Origin: an uncultured Bordetella sp.
GTDB lineage: Bacteria > Pseudomonadota > Gammaproteobacteria > Burkholderiales > SG8-39
Assembly: GCA_964564865.1 (NCBI GenBank)
Contig: CAZMDA010000010.1
Span: forward strand, 10,360 to 74,359
Direction: 5' to 3'
Length of the DNA: 64,000 nt
Numbering within the stretch: position 1 is the first letter of the stretch; the number at the start of each line of letters is the position of its first letter. Below the pieces are notes generated by a model, which saw only the letters and a program-made list of their open reading frames with translations, was not told the origin of the DNA and did not search any database. Position numbers and translations under genes: made by a program. Positions 1-64,000 of this stretch are shown one piece after another.

Positions 1-21
1 CCCTCTTGAACTCTCAAGCGC

Positions 22-1077
22 TCAGTGCGTCTCAATACTCGCAATCTTCTCGAAGTCGAAAATAGGCGGCTTCGGATCAAGTTGCCACTTGTCGTAGGTC
101 CGGAACAGTTTCTCATATGGCTCCGGTCGATCGGAGAGACCCGGCGTCAGGAGCCATAGCCGCAGCAAATGACGCTTCCTCTCCGGCTCGGGGTGATCCT
201 CGTAGTCGGTGCGAGAATGCAGTGCGACATAGTTGTTGACGAACTGCATGTCCCCTTGTTGCAGCACCATGTCGAACCGCAACCGTGAATCCATGCACAA
301 GGCATCGTACAGTTCGAGAACTTCCTTCTGAGAAGCTGTCAGCCGAGGGACGTCGGGGAAGCGCTGCGCGGATTCCGCATATGTCCGGTTATAGCGATTG
401 AACATGCGCCCCTTGTGAACCGAGAATAGCGGCATCGGGTAATAAGGCGAATCTCCGGCGGGCTGTTCGTTGCGGCGATCGAAGTAGAACGGCTGGCCAC
501 ATGTCTCCAGCAGGTCGGGGCGCGTGTCCAGCAGTTCATTGAAGATTGCAGCCGAACTCACCACACTGCTCTTGCCACCCGCCTTCGCGGTCTGCAGACA
601 AAGCAAGCCCACGATGTCGCACGAGTCGTTGTGAAAGGGCAGGAGCTTGGTGGTCTGGTATCCGCGGGCGGACATGTCCTTCGTCCAGTCTTTGCCGAGA
701 TCCCGGACGTGCCCGAGGGCCTCACCGTAGGCGTTCTGCGCAACGGCGCGACCGAGGTACGCGCCGAGCCCCCAGAATATGGTCGCCGCATCCTTTCGGG
801 TGTAGCGCTTGCGATCGAGTCCACGGACAAGCACTACGCCACGGCCGTTCTCAAGCTCGTCAAGCAGCTGCTCGAGCTTTCGGCGGAATCTCGGCAAGGG
901 GAAGTCGGCCTTGCTGAGACCTGGAATCGAAGCCCCCCGGCGCTTCGCCTCGTTCAGGGCTGCATCCAGTTCCGCTTGATCGTCATCGGAAAGCCGGTAG
1001 ATCCAGCTTTCGTCGTCGATGAGATCTCGCGATCGCCAGGCACATCTACCGTCCCATCGCTTCATCGGTAATGTCAT
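22..1077 (-). CDS. TauD/TfdA-family Fe(II)/2-oxoglutarate-dependent dioxygenase
   Basis: ORF 22..1314(-) trimmed to the ATG at 1075-1077 (MTLPMKRW...). Has an HxD motif (LPFHNDSCD) and a distal His (YVALHSRTDY), typical of TauD/TfdA proteins. The 79 upstream codons are Arg/Pro-rich and overlap the neighbouring gene. Confidence 0.75.
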   Translation of the reverse strand: MTLPMKRWDGRCAWRSRDLIDDESWIYRLSDDDQAELDAALNEAKRRGASIPGLSKADFPLPRFRRKLEQLLDELENGRGVVLVRGLDRKRYTRKDAATIFWGLGAYLGRAVAQNAYGEALGHVRDLGKDWTKDMSARGYQTTKLLPFHNDSCDIVGLLCLQTAKAGGKSSVVSSAAIFNELLDTRPDLLETCGQPFYFDRRNEQPAGDSPYYPMPLFSVHKGRMFNRYNRTYAESAQRFPDVPRLTASQKEVLELYDALCMDSRLRFDMVLQQGDMQFVNNYVALHSRTDYEDHPEPERKRHLLRLWLLTPGLSDRPEPYEKLFRTYDKWQLDPKPPIFDFEKIASIETH

Positions 1078-1091
1078 GATTCGGACCTCGG

Positions 1092-2081
1092 TTACTCGAT
1101 CTTGGCACCGGACTTCTTTACCACCGCGGCCCACCTCGCGATATCGGCCTGAATGGTTGCGGCAAGTTGCTCGGGGCTGCTGCCGACGGGTACGAGCCCA
1201 AGTTCTCCGAGACGCCGTTGAACGTCGGGAGCTCGCAGGACCTTTATGAACTCCGCGTTCAATCTGTCGATGATCGCCTTTGATGTACCGGCGGGCGCGA
1301 AAACCGCCCACCAAGCGTCGCTCTCGTAACCTTTCACTCCTGCTTCATCCACAGTCGGCACATCGGGCATGGAAGGAGCGCGCTGTTTCCCGGTGGTCGC
1401 GAGCGCTCGCAGCTTGCCGTTCTTGATGTGACCTTCAACAGGAGGGACATTGGAAATCATCATGTGCACCCGTCCTGCGAGTAGGTCGCTCATGGCTGGA
1501 CCGAGGCCCTTGTATGGGGTATGGAGAGCGTCCACTCCGGCCATAGACTTGAACAACTCCATGGAAAGGTGCGCGTTGCTGCCGCTTCCTGCGGAGGCAT
1601 AGATCAAGGCACTCGGCTTCTGCTTGGCAAGGGCAATTAACTCGGGGACGGATCGTGCTGCTACCGACGGGTGAGTCACCAGCACGTTTGTGACCGATAC
1701 CAGGTTCGTCACTGGGGCGAAATCCCTTGCCGGGTCATACGGTAGGTTCTGATACAGGCTTGCGACGATTGCGTGCGTCGAGTTGGTCCCGAAGGACAGG
1801 GTATAGCCGTCCGGGGATGCTTTTGCCACGGCATCCGTCCCGAGTATGCCTGCGGCACCCGGGCGGTTGTCGACCAGCACCGGATGCCCGATGTTCTCGG
1901 AGAGTTTTTGCGCCAGCAGCCGGGCGACGATGTCGCCACCGCCCCCTGGAGGATAGGGCATCACCCATCGAACAGGCTTGACGGGATAGTCCTGAGCAAC
2001 GGCGACGCTGACTGCCGCCTGAAAGCTGACAAGGGAGCACACAAGCGCTTGCGCGAGCAATGGAAGACGAATCGACATCAT
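1092..2081 (-). CDS. Bug/TctC-family tripartite tricarboxylate transporter periplasmic substrate-binding protein
   Basis: Signal peptide (MMSIRLPLLAQALVCSLVSFQAAVSVAVAQ) followed by the family-typical YPVKPVRWVMPYPPGGGGDIVARLLAQKL...VDNRPGAAG. Confidence 0.85.
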   Translation of the reverse strand: MMSIRLPLLAQALVCSLVSFQAAVSVAVAQDYPVKPVRWVMPYPPGGGGDIVARLLAQKLSENIGHPVLVDNRPGAAGILGTDAVAKASPDGYTLSFGTNSTHAIVASLYQNLPYDPARDFAPVTNLVSVTNVLVTHPSVAARSVPELIALAKQKPSALIYASAGSGSNAHLSMELFKSMAGVDALHTPYKGLGPAMSDLLAGRVHMMISNVPPVEGHIKNGKLRALATTGKQRAPSMPDVPTVDEAGVKGYESDAWWAVFAPAGTSKAIIDRLNAEFIKVLRAPDVQRRLGELGLVPVGSSPEQLAATIQADIARWAAVVKKSGAKIE

Positions 2082-2136
2082 GTTGAGGGAATCCTTTTCC
2101 TGATCCGATGACTTGCTGTTGCTTCGAGTTGAGGAG

Positions 2137-2931
2137 TTACTGCAGGTCGCGAAGAAATGCGTCGACGTTCCGGAAGTACAGGGAAGGTGCAGAACGAGGG
2201 CAGAAGTGCCCGCCTTTCGAGACGATCCCTAGACGCGCGCCTGGGATCGACTCCACCAGGGCTCTGGAGAAATACGGAGGACAGATCAGGTCGTCTACTG
2301 CCGTATTGATGAATGTTGGAACCTTGATCCGATGCAGATCCTTCGTGCGATCGAACTGCACGACGGCGTCGATCTTGCTTGCCACGATCTCAACAGGGGG
2401 AAAGGCGTTGATGACTGCTTGCTCGCTCGCGCGTATCGCTTCGATGTTCTCGGAGATGTACTCCGGCGAGTACTGAAACAGCGTTCCACAACGCACATAC
2501 GCCGATGCGCCATGCGCCAAAGCGTCCTTGCGAACCTCGAACAGCCGCTTGAAGTACGCGTCTGCAGTCGTCCAGCTGGAGCTCGCCACCAGGCTGAGCA
2601 ATCGATGCGGATGCTCGATGGCGATGACTTGGCCGATTGCCCCTCCAGTGGAGTGGCCCACGAGATGGGCTTTTTCAATCCCCAAGCCATCCATGACGGA
2701 GAGCGCATCCTCCGCCATTTGGTCGACGGAGTAGGCGATCTTCGACATTGAACTGCGACCGGCGCCACGGTGGTCATACGTGATGACACGATAGCGTGGC
2801 GAGAAATACGGAACCTGCTCAGTCCAAAAGGATGCGTTTCCGCCCAGACCGGTCACCAGCAAAAGCGGCTCGCCTTTACCGTGAACTTCGCAGTAAAGCT
2901 CCGCACCGTCCTTCGTCCTTACAGTTGCCAT
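2137..2931 (-). CDS. alpha/beta-fold hydrolase (3-oxoadipate enol-lactonase/RutD-like)
   Basis: Nucleophile elbow GHSTGG. N-terminal HGKGEPLLLVTGLGGN oxyanion region. Size (264 aa) is typical of the fold. Confidence 0.8.
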   Translation of the reverse strand: MATVRTKDGAELYCEVHGKGEPLLLVTGLGGNASFWTEQVPYFSPRYRVITYDHRGAGRSSMSKIAYSVDQMAEDALSVMDGLGIEKAHLVGHSTGGAIGQVIAIEHPHRLLSLVASSSWTTADAYFKRLFEVRKDALAHGASAYVRCGTLFQYSPEYISENIEAIRASEQAVINAFPPVEIVASKIDAVVQFDRTKDLHRIKVPTFINTAVDDLICPPYFSRALVESIPGARLGIVSKGGHFCPRSAPSLYFRNVDAFLRDLQ

Positions 2932-3065
2932 TGGTCTCGGCCGCCAGGTCTTTCTAGCCGGTGGCGCCTAAGGCGCGTCGGCAGGTCAAGAAAGGTTAGT
3001 CAACGGGGATGCATGTAGCGCAGCGCCAACAATTCAATATTATCATAACAATTGAGCGAGCTATG

Positions 3066-3824
3066 TCAATCTGCGCCTCCGCGGTGCTCGCGCACGGGAA
3101 TCTGGCGGTGAATCGAGAACGCCTCGTGTAGGTACCAAGATCGGGCGAGTTCGACTGGGCGTGAACGTGCGTCGAGGTACAGCCTTTCCGTGGCAAGTAG
3201 GGGGGCGTTCGTGCCGCATCCCAGCAGCTTTGCAATCGAACGAGGCGCCGGACACGCTGCGATTCGCTCCCGCACTGACCCGATCTCCTGTCCGAGGCGT
3301 CCAAGGAGCGCGTAGATGGTGGTCGACTTGAAGTCGTCGCGCCTGAGTTCTCGGCCTATCCTCGATGGCAAGAGAATCGACGTGAACGCGACGGGTCTGC
3401 CTCTTATGCAGCGAATGGCCCGCAACCGGAAGCCGACTGACTCCCGGAGCAGCACGGCATCATTGGCTGGAAGTCGCTGCCGTGTGTACGAGATCAGTTC
3501 CAGACTGGAGTGCTCGCCGAGTTGCACTATGTCGTCCAGTGTATCGACGGTCCATTGGGCGCGGCCGCGAGGCGAATTGCTTATGACGAAGGTGCCGCGT
3601 CGCGGGCTACGAGTGATGAGCTCGTCGGCAGTCAAGCTGTCCAAGGCGCGGCGAATCGTAATGCGACTCGCGGCATGGCTTGCACAAAGCTGTTCCTCAG
3701 TGGGCAGCTTCTGCCCGACCTTCAACTTTCCCTCGACGACTTGCTGGCGAAGCTTGAGATAGATCTGTTCATGCAAGGGCACGAACCGCTCGGACTTGGC
3801 TTGCGTGTTGGGCTTGTGTGGCAT
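3066..3824 (-). CDS. GntR/HutC-family transcriptional regulator (wHTH + UTRA-like effector domain)
   Basis: N-terminal GntR wHTH pattern (LHEQIYLKLRQQVVEGKLKVGQKLPTEEQLCASHAASRITIRRALDSLTADELI). Start placed at the ATG at 3822-3824; the track ORF extends to 3929, so the start is uncertain. Confidence 0.8.
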   Translation of the reverse strand: MPHKPNTQAKSERFVPLHEQIYLKLRQQVVEGKLKVGQKLPTEEQLCASHAASRITIRRALDSLTADELITRSPRRGTFVISNSPRGRAQWTVDTLDDIVQLGEHSSLELISYTRQRLPANDAVLLRESVGFRLRAIRCIRGRPVAFTSILLPSRIGRELRRDDFKSTTIYALLGRLGQEIGSVRERIAACPAPRSIAKLLGCGTNAPLLATERLYLDARSRPVELARSWYLHEAFSIHRQIPVREHRGGAD

Positions 3825-4005
3825 GCAATTGATGCTCTCTTTAGCCAATGGATCCAAGGTGCTCCGCGGAACGTCGTCACCGGGTTCCCGAGCAAGTCCG
3901 CTCAATGCAAGCGCAAGCCCATCCGGCAAGTACTGGAGAACCGGGCGTGGCTAGCGCTCGACATTTCCTCTCGCCGCTACCGACGAGCGGAAGCCACGGC
4001 GCGTC

Positions 4006-5283
4006 CTAAGCGCGGAACGCCTCGCGCGCCGCCTTCAGCGTCTCCTCGATCTCGGCGGCGCCGTGCGCCGCCGAGACAAACCCCGCTTCATACGCCGAGG
4101 GCGCGAGGTACACGCCCCGCTCCAGCATGGCGTGGAAGAACTTGTTGAATCGATCCTTGTCGCATTGCATCACCTCGGCGAAACTCGTCGGCGGCGAGGC
4201 GCGGAAGTACACGCCGAACATGCTGCCGATGGATTGGGCCGAGAAGGTGACGTTGGCCTTTCGGGCTTCCGCCAGCAGTCCCTGAACCAGTGACTGCGTG
4301 GTGGATTCGATCCGCTCCTGGAACCCCGGCTCTTCCACCAGCTTCAGCGTCGCCAGGCCCGCGGCCACCGCCACCGGGTTGCCCGAGAGCGTGCCCGCCT
4401 GGTAGACCGGCCCCAGCGGCGCGATTCTCTCCATGATGTCGCGCCGGCCGCCCACCGCGCCCACCGGCAGGCCGCCGCCGATCACCTTGCCGAGCGTCGT
4501 GAGGTCGGGCCGGATGCCGAAGCGCGCCTGCGCCCCGCCCAGCGCGACGCGGAACCCGGTCATCACCTCGTCCAGGATCAGCACCGCGCCGTGCTTCGTG
4601 CACTGCGCGCGCAGCGCCTCCAGGAAGCCGGGCTTGGGCAGCACCAGGTTCATATTGCCCGCCACCGGTTCCACGATCACGCCGGCGATCTCGCCGCCGC
4701 GCGCGTCGAAGGTCTTCTCCACCTGCGCGGCGTCGTTGAAATCCAGCACCAGCGTGTGCGCCGCGGTCTCCGGCGGCACGCCCGCGGAGCTCGGGTTGCC
4801 GAAGGTGAGCGCGCCGGAGCCGGCCTTCACCAGCAGGCTGTCGGCGTGGCCGTGGTAGCAGCCCTCGAACTTCACGATCAGGTTGCGCCCCGTGAATCCG
4901 CGCGCGAGGCGGATCGCGGTCATGGTGGCCTCGGTGCCCGAGGACACCAGCCGCACGCGCTCGATCGAGGGCACCAGGCGGCAGATGGCTTCCGCCAGTT
5001 CGATCTCGGCCTCGGTGGGCGCACCGAAGGACAGCGCCTTCGCGGCGGCGGCCTGCACCGCTTCCACCACGGCCGGATGGGTGTGCCCGGCGACCATCGG
5101 GCCCCAGGAGCCCAGGTAGTCGATGTAGCGCCGGCCCTCGGCGTCCCAGACGTGGGCGCCAGAGGCGCGCGCCATGAACGGCGGCGCGCCGCCCACGGCG
5201 CGGAAGGCGCGCACCGGGGAGTTGACCCCGGCCGGGATGCGCCGCTGCGCGCGCTCGAACAGGTCCTGGTTGCGCTGGCTCAT
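4006..5283 (-). CDS. hemL: glutamate-1-semialdehyde 2,1-aminomutase
   Basis: Full-length match to HemL as I know it ([10 protein letters not shown]..., [18 protein letters not shown]-Lys region [11 protein letters not shown]). Confidence 0.95.
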
Positions 5284-5903
5284 CGAAGGGCGGCTTCCTG
5301 TGCGTAGAGTTGGTTGAAGGCGCGCGCCGCGGCCGCGACGTCGGGCGCGTCGAACAGCGCGGAGATCACCGCGAGGCCATCCGCGCCGGCCGCCACCAGC
5401 TGCGGCGCGTTGGCGAGCGTGATGCCGCCGATCGCGACCATCGGCAGTCCCAGCGGACGGGCGGCGTCGAACAGCGACAGCGGCGCGCGCACCGCGCCGG
5501 GCTTGGTGGGCGAGGGGAACACGCTGCCGAAGGCGATGTAGTCGGCGCCCGCGGCTGCGGCGCGCCGGGCGAGGTCCAGCGAGTCGTAGCAGGAGGCGCC
5601 CAGCAGCCCGGGGAATGCGGCGCGCGCGGCGGCGAGTTCGCCGTCCTCGCGGCCCAGGTGCAGGCCGTGGGCCTTCACTTCCAGCGCCAGCGCGAGGTCG
5701 TCGTTGACGATGAGCCGCGCGCCGTGGCGATTCGCGAGCGCCACCAGGGCGCGCGCCTCGGCCAGGCGCTGCGCGGGCGCGGCGGATTTGTTCCGGTACT
5801 GCAGCAGGCGCGTCCCGCCCGCGAGAGCGCGTTCGACGAGCCGCAGCAGGCGCTCGCTGTCCGTGCCGTCAGGCGTGATCGCGTAGAGGCCGCGCAGCAT
5901 CAT
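5280..5903 (-). CDS. thiE: thiamine-phosphate synthase
   Basis: [12 protein letters not shown]... LLQYRNK ... [16 protein letters not shown] motifs. Start set at the ATG at 5901-5903, which overlaps the thiD 3' end. The upstream part of track ORF 5280..6125 is shadow sequence. Confidence 0.9.
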
Positions 5904-6690
5904 TGCCTTGCGAGTGGAAGCGGTTCGGCAGCGATTGCCCGGCGCCCGCGGTGAAGCCGCGCTGCAGGGCTTTCCAGGTGTAGGCCTGCGCTTCGCGAGC
6001 GGCCTCGGCCACCGGCATTCCCCGCGCGAGGAACGCGGCCAGCGCGGAGGCGAGCGTGCAGCCCGAGCCATGGTAGCCGCCGGGCAGGCGCGGCCAGCGG
6101 TCCTCGCGCAGCTTGCCGCCCGCACCGTACAGGGTGTTCACGACCTGCGCGCCCGGCTCGTGCGTGCCCGTGACGAGCACCTGCTTGCAGCCCATCTCCA
6201 CCAGGCGCGCGGCGCAGGCCTCCAGCGAAGCGCCGTCGTCGTCGCAGAGATGGCGCGCCTCCAGGCTGTTGGGCGTGAGCACCGTGGTGAGCGGCAGCAG
6301 GCGCGTGCGCAGCGCCTCCACGGTCGCCGCGTCGGCGAGCGCGTCGCCCCGGCCGGAGGCGAGTACCGGGTCGAGCACCACCGGCAGGCGCGGAAACTTC
6401 CCGATGGCGCGCGCCACGGCCTCGACGTTCGCGGCCGAGCCGAGCACGCCGATCTTGAACGCGTCCACCGGCATGTCCTCGAGCAGGCGCTTGGCCTGCG
6501 CCTCGACCCAGGCGCTGTCCACTGGCTGCACGCCGTGCACGCCGCGGGTGTCCTGCGCGGTGAGCGCGGTCAGGACCGACAGCGGATGGCAGCCCAGCGC
6601 GGCAAGGGTGAGGATGTCCGCCTGCACGCCGGCCCCTCCGGTGGGATCGGAGGCAGCGAAACAAAGGACGATCGGGGGTCGCGCATTCAC
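5869..6690 (-). CDS. thiD: hydroxymethylpyrimidine/phosphomethylpyrimidine kinase
   Basis: SDPTGGAGVQADILT, VLDPVL, GSGCTLASALAA motifs of ThiD. Lies upstream of thiE in the same orientation. Confidence 0.9.
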   Translation of the reverse strand: MNARPPIVLCFAASDPTGGAGVQADILTLAALGCHPLSVLTALTAQDTRGVHGVQPVDSAWVEAQAKRLLEDMPVDAFKIGVLGSAANVEAVARAIGKFPRLPVVLDPVLASGRGDALADAATVEALRTRLLPLTTVLTPNSLEARHLCDDDGASLEACAARLVEMGCKQVLVTGTHEPGAQVVNTLYGAGGKLREDRWPRLPGGYHGSGCTLASALAAFLARGMPVAEAAREAQAYTWKALQRGFTAGAGQSLPNRFHSQGNDAARPLRDHA

Positions 6691-6763
6691 GCGGGCGCCA
6701 CTGGAGTTGGTTTAATATCGCGCTTCATTCTATCCCACCGCAACCACGGGCATTACCGATCCG

Positions 6764-6949
6764 ATGACTGAGAACGTCGTACAGCACCGCACTTGGATGT
6801 GCCTGATCTGCGGATTCGTCTACGACGAGGCGGCCGGCATTCCCGGCGAGGGCATCGCGCCCGGCACGCGCTGGGAAGACGTGCCGATGAACTGGACCTG
6901 CCCGGAGTGCGGCGCGCGCAAGGACGATTTCGAGATGATGGAGATCTGA
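6764..6949 (+). CDS. rubredoxin
   Basis: 61 aa with two CxxC knuckles (CLICGFVY ... CPECG) and the WEDVP/DDF rubredoxin signature. Confidence 0.9.
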   Translation: MTENVVQHRTWMCLICGFVYDEAAGIPGEGIAPGTRWEDVPMNWTCPECGARKDDFEMMEI

Positions 6950-6956
6950 GCGCCGC

Positions 6957-8843
6957 TCAGGTCTTGCCCAGCAGCGAGGCGAAGCGCCCGCCCAGCGCCT
7001 TGATGCGTCCCAGCAGCGAACGCTCCGCGGCATCCTCGGCCTTGCGCCGCTTCGCCGATTCGGCGCGCAGCAGGCCCGGCGCCTGCGCCATGCGCGCATA
7101 GCGGTCCAGCGCCGCCGCCGTCGCGGCATGCAGCAGCGACAGGTTGAGCGGCTTCTTCACGAAGCGGTAGATCCGCGCCTCGTTGATCAGGCTGATGATG
7201 GTTTCCGAGTCGGCCGAGCCGGAGGCGGCGATCAGCTGCGTCTGCGGGGATTGCTGCTTGAGCACCCGCAGCAGCGCCGCCGGATCCCCGGGAACCGAAT
7301 CCAGGTCGCACACCAGGGCGCCGATTTCCTCGGCCGCGAGCAGGGCGAGCGCGTCCTCCGCGGTCGCCGCTTCCAGCACCTTCCAGGCGCCGCGGGCGAG
7401 TTCCCGCGCGCCGCGCGCGATCGCCGCATCCCCCAGCACCAGCACCGCGCCGCGCACCTTCAAGGCCTGCGTCGGGCGCGCCGCGGCCGCCTCCAGGGCG
7501 ATGGCGACGTCGGCCGCCTCGACCAGCGTCGCGCGCAGCTCGTCCTCGTTCCAGGGCTTGGAGACGAAGCGGAACACTTCGCTGTCGTTGACCGAACCCA
7601 CGATGGCGGCGAGGTCCGAGTACCCGGTGAGCAGGATCCGCACCGTCGCGGGCGCCACCGCCTTCGCCTGGCGCAGCAGTTCCACCCCCGGCATTTCCGG
7701 CATGCGCTGGTCGCTCACCAGGACGTGGAAGCGGCGCGCCTGGAGCCGCTCCAGCGCCTGCGCCCCGCCGGTGGCGGTCTCGACCTCGAAGCTGTCGCGG
7801 AACAGGGCGCGCAGTGCGCTCACCACGCGTTCCTCGTCGTCCACGAACAGCGCCGCGGGAAGCTTGCGCGCTGGCTGCGGCGGCAATGGCGCAGAAACGG
7901 AGGCGACGGGGGGTACGGGGGGGGCAAGTGGCGCCGCCGCCCCCCCTGTTCCTGCCAGCGCTTTGCGCAGCGCGCCGACGTTGCCCGGCAGCTTCACCGA
8001 CTGCGTGGAGGAGGGCATCGCCTCGTTGGCGCCGGGAAACGCCGCGCGCAGGGCGTCGAGGAACTCGCGCGCGCTGGCGTAGCGGTTCTGCGGCTTCTTC
8101 GCCAGCGCGCGGCCGAGCGCCATGTCGATGGACACCGGCAGCTTGGGCTCGAAGGTGGAGGCGGGCGGGGGCGGCGAATCGAGGATCTGGCGCATCAGCT
8201 GGCCGCCCTGGCCGGTGAACGGGCGCCGGCCGCACAGCACCTCGTAGACGATGACGCCGGCGGCGTAGATGTCGGTGCGCTCGTCGGCCTGCGCGCCGTC
8301 GAACTGCTCCGGGGCCATGTAGTAGGGCGTGCCCAGCACCTCGCCCTCCTGCGTCAGGTGCGAGCGCTCGATGCGCGCGATGCCGAAGTCGCTGATCTTG
8401 GCCGTGCCCATGCCGCTCACCAGCACGTTGCCGGGCTTGACGTCGCGGTGCACGACGCCGCGCGCGTGCGAATAGTCGAGCGCCTCCAGCAGGTCCGCGA
8501 TCACCGAGGGCAGGCGCGTGATCTCCGGCCGCCAGCCCTCGACGAGGTGCTCGCGCAGCGATTTGCCCTCGACCAGTTCCATGGCGATCCAGGCCTGCTC
8601 CTCGTCCTCGCCGTATTCGTAGATGGCGACGATGTTCGGGTGCTGCAGGCTGCCGGCGGCCTGGGCCTCGCGCTTGAAGCGCTCCAGCACCAGCGCGGCC
8701 TCGTCGGCGGGCAGGTCGGCCTTGCGCACCACCTTCAGCGCCGCGGGGCGCTGGATCACCGGGTCGGCGCCGCGGTAAACCACCGCCATGCCGCCGCGGC
8801 CGAGCTCTCCGGAGACCTCGTAGCGGCCGATCCGCATGGTCAC
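6957..8843 (-). CDS. Hanks-type Ser/Thr protein kinase fused to two C-terminal response-regulator receiver-like domains
   Basis: Kinase subdomains: GRGGMAVVY, ALKVV, HRDVKPGNVL, DFG, TPYYMAPE. Pro/Ala linker. REC1 has the acceptor context HVLVSDQRMPEMPG and FVSKPW. REC2-like region has ALVCDLD...FVKKPL. Confidence 0.85.
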   Translation of the reverse strand: MTMRIGRYEVSGELGRGGMAVVYRGADPVIQRPAALKVVRKADLPADEAALVLERFKREAQAAGSLQHPNIVAIYEYGEDEEQAWIAMELVEGKSLREHLVEGWRPEITRLPSVIADLLEALDYSHARGVVHRDVKPGNVLVSGMGTAKISDFGIARIERSHLTQEGEVLGTPYYMAPEQFDGAQADERTDIYAAGVIVYEVLCGRRPFTGQGGQLMRQILDSPPPPASTFEPKLPVSIDMALGRALAKKPQNRYASAREFLDALRAAFPGANEAMPSSTQSVKLPGNVGALRKALAGTGGAAAPLAPPVPPVASVSAPLPPQPARKLPAALFVDDEERVVSALRALFRDSFEVETATGGAQALERLQARRFHVLVSDQRMPEMPGVELLRQAKAVAPATVRILLTGYSDLAAIVGSVNDSEVFRFVSKPWNEDELRATLVEAADVAIALEAAAARPTQALKVRGAVLVLGDAAIARGARELARGAWKVLEAATAEDALALLAAEEIGALVCDLDSVPGDPAALLRVLKQQSPQTQLIAASGSADSETIISLINEARIYRFVKKPLNLSLLHAATAAALDRYARMAQAPGLLRAESAKRRKAEDAAERSLLGRIKALGGRFASLLGKT

Positions 8844-8861
8844 TGCGCGGTCACCGGGCGC

Positions 8862-10415
8862 TCAGGCCGCGGCCGCCACCGGCGGCGCCACCGGCAGGAG
8901 CACCGTGAAGCGCGTGCCCAGGCCGGGCCGGGAGTCCACCTTCAGCTCGCCGCCGTGGTTGGCGACGATGCGATAGCAGATGGAAAGGCCCAGGCCCGTG
9001 CCCTGGCCCACCGGCTTGGTGGTGAAGAACGGGTCGAAGATCTTCGGCAGCACCTCGGCCGGGATGCCGTGGCCGTTGTCGGCGATCTCGACCGCGACGT
9101 GCGCCGCGTCCGGCATCGAGGTGCGCACCGTGATGCGCCCGCCCGACTCGGGCGTGGCCTGGGCCGCGTTGGTGATCAGGTTGAGGAACACCTGGTTGAT
9201 CTGGGAGGGCGAGCAGGCGACGCGCGCGACCTTGCCGAACTCGCGCGCCACGGCGCGGGTCCTGAGCTGGTGGCGCGCGATGCGCAGCGCGCTCTCCAGC
9301 CCCTCGTGCAGGTCCACCTGCGCCACCTGGCTGCGGTCCAGGCGGCTGAAGTTCTTGAGGCTCCCCACCAGCTCGGAGATCTGGGCGATGCCGAACACGC
9401 CGTCCTCCACCTGGCGGCCGATCTCCTCCACCGCGCCGCGCGCGCGCAGGCCCTCCAGCTGCGCGCGCACCGCGGCGAACTTCGCCGCCAGCTGCGCCTC
9501 GTCCGCGCCCTCGGCCGAGAGGAGCGAGAGCAGCTGCTCGGTCTCGGCCGCGAGGCTGCCCAGTTCCGGGACCCGCTTCTTCAGTCCTTCCATGCTCGCC
9601 TTGACGTAGGCGAGCGGCGTGTTCACCTCGTGCACCAGGCCCGCCACCATCTGGCCCAGCGACGACATCTTCTCGCTCTGCACCAGCATGGCCTCGGACT
9701 CCTTCAGGCGCGCCAGCGCGTCGCTCAGCTCGCGGGTGCGCTCCTGCACCCGCGCCTCCAGCGTCTCGTTGGCCTCGCGCAGCCGCGCGTTGGCGCGGTC
9801 GGTCTCGCGCCGGCTCTCGGCCAGCCGCCACGCCACGTAGGCCAGCACCGCGAGCAGGATCCCGGAGTAGTAGAGCAGCAGGACGCGGTACAGCTCGGCC
9901 TCGGCGAGCGCCTGGTCGAGCGCGCGGTCCAGTTCGCGCGCCACCAGCCCCATCCGGGACGCGGTGGGCGCCTGCCAGGCGCGCTCGTGCAGCAGCGGGA
10001 TCGCGGCGCGCAGCTCCGCGAGCTTCGCCTCGTCCGCCGGCTCGGCGCGCTCGGCCGCGGCGAGGGCCGCGCGCGCCGCGGCGTGCCGGTCCACCAGCTC
10101 CGCCTTCTCGTCCAGGGCCGCCTGCAACCCGGCCAGCGCGCGGCCGACCTGCCCGCTGCCCAGGGCGAGGGCGCGCACTTCCAGGTTCGAGTAGGCGCTG
10201 CGGTGCTGCGAGGGCGCCGCCGGCGCCGCGGGCAGCGCCGGGTCCACCAGGCGCGCGTTCCAGCGGGCGTCCAGCGTGCGCAGCTCCGCCAAGGCGCCGC
10301 GCGTGCGCTCGATGGCGCCGATGTCCACCGCGCCGCCCAGCCAGTAGAGGAACGCCCAGCCGCCCGCCAGCGCGAGGGCCATGAGGGCATAGCCGGCAGT
10401 CTTGGCGAGGCGCAT
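8862..10415 (-). CDS. membrane sensor histidine kinase (HisKA + HATPase_c)
   Basis: Two hydrophobic segments flank a roughly 170-aa helical extracytoplasmic region. H-box [12 protein letters not shown]-box [10 protein letters not shown]1 DNGHGI, G2 GTGLGL. Start trimmed to the ATG at 10413-10415 ([16 protein letters not shown]...). Confidence 0.85.
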
Positions 10416-10518
10416 GGGGACCGGGGAGGAGCCGTGGAGGAACCGGGCGGCAGTATAGCGGCGGGGGCCGCCGCCGCCGGCCCGTCGCCCCCTCGCATGC
10501 GGTAAAATTGCGTCAAGC

Positions 10519-11079
10519 ATGTCCTCGATCGATCTGACGCATCACTTCCTGATCGCCATGCCCAACATGGCCGACCCGTATTTTTCGAGGACCCTCACTT
10601 TCGTCTGCGAGCACAACGACCAGGGCGCGCTGGGCATCGTGGTCAACCGCCCGATCGACATGACCCTGCAGGCCCTGTTCGAGCGCCTGTCGCTGTCCAT
10701 GGGCAACACCGAGCTCGCGGATGCGCCGGTCTACTTCGGCGGCCCGGTGCAGACCGACCGCGGCTTCGTCCTGCACGCGCCCGCCGGCAACTGGCAATCG
10801 ACGCTGCGCGTGCGCGACGCCATCGGCCTCACCACCTCCAAGGACATCCTGGAGGCGGTCGGGCGCGGCGAGGGGCCGGGCCGGATGCTGGTGTCCCTGG
10901 GCTACGCCGGCTGGACCGCCGGGCAGCTGGAGCACGAGCTGTCGCAGAACGCCTGGCTCACCGTGGAGGCGAGCGACGGCATCCTGTTCGACACCCCGGC
11001 CGAGGAACGGCTGCCGGCGGCGATGGAGCTGCTGGGCCTGGACTATGCGCGTCTCGCCGACGTCGCGGGACATGCCTGA
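10519..11079 (+). CDS. YqgE/AlgH-family protein
   Basis: [40 protein letters not shown] is the family signature. Sits in the conserved position upstream of ruvX. Confidence 0.9.
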
Positions 11080-11527
11080 GCGAAGCGTTGGCAACCCCCC
11101 CGGGACGGTCCTCGCCTTCGATTTCGGTTTGCAGCGCATTGGCGTCGCCGTGGGCGAGCCCGAGCTGGGCACCGCGCATCCGCTGCCGGCGGTGGCCGCG
11201 CAAAGCTCGCCGGGGCGGCTCACCGCGATCGGCCGCCTGGTGAAGCAGTGGAACCCCTCGCAGCTGGTGGTCGGGCGGCCCCTGGGCGAGGACGGCGCGC
11301 CGCACGAGATGACGCGCCGCGCCGAGCGCTTCGCGCGCCAGCTGAACGGGCGCTTCCGCCTGCCGGTGGCGCTGGTGGACGAGCGCTACAGCTCGGTGGA
11401 GGTGGAAAGCCGCATGCGCGCCGCCTACGGCAGCCGCAAGGCCGCCACGCTCTCGCGCGGCAAGGCGCTCGATTCGCACGCCGCGCAGCTGGTGCTGGAG
11501 CAGTACTTCAACGAGCGGACGGCATGA
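11072..11527 (+). CDS. ruvX: Holliday-junction resolvase-like nuclease RuvX (YqgF)
   Basis: [17 protein letters not shown] start motif. ATG at 11072 in the frame of track ORF 10721..11527. Overlaps the yqgE 3' end. Confidence 0.9.
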
Positions 11528-12024
11528 GCGCCCTGCCCGACGCCGAATCGCTGCTGCCCGGCCTTGCCGCCGAGCTGAAGGCGCGCGTGACGCCGGCGAC
11601 CGCGATGATCGGCCTGTACACCGGCGGCGCCTGGCTCGCCGAGCGCCTGCACGCGATGCTGGGCCTGAAGGAACCGCTCGGCCTGATGGACATCGCCTTC
11701 TACCGCGACGACTACGCCAAGCAGGGCCTTAAGCACGACCCCAAGCGCACCCGGATCCCGTTCGACGTCGGCGGCCGCGACCTGCTGCTGGTGGACGACG
11801 TGCTCTACACCGGGCGCACGGTGCGCGCGGCGATGAACGAGCTGTTCGACTACGGCCGGCCGCGCAGCATCGCGCTCGCGGTGCTGGCCGACCGCGGCGG
11901 GCGCGAGCTGCCGATCTGCGCCCAGCACTGCGGCGCGCGGGTGCAGGTGCCCGAGGGCATGCGGCTGCGCCTGAAGCGCGCCGCCGACGGCCGCCTGTCG
12001 CTGGAGCTGGAACGTGCGGCTTAG
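11524..12024 (+). CDS. pyrR: bifunctional pyr operon regulator / uracil phosphoribosyltransferase PyrR
   Basis: PRPP-binding loop [20 protein letters not shown] at 11524 overlaps the ruvX stop (ATGA). Confidence 0.9.
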
Positions 12025-12976
12025 CGCCGGCCGCAACCCGCAGCTCAACGCCAACGGCGAGCTGCAGCACCTGCTGTCCATCGAGGGGCTGCCGCGCGAG
12101 ATCCTGCTGCAGATCCTGGACACCGCCCAGCCGTTCGCGGACGTCACCGAGCGCGAGGTGAAGAAGGTGCCGCTGTTGCGGGGCAAGAGCGTGTTCAACC
12201 TGTTCTTCGAGAACTCGACCCGCACCCGCACCACCTTCGAGATCGCCGCCAAGCGGCTCTCGGCCGACGTCATCAACCTCAACGTCGCGGTGTCCTCGGC
12301 CTCCAAGGGCGAGTCGCTGCTGGACACGGTGGCCAACCTCTCGGCGATGCAGGCCGACGTGTTCGTGGTGCGCCACGCCTCCTCGGGCGCGCCCTACCTG
12401 ATCGCGCGCCACGTCAAGCCGCACGAGCACGTCGTCAACGCCGGCGACGGGCGCCACGCGCACCCGACGCAGGGGCTGCTCGACCTCTACACCATCCGCC
12501 ACTACAAGAAGGACTTCACGCGGCTGACGGTGGCGGTGGTGGGCGACGTGCTGCACTCGCGCGTGGCGCGCTCGCTGATCCACGGCCTGACCACGCTGGG
12601 GGTGCCCGAAGTGCGCGTGATCGGGCCGCAGACCCTGCTGCCCGCCGGGGTCGAGGCGCTGGGGGTGAGGGTGTTCCACGACATGCGCGAGGGGCTGCGG
12701 GACGCCGACGTGGTGGTGATGCTGCGGCTGCAGAACGAGCGCATGAACGGGCCGCTGCTGCCCAGCGCGCAGGAGTTCTTCAAGCACTACGGCCTGAACG
12801 CGGACAAGCTGGCGCTGGCGAAGCCCGACGCCATCGTCATGCACCCCGGGCCGATGAACCGCGGCGTCGAGATCGATTCCTCGGTGGCCGACGGCCCGCA
12901 CTCGGTGATCCTGCCGCAGGTCACCTTCGGCATCGCGGTGCGCATGGCGGTGATGTCCATCGTGGCGGGGAACTAG
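12014..12976 (+). CDS. pyrB: aspartate carbamoyltransferase catalytic subunit
   Basis: [13 protein letters not shown] and [11 protein letters not shown] motifs. GTG start overlaps the pyrR end. Confidence 0.95.
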
Positions 12977-12987
12977 GTGGACTGCCG

Positions 12988-14271
12988 ATGAGCATCCTCA
13001 TCAAGGGCGGGCGCGTGATCGACCCGGCAAGCGGCCGGGACGAAGTGGGCGACGTGTTCATCGCCGACGGGAAGATCGCCGACAAGGCGGGCAAGGCCGC
13101 GCGCACCATCGACGCCAAAGGCCTGGTCGTCGCCCCCGGCCTGATCGACCTCTCGGCGCGCCTGCGCGAGCCGGGCTACGAGTACAAGGCGACGCTGGAA
13201 TCCGAGATGGACGCCGCGGTCGCGGGCGGCGTCACCAGCCTCGCCTGCCCGCCGGACACCGACCCGCCGCTGGACGAGCCGGGCCTGGTCGACATGCTGC
13301 GCCGGCGCGCGAAGGTGCTGTCGCGCGCCCGCGTCTACCCGGTGGGCGCGCTCACCGTGAAGCTCGCCGGCGAGCGCCTGACCGAGATGGCGGAACTGGC
13401 CGAGGCCGGCTGCGTCGCGTTCTCGCAGGCGAACGCGCCGCTGCGCGACACGCAGGTGCTGTGGCGCGCGCTGCAGTACGCGGCCACCTTCGGCTTCCCG
13501 GTCTGGCTGCGCGCGGAGGACCCCTGGCTCGCGGCCGGCGGCGTGGCGCACGACGGCGAGGTGGCGACGCGCATGGGCCTGCCGGGCATCCCGGCCTTCG
13601 CCGAGACCGTGGCGCTCGCCACGCTGCTGGAGCTGGTGCGGGCGACGCGCACGCGCGTGCACGTGTGCCGGCTCTCCACGGCGGCCGCGGTGGCGATGAT
13701 CCGGGCCGCCAAGCAGGAGGGGCTGCCGGTGACCTGCGACGTCGGCGTCCACCACCTGCACCTCTCGGACATGGACCTGGGCTACTACGATTCCAGCTGC
13801 CGCCTGGAACCGCCGCTGCGCTCGCAGCGCGACCGCGACGCCCTCGCCGAGGGCCTGGCCGACGGCACCATCGACTGCGTGGTGTCGGACCACACGCCGG
13901 TGGACGAGGACCGCAAGCAACTGCCCTTCGACGAAGCCGAGGCGGGCGCCACCGGCCTGGAGCTGCTGCTGCCGCTGACGCTGAAGTGGGCCGCGGCGCG
14001 CAAGCTTCCCCTGGCGACCGCGCTCGCGCGCCTCACCAGCGATCCGGCGCGGATCCTGGGCGTGCAGTCAGGGCGGATCGCGCCGGGGGCGCCGGCGGAC
14101 CTGGTCCTGTTCGACCCCGCGGCGCCGTTGCGCGTCGAAGCGGCGACGCTCAAGAGCCAGGGACACAACACGCCGTACATCGGCCACGAGCTCGCCGGCC
14201 GCGTCCGGGCGACGCTGGTCGCCGGCAACGTGGTGCACGAAGCCGCGGCTGGTGCTAGCGGAAGCGCCTGA
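12988..14271 (+). CDS. dihydroorotase-like protein, probably non-catalytic (PyrC'-type ATCase partner)
   Basis: Class I DHOase fold, but the metal-binding DxHxH is replaced by D-L-S-A-R (PGLIDLSARLREPG). Lies immediately downstream of pyrB, as in pseudomonads. Confidence 0.85.
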   Translation: MSILIKGGRVIDPASGRDEVGDVFIADGKIADKAGKAARTIDAKGLVVAPGLIDLSARLREPGYEYKATLESEMDAAVAGGVTSLACPPDTDPPLDEPGLVDMLRRRAKVLSRARVYPVGALTVKLAGERLTEMAELAEAGCVAFSQANAPLRDTQVLWRALQYAATFGFPVWLRAEDPWLAAGGVAHDGEVATRMGLPGIPAFAETVALATLLELVRATRTRVHVCRLSTAAAVAMIRAAKQEGLPVTCDVGVHHLHLSDMDLGYYDSSCRLEPPLRSQRDRDALAEGLADGTIDCVVSDHTPVDEDRKQLPFDEAEAGATGLELLLPLTLKWAAARKLPLATALARLTSDPARILGVQSGRIAPGAPADLVLFDPAAPLRVEAATLKSQGHNTPYIGHELAGRVRATLVAGNVVHEAAAGASGSA

Positions 14272-15082
14272 AGCCCCGGAACGCGGGGCTCAGGTCCCGG
14301 CGGCAGGCGTCGAAGAAATAGTTGCGCTTGCGAACCGTTTTCGCGGTCTCGATGTCGAACCAGCGGGACAGGTAGTCCAGGGTCCGGAAATCCGCCGCCG
14401 CCGCGATGCCATCCGAATGCAGCTCGCCGTAGATCCACTTCGCGCCCGCGATCACGCGCTCCGGGAACGCCGACAGGATCGCGTATTCGGCGCCCTCGGT
14501 GTCGATCTTGATCACGTCCACGGCGTCGATGCCCGCCTGGGCGAGCGCGCCCTCGACGCGCCGCACCGGCGCGCGCAGCTGCGCCGCGCCGCCGGCGAAG
14601 GCGGAGTAGCCGCCCTGGTTGAAGCCCGTAGCGTCGGGCAGGCTGAGCGCCAGCTCGCCGTCCTCCCCGCCCAGCGCGAAGGCGTGCACCTCGATCCGGC
14701 TCGAGTGCGCCGCGTTCCGCCGCAGCAGCTCGAGGTTGGCCGGCACCGGCTCGAAGGCGTGCACCCGCGCCTGAGGAAAGCGGTGAGCGAGGTAGCGGCT
14801 GGCGACGCCGATGTTGCCGCCGATGTCGAGGATGGTGCGCGGCTGCAGTTCGGGCGGCAGCCAGTACTCGCCCTTGTCGCCGGGCTTGAGCAGGATGTCG
14901 TAGATGAGGCCCAGGTCGCTGGTGCCGCGCCGGTAGGCGATGTCGCCGCCGTCGCCGGCGCGCCAGGCATAGCGGCCGAGCCCCAGCCCGCGGCCTTTGC
15001 CGCCCGCCGCCTCGCCGTAGGCGCGGGCGAAGGCGAAGGAGCCGGCGCGCAGCGCCACCTTGAGGAACTTTCCCGGAGTCAT
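14255..15082 (-). CDS. FkbM-family SAM-dependent methyltransferase
   Basis: DIGGNIGV SAM motif. HAFEPVPANLELLRRN and KIDTEGAE are typical of FkbM proteins. Start set at the ATG at 15080-15082. Confidence 0.75.
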   Translation of the reverse strand: MTPGKFLKVALRAGSFAFARAYGEAAGGKGRGLGLGRYAWRAGDGGDIAYRRGTSDLGLIYDILLKPGDKGEYWLPPELQPRTILDIGGNIGVASRYLAHRFPQARVHAFEPVPANLELLRRNAAHSSRIEVHAFALGGEDGELALSLPDATGFNQGGYSAFAGGAAQLRAPVRRVEGALAQAGIDAVDVIKIDTEGAEYAILSAFPERVIAGAKWIYGELHSDGIAAAADFRTLDYLSRWFDIETAKTVRKRNYFFDACRRDLSPAFRGFRRFR

Positions 15083-15087
15083 CGTCG

Positions 15088-15987
15088 ATGAGGATGGTAG
15101 CTGAACAGGTGTTGCTGCGAGTCCTGGCGCTGGGCGCGGCCGCAAGCCTTGCCGGCTGCGGCGGGCTGTTCACGCGCTCGGACCCCGCGCCGCAGGCCGA
15201 ATCGCGCCCGGCGCCCAAGGCGCCTGCGGAGGCGCCGGCGCGGCGCCCGGGCGCCTACTACAAGGACGACGGCCCCGGCGAGCGGCCGCCGGTGGACCTG
15301 GCCTCCATCCCGGACGCGACGCCGCGCGCCGAGCCGCCGCACCGCTTCGCCAACCGGCCCTACCAGGTGTTCGGCCGCGACTACGCGCCGATCGCGAGCG
15401 CGCAGGGCTTCCGCCAGAAGGGCATCGCCAGCTGGTACGGCCGGCGCTACCACGGCCAGAACACCTCCAGCGGCGAGCCCTACGACATGTACGGCATGAC
15501 CGCGGCGCACCCGCTTCTGCCGATCCCGAGCTACGTGCGCGTCACCAACCTCGCCAACCGCAGGAGCGTGGTGGTGCGGGTGAACGACCGCGGCCCGTTC
15601 CACGCCGACCGCGTCATCGACCTGTCCTACACCGCGGCCTGGAAGCTGGGCTTCGTCGAGGTGGGCAGCGCGTTGGTGGAGATCGAGCATGTGCCGCCGG
15701 GCGCCGCCGTGGCGGCGGCGAGCGCGCCGGCGGCGGCGCCGGCCGCCGCGGACGCCGCGGGCGTGTTCCTGCAGCTGGGCGCCTTCTCGGCGCGCGAGAG
15801 CGCGGACAACTTCCGCGCCCGCATCTACCGGGAGCTCGCGTGGTTGTCGGACCCGATCCACGTCGTCGCGGCGGCGGGGCTGTTCCGCCTGCAGCTGGGC
15901 CCGTTCGGATCGGCCGACGCCGCGCGGCCGATTGCCGAGCGCATCGAGGCCGAGCTCGCCTTCAGGCCGCTGCTGGTGTTCCGCTAG
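15088..15987 (+). CDS. rlpA: septal ring lytic transglycosylase RlpA-family lipoprotein with C-terminal SPOR domain
   Basis: Lipobox LAGC. DPBB region GIASWYG...HGQNTSSGEPYDMYGMTAAH...VRVTNL...VVVRVNDRGPF. SPOR-like tail FLQLGAFSARESAD. Confidence 0.9.
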   Translation: MRMVAEQVLLRVLALGAAASLAGCGGLFTRSDPAPQAESRPAPKAPAEAPARRPGAYYKDDGPGERPPVDLASIPDATPRAEPPHRFANRPYQVFGRDYAPIASAQGFRQKGIASWYGRRYHGQNTSSGEPYDMYGMTAAHPLLPIPSYVRVTNLANRRSVVVRVNDRGPFHADRVIDLSYTAAWKLGFVEVGSALVEIEHVPPGAAVAAASAPAAAPAAADAAGVFLQLGAFSARESADNFRARIYRELAWLSDPIHVVAAAGLFRLQLGPFGSADAARPIAERIEAELAFRPLLVFR

Positions 15988-15995
15988 CGGCTATA

Positions 15996-17162
15996 ATGCG
16001 CGCCCCCTTGTCCGCGCGAATTCCGGCGCATTCCACGATGCTTTTCCGCCTCGCAGCCGCGCTGCTCCTCGTTCCCATCCTCGCCCAGGCGCAGGCGCCG
16101 CAGCCGCCCGCCGTGGTCGGCCGCGCCTGGATCGTCGCCGACGTCAGCAGCGGCCAGCTGCTCGCCGCGGAGAAGCCCGACGAGCGCATGGAACCGGCCT
16201 CGCTCACCAAGCTGATGACCGCCTACGTCGTGTTCGGCGCGCTGAAGGAGAAGAAGATCGCGCTCGAGCAGCCGGTGTCGGTGTCGGAGAACGCGCGCCG
16301 CGCCCCGGGCTCGCGCATGTTCATCGAGCCGCGCCGCCCGGTGAGCGTGGACGAGCTGATCCGCGGCATGGTGGTGCAGTCGGGCAACGACGCCTGCATC
16401 GCGCTCGCCGAGCTGGTCGCCGGCACCGAGGAGGCGTTCGCGCAGCGCATGAACCGCGAGGCCGAGCGCCTGGGCCTGAAGGGCACGAGATTCATGAACG
16501 CCTCGGGCCTGCCCGACCCGCAGCACTACTCCACCGCGCGCGACCTGTACCTGCTCGCCGCGGCGCTGATCCGCGATTTCCCCGCCGAGTACGCCGCCTA
16601 CTACTCGCAGAAGGAGTTCCGCTACAACAACATCACCCAGCCCAACCGCAACCGCCTGCTGTGGCTGGATCCGACGGTGGACGGGGTGAAGACCGGGTAT
16701 ACGGAAGCGGCGGGCTACTGCCTGATCTCGTCCTCGAAGCGCGGTCCGCGCCGCGTGCTGGCGGTGCTGCTGGGCTCGACCTCCGAGGCGGCGCGCGCGC
16801 AGGAATCGCAGAAGCTGCTCAACTGGGGCTTCCAGGCCTTCGACGCGGTGCGGCTCTATGGCGGCAACCAGGCGGTGAAGGAGATCGAGGTCTGGAAGGG
16901 CTCGGCCGACAAGCTGAAGGCCGGGTTCCGTTCCGACCTGGTGGTCACCGTGCCCAAGGGCCAGGCCGAGCGGCTGAAGGCCGAGCTGCTGGCGCAGTCG
17001 CCGCTGCTCGCGCCGGTGGCCGAGGGCCAGCGGGTGGGCGTGGTGCGCGTCACGCTGGATGGCAGGGCGCTTGGCGAGTACCCGGTGCAGGCGCTGCAGG
17101 CGGTGCCCGCCGCGGGCCTGCTCGGGCGGGCCTGGGATACACTGAGGCTGTGGGTGAAGTAG
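15996..17162 (+). CDS. D-alanyl-D-alanine carboxypeptidase (PBP5/6 class, DacC-like)
   Basis: SxxK (ASLTKLMT), SGN (VQSGND) and KTG (VKTGYT) motifs. Signal peptide present. An alternative ATG at 16038 is equally plausible. Confidence 0.9.
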   Translation: MRAPLSARIPAHSTMLFRLAAALLLVPILAQAQAPQPPAVVGRAWIVADVSSGQLLAAEKPDERMEPASLTKLMTAYVVFGALKEKKIALEQPVSVSENARRAPGSRMFIEPRRPVSVDELIRGMVVQSGNDACIALAELVAGTEEAFAQRMNREAERLGLKGTRFMNASGLPDPQHYSTARDLYLLAAALIRDFPAEYAAYYSQKEFRYNNITQPNRNRLLWLDPTVDGVKTGYTEAAGYCLISSSKRGPRRVLAVLLGSTSEAARAQESQKLLNWGFQAFDAVRLYGGNQAVKEIEVWKGSADKLKAGFRSDLVVTVPKGQAERLKAELLAQSPLLAPVAEGQRVGVVRVTLDGRALGEYPVQALQAVPAAGLLGRAWDTLRLWVK

Positions 17163-17173
17163 AAGGAGCGCGA

Positions 17174-18040
17174 ATGGTTTTCCTCAACGGGACGTTCATG
17201 CCGATCGAGGAGGCGAAGGTGCCGGTCCTCGACCGCGGCTTCATCTTCGGCGACGGCGTCTACGAGCTGGTGCCGGTCTACTCGCGGGTGCCGTTCCGGC
17301 TCGACGAGCACCTGGCGCGGCTGGAGCGCAGCCTCGAGCTGGTGCGCATCCGCAATCCGTACAGCCGCGCCGAGTGGCGCGACATCCTCCTCGAAGTGAT
17401 CCGAAAGCAGCCGTTCGAGGACCAGGGCGTCTATTTCCAGGTGACGCGCGGCGTCGCCAGGCGCGACCATGCGTTCCCGAAGGACGCGGTGCCGACGGTG
17501 TTCGTGATGTCCAACCCGCTGGTGACGCCGCCGAAGGAACTGGTCGAGCGCGGCGCCGCGGCGGTGAGCGCGGTGGACGACCGCTGGCTGCACTGCGACA
17601 TCAAGTCCATCTCGCTCATCGGCAACTGCCTGCTGCGCCAGGTGTCGGCGGATGCCGGCGCCGTGGAGACGATCCTGTTCCGCGACGGCCGGCTCACCGA
17701 GGCCTCGGCCTCGAACGTGTTCGTGGTGAAGGGCGGCGTGATCCTGTCGCCGCCGAAGTCGAACCTCATCCTGCCCGGCATCACCTACGACGTGATCCAC
17801 GAGCTGGCGCAGGCCGCGGCGCTGCCCTTCGAGTACCGCGACGTGTCGAGGCAGGAGGTGTTCTCGGCCGACGAGCTGTGGGTCACCTCGTCGTCCAAGG
17901 AAGTGCTCGCGGTGGTGACGCTGGACGGCAAGCCCGTGGGTGACGGCCGGCCGGGGCCGGTGTTCCGCAAGATGCACGCCCTGTACCAGGACTTCAAGCA
18001 GCGAGTGATGCGTGCCGGAAAGGAACGGCAAGCTGCCTGA
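17174..18040 (+). CDS. class IV aminotransferase (D-amino-acid aminotransferase-like)
   Basis: Strong SD (AAGGAG) 6 nt before the ATG at 17174. DRGFIFGDGVYE and catalytic-Lys context (CDIKSISL). Only the last 288 codons of track ORF 15689..18040 are credible. Confidence 0.85.
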   Translation: MVFLNGTFMPIEEAKVPVLDRGFIFGDGVYELVPVYSRVPFRLDEHLARLERSLELVRIRNPYSRAEWRDILLEVIRKQPFEDQGVYFQVTRGVARRDHAFPKDAVPTVFVMSNPLVTPPKELVERGAAAVSAVDDRWLHCDIKSISLIGNCLLRQVSADAGAVETILFRDGRLTEASASNVFVVKGGVILSPPKSNLILPGITYDVIHELAQAAALPFEYRDVSRQEVFSADELWVTSSSKEVLAVVTLDGKPVGDGRPGPVFRKMHALYQDFKQRVMRAGKERQAA

Positions 18041-18299
18041 AGCCGACCCGGTACTCGCCTTTCCGACCGCGTTCCCGATCAAGATCCTGGGGCGCAAGGA
18101 AAGCGGGTTCGCGCAGGGCGTGCTGCGGATCGTGCGGGCGCATGCGCCGGACTTCGAGCCCGCCACCGTCGAGACCCGCCCCAGCCGGCAGGGGACGTAC
18201 CTGAGCCTCACCGTGACCATCAACGCCACCTCGCGCGAGCAGCTGGATGCGCTCTACCGAGAGCTTTGCGACCACCCCGCCGTGGTGATGGTGCTGTGA
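18012..18299 (+). CDS. ybeD: YbeD-family (DUF493) protein
   Basis: FPTAFPIKILG signature. Sits in the conserved position upstream of lipB. GTG start, so the start is uncertain. Confidence 0.8.
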   Translation: MPERNGKLPEADPVLAFPTAFPIKILGRKESGFAQGVLRIVRAHAPDFEPATVETRPSRQGTYLSLTVTINATSREQLDALYRELCDHPAVVMVL

Positions 18300-18928
18300 T
18301 GGTGGTGGCGGAGCGCACGGGCCTCGGGATCCTCGTGAAGCGGCTCGGCCGGGCCGACTACCTGCCGGTGCTCGAGGCGATGCGCGAATTCACCGCGCGC
18401 CGCGACGCCGCGACGCCGGACGAGCTCTGGCTGGTGGAACATCCGCCGGTCTATACGCTGGGCCTGGCGGCGGATCCGGCGCACGGGCCAGGCGTCGCCA
18501 GCGGCATCCCGGTGGTGCAGGTGGAGCGCGGCGGCGAGATCACCTATCACGGCCCCGGGCAGGTCGTGCTCTACACCCTGGTGGACCTCGCGCGGCGCGG
18601 CATCAAGGTGCGCGAGTTCGTGCGCCTGCTGGAGAAGTCGGTGCTGGAACTGCTCGACGGCCGCGGCGAGGTTCGTCCCGGCGCCCCCGGCGTCTACGTG
18701 GACGGCGCCAAGGTCGCGGCGCTCGGCATCCGCGTCACGCGCGGCTGCGCCTTCCACGGCCTGTCCCTCAACGTGGACATGGACCTTGCGCCCTTCGCCG
18801 CCATCGATCCCTGCGGCTATCCGGGACTGAAGGTGACGCAGACAAGGGACATCGGCATCGCCGGCAGTCCGGACGAACTGGGGGCGAGGCTCGCTGCGAT
18901 CCTCGCGAGGACCCTCGACCATGCGTGA
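18299..18928 (+). CDS. lipB: lipoyl(octanoyl) transferase
   Basis: [13 protein letters not shown] and KVAALGIRV...HGLSLNV motifs. The ATG at 18299 overlaps the ybeD stop (ATGA-type junction). Confidence 0.9.
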
Positions 18929-19862
18929 AGCCGGCGTCAAGGAAAAGGGCGAGAAGAAGACCGCCCGAATCCCCATCAAGATCGTGCCGAAGGAGAAGCT
19001 CGCGCGGCCGGACTGGATCCGGGTGCGCGCGCCGGGCGCCGATTCCCGCTTCCACGACGTGAAGCGCATCCTGCGCGAGCAGAAGCTGCACACCGTGTGC
19101 GAGGAAGCCTCCTGCCCGAACATCGGCGAGTGCTTCGGCAAGGGCACCGCGACCTTCATGATCCTCGGGGACATCTGCACCCGGCGCTGCCCGTTCTGCG
19201 ACGTCGCCCACGGCCGGCCGCTGCCGCCGGACGCCGAGGAACCCGCGCACCTCGCCGACACCATCGCCCGCCTGGAGCTCGCCTACGTGGTGGTCACCAG
19301 CGTGGACCGCGACGACCTGAAGGACGGCGGCGCGCAGCATTTCGTGGATTGCATCCGCGCGGTGCGCGAGCGCTCGCCGGGCACCACGCTCGAAGTGCTG
19401 GTGCCGGATTTCCGCGGCCGGCTGGAGCGGGCGCTGGAAGTGCTGTCCGCGGCGCCGCCCGACGTCATGAACCACAACCTGGAAACCGTGCCGCGCCTGT
19501 ACCGCGCCGCGCGGCCGGGCGGCGACTACGCGCATTCGCTCGCGCTGCTGCGGGAGTTCAAGGCCCGCTTTCCGCAGGTGCCGACCAAGTCCGGGCTGAT
19601 GGTGGGGCTCGGTGAAACCGACGAGGAGATCCTCGCCGTGATGCGCGACCTGCGCGCGCACGGCGTCGAGATGCTCACCATCGGCCAGTACCTCGCCCCG
19701 TCGGCGCACCACCTGCCGGTGGAGCGCTACGTGCACCCGGACACCTTCGCCATGTTCGAGCGCGAGGCCGTGGCGATGGGCTTTCGCCACGCCGCCATCG
19801 GGCCGCTGGTGCGTTCGTCGTACCATGCCGACCAGCAGGCCCACGCCGCCGGCGTGGAATGA
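18921..19862 (+). CDS. lipA: lipoyl synthase (radical SAM)
   Basis: [12 protein letters not shown] auxiliary cluster and CTRRCPFC radical-SAM cluster motifs. Confidence 0.95.
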
Positions 19863-19879
19863 ATCCGGGGAGAACGGCC

Positions 19880-20554
19880 ATGAGACTTGCACTGTTCGGA
19901 CTACTCGCCGCGCTGTCGTTCCCGGCGGCGGCGCAGTTGGAGAGCATCACCAACAAGGACGCCACCTCCGGCCTGCGCGCGGCGCTGGAGAAGGGCGCGG
20001 TGGCCGCAGTCTCGGTGCTGGGCAAGACCGACGGCTTCTTCGGCAACGACAAGGTGAAGATCCCGCTGCCGGAGTCGCTCAAGCGCTACGAGAAGCTGAT
20101 GCGCGGCGTCGGCATGGGCAAGTACGCCGACGAGCTGGTGCTCACCATGAACCGGGCCGCCGAGGCGGCGGTGCCCGAGGCGCAGAAGCTGCTGGTGGAC
20201 GCGGTGAAGAAGATGTCGGTGCAGGACGCCAAGGGCATCCTCACCGGCGGCGACACCGCCGGCACCGAGTACTTCAAGCGCACCACCTCCGATCCGCTGC
20301 GCGCGCGCTTCCTGCCGATCGTGCAGGCGGCGACGAAGAAGGTGAAGCTGGCCGAGAAGTACAACCAGTACGCCGAGAAGGGCGCGAAGTTCGGCCTGGT
20401 GAGCAAGGAGCACGCCAACCTGGACAGCTACGTCACGCAGAAGGCGCTGGACGGGCTGTTCCTGATGGTGGCCGAAGAGGAGAAGAAGATCCGCCAGGAT
20501 CCGGTCAAGGCGGGCAGCGACATCATCCGCAAGGTGTTCGGGGCGTTGAAGTAG
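19880..20554 (+). CDS. DUF4197-family secreted protein
   Basis: Signal peptide MRLALFGLLAALSFPAAAQ. Lys/Ala-rich helical body as in DUF4197 proteins. SD-like GGGGAGAA upstream of the ATG at 19880. Confidence 0.75.
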   Translation: MRLALFGLLAALSFPAAAQLESITNKDATSGLRAALEKGAVAAVSVLGKTDGFFGNDKVKIPLPESLKRYEKLMRGVGMGKYADELVLTMNRAAEAAVPEAQKLLVDAVKKMSVQDAKGILTGGDTAGTEYFKRTTSDPLRARFLPIVQAATKKVKLAEKYNQYAEKGAKFGLVSKEHANLDSYVTQKALDGLFLMVAEEEKKIRQDPVKAGSDIIRKVFGALK

Positions 20555-20573
20555 TCAACCAAGGGAGAGAATC

Positions 20574-20891
20574 ATGAAACTGCTCATGGCGGTCGTATGC
20601 GGCATGGCCCTGGCGGTCTCCGCGCAGGCGCAGGACAAGAAGAAGGAACCGAGCGAGAAGCAGAAGGCGCAGCAGGAGCGCATGAAGGCCTGCAACGAGA
20701 AGATGGGCGAGAGGAAGGGCGACGAGCGCAAGAAGGCGATGAGCGCCTGCCTGAAGGGCGAGGACATCGGCGCCTCGGACAAGCAGAAGGCGCAGCAGAA
20801 CCGCATGAAGGACTGCAACAAGCAGGCCGGCGACAAGAAGCTGAAGGGCGACGAGCGCAAGGCCTTCATGAGCAGCTGCCTGAAAGGCTAG
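20574..20891 (+). CDS. psiF: PsiF-family protein (two internal PsiF repeats)
   Basis: Signal peptide followed by two copies of KQKAQQxRMKxCNxxxG...GDERKxxMSxCLKG. Confidence 0.8.
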   Translation: MKLLMAVVCGMALAVSAQAQDKKKEPSEKQKAQQERMKACNEKMGERKGDERKKAMSACLKGEDIGASDKQKAQQNRMKDCNKQAGDKKLKGDERKAFMSSCLKG

Positions 20892-20897
20892 GGCAGG

Positions 20898-20935
20898 GCG
20901 CCGGGCGGGCCCCGATGTAACCGATCGGTTACATC
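20898..20935. repeat. 38-nt repeat, copy A (GCGCCGGGCGGGCCCC + 22-nt perfect palindrome GATGTAACCGATCGGTTACATC)
   Basis: Identical 38-mer recurs at 27626-27663 in the same orientation. The palindrome spans 20914-20935. It sits between convergent psiF and LysR genes and overlaps the last codon and stop of the LysR gene. Confidence 0.9.
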
Positions 20936-22158
20936 CGGCGGCGCACGCCGCGGAGTTCCTCGATCAGCAGCTGGGCCCCCGGCGAGGCGAGTTCCGTGGT
21001 CCGGCGCAGGATGCCGATGGGACGCTCGGTGCCGGGCAGGCGGATGGGCAGGCTCGCCAGGGCGCCGGAATTCAGTTCGTGCTGGAACAGGTGGCGCGAC
21101 GCCGCCGAGACCATGTCGGTCTCCAGCAGCAGCCCGCGGATGATGGACAGGTCGGCCGACTCGACCGCCACCGCCGGCACCGCGAGCCCGCGCGCGGCAA
21201 GGGCGGACTCCAGGACATCGCGTGTCGGCGTGCCCCGCTGCGGCAGCACCCAGGTGGCGCGCAGGACCTGCTCCAGCCTGGGCCGCCTTGTCCTCGCCAG
21301 CGGATGCCCCGCGCGGGCGAGGACCACCATCGGCTCCCGGAGCAGTTCCTCGCGCACCAGGTCGTCGCCCCGGCGCGCCGCCGGCAGCGCGCCCACGAGG
21401 AAATCCACGTCGCCGACGCGAAGCGAGCCCACCAGTCGTTCCAGCGGCGCCTCCACCGTGCGCACCCTCAGGCGCGGATGCCGGGCCAGCACGCGGCCGA
21501 TGGCCACCGGCAGCAGGTAGGGGCGGCCGAAGGGCAGGGCACCCACCACGACCTGGCCCTCGATCAGGCCCTTGCCCGCTGCAATCTCCGACAGGGCGAG
21601 CCGCAGCTGCAGCAGGGCGCGCTTGACGCGCAGCATCAGCAGTTCCCCGGTCTCGTTGAGGCAGATGCCGGAACGCGCGCGATCGAACAGCGCCACGCCG
21701 AATCCATCCTCGAGCTCGCGCAGCGCCATGCTCACCGCCGGCTGCGACAGGCCGACCTGCGCCGCGGCGTCGCTGACGTGGCGCCGCTCCGCGAAGGCGA
21801 GCAGGATCTCGAGCCGGCGTTCGTGCACCGCCAGCGTGAACATGGGCGCGGCCCGCAGGCGTTCGGCGGCATCCGGATGGCGGCGGCACAATTCGTCCCG
21901 CGCGATCGCCAGTTCCGAGAACGCCTGCTCGGCGCGGCGCCGCAGCACCTGGCCGGCGTCCGTGAGCCGCCAGCCTCCGGCCTCGCGCTCGAACAGGCGC
22001 GTATCCAGGGACGATTCCAGTTCCCGGAGCGAACGCGAGACGGCGGACTGGGCGCGGAAGATCTGTTCGGAAGCGCGCCCGAGGCTGCCGCCGCGAACGA
22101 TGGCGAGGAACGCGCGCAGGTGCTTGGTGTGCAGCAGGGCGCGGGGCGAAGCAGACAT
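20929..22158 (-). CDS. LysR-type transcriptional regulator with two tandem N-terminal HTH domains
   Basis: HTH-1: HLRAFLAIVRGGSLGRASEQIFRAQSAVSRSLRELESSLDTRLFER. HTH-2: LEILLAFAERRHVSDAAAQVGLSQPAVSMALRELEDGFGVALFDR. A LysR substrate-binding domain follows. Start set at the ATG at 22156-22158. Confidence 0.85.
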   Translation of the reverse strand: MSASPRALLHTKHLRAFLAIVRGGSLGRASEQIFRAQSAVSRSLRELESSLDTRLFEREAGGWRLTDAGQVLRRRAEQAFSELAIARDELCRRHPDAAERLRAAPMFTLAVHERRLEILLAFAERRHVSDAAAQVGLSQPAVSMALRELEDGFGVALFDRARSGICLNETGELLMLRVKRALLQLRLALSEIAAGKGLIEGQVVVGALPFGRPYLLPVAIGRVLARHPRLRVRTVEAPLERLVGSLRVGDVDFLVGALPAARRGDDLVREELLREPMVVLARAGHPLARTRRPRLEQVLRATWVLPQRGTPTRDVLESALAARGLAVPAVAVESADLSIIRGLLLETDMVSAASRHLFQHELNSGALASLPIRLPGTERPIGILRRTTELASPGAQLLIEELRGVRRRM

Positions 22159-22177
22159 CGCCCCTATCTTGGGCCTT

Positions 22178-22837
22178 TCAGGACGCGCTGTCGACGCGCT
22201 CCGCGGCACCCCGCAGCAGGGGGATGAGCTCCGCGGCAGGCATCACGGTTCCGATGTTGACCCTGACCGTGGACAGCGTCCCCTCGTGGCCGGCGCGGTT
22301 GCTGCTGCCGACGCAATCTTCCGCGACCACGATGTTGTAGCCGAGGAAGAAGCCCTCGCGCAGCGTGGAGTCCACGCAGACGTTGGTGGCGACGCCGGCC
22401 ATGACGAGCGTCCGGATGCCTCGAGCCTGCAGCCGCGGGTGCAGGTCGGTGCCGTGGAATCCGCTGAACGTGTGCTTGTCGACGACCAGGTCGCCGGGCG
22501 CGGGGTGGATGCGGAAGAACTCCGCGCCCCAGGTGCCCTCGTTGCACAGGCCTTCCTGGCCGCCGCGCTTGGCGATGTGGGCCTCCGCGAGGTACTTGAA
22601 GTCGTAGATGGAGCGCAGCCAGACGACAAGGGCGCCGGCGGCGCGGGCCGCCGCGGCAAGGGCGTCGATGTTGGCCGCTACGCGGAGGTTGTCGTCCGCG
22701 CGGATCTCGGGTCCGCCGGACCCCGCGCGCGCCCGATGCAGGAATCCGCCTTCGGCGCAGAAGTCGTTCTGCATGTCCACGACCAGCAGCGCGGTGTGGG
22801 CCGGCTGCAGCTGCTCCTGCACGGTGCGCAGCATCAT
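22178..22837 (-). CDS. isochorismatase-family cysteine hydrolase (amidase-type)
   Basis: D-K-C triad contexts: LLVVDMQNDF, VVDKHTFSGF, AGVATNVCVDST. The ATG pair at 22832-22837 overlaps the stop of the upstream dioxygenase gene. Confidence 0.85.
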   Translation of the reverse strand: MMLRTVQEQLQPAHTALLVVDMQNDFCAEGGFLHRARAGSGGPEIRADDNLRVAANIDALAAAARAAGALVVWLRSIYDFKYLAEAHIAKRGGQEGLCNEGTWGAEFFRIHPAPGDLVVDKHTFSGFHGTDLHPRLQARGIRTLVMAGVATNVCVDSTLREGFFLGYNIVVAEDCVGSSNRAGHEGTLSTVRVNIGTVMPAAELIPLLRGAAERVDSAS

Positions 22838-23367
22838 GGCGCCGGCGCCACCGTGCCGCAGGCCTTGCAGGTGCGGAACTCGAGCGAGCCGAAGAAATTG
22901 TCGTAGGCGCGCGAGACCGGGTCGGCGCCGTAGTCGCTGACGACGAAGGTCTCCTCGTGCAGCAACCGGTCGCAGGACGGGCAGAACCAGTGGAAGCGGT
23001 CGATCTCGCCCGGGCGGCGCTTGCGTTCGACCACCAGCTGGAACGCATCGGGTGCGAAGCGCGGCGAGTGCGGCACCATCGGCGGCTGGTACAGGCAGTG
23101 CCCCTCGGGCACCACCGAGACCTTCTCGACGCCTTCGGGCGTGCGCCAGTGCAGCCGCAGCTCGCCCTTGATCGAGTACTGCAGCTCGTGGCTCGGGTTG
23201 AGGTGGAACTCGCTGCGGTACTCGCGCCCGCGCGCGACGAAGCACAGGCACTCGTCCTCCTGCCACAGCGGGTAGGTGCGCCGCTCGGTGTTGTGCGTCA
23301 GGTGGTCCATGATGGCCTGCAGGTCGATCTGCGGCAGGGCGAGCTGCAGGCTCGGGAAGGTCTTCAT
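22834..23367 (-). CDS. 3-hydroxyanthranilate 3,4-dioxygenase-like cupin dioxygenase
   Basis: 2-His-1-Glu spacing as in HAO (FHLNPSHE ... PPMVPHSP). Arg four residues before the first His. LVVERKR. C-terminal rubredoxin-like CxxC...CxxC (CPSC, CKAC). ATG at 23365-23367. Confidence 0.85.
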   Translation of the reverse strand: MKTFPSLQLALPQIDLQAIMDHLTHNTERRTYPLWQEDECLCFVARGREYRSEFHLNPSHELQYSIKGELRLHWRTPEGVEKVSVVPEGHCLYQPPMVPHSPRFAPDAFQLVVERKRRPGEIDRFHWFCPSCDRLLHEETFVVSDYGADPVSRAYDNFFGSLEFRTCKACGTVAPAP

Positions 23368-23387
23368 CGGCGCGGTTCCTCGGGGAG

Positions 23388-24896
23388 TCAGGTCCTGGTC
23401 ATGGCGGGCGGCGGCTCGAACGCCCGGTAGTGCCGCTCCATCAGCTCGGCGAAGGCGATGCAGGTGAGGTCGCCGTACTGCGGTCCGATCGCCTGCATGC
23501 CGATCGGCAGTCCCGCCCCGGACAGGCCCACGGGCATCACCGTGACCGGGAGGTGGGCGATGCCGGCCAGGCCCGCCCAGAATCCCTGCTCGATGGAGGG
23601 CCGGGGCCTGCCGTTCACGTTGACCAGGCGCGCGTGCCGCGGCTGGCTGTGGTCGTGCCGGAACGCGGTGGTGGACGCGGGCGGGCACAGCAGCAGGTCC
23701 CATTCCGAGAAGAAGCGTTCCCACGCCAGCTGCATGAAGAAGCGCCGGTCATGCGCGATCAGCCATTCGCGGTGGTAGGCCGCGACGCCGCGGGCGTGCC
23801 GCGCGGGATAGCTGTCGTCGGACGGGTCCAGCTCCGCGCGCTGGCGCAGGGCGCTGTCGAAGTCCGCCTTGGGCATCTTGCCGCTGGTCGCGCCGCGGAT
23901 CAGGGTGACCGAATCGCGCGCGACGTCCTCCAGGTCGATCCCGGGCCGGGCCGCGGCGTCCACCTGCGCGCCCTGCGCGCGCAGGAACGCGGCCACCGCA
24001 TCCAGCGCGGCGCGCACTTCCGCGTCCACCTCGGCCTGCGGCGCGTCGGCCATCACGGCGACGCGGAACTCGCGCAGGCTGCGCTTGCCGCAGGCGGGCA
24101 GGGCGAGCTTCCAGCCGCGCGCCATGGCGCCGTGCGGCCCGGCGGTGAGCTCGAGCGCGAGCCGGAGGTCCGCGGCGCTGCGCGCCATGGGACCGCACAC
24201 CGAGACGTCGGTGGGCGCGTTGGGCGCGACGCCGTGGCCGGCGACCGGCACGATGCCGTAGGTGGGCTTGTGGCAGTAGATCCCGCAGAAATGCGCGGGG
24301 ATGCGCAGCGAGCCGCCGATGTCGCTGCCGAACTCCAGGCCCGCCAGCCCGGCGGCGAGCGCCGCGGCCGAGCCGCCCGAGGAGCCGCCGGGCGTGTGCT
24401 CCGTGTTCCACGGGTTGGAAGAGACGCCGTAGACCTCGTTGAACGACTGCCAGTCGGCCAGGAACAGGGGCACGTTGGTCTTGCCGAAGACGATGGCGCC
24501 CGCGCGCTGCAGGCGCTGCACCGCCTCCGCCGTGGACCGGGCGATGTTGCCGCGCTGCGCAGGCGAGCCCCAGGTCGTCGCCGCGCCCTCGAGGTCGAAG
24601 GACTCCTTCACGGTCATGGGCACGCCGTGCAGCGGGCCGAGCGGCTCGCCGCGCGCCGTCGCGGCGTCGGCGGCGTCGGCCAGGGCCCGCGCCCTGTCTG
24701 CCTGGAGCACGACGACGGCGTTCAGCGCCGGGTTCAGCGCCTCGACCCGGGCGAGGTACATCTCCAGCAGGTCGCGGCTGGAGGCGCGCCGCTCGCGGAT
24801 GGCCGCGGCGAGCGCGACCGCCGGGGCGAAGGCAAGGCCGGCGCTCAGGTGGCCACCCCGTGCACCCAGCGCCCGCCCACCATGGTTGCGCGGCAC
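23388..24896 (-). CDS. amidase-signature (AS) family amidase
   Basis: [14 protein letters not shown] and GSDIGGSLRIPA motifs, with the Lys in PMTVKE. There is no in-frame ATG upstream of the conserved N-terminus. Start provisionally assigned to the GTG at 24894-24896, which overlaps the upstream gene; start confidence is low. Confidence 0.8.
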   Translation of the reverse strand: MPRNHGGRALGARGGHLSAGLAFAPAVALAAAIRERRASSRDLLEMYLARVEALNPALNAVVVLQADRARALADAADAATARGEPLGPLHGVPMTVKESFDLEGAATTWGSPAQRGNIARSTAEAVQRLQRAGAIVFGKTNVPLFLADWQSFNEVYGVSSNPWNTEHTPGGSSGGSAAALAAGLAGLEFGSDIGGSLRIPAHFCGIYCHKPTYGIVPVAGHGVAPNAPTDVSVCGPMARSAADLRLALELTAGPHGAMARGWKLALPACGKRSLREFRVAVMADAPQAEVDAEVRAALDAVAAFLRAQGAQVDAAARPGIDLEDVARDSVTLIRGATSGKMPKADFDSALRQRAELDPSDDSYPARHARGVAAYHREWLIAHDRRFFMQLAWERFFSEWDLLLCPPASTTAFRHDHSQPRHARLVNVNGRPRPSIEQGFWAGLAGIAHLPVTVMPVGLSGAGLPIGMQAIGPQYGDLTCIAFAELMERHYRAFEPPPAMTRT

Positions 24897-26524
24897 TTCA
24901 GCTCGAGCAGCGCGTCGCCCTGCAGCGCGAGCGGGTCGCCCGCCAGCACCGCGATGTCCGCGTAGTGACCGGGGACGAGCTGGCCCTTCACGTCCTCCTC
25001 GAACGACAGGTAGGCGCCCGCGCGCGTCAGCAGGCGCAGCCCCACCTCGTTGGAGACGAGGCCGCCCTTGCCCATGACGCGGCCGGTCCGGCGCTCCTTG
25101 CGCGTGGTCATGGCCCACAGGCAAAAGAGCGGGTTGTAGGGCACCGCGTCGGTGCCGGCGGAGACGGGCACGCCCATCTCGTGCAGCTGGCGCGCGGGCG
25201 AGAGGAGGTCCAGTTCCTCGTCGCCCAGGTTCATGAACGGGGTGCCGTGCTTCCAGAGGTACTGGCCCGGGATCAGCGTTACCGGCACGCCGGCCGCGCG
25301 GATCGCGCGCAGGCCCTCGGGCGTGGCGCGGCTGATGTGCTCCAGCACCCAGCGGCGCTTGCCGATCGGGAAGTGCCGCGCGAGGCGCGTGATCACCGGC
25401 GCCACCACCGCGAGCTTGTCCGAGACGATGGTGTGCACGCGCAGGTCGTGGCGCCCGGCGAGCATGCACAGCGCCTCGAAGCGGTCGGTGGCGTTCGCCT
25501 GCTGCGTGAACCCGGACCAGCTGACGTGCAGCAGGTCCTTCGCCTGCACCGTGGCCACGTTGGGGTCGCCGCCGTGCGCGATGAACAGGCCCGAGACGCG
25601 CAGCCATTCGTCGCCGGTGCCGCGGCCGCGCAGCAGCGGCGACCAGTCGCGCATCGCCGGTTCGGCGTCCTCGAGCGAGCGCCAGCGCGGGCTGACGACC
25701 AGCGAGGTGCGCATGGCCAGGTAGCCGCGCTCTCGCAGCTCGCGGTAGGCCGCGATCACGTCGGGCGCGCTGCCGTGGCCCTCGTAGATGCTGGTGGTGC
25801 CGGCCTGGTGGTACAGCGCCATCGCGCGCAGGATGCCGTCGCGGCGCTGCTCGTAGGTGAAGCGCGGCACCGCAGGCAGCAGGTCGGGCTCGAGCAGGTT
25901 GACGTAGCCCTTCTCGACGAAGACGCCGGTCGGCTCGCCCTGCGCGTCCTTCTCGATCACCGTGGCGGGCGAGGTGGGGCGGGTGTTGCGGTCGATGCCG
26001 TTCAGCTGCAGCGCGCGCGAGTTCAGCGCCGCGTGGCAGGGCGGTTCGCCCCAGTAGCCGCCGGGGCTCGGGATGTAGACCGGGTGCTCGGGCGCGGCTG
26101 CGTCCAGTTCGTGCCGGTTGGGCAGGCGGCCCTCGGCCAGCGTGGCGGGCGCATCGAAGTAGTACGGCGGCTCGCCGACCGGCATGGTCGCGATCCACTC
26201 GCCCTTCGGCGTGCGCTGCGCGAGCGCGCGGATCCGTTCCTGCACCTCGGCGATGCTGCGGGCGCCCTCCAGCGACGGCCGCACCAGGCGCGCGCCGATC
26301 GCGTCCATGTGCGCGTGGGTGTCGTTGAAGCCGGGGATCAGGGTGCAGCCGGGAAAGTCGCGCACCACGGTCCCGGGGCCGCGGGTCTCCATCATCGCCT
26401 GCCGGCTGCCCGTGGCGAGGATGCGGCCGCCGGCGACGGCCAGCGCCTCGGCGCGGGTGCCGGCGTCGTCCAGCGCGAGGACGTTGCCGACGAGGATCTC
26501 GTCGGCCCGCACCGCCGGGGTCAT
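24845..26524 (-). CDS. metal-dependent amidohydrolase (Amidohydro_3 / YtcJ-like)
   Basis: N-terminal GFNDTHAHM metal motif and C-terminal VSAGTDAVP. The ATG at 26522-26524 overlaps the stop of the upstream TctC gene (ATGA). Confidence 0.85.
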   Translation of the reverse strand: MTPAVRADEILVGNVLALDDAGTRAEALAVAGGRILATGSRQAMMETRGPGTVVRDFPGCTLIPGFNDTHAHMDAIGARLVRPSLEGARSIAEVQERIRALAQRTPKGEWIATMPVGEPPYYFDAPATLAEGRLPNRHELDAAAPEHPVYIPSPGGYWGEPPCHAALNSRALQLNGIDRNTRPTSPATVIEKDAQGEPTGVFVEKGYVNLLEPDLLPAVPRFTYEQRRDGILRAMALYHQAGTTSIYEGHGSAPDVIAAYRELRERGYLAMRTSLVVSPRWRSLEDAEPAMRDWSPLLRGRGTGDEWLRVSGLFIAHGGDPNVATVQAKDLLHVSWSGFTQQANATDRFEALCMLAGRHDLRVHTIVSDKLAVVAPVITRLARHFPIGKRRWVLEHISRATPEGLRAIRAAGVPVTLIPGQYLWKHGTPFMNLGDEELDLLSPARQLHEMGVPVSAGTDAVPYNPLFCLWAMTTRKERRTGRVMGKGGLVSNEVGLRLLTRAGAYLSFEEDVKGQLVPGHYADIAVLAGDPLALQGDALLELKCRATMVGGRWVHGVAT

Positions 26525-27504
26525 TGCTTCTCGCCGACCCTCTTGACCACGGCGTCCCAGTAGCCCAGGTCGCGCTGGACGATGCTGGCGAACTCGGCCG
26601 GCGGCAGGCCGGTCGGCGTCAGCGACATTTCCTTCAGCCGGGATTCCACGTCCGGCATCTTGAGCACCGCGAGGATGTCGGCGAAGACCTTGTCCACGAT
26701 CGCCTTGGGCGTGCCCGCCGGCGCGAACATGCCGAACCAGCCGACGACGTCGAGGTCGGTGAAGCCCAGTTCGCGGAAGCTCGGCACATCGGGGAGCAGC
26801 GTCGAGCGCGGGCCGGCCACCGCCAGCGCGCGCAGGGCGCCCGCGGCGATCTGCGGCCGCGCGGTGGCGATGGTCGCGAAGCCGCCGGAGATGGTGCCCG
26901 CGACGATGTCGGTGACCAGCGGCGAATCGCCCTTGAACGGCACGTGCACCATCTCCATGCCGGCGGCCTGGTTCAGCACCGCGCCCAGCAGGTGCAGCGT
27001 CTGGTTCGGGCCGCCCGAGCCGAACGAATGCTTGCGCGGTTCCTTCTTCACCAGCGCGATGTACTCCTGCAGCGTCTTCGCCGGCAGCTTGGGGTTGATC
27101 GCGTACACCACCGGGGCAAGGGTCATGTGCGCCACCGGGGTGAAGTCCTTGACCGGGTCGTACTGCGGGTTCGGGTTGAGCGAGGGCACCACGGTCTGGA
27201 TCAGCGCGGAGTTGGTGAGCAGCAGCGTGTGGCCGTCGGCGAGCGCGGACTTGACGCGCTGCGCGCCCACCAGGCCGCCGGCGCCGGGCCGGTTCTCGAC
27301 CACCACGGGCCGGCCCCAGGCCGGCGAGAGCTTCGCCGAGACGATGCGGCCCAGCGCGTCCATCGAGCCGCCCGGCGCGAAGGGCACGACGATGGTGACG
27401 GGGCGCTGCGGGAAGTCGGGCGCCTGCGCCCGGGCGGCCGGGGCGGCGAGCAGGCCGGAGGCGAGGGCGAGGGCGGCGGCGAGGCGGGACAGGCAATGGC
27501 GCAT
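26521..27504 (-). CDS. Bug/TctC-family periplasmic substrate-binding protein
   Basis: Signal peptide, then FPQRPVTIVVPFAPGGSMDALGRIVSAKL...VENRPGAGG. Start set at the ATG at 27502-27504; the track ORF runs to 27546. Confidence 0.85.
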   Translation of the reverse strand: MRHCLSRLAAALALASGLLAAPAARAQAPDFPQRPVTIVVPFAPGGSMDALGRIVSAKLSPAWGRPVVVENRPGAGGLVGAQRVKSALADGHTLLLTNSALIQTVVPSLNPNPQYDPVKDFTPVAHMTLAPVVYAINPKLPAKTLQEYIALVKKEPRKHSFGSGGPNQTLHLLGAVLNQAAGMEMVHVPFKGDSPLVTDIVAGTISGGFATIATARPQIAAGALRALAVAGPRSTLLPDVPSFRELGFTDLDVVGWFGMFAPAGTPKAIVDKVFADILAVLKMPDVESRLKEMSLTPTGLPPAEFASIVQRDLGYWDAVVKRVGEKQ

Positions 27505-27625
27505 GGCGGGACTCCTGGTGGATAGCCGGGGGGCTTGCGATTTCATTGTAGGAGCCGCGCCGCGGCGCGCCGCCGCAAAAAGCTGACGGCGCCTTCGAAT
27601 TTGCTTATGGCCGGGCGCCGGCGGC

Positions 27626-27663
27626 GCGCCGGGCGGGCCCCGATGTAACCGATCGGTTACATC
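27626..27663. repeat. 38-nt repeat, copy B (identical to 20898-20935)
   Basis: Same 38-mer, same orientation, palindrome at 27642-27663. Located 10 nt past the polA stop and upstream of the TctC gene. Confidence 0.9.
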
Positions 27664-27672
27664 GGGCGGCCC

Positions 27673-30423
27673 TCAGTGCGCCTGGTCCCAGTTCTCGCCC
27701 ACCCCGACGTCCACCACCAGCGGCACCTCCAGGGTCCCCACGCCCTGCATCAGCTCGCGCACCTTCGCCTTCACCACCGCGAGCTCCGCCTCCGGCACCT
27801 CCAGCACCAGCTCGTCGTGCACCTGCATGATGAGCAGGCTGCGCAGCCGGTCCTTCTCCAGCCAGCCCTGCACCCGGATCATCGCCAGCTTCACCAGGTC
27901 GGCCGCGGTGCCCTGCATCGGCGCGTTGATCGCGGCGCGCTCGGCGGCCTGGCGCCGTTGCGGGCTGCCGGATTTCATCTCCGGCAGCCACAGCCGGCGG
28001 CCGAACACGGTCTCGACGAAGCCGTCGCGGCGCGCTTTCTCGCGCGTCTCGTCCATGTAGCGCTTGACGCCCGGATAGCGCGCGAAATAGGAGTCGATGT
28101 AGGCCTGCGCGGTGGCGCGCTCGATGCCCAGGTTCTGCGCCAGGCCGAAGGCCGACATGCCGTAGATGAGGCCGAAGTTGATGGACTTGGCGGCGCGCCG
28201 CTCGTCGGCGCTGACCTGGTCCAGCGGCAGGCCGAACACCTCGGCGGCGGTGGCGCGGTGCACGTCGTGCCCGCGCTCGAAGGCGTGCCGCAGGCCCGCG
28301 TCGCCCGACAGGTGCGCCATGATGCGCAGCTCGACCTGCGAGTAGTCCGCCGAGACGAGCTTCGTCCCCGGCGGCGCGATGAACGCTTCGCGTATCCGGC
28401 GGCCCTCGGCGGTGCGGATCGGGATGTTCTGCAGGTTGGGGTCGTTGGAGGCGAGGCGCCCGGTGACCGCGACCGCCTGCGAGTAGGTGGTGTGCACGCG
28501 GCCGGTGGCGGCGTTCACCATGCGCGGCAGCTTGTCGGTGTAGGTGGACTTCAGCTTCGCCACGCCGCGGTAGTCGAGGAGGATCTTCGGCAGCGGGTAG
28601 TCGAGGGCGAGCTCGGTGAGCACGTCCTCGTCGGTGGAGGGCTGGCCCGAGGGCGTCTTCTTCTTCACCGGCAGGCCGAGGCGCTCGAACAGGATCTCCT
28701 GGATCTGCTTGGGCGAGTTGAGGTTGAAGGGCTGCCCGGCGGCGGCGTAGGCCTTCTGCTCCAGCTCGAGCATCGTCCTGCCCAGCTCGTGGCTCTGGCG
28801 CTCCAGGCGCGCGGCATCGAGCAGCACGCCGTGGCGTTCCATGGCCAGCAGCACCGGCATCACCGGCATCTCGATGGTTCCGTAGACGCGCGCCAGCTTC
28901 GGGTCGGCCTCGATCCGCGGCCCCATGCGCTCATGCAGCGCCAGCGCGCAGTCCGCGTCCTCGGCGGCGTACTCGGTGGCGCGGCCGATTTCCACCGCCG
29001 AGAACGGGATCCGCGCCGCGCCCTTGCCGGTGACCTCGTCGTAGGTGACGGTCTTCCAGCCCAGGTGCCGCTGCGCCAGCGAATCCATGTCGTGGCGCTC
29101 GTGCACTTCCAGCACGTAGGATTCGAGCAGGGTGTCGTGCGCGATGCCGGCGAGGCGCAGGCCGTGGTTGGCGAGCACGTGCGCGTCGTACTTCAGGTTC
29201 TGCCCGACCTTGCGGTGCCGGTCGCTCTCCAGCCAGGGCTTCAGGCGCGCGAGCGCCATCTCCGTGCCGACCTGCGCCGGCGCGTCCGGGTAGGCATGCT
29301 CCAGCGGCAGGTACCAGGCGGTGTCGCCGAAGGCGAAGGACATGCCCACCAGGCGCGCCGTCATCGGATCCAGGCCCGTGGTCTCGGTGTCGAAGCCCAC
29401 CAGGTCCGCGCCCTCGAGCGCCTTCGCCAGCGCCGCGAGGCCTTCCTCGCCCAGCACCGTGGCGTAGCGCCGGCGCGGCGCCTCCGCGGGCGCCGCCGCC
29501 GCCCCGCCCGGCGCGGCCGGGGCCGGCGCGAAGCTGCGCGCGCGCGGCTTCTCCGGCGCCTCGCCTTCCAGCTCGCGCAGCCAGCTCTTGAAGCCGAAGC
29601 GCGCGAACTGCTCGCGCAGCTTCGCTTCGTCGCCCGGGTGCGTGGCGAGCTCCGCGATGCCGAAGGGCAGTGCGACATCGCGCTTCACCGTCAGCAGGCG
29701 CCGGCCCCTGGGCAGCCAGTCGAGCGCCTTCCTCAGGTTCTCGCCCACCACGCCGCCGATGCCCGCGGCGGCCGCGATCACGCCCTCGAGCGAACCGTAC
29801 TGCGCGATCCACTTCGCCGCGGTCTTGGGCCCCACCTTCTCGACCCCGGGCACGTTGTCCACCGCGTCGCCGGTGAGCGCGAGGTAGTCCACGATGCGTT
29901 CCGGCGGCACGCCGAACTTCGCCTGCACGCCCGGCGGGTCGAGCGTTTCGTTGGACATGGTGTTGACCAGCGTCACCCGCGCGTCCACCAGCTGCGCGAG
30001 GTCCTTGTCGCCGGTGGAGATGACGCAGCGCCAGCCCTGCGCCTTCGCCTGCTCGGCGAGCGTGGCGATAACGTCGTCGGCCTCCACGCCCTCCACCGCC
30101 AGCACCGGCCAGCCGAGCGCCGCCACCACTTCCTTGATGGGCTCGATCTGCGCCGCGAGGTCCTCGGGCATCGAGGGCCGGTTGGCCTTGTACTCGGGAT
30201 ACTCGTCCTCGCGGAAGGTCTTGCCGCGGGCGTCGAACACGCAGGCGCGCGCGTCCGCCTTGTAGTCGGCGGCCAGCCGCCGTAGCATGGCGACCACGCC
30301 GTAGACCGCGCCGGTCGGCTCCCCGCGCGGGTTCTTCAGCTCCGGCAGCGCGTGGAAGGCCCGGTAGAGGTAGGACGAGCCGTCGACGAGCAGCAGAGTC
30401 TTTTCCGTGCCGGTTTCCGACAT
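27673..30423 (-). CDS. polA: DNA polymerase I
   Basis: 916 aa with a 5'-3' exonuclease N-terminus (LLLVDGSSYLYRAFHAL), a 3'-5' exonuclease domain and pol motifs (DYSQVELRIMAH, QVHDELVLE). Confidence 0.97.
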   Translation of the reverse strand: MSETGTEKTLLLVDGSSYLYRAFHALPELKNPRGEPTGAVYGVVAMLRRLAADYKADARACVFDARGKTFREDEYPEYKANRPSMPEDLAAQIEPIKEVVAALGWPVLAVEGVEADDVIATLAEQAKAQGWRCVISTGDKDLAQLVDARVTLVNTMSNETLDPPGVQAKFGVPPERIVDYLALTGDAVDNVPGVEKVGPKTAAKWIAQYGSLEGVIAAAAGIGGVVGENLRKALDWLPRGRRLLTVKRDVALPFGIAELATHPGDEAKLREQFARFGFKSWLRELEGEAPEKPRARSFAPAPAAPGGAAAAPAEAPRRRYATVLGEEGLAALAKALEGADLVGFDTETTGLDPMTARLVGMSFAFGDTAWYLPLEHAYPDAPAQVGTEMALARLKPWLESDRHRKVGQNLKYDAHVLANHGLRLAGIAHDTLLESYVLEVHERHDMDSLAQRHLGWKTVTYDEVTGKGAARIPFSAVEIGRATEYAAEDADCALALHERMGPRIEADPKLARVYGTIEMPVMPVLLAMERHGVLLDAARLERQSHELGRTMLELEQKAYAAAGQPFNLNSPKQIQEILFERLGLPVKKKTPSGQPSTDEDVLTELALDYPLPKILLDYRGVAKLKSTYTDKLPRMVNAATGRVHTTYSQAVAVTGRLASNDPNLQNIPIRTAEGRRIREAFIAPPGTKLVSADYSQVELRIMAHLSGDAGLRHAFERGHDVHRATAAEVFGLPLDQVSADERRAAKSINFGLIYGMSAFGLAQNLGIERATAQAYIDSYFARYPGVKRYMDETREKARRDGFVETVFGRRLWLPEMKSGSPQRRQAAERAAINAPMQGTAADLVKLAMIRVQGWLEKDRLRSLLIMQVHDELVLEVPEAELAVVKAKVRELMQGVGTLEVPLVVDVGVGENWDQAH

Positions 30424-30446
30424 CCTTCCGAGACGATTCCGCGACG

Positions 30447-31160
30447 ATGAAAAAGAAAGAAAAGCTTCCGGGTGCCGCTGCTGCGGGCGCCTCCGCGCGG
30501 GAGGCCTGGCGGGTCTTCGGCATTATGGCAGAGTTCGTCGAGCCCACCGAGCGCCTGGCGGGCATCCGCCCCGCGGTCTCGGTGTTCGGCAGCGCGCGCG
30601 CGGCGGAGAACTCGCGCTACTTCGCGCTCGCCGAGGAAACCTCGCGCCTGCTCTCGGACGCCGGCTTCGCGGTCATCTCCGGCGGCGGCCCGGGCGTGAT
30701 GAAGGCGGCCAACAAGGGCGCATTCCGCGGCCGCTCGCCCGCGGTCGGGCTCAACATCCAGCTGCAGCACGAGCAGGTGCCGAACGAGTACCAGGACATC
30801 AGCCTCAGCTTCCGGCATTTCTTCGTGCGCAAGGTGATGTTCGTCAAGTTCGCCACCGCCTACGTCGTGCTGCCCGGGGGCTTCGGCACGCTCGACGAGC
30901 TGTTCGAGGCGCTGACGCTGGTGCAGACCGGCAAGACGCGCCGCATGCCCATCATCCTGATGCACGAGCCGTTCTGGCGCGGGCTGCTCGCCTGGTTCCG
31001 CGAGCGCCTGGTGGGCGAGGGCATGATCGGCCCCGAGGACCTCGACCTGCTGCAGGTGATCGACGAGCCGCGCCAGGTGGTGGCGGCGATCTTCGCCTAC
31101 TACGAGAAGCGCGGCTTCGAGCCCTCCGCCGCCGAGCGCGAGATCCTGCTCAACCTCTGA
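30447..31160 (+). CDS. LOG-family (TIGR00730) protein, putative nucleotide phosphoribohydrolase
   Basis: GGGPGVM and PGGFGTLDELFE motifs. Confidence 0.85.
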   Translation: MKKKEKLPGAAAAGASAREAWRVFGIMAEFVEPTERLAGIRPAVSVFGSARAAENSRYFALAEETSRLLSDAGFAVISGGGPGVMKAANKGAFRGRSPAVGLNIQLQHEQVPNEYQDISLSFRHFFVRKVMFVKFATAYVVLPGGFGTLDELFEALTLVQTGKTRRMPIILMHEPFWRGLLAWFRERLVGEGMIGPEDLDLLQVIDEPRQVVAAIFAYYEKRGFEPSAAEREILLNL

Positions 31161-31194
31161 GGGCCGGCCGGGTTCCCGGGGGGGCTCTGGTAGA

Positions 31195-31536
31195 ATGCAC
31201 TCCATGCGCCGCCTGCTGTCCACCCTGCTCCTGGGCGCTGCCGCGGCCGCGTTCGCGCAGCAGCCCCCGAAGCTGGAACCCCTCCCCGAGCCGCCGCCGC
31301 CCCCGGGCATCCGGGATGCCGGCGCCGACGAGCCGCGCATCCGCATCGCGCCGGCCGAGGGCGACCGCGTCGAGGAGATGCGCGAGAACGGCCGCGTCAT
31401 CATGCTCAAGGTCACGCCCAGCCACGGGGTGCCCTACTACCTGGTCGACCACACCGGCAGCGGCAACTGGATGCGGCGCGAATCCCTGGACGACGGGGTC
31501 CGCGTGCCGATGTGGACGATCAGGACCTTCGACTGA
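31195..31536 (+). CDS. DUF2782-family secreted protein
   Basis: Signal peptide, Pro-rich segment, then ...ENGRVIMLKVTPSHGVPYYLVD. Its position between polA and thrB is typical. Confidence 0.7.
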   Translation: MHSMRRLLSTLLLGAAAAAFAQQPPKLEPLPEPPPPPGIRDAGADEPRIRIAPAEGDRVEEMRENGRVIMLKVTPSHGVPYYLVDHTGSGNWMRRESLDDGVRVPMWTIRTFD

Positions 31537-31537
31537 C

Positions 31538-32503
31538 TTGTCGGTCTATACCCCTGTTTCGGAGCGCCAGCTTGCCAGCTGGCTGAAGGATTACTCGCTC
31601 GGCGCGCTCCAGGCGCTGGAACCGATCGAGTCCGGGATCGAGAACACCAACTACTTCGTCACCACCACCCAGGGACGGTTCGTCCTGACGCTGTTCGAGC
31701 GCCTGCCGGCGGCGGAACTGCCGTTCTACCTGGAGCTGATGGCGCACCTCGCCCGCCACGGCGTGCCCTGCCCGGCGCCGGTGGCCAACCACGCCGACCG
31801 GATCCTGTCGGAGCTGAACGGCAAGCCCGCGGCACTGGTGAGCCGCCTGCCCGGGCGCTCCATCGAGCGGCCCGGCGCGGCCGAGTGCGCCGAGCTGGGC
31901 GCGCTGCTCGCGCGCATGCACCTCGCCGGGCGCTCCTACGCCGCCTACCTGGAGAACCCGCGCGGCCCGCGCTGGCAGCGCGGCGCGGCGCGCGAGCTGC
32001 AGCCCTTCCTCGGCGCGGACGAGCGCCGCCTGCTGGAGGACGAGCTGGCGGCGCAGGCCGGCCGGCGCCACCCGGAGCTGCCGCGCGGGCCGGTGCACGC
32101 GGACCTGTTCCGCGACAACGCCCTGTTCGAGCGCGGGCGCCTGTCGGGCGTGATCGACTTCTACTTCGCCGGCGTCGATTGCCTGCTCTACGACCTCGCG
32201 GTGTGCGCCAACGACTGGTGCCTCGCCGATCCGGCCTCGGACCGGCGCCTCGACGCGCCCCGCGTGCGCGCGCTGCTCGGCGCCTACCATGCCCTGCGGC
32301 CGCTGGAGCCGCAGGAGGCCGCGGCCTGGCCGGCGCTGCTGCGCGCCGCGGCGCTGCGCTTCTGGGTCTCGCGCCTGCACGACTTCCACCTGCCGCGCCC
32401 GGGCGAGCTGGTGCGGGTGCACGACCCGGCGCATTTCCGCGCCATCCTCGAGCTGCGCATCGCGGATGCGGCGCCGCCCTGGCTGGAGGCGGCCGCGTCA
32501 TGA
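31538..32503 (+). CDS. thrB: homoserine kinase (ThrB, pseudomonad/APH-fold type)
   Basis: SVYTPVS...IESGIENTNYFV...HADLFRDN...IDFYFA motifs. The only start next to the conserved N-terminus is the TTG at 31538. The long track ORF 30407..32503 is otherwise shadow sequence. Confidence 0.85.
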   Translation: MSVYTPVSERQLASWLKDYSLGALQALEPIESGIENTNYFVTTTQGRFVLTLFERLPAAELPFYLELMAHLARHGVPCPAPVANHADRILSELNGKPAALVSRLPGRSIERPGAAECAELGALLARMHLAGRSYAAYLENPRGPRWQRGAARELQPFLGADERRLLEDELAAQAGRRHPELPRGPVHADLFRDNALFERGRLSGVIDFYFAGVDCLLYDLAVCANDWCLADPASDRRLDAPRVRALLGAYHALRPLEPQEAAAWPALLRAAALRFWVSRLHDFHLPRPGELVRVHDPAHFRAILELRIADAAPPWLEAAAS

Positions 32504-33297
32504 AGGCGGCGGTGGTGTCCTTCGCGCGCGGCGCGGCCTGGCTGGGCGAAGGCTGGCGCCTGTACCGCGGCGCGCCGCTTGCGTGGCTGATGCTGGTGTT
32601 CCTGTACTGGATCCTGATGACCGCGGTGAGCGCGCTGCCGCTGGTCGGCGTGCCGGTCGCGGTCGCCATGATTCCGGCGTTCTCCGTCGGCTTCATGGCC
32701 GCGAGCCGCAGCTGCGCGGCCGGCCGCGTGCCGGGGATCCCGGACCTGTTCGCGGGTTTCCGCGGCGGGTTGCCGGTGCAGCTCGCGCTCGGCGCGCTGT
32801 ATTTCGCGCTGCTCGCGGCGGTGCTCTGGCTGACCACCCTCGCCGACGGCGGCGCGCTGGCGCGCTGGATGACCACCGGGGCGCGGCCCGACGAGCAGAC
32901 CCTGCTGTCGGATGGTTTCCTCGGCGCGCTGGCGCTCGCCGCCGCGGGCTACGCCCCGGTGATGATGCTGTACTGGTTCGCGCCGGTGCTGGCGGCCTGG
33001 CACGACACCGGCGCGGTGAAGTCGCTGTTCTTCAGCCTGGCCGCGTGCCTGGTGAACTGGCGCGCGCTGACGGGCTACGGCGTCGCCGCGGCGCTGGTGA
33101 CCCTCGTCATCCCGTTCCTCCTCCTGAGCGCGCTGCTGGTCCTGTCTGGCGGTCGCCTGCCCGCCGGCGTGATGGGCGTCATGCTGCCGCTGCTGCTGGT
33201 GCTGATGCCCATGCTCTACGCCAGCTTCTATGCCAGCTACCGTGATATTTTCAACGGCGCGCCCGCCGCGCCGGATGCCGCCGCCGCTCCCGGGTGA
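32500..33297 (+). CDS. BPSS1780-like multi-pass membrane protein
   Basis: The ATG at 32500 overlaps the thrB stop (ATGA). Several hydrophobic helices. Family assignment is from memory of similar thrB-linked genes. Confidence 0.65.
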   Translation: MKAAVVSFARGAAWLGEGWRLYRGAPLAWLMLVFLYWILMTAVSALPLVGVPVAVAMIPAFSVGFMAASRSCAAGRVPGIPDLFAGFRGGLPVQLALGALYFALLAAVLWLTTLADGGALARWMTTGARPDEQTLLSDGFLGALALAAAGYAPVMMLYWFAPVLAAWHDTGAVKSLFFSLAACLVNWRALTGYGVAAALVTLVIPFLLLSALLVLSGGRLPAGVMGVMLPLLLVLMPMLYASFYASYRDIFNGAPAAPDAAAAPG

Positions 33298-33336
33298 GGT
33301 AAAGTCCCCGGTTCAGGAACCGGACCCCGGACGGCC

Positions 33337-34947
33337 ATGACCGATTTCGCCCTGCCCAAGCTGGTTGCCTCCGCCGCGCCGGAGTTCACCGACCCGGCCA
33401 CGGCCAAGGCCTGGCTGGAGCACGTGCCGCTGGCCAACGTCGCCGCCGCCCAGCACGAGCTGCTGCTGCAGATCGAGGAGTTCAACGCCTTCGACTGCAA
33501 GGCGGTGACGCGCCTCGCGACCATGGAGACGCTGCGCGAGGCGGTGAACTTCGTGCAGATCGAGCAGGCGCGGCGCTTCACCAACCGCGCGCTGCCGATG
33601 GCCGAGGCCGAGAGCACGGCCTTCGCCGGCACGCTGGAGCTCTGGGAGCAGGCGCGCATCGGGTACCTGCGCTGCCTGGAGGCCGCCGCCGCCGGCGACG
33701 CCGCGGTCACGGGGCAGGCGGCGCTGATCTGCCAGCGCCTGCTTGCCTACTCGGGCCTGAAGATGTTCCACCACTACCGCGCCTACCGGCAGGTCGCCGC
33801 GAGCGACTGGCGGGCGCTGCACCAGGTCTACGCCGAGGCCGAGCGCCTGGGCGTCGCCGACACCGCGGTGAAGGACTACCTGAACCGCGACGTGCAGGAC
33901 ACCTCGCCGCGCATCGCCTACCTGCGGGCGGTGCTGATCGGGATGGCCAACCCGAACGAGATGAGCCAGCGCCAGCTCACCTTCGCCGCCTACCTGCTGG
34001 AGCGCTGGGCGGGGAAGGTGGAGGTGGTGGCCGAGGCGCCCGAGGAGGGCGACATTCCGCCGCTGGTGGTGGACCTCGACGGCTCGGGATGCCCGGAGCG
34101 CGGCGGCGCGGCGGCGAAGGCGCCGCGCTACCTCGACGTGGCGCGGCTGGCCAAGAGCCTGCGCAACCGCATCGGCCTGCTGCGCAAGGGCGAATCCCCG
34201 GCGAAGCTCGCGCTGGGCGAGGACTGCGTGCAGCCGTCCTGCGAGCAGCTGCTGGTGTTCCTCTACCGCCAGTGGTGCCAGGCCCGGGCCGCGCGCGGCG
34301 CCGAGCGAAAGCGCGTGTCCGACGTCGCCCAGGCCTGCAACGACATGGCGGCGATCCACTACTACATCTCGGGCAAGGTATTCCGCCAGCCCGGCGAGCA
34401 GCGCGAGCTCAGCAAGCAGGAGCGCGAGCAGATCGCGACCTTCGGCCGCGTCAGCACGCGCGACGAGGACGACTACAGCGTGGTGCACGGCTTCCTGCTC
34501 GAGCACTGGGAGCTCGCCGACGAGAGCGCGCAGGGCCTGAAGATGGTCCGCCGCGCCGGCAACCCGGGCAAGCGCTACCTGAACGGGCAGCTGATGGGCG
34601 TGCGGCCGGCCGACTCGAAGAACTTCTTCGTCGGCCAGGTGCGCTGGCTGATGCAGAACGACGCCGGCGACCTGTACTGCGGGCTGCGCCTGCTGCCCGG
34701 GCTGCCGGCGGCCACCGCGGTGCGCCCGACCGGGCTCAACGTGCAGGACGCGAAGTACGTGCCGGCGCTGTCGCTCACCGGGGTGCCGGCGCTGAATGCG
34801 CCGCCATCGCTCGTGCTGCCCTCGGGCTGGTTCAAGCCCAAGCGCGTGGTGGAGGTGTTCGTCGAGTCCCCGGTCAAGGTCCGCCTCACCGAGATCCTCG
34901 AGCGCGGCAGCGACTACGAGCGCGTCGCCTACGAGATGGTGGCCTGA
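33337..34947 (+). CDS. conserved hypothetical protein with C-terminal PilZ-like domain (candidate c-di-GMP receptor)
   Basis: 536 aa with a long helical N-terminal region. RxxxR (RVSTR, aa 371-375) followed 19 aa later by DxSxxG (DESAQG, aa 395-400), then a beta-rich tail. Confidence 0.6.
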   Translation: MTDFALPKLVASAAPEFTDPATAKAWLEHVPLANVAAAQHELLLQIEEFNAFDCKAVTRLATMETLREAVNFVQIEQARRFTNRALPMAEAESTAFAGTLELWEQARIGYLRCLEAAAAGDAAVTGQAALICQRLLAYSGLKMFHHYRAYRQVAASDWRALHQVYAEAERLGVADTAVKDYLNRDVQDTSPRIAYLRAVLIGMANPNEMSQRQLTFAAYLLERWAGKVEVVAEAPEEGDIPPLVVDLDGSGCPERGGAAAKAPRYLDVARLAKSLRNRIGLLRKGESPAKLALGEDCVQPSCEQLLVFLYRQWCQARAARGAERKRVSDVAQACNDMAAIHYYISGKVFRQPGEQRELSKQEREQIATFGRVSTRDEDDYSVVHGFLLEHWELADESAQGLKMVRRAGNPGKRYLNGQLMGVRPADSKNFFVGQVRWLMQNDAGDLYCGLRLLPGLPAATAVRPTGLNVQDAKYVPALSLTGVPALNAPPSLVLPSGWFKPKRVVEVFVESPVKVRLTEILERGSDYERVAYEMVA

Positions 34948-34954
34948 CCGTGCG

Positions 34955-35326
34955 GTGGCGGCGGTGAGCGGCGAGGGACCGGCGCCGACCGAGATCCGGC
35001 TGCACCAGAAGTCGCGCCTGATGGAGGTCGCCTACTCCGACGGCCGGACGTTCCGCCTGCCCTACGAGTTCCTGCGCGTGCACTCGCCCTCGGCCGAGGT
35101 GCGCGGGCACGGCCCGGGGCAGGAGGTGCTGCAGACCGGCAAGCGCGCGGTCGAGATCCGCTCGCTCGAACCGGTGGGGTCCTACGCGGTGCAGCCGGCG
35201 TTCTCCGACGGCCATGCCACGGGCATCTACTCCTGGGAATACCTCTACCACCTGGGCGAGAACCAGGAGCGGCTGTGGGCGGAATACCTGGAGCGCCTGG
35301 AGAGGGCCGGCGCCAGCCGGGACTAG
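34955..35326 (+). CDS. DUF971-family protein (gamma-butyrobetaine hydroxylase-like N-terminal domain)
   Basis: ...LMEVAYSDGRTFRLPYEFLRVHSPSAEV...SDGHATGIYSWEYLY. There is no ATG; candidate GTG starts at 34955 or 34964. Confidence 0.7.
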   Translation: MAAVSGEGPAPTEIRLHQKSRLMEVAYSDGRTFRLPYEFLRVHSPSAEVRGHGPGQEVLQTGKRAVEIRSLEPVGSYAVQPAFSDGHATGIYSWEYLYHLGENQERLWAEYLERLERAGASRD

Positions 35327-35335
35327 CGGGGCGTC

Positions 35336-36061
35336 GTGGCCGAGGCCGATTTCGGATTCCAGCGCGTCCCCGAGGCCGAGAAGGCGCGGCGGGTGGGCGA
35401 GGTCTTCGACCGCGTCGCGTCGCGCTACGACCTGATGAACGACCTGATGTCGGCCGGCCTGCACCGCGCCTGGAAGGCGTTCGCGGTGTCGGTGGCGCGG
35501 GTGCGCGCCGGCGAGCGCGTGCTTGACGTCGCCTCGGGCAGCGGCGACCTGGCGCGCGCGTTCGCGGCGCGCGGGGCGCAGGTCTGGATGAGCGACATCA
35601 ACGGCAGCATGCTGGCGCGCGGCCGCGACCGGCTGCTGGACGCGGGCCGCGTCCTGCCGGCGGTGCAGTGCGATGCCGAGCGGCTGCCCTTCCCGGGGGC
35701 GAGCTTCGACTGCGTCAGCGTCGCCTTCGGCCTGCGCAACATGACGCACAAGGAGGCGGCCCTGGCCGAGATGGCGCGCGTGCTGCGGCCCGGCGGCCGC
35801 CTGGTGGTGCTCGAGTTCTCGCGGGTCTGCCCGGCACTGGAGAAACCCTACGACCTGTACTCCTTCCACGTCCTGCCCTGGCTGGGGGAGAAGGTGGCCG
35901 GGGACGCGGCGTCCTACCGCTACCTCGCCGAGTCCATCCGCCTGCACCCGGACCAGGAAACCCTGCGCCGGATGATCGGGGCCGCCGGGCTGGAGAACGT
36001 CGAGTATTTCAACCTGGCCGCGGGCGTGGCCGCAGTGCATCGCGGAATCAAACTACGGTAG
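35336..36061 (+). CDS. ubiE: demethylmenaquinone/ubiquinone C-methyltransferase
   Basis: [28 protein letters not shown] and FGLRNMT motifs. GTG start. Confidence 0.95.
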
Positions 36062-36101
36062 GATAGGCGCTCGAGCCCAAGCGGGCAGGAGAGAGAGCGT
36101 C

Positions 36102-36968
36102 ATGCGCAAGTTCTTGTTCGGATTCGCGGCCGCCCTGGTGGGCACCGTGTTCTTCATCACCGAGGCCGAGGCCAAGCGCCTGGGCGGCGCGCGCAACGTG
36201 GGCGCGCAACGCAGCATCACCAACACGCCGCCGGCCAAGCCGGCGCAGCAGCAGGCGGCGCCCGCCAATCAGGTGCAACCCTCGGCGGCGCAGCCCGCGG
36301 CGGCCGGCGGCTCGCGCTGGATGCCCATCCTGGGCGGGCTCGCCCTCGGCGGCGCGCTGGGCTGGCTGATGGGCGCCAACGGCCTGGGCGGGCTGATGGT
36401 CGGGATCCTGCTCGCGGCGCTGCTCGCGTTCGGCGCGCTGGCGCTGGTCCGCATGCTGGCGGCCAGGCGCGGCGAGGCGCAGCAACCGGTGCGGATGCAG
36501 TACGCCGGGGGCATGGGCAGCGAGACCGTCGCCGCGCCGCCGCCGTCGCAGTCCTCCGGCTTCGAGCCGCAGGCGCCGGCCGCCGCCACCGGCGTGCCCG
36601 CCGGCTTCGACGTCGCCGGGTTCCTGCGCGGCGCGAAGCTGAACTTCATGAAGCTGCAGGCTGCGAACGACTCCGGCAACCTGGACGAGCTGCGCGAGTT
36701 CACCGCGCCGGACCTGTTCGAGGAACTGCGGCGCGACATCGAGTCGCGCCCCGGGCTGCGCCAGCAGACCGACATCCTGTCGCTCAACGCGGACCTGCTC
36801 GAGGTGGCCACCGAGGGCGACCGCCACTGGGCGAGCGTGCGCTTCGCCGGCACGGTGCGCGAGACGCCCGCGAGCGCGCCGGTGGGCTTCGAGGAGGTCT
36901 GGAACCTGGCGAAGCCGGTGGACGGCTCCAGCGGCTGGCTGCTCTCCGGCATCCAGCAGATGCACTAG
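36102..36968 (+). CDS. Tim44-like domain protein
   Basis: Signal/anchor segment, low-complexity linker and a TM helix. C-terminal Tim44-like domain ([33 protein letters not shown]...). Typical ubiE-ubiJ neighbour. Confidence 0.8.
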
Positions 36969-36985
36969 GGAAGGGCATTCCCGGC

Positions 36986-37016
36986 AAAGGCCACCACGCG
37001 GTGGCCTTTTCTTTTT
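36986..37016 (+). terminator. rho-independent terminator-like hairpin
   Basis: AAAGGCCACC-ACGC-GGTGGCCTTT followed by a TCTTTTT run, 18 nt after the Tim44-like stop. Confidence 0.6.
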
Positions 37017-37021
37017 CCGCC

Positions 37022-37597
37022 ATGCTCGCCGACGTCCTGCCCCGCGCGCTCAACCACCTGCTCGATGCGGACCCGGCGCTGGCCGCGCGCCTGGCGCCGT
37101 TCCCGGGCGAGGTCCTGGAACTGCGCGCGCCGCCGCTGCCTCCGCTCAGCCTCGCCGTCGCTCCGGGCGGGCGCCTGCAGCCCGCGCCCGAGGGCGCCGT
37201 CGCCACGCTCACCGTCACGCTGGGACCCGGCGCGCTGGCCGCGGCGGTGAAGGGCGAGGACCATCTCCTGCGCGAGGTCGAGGTCTCGGGCAACGCGCGC
37301 CTCGCCGCCGAGGTGATGTTCCTCGTCCGCCACCTGCGCTGGGACGCGGAGGAGGACCTTTCCCGGCTGGTGGGCGACGCGGCGGCGCATCGCCTCGCCG
37401 GCGCCGCGCGCGGCCTTGCCGCGCTGCACCGGGAGGCCGCTCGGCGGGTGGCCGAAGGGTTCATGGAGTACGCGCTGGAGGAGCGGCCGCTCCTGGTGTC
37501 GCGCCAGGGCATGGCGCCGCTCGCCGCCGCGACCGCGCGCCTGCGCGACGACCTGGAGCGGCTGGAGCAGCGCATCCGCAGGCTGGAGGGGCGGTGA
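37022..37597 (+). CDS. ubiJ: ubiquinone biosynthesis accessory factor UbiJ (SCP2-like)
   Basis: [14 protein letters not shown]... SCP2-like N-terminal half and helical C-terminus. The track start (GTG at 37001) lies inside the terminator hairpin, so the ATG at 37022 is preferred. Confidence 0.8.
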
Positions 37598-39111
37598 TCA
37601 GGAGCGTGGCGAACGCCGCGCGCATGCTGCGGATCCTGCAGGTGGTGCTGCGCTTCCGGCTCCACCGGCTGCTGCCCGGGTACGCGGTGCCGGGCGATTC
37701 CGGCCGCGCCGAGCGGCTGCGCCTGGCCCTCGAGGCGCTGGGGCCGATCTTCGTCAAGTTCGGCCAGATCCTGTCCACGCGCCGCGACCTGCTGCCGGCG
37801 GACATCGCCGACGAGCTGGCGAAGCTGCAGGACCGGGTGCCGCCGTTCGACTCCGCGCTCGCGGTCGCCGAGGTCGAGGCCGCGCTCGGCAAGCCGGTTG
37901 CCGAGGCCTTCGGCAGCTTCGAGCGCGAGCCGGTGGCGAGCGCCTCGGTGGCCCAGGTCCATTTCGCCACGCTGAAGGACGGCGCCGAGGTCGCGGTGAA
38001 GGTGCTGCGGCCGGGCGTGGAGCGCGCGATCGAGAAGGACGTGAAGCTGCTGCGCACCGCCGCCGCGCTGCTCGAGCGCGCCTGGGCCGACGCCCGGCGA
38101 CTGCGGCCGCGCGAGGTGGTGGAGGAGTTCGCCCGCCACCTGGACGAGGAGATGGACCTGCTGCGCGAGGCCGCCAACGCCTCGCAGCTGCGGCGCAATT
38201 TCGAGGCCTCGCCGCTGCTCGCGGTGCCGGCGATCCACTGGGACCTGTGCTCGCAGCGCGTGATGGTGATGCAGCGCATGCACGGCACGCCGATCTCGCA
38301 GGTGGAGGCGCTGCGCGCGAAGGGCGTGGACATCCCGCGCCTGGCGCGCGCCGGGGTGGAGATCTTCTTCTCCCAGGTGTTCCGCGACGGCTTCTTCCAC
38401 GCCGACATGCACCCGGGCAACATCCTGGTGGCCACCGAGGGGGCGGACGCCGGCAAGTACATCGCGCTGGATTTCGGCATCGTGGGCACGCTCACCGAGA
38501 CCGACAAGAACTACCTGGCGCAGAACTTCATCGCCTTCTTCAACCGCGACTACCGGCGCGTGGCGCAGGCGCACCTGGACGCGGGCTGGGTCCCGGCGGG
38601 CACGCGGGTGGACGCCTTCGAGTCGGCGATCCGCGCGGTGTGCGAGCCGATCTTCGCCCGGCCGCTGAAGGAGATCTACTTCGGCCGGCTGCTGCTGCGC
38701 CTGTTCCAGACCTCCCGGCGCTTCGACGTCCGGATCCAGCCGCAGCTGGTGATGCTGCAGAAGACGCTGCTCAACATCGAGGGCCTGGGCCGGGAGCTCG
38801 ACCCGGACCTGGACCTGTGGCAGACGGCGAAGCCCTACCTGGAGCGCTGGATGAGCGAGCAGGTCGGCTGGCGCGGCCTGGCGCGGACCATCCGGCGCGA
38901 GGCGCCCTACTGGGCGCAGACCCTGCCGCAGCTCCCCCGGCTGGTGCACCGGCTGCTGGAGGAGGACCGGCTCGGCAGCCTGCGCGACGCCCTGGACGCG
39001 CTGGCCGCCGCCGGGCGGCGCCGGAACCGCCTGCTCGCGGTCCTGCTGGCCGTGCTGGCGGGGGCACTTGCAGCCGCGCTGGCCTTGATTATCATTGCGC
39101 CGCCATGCTGA
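37594..39111 (+). CDS. ubiB: ubiquinone biosynthesis regulatory protein kinase UbiB
   Basis: ABC1/UbiB motifs ([42 protein letters not shown]) and C-terminal TM helices. The GTG start overlaps the ubiJ stop. Confidence 0.95.
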
Positions 39112-40541
39112 TCACCTTCGTCCTGCTCTATCTCGCCGTCACCATCGCCATCGGCCTGTGGGCGGCCCTGCGCGTGCGCAACTCGAAGGACTACCTGCTC
39201 GCCGGGCGCAGCCTGCCGCTGCACATGACCACGGCGACCGTGTTCGCGACCTGGTTCGGCGCCGAGACGGTGCTGTCGGTGTCGGCGACCTTCACCAAGG
39301 ACGGGCTGGGGGGCATCGTCGCCGATCCCTTCGGCGCTTCGTTCTGCCTCATCTTCGTGGCGCTGTTCTTCGCGCGCGCCTTCTACCGCATGGACCTGCT
39401 CACCATCGGCGACTTCTACCGCAAGCGCTACAGCAAGACGGTCGAGGTCGCCACCAGCGTCGCCATCACCACCTCGTACCTCGGCTGGACCTCGGCGCAG
39501 CTGACCGCGCTGGGACTGGTGTTCTCGGTTCTCTCGGGCGGCGCCATCGACCTGTCCACCGGCATCATCATCGGCGGCGCCATCGTGCTCGGCTACACCA
39601 TCTGGGGCGGCATGTGGTCGGTGGCGATGACCGATCTCTTCCAGTCGATCGTGATCCTGGTCGGGCTGTGCGCCATCGCCTGGCTGGTGAGCGACATGGC
39701 CGGCGGCACGGGCAAGGTGATCGCGGCCGCGGCCGAGGCCGGCAAGTTCGAGTTCTGGCCCAAGGGCGGCACCAAGGAGTGGCTCGCCTTTGCCGCCGCC
39801 TGGATGACGCTCGCCATCGGCTCCATCCCGCAGCAGGACGTGTTCCAGCGCGTCACCTCGGCGAAGGACGAGAAGACCGCGGTGCGGGCGACGCTCGCCG
39901 GCGCGGCGATCTACTTCTGCTTCGCTTTCGTGCCGATCTTCATCGCCTACTCGGCGCTGGTGATCGACCCGGGCATGGGCAAGCTGTTCGACGCCGAGGA
40001 CGGGCGCGAGATCCAGCGCATCCTGCCCGACCTGATCCTGGAGCGCACGCCGCTGTGGGCGCAGGTGCTGTTCTTCGGCGCGCTCCTCTCGGCGATCATG
40101 TCCACCGCGTCCGGCGCCCTGATCGCGCCCACCGCGCTCGCCACGGAGAACATCGTGCGGCCGTTCTTCCGCAACATGAGTGACCGGCAGTTCCTGCTGC
40201 TGCTGCGGGTGGTGCTGGTCACCTTCACGCTCGGCGCCCTGCTGTTCGCACTCAACTCGCGCAGCACCATGTACGAGATGGTGCAGAACGCCTACAAGGT
40301 GACCCTGGTGTCCTGCGTCGCGCCGCTGGTCGCCGGCATCTTCTGGAAGCGCGCCAACAACGTCGGCGCCACGCTGGCGGTCGCGTTCGGCCTGGGCAGC
40401 TGGATCGCCGCCGAGGTGCTGGCGGCCGAGGCGACGGTGCCGCCGCAGCTGGTCGGGCTCGCGTTCTCGATCTTCGGCATGGTCATGGGCTCCTACCTGC
40501 CCGCGGCGCGGGCCGCCGCCCGTCCTTCGCACAAGCCCTAG
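39105..40541 (+). CDS. sodium:solute symporter (SSS) family transporter
   Basis: Multi-TM protein with an SSS-like N-terminus ([10 protein letters not shown]...[10 protein letters not shown]). ATG at 39105 in the frame of track ORF 37416..40541. Confidence 0.85.
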
Positions 40542-40542
40542 C

Positions 40543-41613
40543 TTGCGCGAGTCCTCGCTCGCCCGCTTCCTCCTCCTCGCCACCGTCCTGCTCGTCGCCT
40601 ACGCGACGCTGCATCCGCTGTCGGGCTGGCGCGACCCGGGCGCGACGCCGTTCGCGTTCCTCGCCGCGCCCTGGCCGCGCTACCTCACCGGCTTCGACCT
40701 CGCCGCCAACTTCGCCGGCTACGTGCCGTATGGCTTCCTGTTCGTCCTCGCCGTGCGGCCGGGCTGGCCGGCGGCGACGGCGGTTGCGTTCGCGCTCGCC
40801 TCGGGCGGCGCGCTGTCGCTGGCGCTGGAGGCGGCGCAGAGCTTCCTGCCGGCCCGCATCCCGTCGCAGGCCGATGTGCTCGCCAACGTCGCCGGCGTGG
40901 CCGCCGGGGCGCTCGCCGGAGCGGTCGCGGCGCCGCGCCTGCTGGGCGGCGGGGCCCTGCGTCGCGCGCGAATCGCGGTGCTGGAGTCCGGCACCTGGGC
41001 CAACCTCGGCCTGACGCTGCTCGGGCTGTGGCTGTTCGCGCAGCTGAACCCGGCCACGCTGCTGTTCGGCGCCGGGGACCTGCGCGACCTCGTTGCCGCG
41101 CCGGCGGGCGAGCGCCATGGCGCCGGGTTCTTCATCGCCGTGGAGTGCGCCGTCGCCACGGCGAACCTGCTCGCGGTGACGCTGCTCGGCTCGGCGCTGG
41201 CGCGCCCCGGGGCGCCGCTGCGCGCGCTGCTGGCCGGACTGCTCGCGGCCGCCCTGGCGGTGCGCACCCTGGCGTTCGCGGTGCTGATGCAGGCGGAACA
41301 CGCGCTGGTCTGGCTCACCCCGGGCGCGCAGCTGGGCCTCGTCTGCGGTGCCGGGCTGGCGCTGGCGGCGCTCGCGCTGCCGCGCGGCGCGCGCCTGGCG
41401 CTGGCGGCGATGCTGCTCATGGCGGCCACGGTGCTGGTCAACCTGGCGCCGCCGAACCCCTACCTCGCGGCGACGCTGAAGGTCTGGGAGCAGGGCCATT
41501 TCCTCAACTTCAACGGCCTGACGCGGCTGGTGTCCGCGCTGTGGCCGTTCATCGCCATGGGCTACCTGGTGCTGCTCGCCGCGCGCCGCGGGCGCGAGGG
41601 GCCGCTCGGGTAG
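40543..41613 (+). CDS. VanZ-like membrane protein
   Basis: N-terminal VanZ-like helices (ATLHPLSGW...DLAANFAGYVPYGFL) plus additional TM helices. TTG start, so the start is uncertain. Confidence 0.6.
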   Translation: MRESSLARFLLLATVLLVAYATLHPLSGWRDPGATPFAFLAAPWPRYLTGFDLAANFAGYVPYGFLFVLAVRPGWPAATAVAFALASGGALSLALEAAQSFLPARIPSQADVLANVAGVAAGALAGAVAAPRLLGGGALRRARIAVLESGTWANLGLTLLGLWLFAQLNPATLLFGAGDLRDLVAAPAGERHGAGFFIAVECAVATANLLAVTLLGSALARPGAPLRALLAGLLAAALAVRTLAFAVLMQAEHALVWLTPGAQLGLVCGAGLALAALALPRGARLALAAMLLMAATVLVNLAPPNPYLAATLKVWEQGHFLNFNGLTRLVSALWPFIAMGYLVLLAARRGREGPLG

Positions 41614-41625
41614 AATCCGGCCCCC

Positions 41626-41946
41626 ATGTCCCCCGATCCCTACTACCGGCGCCACATCTTCTTCTGCTGCAACCAGCGCGAGGGCAGCGACCGGCCCAGC
41701 TGCAACGGCAAGGGCGCCTCGGCGATGCGCGACTACGCCAAGCAGCGCGTGAAGGAACTGGAGCTCGCCGGCGAAGGCAAGGTGCGCGTCAACCAGTCCG
41801 GGTGCCTGGACCGCTGCGAGGAGGGGCCCTGCGCGGTGGTGTACCCGGAGGGCGTCTGGTACACCTACGTGGACCGCGCCGACATCGACGAGATCGTCGA
41901 GGAGCACCTGCAGCACGGCCGCATCGTCGAGCGGCTGCGCATCTGA
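41626..41946 (+). CDS. thioredoxin-like [2Fe-2S] ferredoxin-domain protein
   Basis: [10 protein letters not shown]...SCNGKG...[11 protein letters not shown] cysteine pattern. Confidence 0.8.
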
Positions 41947-42542
41947 TGCCGGCGCCGTCCCGGCGCGAGTTCGTCGCCGGCGCCGCCGGCCGCATCGAGT
42001 GCGCGGTGGACACCCCCGAGGGCGGCGCGGCGCGCGGCATCGCGCTGGTCGCCCATCCGCATCCCCTCTTTGGCGGCACCCTGGACAACAAGGTGGCGCA
42101 GACCCTGGCGCGCGCCTTCGTCGAGCTGGGCTACGAGGCCTGGCGGCCCAACTTCCGCGGCGTGGGACAGAGCGAGGGCAGCCACGACGAGGGGCGCGGC
42201 GAACTGGAGGACCTGCTCGCGGTGCTCGAGCACGCGGGCGCGCGGCGGCCTGCGCTGGCGGGGTTCTCCTTCGGCGCCGCGCTCGTGGCGCAGGCCGCGC
42301 AACGCATCGAGGCCGAGCGGCTGGTGCTGGTCGGGCTGGCGGTGAACCGGCTGCCGGTGCCGAAGGTCGCGGCCGACACGCTCGTGATCCACGGCGAGGA
42401 GGACACCACGGTGCCGCTCGCCGACGTATTCGCCTGGGCGCGGCCGCAGGACCTGCCGGTGGTGGTGATTCCCGGCACCGACCATTTCTTCCATCGCCGG
42501 CTCGGCCTGCTGCGCGCGATCGTGAAAGGCAATTGGAAGTGA
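41946..42542 (+). CDS. alpha/beta hydrolase-fold protein
   Basis: [14 protein letters not shown]..., nucleophile-elbow-like GFSFGA, C-terminal HGEEDTTVP...DHFF. The ATG at 41946 overlaps the ferredoxin stop. Confidence 0.7.
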
Positions 42543-43456
42543 GCGCGTTGCCGGCGTTGTCGGTCAAGGGCCTGCTCAAGCGCTTCGGCGAGGCCGAGGT
42601 GGTGTGCGGCGTGGACCTCGAGGTGGCGCCGGGCGAATGCTTCGGCCTGCTCGGCCCGAACGGCGCGGGCAAGACCACGACGCTCAACCTGTGCCTGGGC
42701 ATGACCGAGCCGGACGCCGGCGAGATCCGGCTGCTGGGCGAGCCGGTCCCGGCGCGCGCGCGCGAGGCGCGCGCCGCCGTGGGCGTGGTGCCGCAGTTCG
42801 ACAACCTCGACCCGGATTTCACCGTCGCCGAGAACCTGCTGGTCTACGGCCGCTACTTCGGCATGTCCGACCGCGACATCGCCCCGCGCATACCCGGGCT
42901 GCTCGAGTTCGCCGGCCTCGCCGGGCGCGCCGACGCCAGGATCCGCGCCCTCTCCGGCGGCATGAAGCGGCGCCTGACGCTGGCGCGCGCGCTGGTGAAC
43001 GAGCCCAGGCTGCTGTTCATGGACGAGCCCACCACGGGCCTCGATCCGCAGGCGCGGCACCTCATCTGGGAGCGGTTGCGGCGCCTCGCGCAGCAGGGCC
43101 GCACGCTGGTGCTCACCACCCACTTCATGGAGGAGGCCGAGCGCCTGTGCACGCGCGTGGCCATCATGGACAAGGGCCGAATCATCGTCGAGGGCCCGCC
43201 GCGCGCGCTCATCGCCCGGCACATCGAGCCCCAGGTGCTGGAAGTGCACGGCCCCGGCGTGGAGCAGTGGATGGAGCGGGCGCGGGCGCTGGCGCCGCGG
43301 GTGGAGCGCGCCGGCGAGACGGTGTTCTGCTACGCGCAGAACGTGGAGGCGGCGATCGCCAGCCTCGCCGACCAGCGGGAACTGGTCTACCTGCACCGGC
43401 CGGCGAACCTCGAGGACCTGTTCCTCAAGCTGACCGGCAGGGACCTGAGGGACTGA
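42539..43456 (+). CDS. ABC transporter ATP-binding protein (NodI-like)
   Basis: Walker [10 protein letters not shown], signature LSGGMKRR, Walker [13 protein letters not shown]. The GTG start overlaps the upstream stop (GTGA). Confidence 0.9.
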
Positions 43457-43463
43457 ATCCGCC

Positions 43464-44252
43464 ATGACGAGCGCCCGCCTCTACGCACTGCCCGGATTCA
43501 GCCTGCGCGCGATCGCGGTCTGGCGCCGTCACCTGCTGGTCTGGAGGAAGCTCGCGGTGCCCTCGATCCTGGGCAACCTCGCCGACCCGCTGCTGATGCT
43601 GTTCGGCCTGGGCTACGGCCTGGGCGCGGTGATCGGCAACGTCGACGGCACCAGCTACTTCGCCTTCCTCGCCGGGGGCTTCCTCGCCTCGTCCACCATG
43701 TACGCGGCGACGTTCGAGTCGCTGTACTCGGCGTTCTCGCGCATGCACGTGCAGCGCACCTGGGAGGCGATCGTGTACGCGCCCATGACGCTGGAGGACG
43801 TCCTCGCCGGCGAGTGGATCTGGGCGGCGACCAAGTCGCTGGCCGCCGGCCTTTGCATGCTCGCGGTGGTGACGGTTTTCGGCTACGCCTCCTGGCCGAT
43901 GGCGCTGGCCGCGGTCGGAGTGGTGGTCCTCATCGGCCTTGCCTTCGCCGCGCTCGGCCTTGCCATCAATGCCCTCGCCTCGGGCTATGATTTCTTCAGC
44001 TACTACATGACCCTGGTGCTGACGCCGATGATGATGCTCTCCGGGGTGTTCTTCCCGGTGGACAAGCTGCCCGACGCGGTGCAGGCCGCGAGCCAGGCGC
44101 TGCCTCTGTACCACGGCGTGGCGCTGGTGCGGCCCCTGCTCGCGGGCCAGGTGCCGGAGGGTGCGCTGCTGCATGTCGCGGTGCTTGCCGGCTACGCGCT
44201 GGCGGGCTTCTACGTCGCCACGGTGCTCACCCGCCGGCGACTGATGCGATAG
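43464..44252 (+). CDS. ABC-2 type transporter permease (NodJ-like)
   Basis: Six hydrophobic helices. Lies immediately downstream of the NodI-like ATPase. Confidence 0.85.
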   Translation: MTSARLYALPGFSLRAIAVWRRHLLVWRKLAVPSILGNLADPLLMLFGLGYGLGAVIGNVDGTSYFAFLAGGFLASSTMYAATFESLYSAFSRMHVQRTWEAIVYAPMTLEDVLAGEWIWAATKSLAAGLCMLAVVTVFGYASWPMALAAVGVVVLIGLAFAALGLAINALASGYDFFSYYMTLVLTPMMMLSGVFFPVDKLPDAVQAASQALPLYHGVALVRPLLAGQVPEGALLHVAVLAGYALAGFYVATVLTRRRLMR

Positions 44253-44267
44253 GACGGCGCGCAAGCG

Positions 44268-44684
44268 ATGCTCCTCGTCAAGTCCCTGCACATCTTCTTC
44301 GTGGTGAGCTGGTTCGCCGGCCTGTTCTACCTGCCGCGCCTGTTCGTCTACCACGCGCTGAGCACCGACGAGCTGTCGCTGGAGCGCTTCAAGGTGATGG
44401 AGCGCAAGCTCTACTGGGGGATCGCCACGCCCTCGGGCCTGCTTGCGCTCGCCACCGGGCTGTGGCTGTGGCTGGGCTGGTTCCCCGGCGCCGGCGGCTG
44501 GCTGCACGCCAAGCTGGCGCTGGTGGCGACCCTGGTCGCCTACCACTTGTGGTGCGGCAAGCTGATGCTCGAGTTCCGCGCCGGGCGCAACCGCCACGGC
44601 CACGTCTGGTACCGCTGGTTCAACGAATTTCCGGTGATCGTGCTGCTGGGCGCGATCCTGCTCGTCGTCTACAAGCCCTTCTGA
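44268..44684 (+). CDS. hemJ: protoporphyrinogen oxidase HemJ (UPF0093/CopD-like)
   Basis: KSLHIFFVVSWFAGLFYLPRLFVYH signature. Four TM helices, 138 aa. Confidence 0.85.
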   Translation: MLLVKSLHIFFVVSWFAGLFYLPRLFVYHALSTDELSLERFKVMERKLYWGIATPSGLLALATGLWLWLGWFPGAGGWLHAKLALVATLVAYHLWCGKLMLEFRAGRNRHGHVWYRWFNEFPVIVLLGAILLVVYKPF

Positions 44685-44723
44685 GGTCTCTATTGCCTGG
44701 GCTTACCAAATACGACGCACGAG

Positions 44724-45272
44724 CTAGGACTTTGATTCGCCTCTGTGGGATTCAGTATCCAAGCGTCGAATCTTGAATCTGCCAATTCCAAGAGCTTGGT
44801 AGTTCTTGAACCGAAGTAGCTCCGCCGCTTCCTTGCCGATGAACAGTTCAGCATCCGTTCGCGGATCTCGATGCTCTACTACCTCGGTTACGAAAAGATG
44901 AATCGTTGGTTTGAACTCGCTCCCTTCATTCGACACCACCACTATCTCGCCTTTCGCGAGATTGAGGCGATTACCTTTAAAGGTGATCACGTAGTTACGT
45001 TCAAGCCGGTTGTTGATTCCAACATTTACATCGATTCCGCCCTCAATCTTGCTAACTAAGTTTGCGTTGAGTCGATCTATCGTACGTTGTACAGATTCAA
45101 TCTGACTTCCTGCACGTTTGATTATTGGAACTACATCAATGGCAGCGTTTACCAGATACCAAATGCCTGCAACTAGAAATCCACCAAAGACAGTGACGAA
45201 CCATACGTTGTTGACGAGTTTCTTCACCGTTCTACCCAATCCCGCTCGTTTTGTTTCTGGGCTCGTCGCCAT
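44724..45272 (-). CDS. hypothetical small membrane-anchored protein (islet gene 2)
   Basis: 182 aa. Basic N-terminus, one TM helix (FVTVFGGFLVAGIWYLVNAAI), a short coiled segment and a beta-rich C-terminal domain with no family I recognise. Lies 21 nt downstream of the ATPase gene on the same strand. Confidence 0.7.
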   Translation of the reverse strand: MATSPETKRAGLGRTVKKLVNNVWFVTVFGGFLVAGIWYLVNAAIDVVPIIKRAGSQIESVQRTIDRLNANLVSKIEGGIDVNVGINNRLERNYVITFKGNRLNLAKGEIVVVSNEGSEFKPTIHLFVTEVVEHRDPRTDAELFIGKEAAELLRFKNYQALGIGRFKIRRLDTESHRGESKS

Positions 45273-45293
45273 ACGCGTTTCTTTTCTTCTGGA

Positions 45294-46544
45294 TCAGGTA
45301 GTTGGTTTCTCACGCTTGCCGAAATTCAGTGCTCGTTGCGGCATTTGTCGGCGAATAAATCGACCGAGCAGAGGCACAGCGAAGGAGTACTTTCCATGGC
45401 GATTTTTGTATATGAGACCAGCGTCACACAGTACAGACAACATTTGACTAACGTGGCTACTGCTGAATGGTTTCGGAGAGCTCTTGGATTGCTCAACTAC
45501 CTCTTGAACTGTGAACTCATTCTCCGAAGTCTCCAGTTGCGCGATCACCCCCATTAACTCGCGTTGTCTATCTGTAGATCGTGCCCATCTACCGGAGAAA
45601 AAATCCGCGTCGAGCTTACGGACGATCTCATTCACTGGGACAGAGTGCTTCTCGCCCCGGGAGTCTTGCTGAATGAATATGTCGTAGACCTCTCTACAGA
45701 TAAACTGGATAAAGTAAGGGTATCCGGCAGAGATATCCACGATTGTGTCTACGGACTCACTGGTAAATGTAACTGGACAACCTGTGGCTTTGATTGGAAC
45801 CAGCATAGCGTCACGACTGGATTGTTGGTCTAGCCTATCTAGAAACACAACGTGGAACATTCGCTCTGAAAACGTTCTTGCTTCAACCAGCTTTGGGAAC
45901 AGTGTCGGGAGGCCAGTCAGTACAAGAGTGAACCGAATGCCCTTTCGTTGAAGCGACTGAAACACGTCAAGGAGCAACGACAACGGATACTGGTCCTTCT
46001 CCGCATGATCAGTGAGATTCTGTGCTTCGTCGTAGGCGAAGATGATTCCTCTCGGACCTTGGTCAATAGATGTAATGCGCTCCCACACAAGTTCCAATAC
46101 GCGCTTTAATTTATCGCTGACTAGCCCTGGTGTTTGATCGTAGACTCCTGCAAGAGTGTCAAAAGAAAGTCGTTCTTCAAACAAATCTGTTTGGGAAAGA
46201 AAGCCGGGTTTGCTTGTTCGCCAAGACCTATTTATGAGCGATGAGGTGACTACGGAAATGTCGGTAAGCAACCTCGTTGCGAGATTCTGTTCGCTTAGGC
46301 TGGATGTTTCGGATAGATCAGTTCCTACCCAAAGCCACTTCTCTCTGCCCGCAATTGGACGAAGCGATTCAAGAAGTACGGTTTTTCCAACTCCACGCAA
46401 ACCTGTAAGGACCATGTTTTGAAGAATCACTTCTTGGTCCAGCAGTTGCTCGAACTCCTTTATTTCTTTGTCACGTCCAGCGAGATAGGGCGGCATATGG
46501 CCTGCGCCTGGACGAAAAGGGTTTGCGAAAGTCTTCTTGGACAT
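45294..46544 (-). CDS. ORC/Cdc6- or Arch_ATPase/STAND-like P-loop ATPase with C-terminal winged-helix-like domain (islet gene 1)
   Basis: NPFRPGAGHMPPYLAGRDKEI lead-in. Walker A GLRGVGKT, Walker B IIFAYDEAQ. AGYPYFIQFI sensor-2-like helix. wHTH-like tail (VSQMLSVLCDAGLIYKNRHGKYSFAVPLL). Confidence 0.8.
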   Translation of the reverse strand: MSKKTFANPFRPGAGHMPPYLAGRDKEIKEFEQLLDQEVILQNMVLTGLRGVGKTVLLESLRPIAGREKWLWVGTDLSETSSLSEQNLATRLLTDISVVTSSLINRSWRTSKPGFLSQTDLFEERLSFDTLAGVYDQTPGLVSDKLKRVLELVWERITSIDQGPRGIIFAYDEAQNLTDHAEKDQYPLSLLLDVFQSLQRKGIRFTLVLTGLPTLFPKLVEARTFSERMFHVVFLDRLDQQSSRDAMLVPIKATGCPVTFTSESVDTIVDISAGYPYFIQFICREVYDIFIQQDSRGEKHSVPVNEIVRKLDADFFSGRWARSTDRQRELMGVIAQLETSENEFTVQEVVEQSKSSPKPFSSSHVSQMLSVLCDAGLIYKNRHGKYSFAVPLLGRFIRRQMPQRALNFGKREKPTT

Positions 46545-46682
46545 ATGCAGGCGCAGTGAATGAATTACATAAATTTACTGGAGTGGCTAATTGTAGTGCA
46601 CGATGTTGTTACTAGTCAACACTTAGAGGGCAACTAGGTAAATGATGCTTAATTGTTGTAAATCAGTAATTTAGGCACAGCC

Positions 46683-47819
46683 ATGAATGAGCTGTTCTTT
46701 GCTCCATGCCCTCGTGGCCTTGAGTCATTACTACGTGACGAGATTGATGCCCTTGGAGCGCAGAACTCATCTGTTACGAATGGTGGCGTTGCCTTCGCTG
46801 GATCGTGGGAAACCTGCTATCGGGTCAACCTGTGGTCGCGTCTTGCCTCCCGGGTGCTGTGGCGCGTCGCCGGGTTCGCCTACAAGACCGAAGAAGACGT
46901 CTACAAGGCCGCCAGGGCAGTGGATTGGCCGCGCCTGTTCCCGGTCCGCAACAGCCTGCGCGTAAATATTTCGGCGCAGAAGAGCCCGCTGAAGAGCCTG
47001 GATTTCGCCACCCTGCGCATCAAGGACGCCGTCTGCGACCGCTTCCGTGAAGTGCTCGGCAAGCGGCCGGACGTGGACCGCGCCAGCCCGGACACCCGGG
47101 TGCACGCCTTCCTGGAGGCCGATCGCGGCGCGCTGTACCTGGACACCTCCGGCGAGCCGCTGTTCAAGCGCGGCTGGCGCAGCCAGGCCGGGGAGGCGCC
47201 GCTGCGCGAGAACCTGGCCGCCGGGATCGTGATGCTGTCGGGGTGGAAGCCCGACGAGCCGCTGCTGGACCCGATGTGCGGCGGCGGGACCCTGCTGGTG
47301 GAGGCGGCGGCGATGGCCCGCGGCCGCGCACCGGGCGCGCGCCGCCGCTTCGGCTTCGAGAAACTGTCGAACTACGACGCCGGCCTGTGGGAGCGGGTGC
47401 GCAGCGCGCCCGGCGCGGGCGAGCCGCGCAACCCGGTGCTGTACGGCAGCGATTCGGACGAGAAGGCGATCGCGATGACGCGGCGCAACCTCGCCGAGGC
47501 CGGCGTCGAGCGCTGGGTGAAGCTGGAACGCGCGGACGTCCTGCAGCGCGCCGCGCCCGCGCCCGCGGGCGTGCTGATCGCGAACCCGCCCTACGGCGAG
47601 CGCATCGGCTCGCGGGAGGAACTGGAGGCGTTCTACCCGAAACTGGGCGATGCGCTGAAGCGCAATTTCGCCGGCTGGCGGGCGCACCTGTTCACCGCCG
47701 ACCTGAGGCTGCCCAAGCTGATCCGCCTGCAGCCGTCGCGGCGGGTGCCGCTCTACAACGGCGCGCTGGAATGCCGGCTGTACGAGTTCCGGATCGTCGC
47801 CGGGTCGAATCGCGGCTGA
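46683..47819 (+). CDS. THUMP-domain class I SAM-dependent RNA methyltransferase (RlmL N-terminal-like / UPF0020)
   Basis: THUMP-like N-terminal half, DPMCGGGTLLVEAA SAM motif, NPPYGER catalytic motif. Confidence 0.85.
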   Translation: MNELFFAPCPRGLESLLRDEIDALGAQNSSVTNGGVAFAGSWETCYRVNLWSRLASRVLWRVAGFAYKTEEDVYKAARAVDWPRLFPVRNSLRVNISAQKSPLKSLDFATLRIKDAVCDRFREVLGKRPDVDRASPDTRVHAFLEADRGALYLDTSGEPLFKRGWRSQAGEAPLRENLAAGIVMLSGWKPDEPLLDPMCGGGTLLVEAAAMARGRAPGARRRFGFEKLSNYDAGLWERVRSAPGAGEPRNPVLYGSDSDEKAIAMTRRNLAEAGVERWVKLERADVLQRAAPAPAGVLIANPPYGERIGSREELEAFYPKLGDALKRNFAGWRAHLFTADLRLPKLIRLQPSRRVPLYNGALECRLYEFRIVAGSNRG

Positions 47820-47820
47820 G

Positions 47821-48183
47821 TCAGGCGCCGGGGTAGTGCAGCAGGGCGAGGGCGACGAGCGCGGGGAAGGCCTGCACCCAGAAGATCCGGCGGCTGACGG
47901 TGGCCGCGCCGAAGACTCCGGCCAGCGCCACGCAAACGAGGAAGAACACCTTGATCGCGAGGCCCGCCGCTCCCAGCGCAAGGCCCCAGGCGAGGCCGGC
48001 GGCGAGAAAGCCGTTGTAGAGGCCCTGGTTGGCGGCGAGGACCCTGGTCTGCGCGGCCTGCTCCGGGGTCATGCGGAAGGTGCGCAGGCCGCGCGGCTTG
48101 TCACAGAGGAACATCTCCAGCACCAGGAAATACAGGTGCGCGAGCGCCACCAGGCCGATGAGGACGTCGGCGAGCGCGCTCAC
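47821..48183 (-). CDS. DUF1304-family membrane protein
   Basis: 120 aa, four hydrophobic helices, with ...AHLYFLVLEMFL...NQGLYNGFLAAGL as in DUF1304. Confidence 0.75.
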   Translation of the reverse strand: MSALADVLIGLVALAHLYFLVLEMFLCDKPRGLRTFRMTPEQAAQTRVLAANQGLYNGFLAAGLAWGLALGAAGLAIKVFFLVCVALAGVFGAATVSRRIFWVQAFPALVALALLHYPGA

Positions 48184-48190
48184 CCGCGGC

Positions 48191-49327
48191 TCAGACGATG
48201 TCCAGGTGCTCGATGCCCTTGGTGAGGTCCTTGTCCTTCGATTCCTTGCCGTGCAGCTTGATGTTGAGCCGCACCTCGTTGGTGGAATCGGCGAACCGGA
48301 GCGCGTCCTCGTAGCTGATGCGGCCGGCCTCGTGCAGGTCGAACAGCGCCTGGTCGAAGGTCTGCATCCCCAGCTCGCGCGACTTCTTCATGATCTCCTT
48401 GATGCCGTGGATCTCGCCCTTGAAGATCAGGTCCGAGATCAGCGGCGAGTTGAGCAGCACCTCCACCGCCGCGGCGCGGCCCTTGCCCTCGCGCAGCGGG
48501 ATCAGGCGCTGCGAGATCACCGCCTTCAGGTTCAGCGACAGGTCCATCAGCAGCTGGTGGCGCCGCGCTTCCGGGAAGAAGTTGATGATCCGGTCCATGG
48601 CCTGGTTGGAGTTGTTGGCGTGCAGCGTGCCCAGGGCGAGGTGGCCGGTCTCGGCGAAGGCCACGGCGTGCTCCATCACCTCCATCTCGCGGATCTCGCC
48701 GATCAGGATCACGTCCGGGGCCTGGCGCAGGGTGTTCTTCAGCGCCGCCTCCCAGGATTCGGTGTCCACGCCCACCTCGCGCTGCGTGATCAGGCAGTTC
48801 TTGTGCGGGTGCACGTACTCGACCGGGTCCTCGATGGTGATGATGTGGCCGTAGGAGTTCTCGTTGCGGTAGCCGAGCATCGCCGCGAGCGAGGTGGACT
48901 TGCCCGAGCCGGTGCCGCCGACGAACAGCACCAGGCCGCGCTTGGTCATCGCCACGTCCTTCAGCACCGGCGGCAGCTTCAGGTCGTCGAAGTTCGGGAT
49001 CGAGGTGGTGATCACGCGCAGCACCGCGCCGACGCAGCCCATCTGCACGAAGCAGTTGACGCGGAAGCGGCCGATGCCGGCCGGGTTGATGGCGAAGTTG
49101 CACTCCTTGGTGGCCTCGAACTCCGCCGCCTGCTTGTCGTTCATGATCGAGCGCACCAGCATCGCGGTGTGCTGCGCGGTGAGCGCGGTCTGCGACACCG
49201 GGGTCATCTTGCTGTCCACCTTCATCGCCGGCGGGAAGCCGGCGGTGAGGAACAGGTCCGAGCCCTTCTTGGCGAGCAGCGCCCGCAGCAGGTCGTAGAT
49301 GAATTTGGTTGCCTGTTCGCGTTCCAT
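48191..49327 (-). CDS. pilU: type IV pilus retraction ATPase PilU
   Basis: PilT-family ATPase (GGTGSGKST Walker A, TIEDPVE, GEIRE). Lies downstream of pilT. The N-terminus is PilU-like. Confidence 0.9.
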   Translation of the reverse strand: MEREQATKFIYDLLRALLAKKGSDLFLTAGFPPAMKVDSKMTPVSQTALTAQHTAMLVRSIMNDKQAAEFEATKECNFAINPAGIGRFRVNCFVQMGCVGAVLRVITTSIPNFDDLKLPPVLKDVAMTKRGLVLFVGGTGSGKSTSLAAMLGYRNENSYGHIITIEDPVEYVHPHKNCLITQREVGVDTESWEAALKNTLRQAPDVILIGEIREMEVMEHAVAFAETGHLALGTLHANNSNQAMDRIINFFPEARRHQLLMDLSLNLKAVISQRLIPLREGKGRAAAVEVLLNSPLISDLIFKGEIHGIKEIMKKSRELGMQTFDQALFDLHEAGRISYEDALRFADSTNEVRLNIKLHGKESKDKDLTKGIEHLDIV

Positions 49328-49333
49328 GCGGGC

Positions 49334-50380
49334 CTAGCCTCCGACGAAGTTGTCCTTGTTGGCCGCCTTGCTGCGCGCCTCGGCCATCGAGATGATGTTG
49401 CGCTTCACCAGGTCCTGCAGGTTCTGGTCCAGCGTCTGCATGCCCATCTGGGCGCCGGTCTGGATCGCGGAGTACATCTGCGCGATCTTGTTCTCGCGGA
49501 TCAGGTTGCGGATCGCGGGGGTGCCGATCATGATCTCGTGCGCCGCGACCCGCCCCGAGCCGTCCTTGGTCTTGAGCAGGGTCTGCGAGATGATGGCGCG
49601 GATCGACTCCGAGATCATCGCCCGGATCATCTCCTTCTCCGCCGCCGGGAACACGTCCACGATGCGGTCGATGGTCTTGGCCGCCGACGAGGTGTGCAGG
49701 GTGCCGAACACCAGGTGGCCGGTCTCCGCGCCCGAGAGCGCAAGGCGGATGGTCTCCAGGTCGCGCATCTCGCCCACCAGGATCACGTCCGGGTCCTCGC
49801 GCAGGGCGCTGCGCAGGGCGTTGGCGAACGACAGCGTGTGCGGCCCGACCTCGCGCTGGTTGATCAGGCATTTCTTCGACTCGTGCACGAACTCGATCGG
49901 GTCCTCGATGGTGAGGATGTGGCCTTCCTCGGTCTCGTTCTTGTGGTTCACCATCGCCGCCAGGGTGGTCGACTTGCCCGAGCCGGTCGGGCCGGTCACC
50001 AGCACCACGCCGCGCGGCTGGTCGGCGATCGCGGTGAAGGACTTCGGGCACTTCAGGTCCTCCAGCGACAGGATCTTGGAGGGAATGGTCCGCAGCACCG
50101 CGCCGGCGCCGCGGTTCTGCACGAAGGCGTTGACGCGGAAGCGCGCCAGGTTCGGCACCGCGAACGAGAAGTCGCACTCGAGGTTTTCCTCGTAGAACTT
50201 GCGCTGCCCGTCGTTCATGATGTCGTAGATCATCCCGTGCACGTCCTTGTGCTCCATGGCCGGCAGGTTGATGCGCTTGATGTCGCCGTGCACGCGGATC
50301 ATCGGCGGCAGGCCCGAGGACAGGTGCAGGTCGGAGGCCTTGTTCTTGACGACAAACGCAAGCAATTCAGTGAGATCCAT
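49334..50380 (-). CDS. pilT: type IV pilus twitching-motility ATPase PilT
   Basis: MDLTELLAFVVKNKASDLHL..., GPTGSGKSTT, TIEDPIEF, AHEIMIGTPAIRNLIRE. Start at the ATG at 50378-50380. Confidence 0.95.
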   Translation of the reverse strand: MDLTELLAFVVKNKASDLHLSSGLPPMIRVHGDIKRINLPAMEHKDVHGMIYDIMNDGQRKFYEENLECDFSFAVPNLARFRVNAFVQNRGAGAVLRTIPSKILSLEDLKCPKSFTAIADQPRGVVLVTGPTGSGKSTTLAAMVNHKNETEEGHILTIEDPIEFVHESKKCLINQREVGPHTLSFANALRSALREDPDVILVGEMRDLETIRLALSGAETGHLVFGTLHTSSAAKTIDRIVDVFPAAEKEMIRAMISESIRAIISQTLLKTKDGSGRVAAHEIMIGTPAIRNLIRENKIAQMYSAIQTGAQMGMQTLDQNLQDLVKRNIISMAEARSKAANKDNFVGG

Positions 50381-50423
50381 TACAATTCCTCCGGGGCCAA
50401 GTGCATGACGAAGCAGGCAAAGT

Positions 50424-51119
50424 ATGCGGTCAATCCATGACAACTTGCAAGCCGTGAGGGACCGCATCGCGCGCGCCGCGAAGGCGGCCGGGCGCGCGCC
50501 GGAAAGCGTGGCGCTGGTCGCGGTCTCCAAGACCCAGCCCGCCTCCGCGCTCGCCGCGGCGCTCGCCGCCGGGCAGCGCGCTTTCGGCGAGAACTACGTC
50601 CAGGAGGCGGTGGAGAAGATGGACAGCCTGCGCGCGGACGAAGCGGCGCCTCCCCTCGAATGGCACCTGGTGGGTCCGCTGCAGTCGAACAAGACCCGCG
50701 TGGTCGCGGCGCGCTTCGACTGGGTCCACAGCATCGAGTCGGAGAAGGTGGCGCGGCGCCTCTCGGAGGCGCGCCTGGACGCGCAGGCGCCGCTCAATGT
50801 GCTGATCCAGGTCAACGTCTCGGGCGAGGCCAGCAAGAGCGGCGTCGCGCCGGCGGCGGTCCCGGCGCTGGCGGCCGCGGTCGCCGCGCTGCCGCGCCTG
50901 CGATTGCGCGGCCTGATGGCGATCCCCGAGCCCGGCGCCGGCGCGGCGCGCTACCGCGCGCTCAAGGCCCTGTTCGACCAGCTCGCGCCGCTGGGCGCGG
51001 ACACGCTCTCGGTCGGGATGAGCGACGACATGGAGCTTGCGATCGCCGAGGGTTCCACCATGGTGCGCGTGGGCACCGCCGTGTTCGGCGCGCGGCAGAA
51101 GATCCGGCCGGCGGCATGA
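50424..51119 (+). CDS. yggS: YggS-family pyridoxal-phosphate homeostasis protein
   Basis: LVAVSKTQP (PLP Lys), FGENYVQE, HLVGPLQSNK, LSVGMSDD motifs. Confidence 0.9.
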   Translation: MRSIHDNLQAVRDRIARAAKAAGRAPESVALVAVSKTQPASALAAALAAGQRAFGENYVQEAVEKMDSLRADEAAPPLEWHLVGPLQSNKTRVVAARFDWVHSIESEKVARRLSEARLDAQAPLNVLIQVNVSGEASKSGVAPAAVPALAAAVAALPRLRLRGLMAIPEPGAGAARYRALKALFDQLAPLGADTLSVGMSDDMELAIAEGSTMVRVGTAVFGARQKIRPAA

Positions 51120-51931
51120 ACATCACGTTCATCGGCGGCGGCAACATGGCCGACGCGCTGCTGGGCGGGCTCCTCGGCAAGGGGTTCGCCCCGGCCTCGC
51201 TGCGCGTCGTGGAGATCGACGCGGCGGCGCGCGGCCGGCTGGAGTCGAAGTATCCGGGCTTGAAGGCTTTCGCCTCCGCGCGCGAGGCATTGCGCACCGG
51301 CGACATCGTCGTCTTCGCGGTCAAGCCGCAGCAGATGAAGGAGGCGGTGCGCGCGAGCGGCCTGGGGAAGGATGCCAACCTGGTCATCAGCATCGCCGCG
51401 GGAATCACCCTGGCCAGCCTCTCGCGATGGCTGCAGGGGCATCAGCGCCTCGTGCGCGTGATGCCCAACACGCCCTCGCTGATCGGGGAGGGCATCGCCG
51501 GGTTGCTTGCCGCCCCCGGCGCAACGGCGCAGGACATGGAGGCGGCCGAGGCCATCATCGGCGCGGTCGGCAAGAGCGTGCGCGTCGCCACCGAGGCGGA
51601 CATCGATACCGTGACCGCGGTTTCCGCGAGCGGCCCGGCCTACGTGTTCTGGTTCATCGAGCAGCTGGCGAAGTCCGGCGAGGCGCTCGGCCTGCCGGCC
51701 GCGACGGCGAAGATGCTCGCCATCGAGACCGTCCTCGGCGCGGCGAAGCTCGCGGCGCAGAGCGACGAGCCGCCCTCGGTGCTGCGCGAGCGGGTGACCT
51801 CCAAGGGCGGCACGACGGCGGCGGCGCTGAAGGTGTTCGATGAATCCGGGATGGCCGCGAGCTTCCTGAAGGCGGTGGCGGCGGCCAAGCGCCGGGGCGC
51901 CGAGATGGGCGAAGAAATGGGCCGGGACTGA
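51116..51931 (+). CDS. proC: pyrroline-5-carboxylate reductase
   Basis: FIGGGNMA Rossmann motif, VRVMPNTP, SKGGTT. The ATG at 51116 overlaps the yggS stop. Confidence 0.92.
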   Translation: MNITFIGGGNMADALLGGLLGKGFAPASLRVVEIDAAARGRLESKYPGLKAFASAREALRTGDIVVFAVKPQQMKEAVRASGLGKDANLVISIAAGITLASLSRWLQGHQRLVRVMPNTPSLIGEGIAGLLAAPGATAQDMEAAEAIIGAVGKSVRVATEADIDTVTAVSASGPAYVFWFIEQLAKSGEALGLPAATAKMLAIETVLGAAKLAAQSDEPPSVLRERVTSKGGTTAAALKVFDESGMAASFLKAVAAAKRRGAEMGEEMGRD

Positions 51932-52488
51932 TGCTCTCGCAGATGGCCTCCCTGCTGGTGGACGTGGTGGCGGGCTTCTTCGTCTACACGCTGCTCGCGC
52001 GCTTCCACTTCCAGTGGCTGCGGGTGCCGTTCCGCAACCCGGTGGGCGAGTTCATCGTGGCGGTGACCAACTGGATGGTGGTGCCGGCGCGGCGCGTCGT
52101 TCCGTCGCTGGCCGGACTCGACCTCGCCTCGCTCCTGCTCGCGCTCGCGTTCCAGGGCGCCGCGCTCTGGGCGCTGGCGGCGATCGCCGGCGTGCAGCCC
52201 GAGCCGGGGCGCGTGTCCGCGCTGGCCGCGGTGACCCTGCTGCGCTACAGCCTGCACATCCTGGTGTTCGCGATCATCGTGCAGGCGGTGCTGTCGTGGG
52301 TGAATCCCTACAACCCGATGGCGGGCACCTTCAACGCCATCACGCGGCCGTTCCTGGCGCCGATCCGGCGCTTCCTGCCGGTGATGGGCGGCCTGGACCT
52401 CTCGCCGCTGGTGCTGCTGGTGATCCTGCAGCTGCTGTTCATCCCGCTCGATCACCTGCAGGCGGCGGTGCGGGAGATTCCGTTCTGA
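51931..52488 (+). CDS. yggT: YggT-family membrane protein
   Basis: Duplicated YGGT-type hydrophobic repeats. Sits in the conserved position after proC. Confidence 0.85.
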   Translation: MLSQMASLLVDVVAGFFVYTLLARFHFQWLRVPFRNPVGEFIVAVTNWMVVPARRVVPSLAGLDLASLLLALAFQGAALWALAAIAGVQPEPGRVSALAAVTLLRYSLHILVFAIIVQAVLSWVNPYNPMAGTFNAITRPFLAPIRRFLPVMGGLDLSPLVLLVILQLLFIPLDHLQAAVREIPF

Positions 52489-52490
52489 GC

Positions 52491-52516
52491 GGGCAGCCGG
52501 CACGCGCCGGCTGCCC
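52491..52516. terminator. GC-rich hairpin between convergent yggT and aceA
   Basis: GGGCAGCCGG-CACGCG-CCGGCTGCCC, a perfect 10-bp stem, followed by GGTTTCG on the plus strand (weak T tract). Confidence 0.5.
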
Positions 52517-52525
52517 GGTTTCGCG

Positions 52526-53860
<1,335 letters not shown>

Positions 53861-53884
53861 CCGATCTCCGTGGGGGTAAAAAAA

Positions 53885-53898
53885 TTGACCTTGGTCAA
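53885..53898. promoter_or_regulatory. inverted repeat TTGACC-TT-GGTCAA in the aceA 5' region
   Basis: Arms are perfect reverse complements. On the aceA strand the repeat is followed by a T7 run and then the SD. Lies 25-38 nt upstream of the aceA ATG. Function unknown. Confidence 0.25.
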
Positions 53899-54075
53899 GA
53901 TTACGGGGAGGGATGACGCGCAGCAACATGGCCGTTCCATATCTTGAAACGGCACTAAAACAAGGAATTACAGCAAGTTAAGCGCTCTGCATTTCATGAT
54001 GTGGATGAAGATTTCAAAACCGTGCTGCCCCGCCGCATCCTTCGGTCGGACCTTCACAATCCCGGTTTCACAGCC

Positions 54076-55188
54076 TCAGGTCTGCACCAGCTTGCGGTGG
54101 CGATGCACGCTGAGCAGGATGCCGATGCCCATGAACAGCGTCACCAGCGCGGTGCCGCCATAGGAGATGAAGGGCAGGGGCACGCCCACCACCGGCAGGA
54201 TGCCGGAGACCATGCCCATGTTGACGAAGGCGTAGGTGAAGAACATCAGCGTGATCGCCGCGGCAAGCAGGCGCGCGAAGAAGGTGGGCGCGTTGGCCGC
54301 GATCATCAGCCCGCGCGCGATCAGCGCAAGGTAGATCCCGAGCAGCACCAGGTTGCCGATGAGGCCGAACTCCTCCGAATACACCGCGAAGATGAAATCG
54401 GTGTGGCGCTCCGGGATGAACTCCAGGTGGGTCTGCGTGCCGTGCAGCCAGCCCTTGCCCGTGATGCCGCCCGAGCCCACCGCGATGGTGGACTGGATGG
54501 TGTGGTAGCCCGCGCCCAGCGGGTCCTGCGACGGGTCGAGCAGGGTGAGGACCCTGCGGCGCTGGTAGTCGTGCAGCATGCCCCACAGCGGCGCGAGGCT
54601 GGCGAGGCCCAGCAACCCCAGGCCGGCCAGGATCTTCCAGCCGATGCCGGCGAAGAAGATGACGTAGAAGCCGACCGCGCCCACCAGCACCGCGGTGCCG
54701 AGGTCGGGCTGGCGCGCGATCAGGGCGACCGGCACCGCGAGCAGCACCGCGGCGACCGCGAAATCGCGCAACCGCAGCGTGGCCTCGTTGCGATGGAAGT
54801 ACCAGGCGAGCATCAGCGGCAGCGCCAGCTTCATCGCCTCGGAGGGCTGGATGCGCGTCACGCCGACGTGCAGCCAGCGCCGCGCGCCGTTGACGATGTC
54901 GCCGAACAGGGCCACCCCGACCAGCAGCGCGAGGCCGACGAGGTAGGCCGGCACCGCGAAGCGCATCAGCGTCTGGGGCGGGACCTGCGCCAGGACCCAC
55001 ATCGCGCCCAGCGCCACCGCCAGGTTCACCAGCTGCGCGTTGACGCGACCCGGCGTCTCGTTGGTGGCCGAGTACAGCGCCGCCAGCCCGATCGCGACCA
55101 GCAGCGCGGTGATCGCGAGCAGCGGCCCGTCCAGGCCTTCGCCCAGGCGCGCAAGGATGCGGCGCGGGGAGAGCAGGGCGGCGTCCAT
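54076..55188 (-). CDS. rodA: rod-shape-determining SEDS glycosyltransferase RodA
   Basis: SEDS motifs (IQPSEAMK, PERHTDFIF, GILPVVGVPLPFISYGG). The ATG at 55186-55188 overlaps the mrdA stop. Confidence 0.92.
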   Translation of the reverse strand: MDAALLSPRRILARLGEGLDGPLLAITALLVAIGLAALYSATNETPGRVNAQLVNLAVALGAMWVLAQVPPQTLMRFAVPAYLVGLALLVGVALFGDIVNGARRWLHVGVTRIQPSEAMKLALPLMLAWYFHRNEATLRLRDFAVAAVLLAVPVALIARQPDLGTAVLVGAVGFYVIFFAGIGWKILAGLGLLGLASLAPLWGMLHDYQRRRVLTLLDPSQDPLGAGYHTIQSTIAVGSGGITGKGWLHGTQTHLEFIPERHTDFIFAVYSEEFGLIGNLVLLGIYLALIARGLMIAANAPTFFARLLAAAITLMFFTYAFVNMGMVSGILPVVGVPLPFISYGGTALVTLFMGIGILLSVHRHRKLVQT

Positions 55189-57110
55189 CAGTCGCTCTCC
55201 GCCTCGTCCTCGTCGTCCCCGGCTGCGGCGCCGGGCGCGGCCTCCGGGACCTTGCCGAGCAGGTAGTAGTCGAGCACGGTGCGCGCGATCGGCGCCGCGG
55301 CGCGCGCGCCGAAGCCGCCGTTCTCCACGATCACCATCAGCGCGATGCGCGGGCTCTCGAGCGGGGCGAAGACGATGAACAGGGAATGGTCGCGGTGGCG
55401 CTCGGCCACCTTCTTCTCGTCGTACTTCTCGCCCTGCTTCATGCCGATCACCTGCGCGGTGCCGGTCTTGCCGCCGCTGGAGTACTGCGCGTTGCCGAAG
55501 GCGCGCGCGCCGGTGCCCTCGGTGTTGACCCCGGCCATGGCCCGCTTCACGAACTCGATGTTCTCGGGCTTGAGCGCCAGGCGCTGCTGCAGCACCGGCT
55601 CGAGGTGGCGGCGCGCGCCGGTGCGGACATCGTCGATGTGCGACACCAGGCGCGGCCGGTACATGTCGCCGTTGGCCGCCAGCGTCGCCATGGCGAGCGC
55701 GATCTGCATCGGCGTGTAGGCGTTGTAGCCCTGCCCGATGCCGATCGAGATGGTCTCGCCGGCGTACCACTTTTTCTGCTCCGGCTTGGCGAAGCGCCGT
55801 TGCTTCCATTCCGGCGAGGGCAGCACCCCGGCGGCCTCGCCCTCCAGGTCGATGCCGCTCTTCGAGCCGAAGCCGAACTTGCCGATGAAGCCGGCGATGG
55901 CGTCGATGCCCATGTCGTTGGCGAGCTGGTAGTAGAAGGTATCGGAGGACACCACGATGGACTTGTACAGGTCGACGTGGCCGTGGCCGCCGGGCTTGGA
56001 GTCGCGGAAGCGCCGGCCGCCGAACTCGAAGTAGCCCGGGTCGCTGATGGCGCTCCTCGGGGTGCGCTTGCCCAGCTCCAGCGCCGCCATCGCCATGAAC
56101 GGCTTGAAGGTCGAGCCCGGCGGGTAGACGCCGGCGATGGCGCGGTTGTTGAGCGGGCGGTCGGGCGAGTTGTTCAGCTCGGCCCAGCTCTGCGGGTCGA
56201 TGCCGTCGACGAACAGGTTGGGGTCGAAGCCGGGCTTGGAGACGAAGGCGAGCACGCCGCCGGTCGAGGGCTCGATCGCCACCAGCGCGCCGCGGCGCGC
56301 GCCGAAGGCCGTCTCGGCGACCTGCTGCAGCCGGATGTCCAGCGTCAGGGTGACGTTGCTGCCCGCCTGCGCCGGGGTGCGGGCCAGGGTGCGGATGCCG
56401 CGCCCGGCGGCGTCGATCTCCACCTGCTCGAAGCCGGTCGTGCCATGCAGGTCGTGCTGGTAGCTCGCCTCCAGCCCGGCGCGGCCGATGAAGTCGGTGC
56501 CGCGGTAGTTCGCCTCCACCCCCAGCTCGGCGAGCTTCTCCTGGTCCTTCTGGTTGATGCGGCCGATGTAGCCGATGACGTGCGAGGCGAGCTCGCCGTG
56601 CGGGTACTGGCGGAACAGGCGCGCCTTGATCTCGACGCCCGGGAAGCGGAAGCGGTTGGCGGCGAAGCGCGCCACTTCCTCGTCCGAGAGCCGCGTCCGG
56701 ATCGGCAGGCTCTCGGCATTGCGCGTCTCCGCGAGCAGCTTGCGGAACCGGGCGCGGTCCTTCGGCTGCACCTCGACGTACTCGGACAGCGCCTGGATGG
56801 TGCCGTCGAGGTCCTTCACCCGGGCCGGGAAGATCTCCAGCGTGTAGGCGGAGTAGTTGCGCGCGAGCACCACGCCGTTGCGGTCGAGGATCAGGCCGCG
56901 GTTGGGCGGCACCGGCACGATCGAGATCCGGTTTTCCTCGGCCTTCGACGCATAGGTGTCGTGCTGCACCACCTGCAGGTAGACGAAGCGCGCCGCGAGC
57001 AGGGCGAACGCGAGCAGCACGGCGAAGCCGGCGAAGCCCACGCGCAGCTGGAAGCTGTGCAGCTCGCGCTCGTGGTCGCGGATCTCCGCGCCCCTCAGGT
57101 CGCCCCTCAC
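55188..57110 (-). CDS. mrdA: penicillin-binding protein 2 (elongasome transpeptidase)
   Basis: N-terminal IRDHERELHSF...anchor helix. STFKP (SxxK), SSD (SxD in place of the SxN box), KTGTAQ motifs. GTG start at 57108-57110. Confidence 0.92.
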   Translation of the reverse strand: MRGDLRGAEIRDHERELHSFQLRVGFAGFAVLLAFALLAARFVYLQVVQHDTYASKAEENRISIVPVPPNRGLILDRNGVVLARNYSAYTLEIFPARVKDLDGTIQALSEYVEVQPKDRARFRKLLAETRNAESLPIRTRLSDEEVARFAANRFRFPGVEIKARLFRQYPHGELASHVIGYIGRINQKDQEKLAELGVEANYRGTDFIGRAGLEASYQHDLHGTTGFEQVEIDAAGRGIRTLARTPAQAGSNVTLTLDIRLQQVAETAFGARRGALVAIEPSTGGVLAFVSKPGFDPNLFVDGIDPQSWAELNNSPDRPLNNRAIAGVYPPGSTFKPFMAMAALELGKRTPRSAISDPGYFEFGGRRFRDSKPGGHGHVDLYKSIVVSSDTFYYQLANDMGIDAIAGFIGKFGFGSKSGIDLEGEAAGVLPSPEWKQRRFAKPEQKKWYAGETISIGIGQGYNAYTPMQIALAMATLAANGDMYRPRLVSHIDDVRTGARRHLEPVLQQRLALKPENIEFVKRAMAGVNTEGTGARAFGNAQYSSGGKTGTAQVIGMKQGEKYDEKKVAERHRDHSLFIVFAPLESPRIALMVIVENGGFGARAAAPIARTVLDYYLLGKVPEAAPGAAAGDDEDEAESD

Positions 57111-57140
57111 AGCGTCCTCGCGGTCGTCATCACAGCGTCC

Positions 57141-57668
57141 TCACAGCGGCCGCGCCGGATCCGGCTCGGCCGGGCGCCGCTGCGGCAGCAGCAGCAGGGC
57201 GCTCACCAGCGGCCACAGCGCGGCCCCCAGGAGCGGGCCGACGGCGATGGACCAGCCCGGGAAATCGGCCCCGGTGGCGAGGCGCACGGCGAGGCCCACG
57301 GCCTGCGCGAACAGCAGGATCGCGGCCACGTGCAGCGACTGCCCCCAGAGCGAGAACCAGAGGATGCGGCGCGACAGCGTGATCGCGGCGAAGGCGAGCA
57401 GCGAGTAGGCGAGCGCGTGCTGGCCCAGCAGCACGCCGTTGCCGACGTCGGTGGCGAGGCCGAGGCACCAGGCCGCGCCCAGGCCCACCAGGCGCGGCTG
57501 CCGGACGCACCAGAAGGCGAGCACCAGCGCGACGAAATCCGGCACCAGCGCGATGTTCCCCCAGGGCAGGAAGTTGAGCAGCAGCGCCACGGCAAGCGAA
57601 CCCACGATGGTGCCTGCGCGCACCGGCAGCAGGATGCGCTGCTCCGCGGGCATGTCACCGAGCTGCAT
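57141..57668 (-). CDS. mreD: rod shape-determining protein MreD
   Basis: 175-aa polytopic membrane protein between mreC and mrdA. Confidence 0.85.
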   Translation of the reverse strand: MQLGDMPAEQRILLPVRAGTIVGSLAVALLLNFLPWGNIALVPDFVALVLAFWCVRQPRLVGLGAAWCLGLATDVGNGVLLGQHALAYSLLAFAAITLSRRILWFSLWGQSLHVAAILLFAQAVGLAVRLATGADFPGWSIAVGPLLGAALWPLVSALLLLPQRRPAEPDPARPL

Positions 57669-58593
57669 CGGGATCCCTTGCGCCGTCCTTGCGACGGGGC
57701 TTGCGCTTGCCGGGGCGCTTCTCGGCGTCCGCGGCGGCGTCCTCCGGATAGGCCGGCAGCTTCGCGTCCTGCGAGAGCACCAGCACGAAGCGCCCGGCGT
57801 CCACGCCCGCGGCCGGCTGGCAGGTGATGCGCGCGAAGGCGTACGCGGCGTCGCGCTCGACCTTCGCCACGCTGGCCACCGGCAGCCCGGGCGGGTAGGT
57901 GCCGTCGATGCCGGAGGTCACCAGGCGGTCGCCGGCCTGGATCTCGGCGTTGGCGGCCATGAAGCGCAGCTCCAGCATGCCGCTCGCGCCGCCGCCGAAG
58001 GCCACCGCGCGCAGGCCGTTCCTCAGCACCTGCACCGGGATCGCCTGGTCCTTGTCGGTGACCAGCGTCACCTCGGCGACCAGGGCATGCACGCGCGTCA
58101 CCTGCCCGAGCACGCCGGCCCCGTCCACCACCGGGGATCCCAGCGCGAGGCCGTGCTGCGCGCCGCGGTCGATCACCACCTTGCGCGCGTACGGGTCGCG
58201 CCCGTTGTAGAGGATCTCCGCCGGGGTGGACTGCACCGGCAGGCGCTCGGCGGCGCCCACCAGGCGCCGCAGCTGAGCCGCCTCGGCGCGCGCCGCCTCC
58301 TCGCGCTGCGCCGACTGCGAGGCGTCCAGCAGCCGCGCACGCAGCGCCGCGTTCTCCTCCTGCAGGCGCGACTGGCTGCCGAAGTACGCCGCGACGCGCT
58401 CGGCGAGCAGCGCCGGCGCGGTCGCGGCCACCTGCAGCGGGTAGACCGCCAGGGCGAGGACGCTCCTCAGGCCCTCGGCGTAGCGGAAGCGCGCGTCCAG
58501 CACCAGCAGGGCGAAGGACAGCGAGGCGAAGAACGCGAGGCGGACGAGGGGAGCCGGGCCGCGCTTGAAGAACGGTGGCGGCGAGTGCTCCAT
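57655..58593 (-). CDS. mreC: rod shape-determining protein MreC
   Basis: N-terminal anchor, coiled coil (LQEENAALRARL), beta-barrel domains (VVDGAGVLGQVTRV...; LVTSGIDGTYPPGLPVA). Confidence 0.9.
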   Translation of the reverse strand: MEHSPPPFFKRGPAPLVRLAFFASLSFALLVLDARFRYAEGLRSVLALAVYPLQVAATAPALLAERVAAYFGSQSRLQEENAALRARLLDASQSAQREEAARAEAAQLRRLVGAAERLPVQSTPAEILYNGRDPYARKVVIDRGAQHGLALGSPVVDGAGVLGQVTRVHALVAEVTLVTDKDQAIPVQVLRNGLRAVAFGGGASGMLELRFMAANAEIQAGDRLVTSGIDGTYPPGLPVASVAKVERDAAYAFARITCQPAAGVDAGRFVLVLSQDAKLPAYPEDAAADAEKRPGKRKPRRKDGARDPDAAR

Positions 58594-58622
58594 CTCACGC
58601 CATCACGGGGTCATGCGGCGGA

Positions 58623-59708
<1,086 letters not shown>

Positions 59709-59842
59709 CTAAGGCTGCGTCGCGGCACCCGAATCGTCCCCCCGATCCGGCTGGGTCCCCTGCCGGCTATGATACCCTAACGGCGCCAGCGGGATGCCTC
59801 ATTCCCGAGGGAAATCCGACCCGACGCGCCGCCCCGCCACCC

Positions 59843-60142
59843 ATGTCCCTGACGCTCGAGCAAGTCCAGCGCATCGCGCATCTCGCGCGCATCGCGGTCA
59901 GCCCGGAGGAGATCCAGGGCGTGATGGAGCGCCTGAACCGCGTCCTGGTGCTGATCGACCAGCTGCAATCGGTGGACACCACCGGCATCGAGCCCATGGC
60001 GCATGCGCTGGATGCCGAAACCGGAGTCGTCCAGCGGCGACGGGCCGACGCGGTCACCGAACCGGACCGGCGGGACCAGTTCCAGGCGCGCGCGCCGGCC
60101 GCCGAGGCCGGCCTCTACCTGGTGCCGAAAGTGATCGAGTAG
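59843..60142 (+). CDS. gatC: Asp-tRNA(Asn)/Glu-tRNA(Gln) amidotransferase subunit C
   Basis: MSLTLEQVQRIAHLARIAVSPEE... typical GatC. Lies upstream of gatA. Confidence 0.9.
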   Translation: MSLTLEQVQRIAHLARIAVSPEEIQGVMERLNRVLVLIDQLQSVDTTGIEPMAHALDAETGVVQRRRADAVTEPDRRDQFQARAPAAEAGLYLVPKVIE

Positions 60143-61603
60143 GTGCTCAACGCCACGCTCACGGAGTTGTCCGCGGCGCTCGCGGGGAAGCAGCTGTCCT
60201 CGGTCGAGCTGACAACCGCTTTCCTCAATAGAATCAAGCAGCTGAATCCGCGCCTGAACGCCTTCATCACGGTTGACGAGGCGCGCAGCCTGGCCGATGC
60301 GAAGGCCTCCGATGCGCGGCGCGCCAAGGCGGCCTCCGGCCCGCTGGAAGGCATCCCGATCGCCCACAAGGACATCTTCTGCACCCGGGACCTGCGCACC
60401 ACCTGCGGCTCGCGGATGCTCGCGGACTTCGACAGTCCCTACGACGCCCATGTCATCGAGCGCTTCGCGGCCGCCGGGGCGGTGATGCTGGGCAAGACCA
60501 ACATGGACGAGTTCGCCATGGGCTCGTCCAACGAGACCTCGTGGTTCGGGCCGGTGCGCAATCCCTGGGACACCGGCCTCGTTCCGGGCGGCTCCTCCGG
60601 GGGCTCGGCCGCCGCGGTGGCCGGGCGCCTCGCGCCGGCGGCCACCGGCACCGACACCGGCGGCTCGATCCGGCAGCCCGCCGCGCTGACCGGCACCTGC
60701 GGCCTCAAGCCCACCTACGGGGTGGTGTCGCGCTTCGGCATGATCGCGTTCGCCTCGTCGCTGGACCAGGGCGGGCCGATCGCCAAGAGCGCGGCCGACC
60801 TGGCGCTGCTGATGAACGCGATGGCGGGGTTCGACGCGCGCGATTCCACCAGCCTGGACCGTCCCGCCGAGGACTACGGACGCGAGCTCAACCTGGAACT
60901 GAAGGGCCTGCGCATCGGCCTGCCGCAGGAGTACTTCGGCGACGGCCTGCAGCCGGAAGTGCGCGCGCGCGTGGAGGAGGCGGTGCGCTGGTTCGAGTCG
61001 CAGGGCGCGAAGACCGTCCGGATCGCGCTGCCCAACACCGGGCTCGCGGTGCCGGTGTACTACGTGATCGCGCCGGCGGAGGCCTCCTCCAACCTGTCGC
61101 GCTTCGACGGGGTGCGCTACGGCCACCGCGCCAAGGACTATGCCGACCTCGCGGACATGTACCGGCGCACGCGCGCCGAGGGTTTCGGCGCCGAGGTCAA
61201 GCGCCGCATCCTGATCGGCACCTACGTGCTGTCGCACGGCTACTACGACGCCTACTACCTGCAGGCGCAGAAGATCCGCCGCCTGATCGCGCGCGACTTC
61301 GCCCAGGCCTTCGGCCAGTGCGACCTGGTGATGGGGCCGACCTCGCCCACCACCGCGTTCGCGCTCGGCGCCAAGGCCGACGACCCGGTGCAGATGTACC
61401 TGAACGACATTTTCACGATACCGGCGCCGCTCGCGGGCCTGCCGGGGCTGTCGATCCCCTGCGGCTTCGACGCCGCCGGCCTGCCGGTGGGCCTGCAGAT
61501 CATGGGCAACTACTTCGCGGAGGCGAGGATGCTGGGCGCCGCGCACCGCTACCAGCAGGCCACCGACTGGCACCTGCGCGTGCCCGCGGGGACGCCGCTG
61601 TGA
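60143..61603 (+). CDS. gatA: Asp-tRNA(Asn)/Glu-tRNA(Gln) amidotransferase subunit A
   Basis: AS-family motifs ([24 protein letters not shown]) and IAHKDIF. GTG start directly after the gatC stop. Confidence 0.95.
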
Positions 61604-62322
61604 GGGCGCTGCTCGTGCTGCTCGCGTTCGCCATGCCGGCGGCCGCGCAGCAGGATACCGCCACCGTGGAGCTGATCGGCCAGCTGGGCAGCCGCGCCGC
61701 GGTCATGAACCTCTACACCAGCGCCCAGCCCGACGGCTCGGCGCGCATCACCGGCGACTACCTGCTGCTGCCGACGCTGCAGATGCGCTACCTCGCCGGC
61801 GAGCGCAGCCGCCAGCTGGGCGTGATGCTCCTCAACGAGGGCAACACCCCCATCCTCTACGGCCGCCCGCCGGAGGCCACGCTGCAGGGCACCTGGTCGG
61901 GCGGCGTGTTCAGGGGCAACCGCTTCGGGCCCGCCGGGCAGCTGCGCGAGCGCTTCGAGTTCAGCGAGCGCTTCCCGACCATGGACCAGTACTCGGCCAG
62001 CGTGCGCTGCGAACTCGCCGAGGGGCGCTATGCCTCGGCGCTGGCCTACGCGGTGGAGGGCGGCAAGCTGAAGCACTTCGAATGGCGCTCGCGGGTCTCG
62101 CCGGGCGAGCATCCATGCGCGGTATCGGGGCTGGAGCAGCGGCCGCACAACGGGGGCCTGCGCTTCGGCGCCGGCAGGTGCTCGGTGACGTTGCGCGACC
62201 TGGGCGAGTACGTGCGCGTCGTCGCCGAGGGTTGTGCCGAGTCCTGCGGCTCGCAGGGCTACCTGGAGCCGGTGCTGGTGGACCGGCGCGGCAACTGCCA
62301 CCTGATGCGCCCGCAGCGGTGA
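61600..62322 (+). CDS. hypothetical secreted Cys-containing protein encoded between gatA and gatB
   Basis: The GTG at 61600 overlaps the gatA stop (GTGA). Signal peptide ([17 protein letters not shown]). Six Cys in the C-terminal half. Ends 5 nt before the gatB ATG. Host-like GC. No family recognised. Confidence 0.55.
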
Positions 62323-62327
62323 CGGCG

Positions 62328-63830
62328 ATGGCCTGGGAAATCGTCGTCGGCATCGAGACCCACGCGCAGCTCGCCACGAAGAGCAAGATCTTCTCGGGCG
62401 CCGCGACCGCGTTCGGCGCGCCGCCCAACACCCAGGCCTCGGCGGTGGACATCGCGCTGCCGGGGGTGCTGCCGGTGTTGAACGGCCGCGTGGTGGAGCT
62501 GGCGATCCGCTTCGGCCTGGCGATCGGCGCGACCATCGCGCCGCGCTCGGTGTTCGCGCGCAAGAACTACTTCTACCCGGACCTGCCCAAGGGCTACCAG
62601 ATCAGCCAGTACGAGCTGCCGGTGGTGCAGGGCGGCGCGCTGGAGATCGTGCTGCCGGAGGGGCCGAAGACCGTGCGCATCACGCGCGCGCACCTGGAAG
62701 AGGATGCCGGCAAGTCCCTTCACGAAGACTTTCATGGCATGTCCGGCATCGACCTCAACCGCGCCGGCACGCCGCTGCTGGAGATCGTCACCGAGCCCGA
62801 CCTGCGCGGCGCCAGGGAGGCGGTCGCCTACGCGCGCGCGCTGCACGCGCTGGTGCGCTGGATCGAGATCTGCGACGGCAACATGCAGGAAGGCTCGTTC
62901 CGCTGCGACGCCAACGTCTCGGTGCGCAGGGCGGGCGACGACCGGCTGGGCACGCGCTGCGAGATCAAGAACCTGAACTCGTTCCGCTTCATGGAGAAGG
63001 CGATCGAGTTCGAGGCGCGGCGGCAGATCGAGCTGCTGGAGGACGGCGGCCGCGTCGTGCAGGAGACGCGGCTGTACGACCCGGACAAGGACGAGACCCG
63101 CTCCATGCGCTCCAAGGAGGACGCGCAGGACTACCGCTACTTCCCGGACCCGGACCTGCTGCCGCTGGTGATCCCGCCGGCGGAGGTGGAGGCGATCCGC
63201 GCCGGGATGCCGGAGTTGCCTGGCGCAATGAAGCTGCGGTTCATGCATTCCTATGGCGTCGGCGACTACGAAGCAAGCCTCCTGACATCGTCAAAGGGGA
63301 TGGCGGGATTCTTCGAGGATTCGACAAGGCGGCTACTGGAACTGAACCCGCTGCGCCTGCCTGACACCGAGTCTGGTCGGCATGAAGCTCGAAGGATGTA
63401 TGGAAGTGCAATCGCGAAGGGGATCGCGGGAATTCTGGCGGCGCAACTGAACCGCGATGGTCTCGAGATCGAGAGTTCGAAAGTTACCGCCGAACAGTTT
63501 GCGTCTTTGCATGCGCGCCATATAGACAACACGCTGAGCGCAAAATCTGCCCGTGATGTGTTTCAGGTCCTCTGGGAATCGGGGTCGGGCCTGGAAGAGG
63601 ACGTCGACAAGACAATCGAAAGCAAGGGATTGCGGCAGGTATCTGACGCCGGTGCGATCGAAAAGCTGGTGGACGAAGTGTTGGCAGCGAACGCAAAGCA
63701 GGTGGAGGACTTCCGCGCCGGCAAGGAAAAGGCGTTCAATTCCCTGGTCGGCCAAGTCATGAAGCAGAGCAAGGGGAAAGCGAACCCTGCGCAAGTGAAC
63801 GAGGTCCTGCGCCGCAAGCTGAAAGGCTAG
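62328..63830 (+). CDS. gatB: Asp-tRNA(Asn)/Glu-tRNA(Gln) amidotransferase subunit B
   Basis: [24 protein letters not shown] and FRCDANVSV motifs. YqeY-like tail ...[24 protein letters not shown] at 62328. Confidence 0.93.
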
Positions 63831-63867
63831 TAACATTCGCCAGCTGACCTCAGTTGTGGAGGATGCG

Positions 63868-64000
63868 ATGGATCAGGCTATCGTCCTGAAGCGAAGCGAG
63901 AAACAGCGCCTCGCGCGCCTGGCGCGGGAGGCCGATTGCGGCGTTGACGAGATCCTGCGGGACGTCCTGCGCGACGGGTTCGACTACACGGAATACAAGG
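63868..64000 (+). CDS. partial ORF, ribbon-helix-helix-like N-terminus (possible antitoxin/CopG-type), truncated by window end
   Basis: My own translation from the ATG at 63868: MDQAIVLKRSEKQRLARLAREADCGVDEILRDVLRDGFDYTEYK. Beta-strand then helix-turn-helix pattern as in RHH proteins. Not in the ORF track because no stop lies within the window. Confidence 0.35.
   Translation, partial: MDQAIVLKRSEKQRLARLAREADCGVDEILRDVLRDGFDYTEYK

Follow-up and report, generated by a model that had tools for sequence, protein, structure and literature searches.

A horizontally acquired segment between hemJ and a THUMP methyltransferase gene, carrying genes for a predicted ORC/Cdc6-like ATPase and a predicted membrane protein

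The genome of an uncultured member of the Burkholderiales has acquired, by horizontal transfer, a 2.2-kb segment at the junction between a hemJ-like gene and a gene for a THUMP methyltransferase. The segment lies within the 64-kb stretch of DNA analysed here (the window) and carries two genes, gene A and gene B, whose lack of pairing elsewhere marks them as independent passengers and not as one system. Taken as a whole, the evidence leads us to favour, as fairly probable, a reading in which the segment is an acquired insert, gene A is an autonomous, self-regulating cassette and gene B is a separate passenger.

The acquired segment at the hemJ-THUMP junction

The hemJ-like ORF (44268-44684, plus strand) adjoins the islet on the left and the THUMP methyltransferase ORF (46683-47819, plus strand) on the right. 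Between them, positions 44685-46682 have a GC content of 0.472, compared with 0.72 and 0.69 in the adjoining 10 kb on either side, and the low-GC islet between housekeeping genes (0.472 vs about 0.70) that was noted in a preliminary description of this DNA is therefore real. A hand count given there, 26 GC in the 60 nt of 45061-45120, was exact on recount, and the two minus-strand genes that it placed 21 nt apart between hemJ and THUMP are both present as ORFs. It had also set the limits of the islet at 44685 and 46682; the start stands, as the foreign segment begins directly after the hemJ stop codon, whereas the end does not, since foreign DNA continues into the THUMP gene to approximately 46850 (± 30 nt). 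The segment as now delimited (44685..46850, GC 0.48) is about 2.2 kb long, and its limits are drawn from composition, from empty sites in relatives, and from the identity and GC of the THUMP block compared with the relative L015.

Comparison of hemJ-THUMP synteny, a check proposed in the preliminary description, revealed an empty site in at least 15 relatives. In L013, L014 and L015, whose THUMP genes are 84-91% identical to that of the window, hemJ and THUMP touch or overlap with nothing in between, and so they do in at least 12 more relatives from the Burkholderiales; in L019 and L020 the same junction holds a different insert. The THUMP gene of the window is itself a mosaic. Its first ~170 nt (46683..46850, plus strand) have a GC content of 0.54 versus 0.72 in the remainder of the gene and are 55-73% identical to L015, compared with ~90-95% for the remainder; at the protein level, the N-terminal 58 aa share 70% identity with L015 versus 95% for the rest, and they are roughly equidistant from all sampled relatives. 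Judged by its sequence, this replaced 5' end still codes for a homologous THUMP N-terminus, derived from a foreign source of lower GC. Because the insert thus includes a THUMP 5' end of its own, arrival by homologous replacement is the most likely route, in which a donor already carrying the insert beside its THUMP gene would have provided the DNA that was exchanged into this genome. Composition, empty sites and THUMP mosaic agree in identifying the islet as acquired DNA, and it offers a clean case of gene gain at a fixed junction, with homologous replacement apparently rewriting the 5' end of a housekeeping gene.

Other origins of the segment were also considered. A tRNA search covering 38-53 kb of the window found none, and there is no integrase or transposase among the islet ORFs, as the preliminary description had it; an island mediated by a tRNA or an integrase is rejected on account of the missing tRNA and integrase ORF. 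Its further statement that flanking repeats are lacking holds with the proviso that short repeats, of a kind common by chance, are present. An Rfam search gave no match, which disposes of a non-coding RNA, and the notion of a pseudogene or of spurious ORFs is discarded because both proteins fold with a pLDDT of ~90 and have homologues.

Gene A: fold, family, promoter and carriers

Gene A (45294..46544, minus strand) codes for a protein of 416 aa that is, according to its AlphaFold model (pLDDT 90.1, pTM 0.84), a compact AAA+ ATPase of the ORC/Cdc6 or Arch_ATPase type that also comprises a lid and, at its C-terminus, a winged helix. The Foldseek search on predicted structures that had been suggested beforehand returned 2qen, 2fna and Orc1/Cdc6 as the best matches (E 5e-12 to 1e-9) for gene A and double-psi beta-barrels for gene B. 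AlphaFold and Foldseek hence agree with the initial view of gene A as a P-loop, ORC/Cdc6- or Arch_ATPase-like protein with a winged-helix C-terminus, and the motifs listed at the time, NPFRPGAGHMPPYLAGRDKEI (residue 8), GLRGVGKT (48), IIFAYDEAQ (167) and AGYPYFIQ (273), are all found. Among 78 homologues, G48, G51, G53, K54 and T55 of the Walker A motif (GLRGVGKT, G48-T55; 46380..46403, minus strand) are invariant, as are Y171, D172 and E173 of Walker B (IIFAYDE, I167-E173; 46026..46046, minus strand). In the AAA+ domain, residues 105-134 (46143..46232, minus strand) form a predicted, hypervariable beta-hairpin insertion with model strands at E104-111 and E119-125; its columns in the family alignment have an entropy of 2.5 bits, compared with 0.4-0.9 bits in the core. 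The C-terminal winged-helix domain (approximately residues 322-400; 45345..45581, minus strand) is assigned from the secondary structure of the model, from weak family matches (ArsR/SmtB, MCM winged helix, Penicillinase_R) and from invariant columns, which comprise S363, H364 and Q367 in the putative recognition helix and N381, R382 and Y386 in the wing.

At the sequence level, gene A falls within Pfam AAA_16 (PF13191), a generic P-loop ATPase domain, with 38.2 bits against a cutoff of 32.6 over residues 21-180, and it matches phrog_6841, a PHROG phage protein family whose function is unannotated, over its full length (E 1.6e-65; residues 2-404 aligned to positions 16-419 of the 470-position profile). 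Its homologues amount to 7,994 protein clusters, the top matches being 64-72% identical and originating from Riflebacteria, Smithellaceae, Armatimonadota, Verrucomicrobiota, Thermoleophilia and Pseudomonas. Identity across phyla is 60-72%, and in nearly all homologous loci gene A has a lower GC content than its flanks. Searching PDB sequences with gene A and with the family profile gave Walker A similarity to ClpB, or nothing.

The best whole-chain matches are the Arch_ATPase proteins PABY2304 (2qen) and SSO1545 (2fna), which belong to PF01637/COG1672 (E 5e-12 and 7.5e-11; TM 0.57-0.66); they have in common with gene A an N-terminal lead-in ahead of the P-loop and a function that is likewise unassigned. 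PF01637 aligns to residues 23-243 with 24.0 bits against a cutoff of 33.2, and the strong likeness is structural only; these proteins contrast with gene A, which occurs in bacteria and phages, is conserved to a much higher degree and has a conserved promoter-operator. Predicted AAA+ base, lid and winged helix are also held in common with archaeal and eukaryotic Orc1/Cdc6 (Foldseek E 2.6e-11 to 1e-9). TIGR02928, however, aligns to residues 16-59 alone, with 15.5 bits against 181.3, and gene A differs from Orc1/Cdc6 in being a solitary bacterial accessory gene with no origin context and with a variable beta-hairpin in its AAA+ domain. Such a setting speaks against a protein that binds and activates a replication origin. 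The label 'STAND-like', which the preliminary description had used beside 'ORC-like', is the weaker of the two: gene A has a compact AAA+/lid/winged-helix layout without sensor repeats and, unlike STAND NTPases (NACHT, NB-ARC, nSTAND), in which helical and repeat sensor domains follow the NTPase, has nothing beyond the winged helix in its 416 aa; nSTAND6 fell below cutoff (18.7 bits against 27.7), and the fold search placed ORC ahead of NLR and CED-4 chains.

PADLOC assigns neither protein to a named defence system, as anticipated; for the two proteins together the search yielded only marginal matches of ~40 residues, to PDC-S01 and PDC-S27. These PADLOC candidates resemble gene A in being ATPases of ~400 aa, encoded by single, very widespread genes, whose lead-in and P-loop are similar to those of gene A; the published description has them as fusions of an ATPase domain to a PD-(D/E)XK nuclease (PMC12988326). 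They are mostly unvalidated. The full-length models align to gene A over only ~40 residues (E 9.6e-5 and 8.9e-3) and match just 19 of 78 family members, and the C-terminus of gene A, unlike theirs, is predicted to be a winged helix (helix-helix-helix-strand-strand) and to lack an alpha/beta nuclease core. That description of PDC-S01 and PDC-S27 was the sole useful item in a literature search that found no paper on the gene A family.

Gene A is preceded by a predicted sigma-70-type promoter, TTGACT-18 nt-TACAAT (46590..46619, minus strand), which agrees with the consensus at 10 of 12 positions. Two operator-like boxes accompany it on the same strand: box 1, CTACAATTAG (46587..46596), overlaps the -10 hexamer, and box 2, GTAAATTTAT (46569..46578), contains the exact core TAAATTTA, lies 18 nt downstream of box 1 and is close to the predicted transcription start. 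In homologous loci, CTAAATTTAG recurs as a 10-bp palindrome with 18-nt phasing at the -35, -10 and start-site positions of gene A promoters. The 200 nt upstream of 82 loci contain 101 exact TAAATTTA boxes, compared with 2.3 ± 1.5 in dinucleotide shuffles; 81 of the 82 loci have at least one box with no more than one mismatch, and 63 pairs of boxes are exactly 18 nt apart. TTGAC stands 5 or 23-24 nt ahead of a box in these loci, and the layout in the window is alike. From Firmicutes-like phages (34% GC) to a betaproteobacterium (70% GC), the promoter-operator is nearly identical. Box 1 of the window is degenerate, with 2 mismatches to CTAAATTTAG, which counts against the reading favoured here.

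Elsewhere in the homologous loci and in the 64-kb window there are no boxes, apart from one 2-mismatch match within the gene A coding sequence, and hence no visible regulon. When viral contigs were scanned for paired boxes, 119 of 120 matches came from genomes that lack the ATPase and are AT-rich (median GC 0.30), as would be expected by chance. The co-conservation of gene and boxes suggests that the gene A protein binds CTAAATTTAG. We propose that its invariant winged helix would contact the boxes and thereby repress transcription of its own gene, that ATP binding and hydrolysis, for which the Walker A and B residues are invariant, would switch its DNA-binding or oligomeric state, and that the hypervariable hairpin (105-134) would serve as the contact site for a variable partner or trigger. 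In this reading the gene is a single-gene cassette that travels with its own broad-host sigma-70 promoter. The conserved promoter-operator provides an immediate experimental handle on binding, repression and the induction trigger.

On long contigs the ATPase gene is solitary among housekeeping genes, and homologues of ~30% identity on plasmids are solitary too; full-length homologues at that level of identity occur on 105 plasmids. On a phage contig, a homologue lies as an accessory gene between the replication module and the packaging module; among the isolated phages of INPHARED there is a single match, at 29% identity. In only 25 of 65 unique loci is the ATPase gene closely followed by an ORF in the same orientation, and the ORFs concerned are mutually unrelated (integrase, TIR, HsdM, macro domain, metallopeptidase, MutS, UbiG); 76 ORFs downstream of the ATPase fall into 56 unrelated clusters. 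Some neighbours have a defence flavour (Mrr-like NA-iREase1, TIR, HsdM, DRT-type reverse transcriptase, SoFic, MADS) and many are plainly housekeeping genes (MutS, ClpB/C, MnmE, ThiC, rpmA, RecJ); the raw tally of 144 nearest neighbours scanned with PADLOC and Pfam gives a mixed picture.

Gene B

Gene B (44724..45272, minus strand; 182 aa) has 47 distant relatives, which form a small and divergent family. The single TM helix and the C-terminal domain rich in beta strands that the preliminary description gave it agree with our results, and the domain can now be placed. In the AlphaFold model (pLDDT 89.3), a basic N-terminal tail is followed by a TM helix that runs into a long helical stalk (residues 23-72) and by a C-terminal double-psi beta-barrel (residues ~80-170), a fold assignment borne out by Foldseek matches to PA4485 (4avr), the p97 N-domain, kiwellin/barwin, cerato-platanin and RlpA-like phage proteins. 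The barrel is thus similar to those of RlpA-like, barwin and p97-N domains (4avr, TM 0.65, target-normalised). Unlike RlpA-like domains, gene B has an N-terminal TM anchor and a long stalk and shows no Pfam or sequence match: a Pfam search that included DPBB_1 gave no hit for gene B and 42 relatives, and tblastn against annotated plasmids and phages gave no match. The conserved residues G85, N115 and G162 do not identify a catalytic site. By the positive-inside rule the barrel would point towards the periplasm, and gene B is probably a small, bitopic inner-membrane protein.

The relatives of gene B ride beside, or at the ends of, restriction-modification operons. Their neighbours are mainly restriction-modification genes (type III, MmeI-type and type I), together with an ImmA/IrrE peptidase, and no homologue of the gene A ATPase was found in the neighbourhoods examined. 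In the window, 21 nt without a predicted terminator separate gene A from gene B, from which we predict that gene B is probably co-transcribed from the gene A promoter.

Two passengers, and the possible roles of gene A

The preliminary description had proposed a dedicated two-gene module, and had named in advance a failure of the pair to co-occur elsewhere as a result that would speak against it. No relative of gene B was found at 91 other unique ATPase loci, a number that excludes identical copies of the window islet on short contigs; those copies, on 6 short contigs, are the only other instances of the pair. The idea of a two-gene module is unsupported because of this lack of co-occurrence. 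We consider it quite unlikely that the two genes form a dedicated abortive-infection pair, in which the ATPase would sense infection and the membrane protein would kill or arrest the cell. Such a pair would account for the co-orientation, the short gap without a terminator and the equal GC of the two genes, for their joint recurrence on the 6 contigs, and for the defence contexts of gene B relatives; moreover, about one-third of ATPase loci have a tightly coupled downstream gene, a few of these genes are effector-like (TIR, macro, ClpP-like protease), and an Mrr-like nuclease occurs nearby. However, the 6 contigs are identical copies of the islet, neither gene has a relative of the other beside it in other loci, and most ATPase genes lack any partner. 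Direct contact between sensor and effector is also hard to picture, because gene B, by its inferred topology, has only ~20 residues on the cytoplasmic side, which is the side of the ATPase. A tightly linked pair of NTPase and TM-protein genes in an AT-rich islet need not, then, be a system. Two other accounts assign gene A to mobile elements. One, which we regard as unlikely, holds that it is a regulator or maintenance factor of such elements, i.e. a prophage or plasmid switch or an initiator-like DNA-binding ATPase without immune function, and that the window copy is a stranded, self-regulating remnant. The very high conservation, the conserved self-operator, the ORC/Cdc6 fold, the plasmid-borne homologues, the position between replication and packaging modules in phage contigs and the occurrence beside an integrase are all consistent with this account, and archaeal Orc1-2 functions as a transcription factor. 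Against it, most copies are chromosomal, among housekeeping genes and without other element genes nearby, isolated phages almost lack the gene, there is no visible regulon, and the catalytic residues are intact and invariant even in solitary copies, which argues for a function that benefits the host or gene A itself.

The other account, in our view very unlikely, makes gene A a transposition helper or target-selector ATPase (cf. IstB, TniB, TnsC, MuB) that works with IS1-family transposases, the solitary copies being orphans left after transposase loss. It draws on the AAA+ fold neighbourhood common to gene A and TnsC/TniB/IstB, with TnsC structures among the fold matches and a weak AAA_22 hit, and on an IS1-family transposase (PF03400, above cutoff) that 8 of ~64 unique loci (12%) have 150-320 nt upstream of the ATPase gene, divergent in 7 of the 8 and at a fairly constant distance. 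The AAA_22 score (25.3 bits) is nevertheless below the cutoff of 27, the window islet and 88% of loci have no transposase, and pairwise identities of transposase and ATPase are uncorrelated (r about 0), with no sign of co-evolution. Nor were consistent terminal inverted repeats found around the transposase alone or around transposase plus ATPase, the modest pair at locus L085 excepted, and the boxes lie on the ATPase side only, none being found on the far side of the transposase. With AAA_22, TIGR02928 and PADLOC all failing to claim it, gene A is not assigned to the TniB-like transposition ATPases, the replication initiators or a named system, outcomes that had also been named beforehand as telling against an undescribed defence module.

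Returning to gene A as an autonomous cassette with gene B as a separate passenger, the most likely class of output is a conflict- or defence-type function, or a mobile-element accessory function, acting on incoming DNA. A defence role of the islet genes is plausible, being weakly indicated by the neighbourhood. More specifically, we tentatively entertain, with considerable doubt, that the cassette is an undescribed and extremely widespread single-gene immune or anti-mobile-element module, kept at a low level by self-repression at CTAAATTTAG boxes, which recognises invading DNA or a phage protein by means of its winged helix and hypervariable hairpin and needs no dedicated effector for its action. 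It might, for example, assemble on foreign DNA in an ATP-driven manner and so block replication, and TIR, macro, protease or nuclease genes, or gene B, would be optional add-ons under the gene A promoter. For an immune sensor, however, 60-72% identity between phyla would be exceptionally high; such conservation agrees no less well with a regulator or with a core function of mobile elements. Should gene A be given a defined role, thousands of genes for an 'ATP-binding protein' across bacterial phyla and phages would become annotated, and a nuclease-free, DNA-binding ATPase of the ORC/Cdc6 type would join the accessory or immune functions of bacteria. Also against the favoured reading, the IS1-family transposase that stands beside the cassette in 8 of ~64 loci may hint at a role in mobility.

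The islet and its arrival

The islet is best explained as two independent passengers, a 416-aa ATPase (gene A; ORF at 45294-46544, minus strand) and a 182-aa membrane protein (gene B; 44724-45272, minus strand), rather than as the two-gene defence module put forward in the preliminary description, since that proposal failed its own test: the pair does not co-occur elsewhere. The ORFs do bear out two minus-strand genes 21 nt apart, between a hemJ-like ORF on the left (44268-44684, plus strand) and a THUMP-domain methyltransferase ORF on the right (46683-47819, plus strand), and the hand count of 26/60 GC at 45061-45120 was exact on recount. The GC content of the islet (44685-46682) is 0.472; the adjoining 10-kb stretches have 0.72 and 0.69. 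As described, the ORF scan gave no integrase or transposase in the islet and no tRNA lies within 38-53 kb, while of the flanking repeats, said to be absent, only short, weak ones were detected. No Rfam family matched in the islet and no intrinsic terminator was predicted there. The initial observation is hence confirmed and extended.

A THUMP protein scan with one genome per species placed the host, an uncultured betaproteobacterium, in the Burkholderiales and showed the site before insertion. In the three closest relatives (L013, L014 and L015; THUMP identity 84-91%) and in at least 12 less close to it, there is no gap between hemJ and THUMP, the stop codon of the former touching or overlapping the start of the latter, so that these relatives lack the 2-kb block, and the comparison of hemJ-to-THUMP synteny proposed earlier has thus revealed an empty site. 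A different, high-GC insert, a TPR-methyltransferase gene, occupies the same junction in L020 (6827-8000, opposite strand, encoding a 379-aa TPR plus methyltransferase protein) and in L019, another Burkholderiales genome (148-1320), and the junction therefore tolerates insertions and accepts them repeatedly.

The left edge of the foreign DNA is at 44685, directly after the hemJ TGA. The right edge, previously placed at 46682, had to be moved, as low-GC DNA runs about 170 nt into the THUMP gene. This start of the gene (46683-46850) has a GC content of 0.54 vs 0.72 in the remainder, and its identity to L015 is 55-73% per 60-nt block compared with about 90-95% further on; in the protein, identity to L015 is 70% over the first 58 residues and 95% thereafter, and the N-terminal segment is about equidistant from every sampled relative. 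The incoming DNA thus brought its own THUMP 5' end. The insert has rewritten the start of a housekeeping gene, leaving a mosaic 5' end, and homologous replacement probably brought in the islet, from an unsampled donor that would already have had it beside a THUMP gene.

A 13-nt direct repeat is present at both borders of the foreign segment (44666-44678, 46877-46889 and 46898-46910; CGTCTACAAGCCC / CGCCTACAAGACC / CGTCTACAAGGCC). It is not a target-site duplication, because L015, which has the empty site, contains both sequences too, and it may reflect chance or recombination microhomology.

Gene A and its promoter

The four motifs quoted for gene A were found at residues 48, 167, 8 and 273. 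Generic AAA_16 is the sole Pfam domain above threshold, with AAA_22, ATPase_2 (Arch_ATPase) and nSTAND6 below it and several weak winged-helix matches at the C-terminus, and nothing in NCBIfam comes near the cutoffs (Orc1/Cdc6, 15.5 bits vs 181). By sequence alone no solved structure was detectable. A confident AlphaFold model built from 78 homologues (pLDDT 90.1, pTM 0.84) has an AAA+ base and a helical lid and ends in a winged helix. In Foldseek it comes closest (E 5e-12 to 1e-9) to two archaeal Walker-type ATPases, 2qen and 2fna, and to chains of Orc1/Cdc6, with TnsC and NLR/CED-4 chains ranking lower. The prediction of an ORC/Cdc6- or Arch_ATPase-like protein with a winged helix was therefore correct; in the label 'ORC/STAND-like' the first part stands, while the second is less apt given the sub-threshold nSTAND6 and the lower rank of NLR/CED-4. 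Although Orc1/Cdc6 and the functionally uncharacterised archaeal Arch_ATPases are the closest structural relatives, gene A fails the sequence threshold of either family. PADLOC returned no named system, its only hits, to PDC-S01 and PDC-S27, spanning about 40 residues. These are candidate single-gene systems described as ATPase and PD-(D/E)XK nuclease fusions (PMC12988326); gene A lacks their nuclease, and the similarity is confined to the P-loop lead-in. Gene A is a stand-alone ORC/Arch_ATPase-type ATPase and an accessory gene, and possibly a single-gene defence candidate.

Over its full length, gene A matches PHROGs phrog_6841 (E 1.6e-65), a family annotated without a function. At least 7,994 significant homologue clusters were found among 5.8 billion proteins, the top matches being 64-72% identical and bearing names from at least six phyla-level groups. 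Both its conservation and its spread are unusual, and the protein already figures, without annotation, in phrog_6841 and under thousands of 'ATP-binding protein' entries. Invariant among the homologues are Walker A G48, G51, G53, K54 and T55, Walker B Y171, D172 and E173, several arginines, and a putative recognition helix (S363, H364, Q367) and wing (N381, R382, Y386). Variability sits in one internal segment, residues 105-134 (46143-46232; entropy 2.5 bits vs 0.4-0.9 in the core), which the model renders as a beta-hairpin insertion within the AAA+ domain and which is a candidate specificity surface.

The 200-nt upstream regions of 82 unique gene A loci (L043-L141) contain 101 exact TAAATTTA octamers, compared with 2.3 +/- 1.5 (maximum 7) in dinucleotide-preserving shuffles and one in the remaining 392 kb of locus sequence. 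With up to one mismatch, a box is present in 81 of the 82 loci and at least two are present in 62; boxes are most often exactly 18 nt apart (63 pairs; runner-up 4), and the extended palindromic consensus is CTAAATTTAG. TTGAC precedes a box by 23-24 nt in 32 cases and by 5 nt in 18, distances that place the boxes on the -10 hexamer (TAAATT), often on the -35 region, and on the start-site region; gene A is thus preceded by what reads as a near-consensus sigma-70 promoter of the TTGAC type carrying the boxes. On the minus strand of the window, TTGACT (-35; 46619-46614) and an 18-nt spacer lead to box 1 (CTACAATTAG, 46596-46587), which includes TACAAT, and to box 2 (GTAAATTTAT, 46578-46569), 18 nt beyond box 1, followed by the gene A ATG at 46544; the 64-kb window holds no further box except a 2-mismatch match in the gene A coding sequence (45320-45329). 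Sequence comparison shows that gene, promoter and palindromes are conserved as a unit across loci of 34% to 65% GC. As gene A is the sole protein always encoded with the boxes and its DNA-reading residues are invariant, these are putative operators, probably bound by the cassette's own winged helix, which would lead to autorepression.

Neighbours and possible roles of gene A

The neighbourhood comparison drew on viral (14), metagenomic (80) and several long-contig loci, whose homologues are 58-70% identical, and it shows no constant partner for gene A. The 76 co-oriented downstream ORFs form 56 sequence clusters, and every multi-member cluster consists of near-identical contigs or one lineage. 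A tightly coupled co-oriented downstream ORF (at least 80 aa) is present in 25 of the 65 deduplicated loci with enough downstream sequence; those identified encode a tyrosine integrase, DUF1883-TIR, HsdM, a macro-domain protein, a ClpP-like protease, a phage metallopeptidase, MutS and UbiG. On long contigs the gene is solitary, on one between HhH-GPD and an unrelated convergent gene, on others between ClpC and rpmA, beside a HerA-like gene or between RecJ and a gene of the LptD region, and on 105 plasmids full-length homologues, about 30% identical, also stand alone. In nearly all loci of at least 7 kb its GC is below that of the flanks, as expected of an often-moving gene. Phage contig L051 carries it in a typical accessory location, with the replication module on one side and the terminase and portal genes on the other; the isolated phages of INPHARED, however, hold one distant homologue only.

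At L061 (5001-7434) the ATPase gene and the beginning of a tyrosine integrase gene share 26 nt, and the integrase ORF reads into apparently tRNA-like sequence (…GGIEPPTRGFS…), which, if tRNA-like, would put this copy at the edge of an integrated element. L136 and L137, from one sample (ERZ25039540), share an identical ATPase protein and the same upstream HhH-GPD and differ in downstream content (VIT/TPR genes rearranged, Transposase_31 nearby), suggesting strain-level rearrangement around the cassette.

Gene A is best read as an autonomous, self-repressing ORC-like DNA-binding ATPase cassette, most likely serving in conflict or defence or as a mobile-element accessory. A function as transposition helper was brought to mind by an unexpected adjacency: of about 64 unique loci, 8 carry an IS1-family DDE transposase whose distance upstream of the ATPase is 150-320 nt, and in 7 of these the orientation is divergent (L083:846-1697, L085:3964-4788, L102:415-1044, L105:4090-4812, L109:1083-1937, L114:197-829, L118:3841-4779 and L130:3907-4782; 40-60% mutual identity). 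However, those loci gave no sign of transposase-ATPase co-evolution, no consistent inverted repeats around the transposases and no palindromic boxes on their far side, and the window itself lends nothing to the idea, which is not supported. A pure mobile-element regulator or an initiator-like protein is a possible alternative.

Neighbours such as Mrr-like NA-iREase1, TIR, HsdM, a DRT-type reverse transcriptase, SoFic and MADS components, together with the relatives of gene B, lend a faint defence flavour; yet many gene A homologues adjoin housekeeping genes, neither protein matches a named system, and such conservation is unusual for immune sensors. That gene A alone forms an effector-less immune module seems to us rather unlikely, and its pairing with gene B as sensor and effector is disfavoured, as the two do not co-occur at other loci and the cytoplasmic portion of gene B is tiny. 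The remaining interest lies in the gene A cassette, very widespread and conserved, mobile, and endowed with a conserved putative operator and one hypervariable hairpin.

Gene B and its relatives

With a word-indexed search gene B returned itself alone, whereas exhaustive HMMER searching of 1.84 billion representatives yielded 47 distant relatives at 23-35% identity, most of them 150-200 aa long, with a best E of 4e-18. The architecture first described, a basic N-terminus, one TM helix and a beta-rich C-terminus, is seen in the model, and the relatives share the basic N-terminus, one hydrophobic helix and a C-terminal pattern, GI.V.VGIN...GD.I.L.N...P.I...A.IFIS.EAA..LG. Family members match nothing in Pfam or in PADLOC. 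In the AlphaFold model (pLDDT 89.3) the TM helix continues as a long stalk (residues 23-72), and residues 80-170 form a beta domain, a double-psi beta-barrel. It matches PA4485 (4avr; TM 0.65 on target), and the p97/Cdc48 N-domain, kiwellin, barwin, cerato-platanin and, in the viral library, phage RlpA-like proteins are further structural matches; gene B thus represents an undescribed small family of known fold. By the positive-inside rule the barrel would face the periplasm, making gene B a periplasm-facing member of a restriction-modification-associated family, presumably co-transcribed from the gene A promoter given the short gap without a predicted terminator.

One relative lies 16 nt past a type III Mod-RhuM-Res operon and another follows an MmeI-type enzyme gene and a 201-aa ORF; HsdM/HsdS and a zeta-toxin-like gene begin 0.5 kb downstream of a further one, and others come after an ImmA/IrrE-type peptidase cluster and inside a Bacteroidota-like cluster of uncharacterised small proteins. 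Those at the end of or beside restriction-modification operons (type III, MmeI-type and type I) or by the ImmA/IrrE cluster are L143:5001-5552, L155:4792-5322, L156:1705-2223 and L147:3393-3905. The contexts examined contained no ATPase near gene B relatives. The family tends to adjoin restriction-modification genes, which suggests an undescribed small membrane protein family of defence islands, and is not tied to gene A.

Three very large proteins from the exhaustive search, P0129 (2310 aa), P0150 (1168 aa) and P0163 (1284 aa), each contain 7-8 repeated stretches that match residues 53-118 of gene B; since stalk and early barrel are matched repeatedly, this part of gene B resembles a repeat unit of giant proteins.
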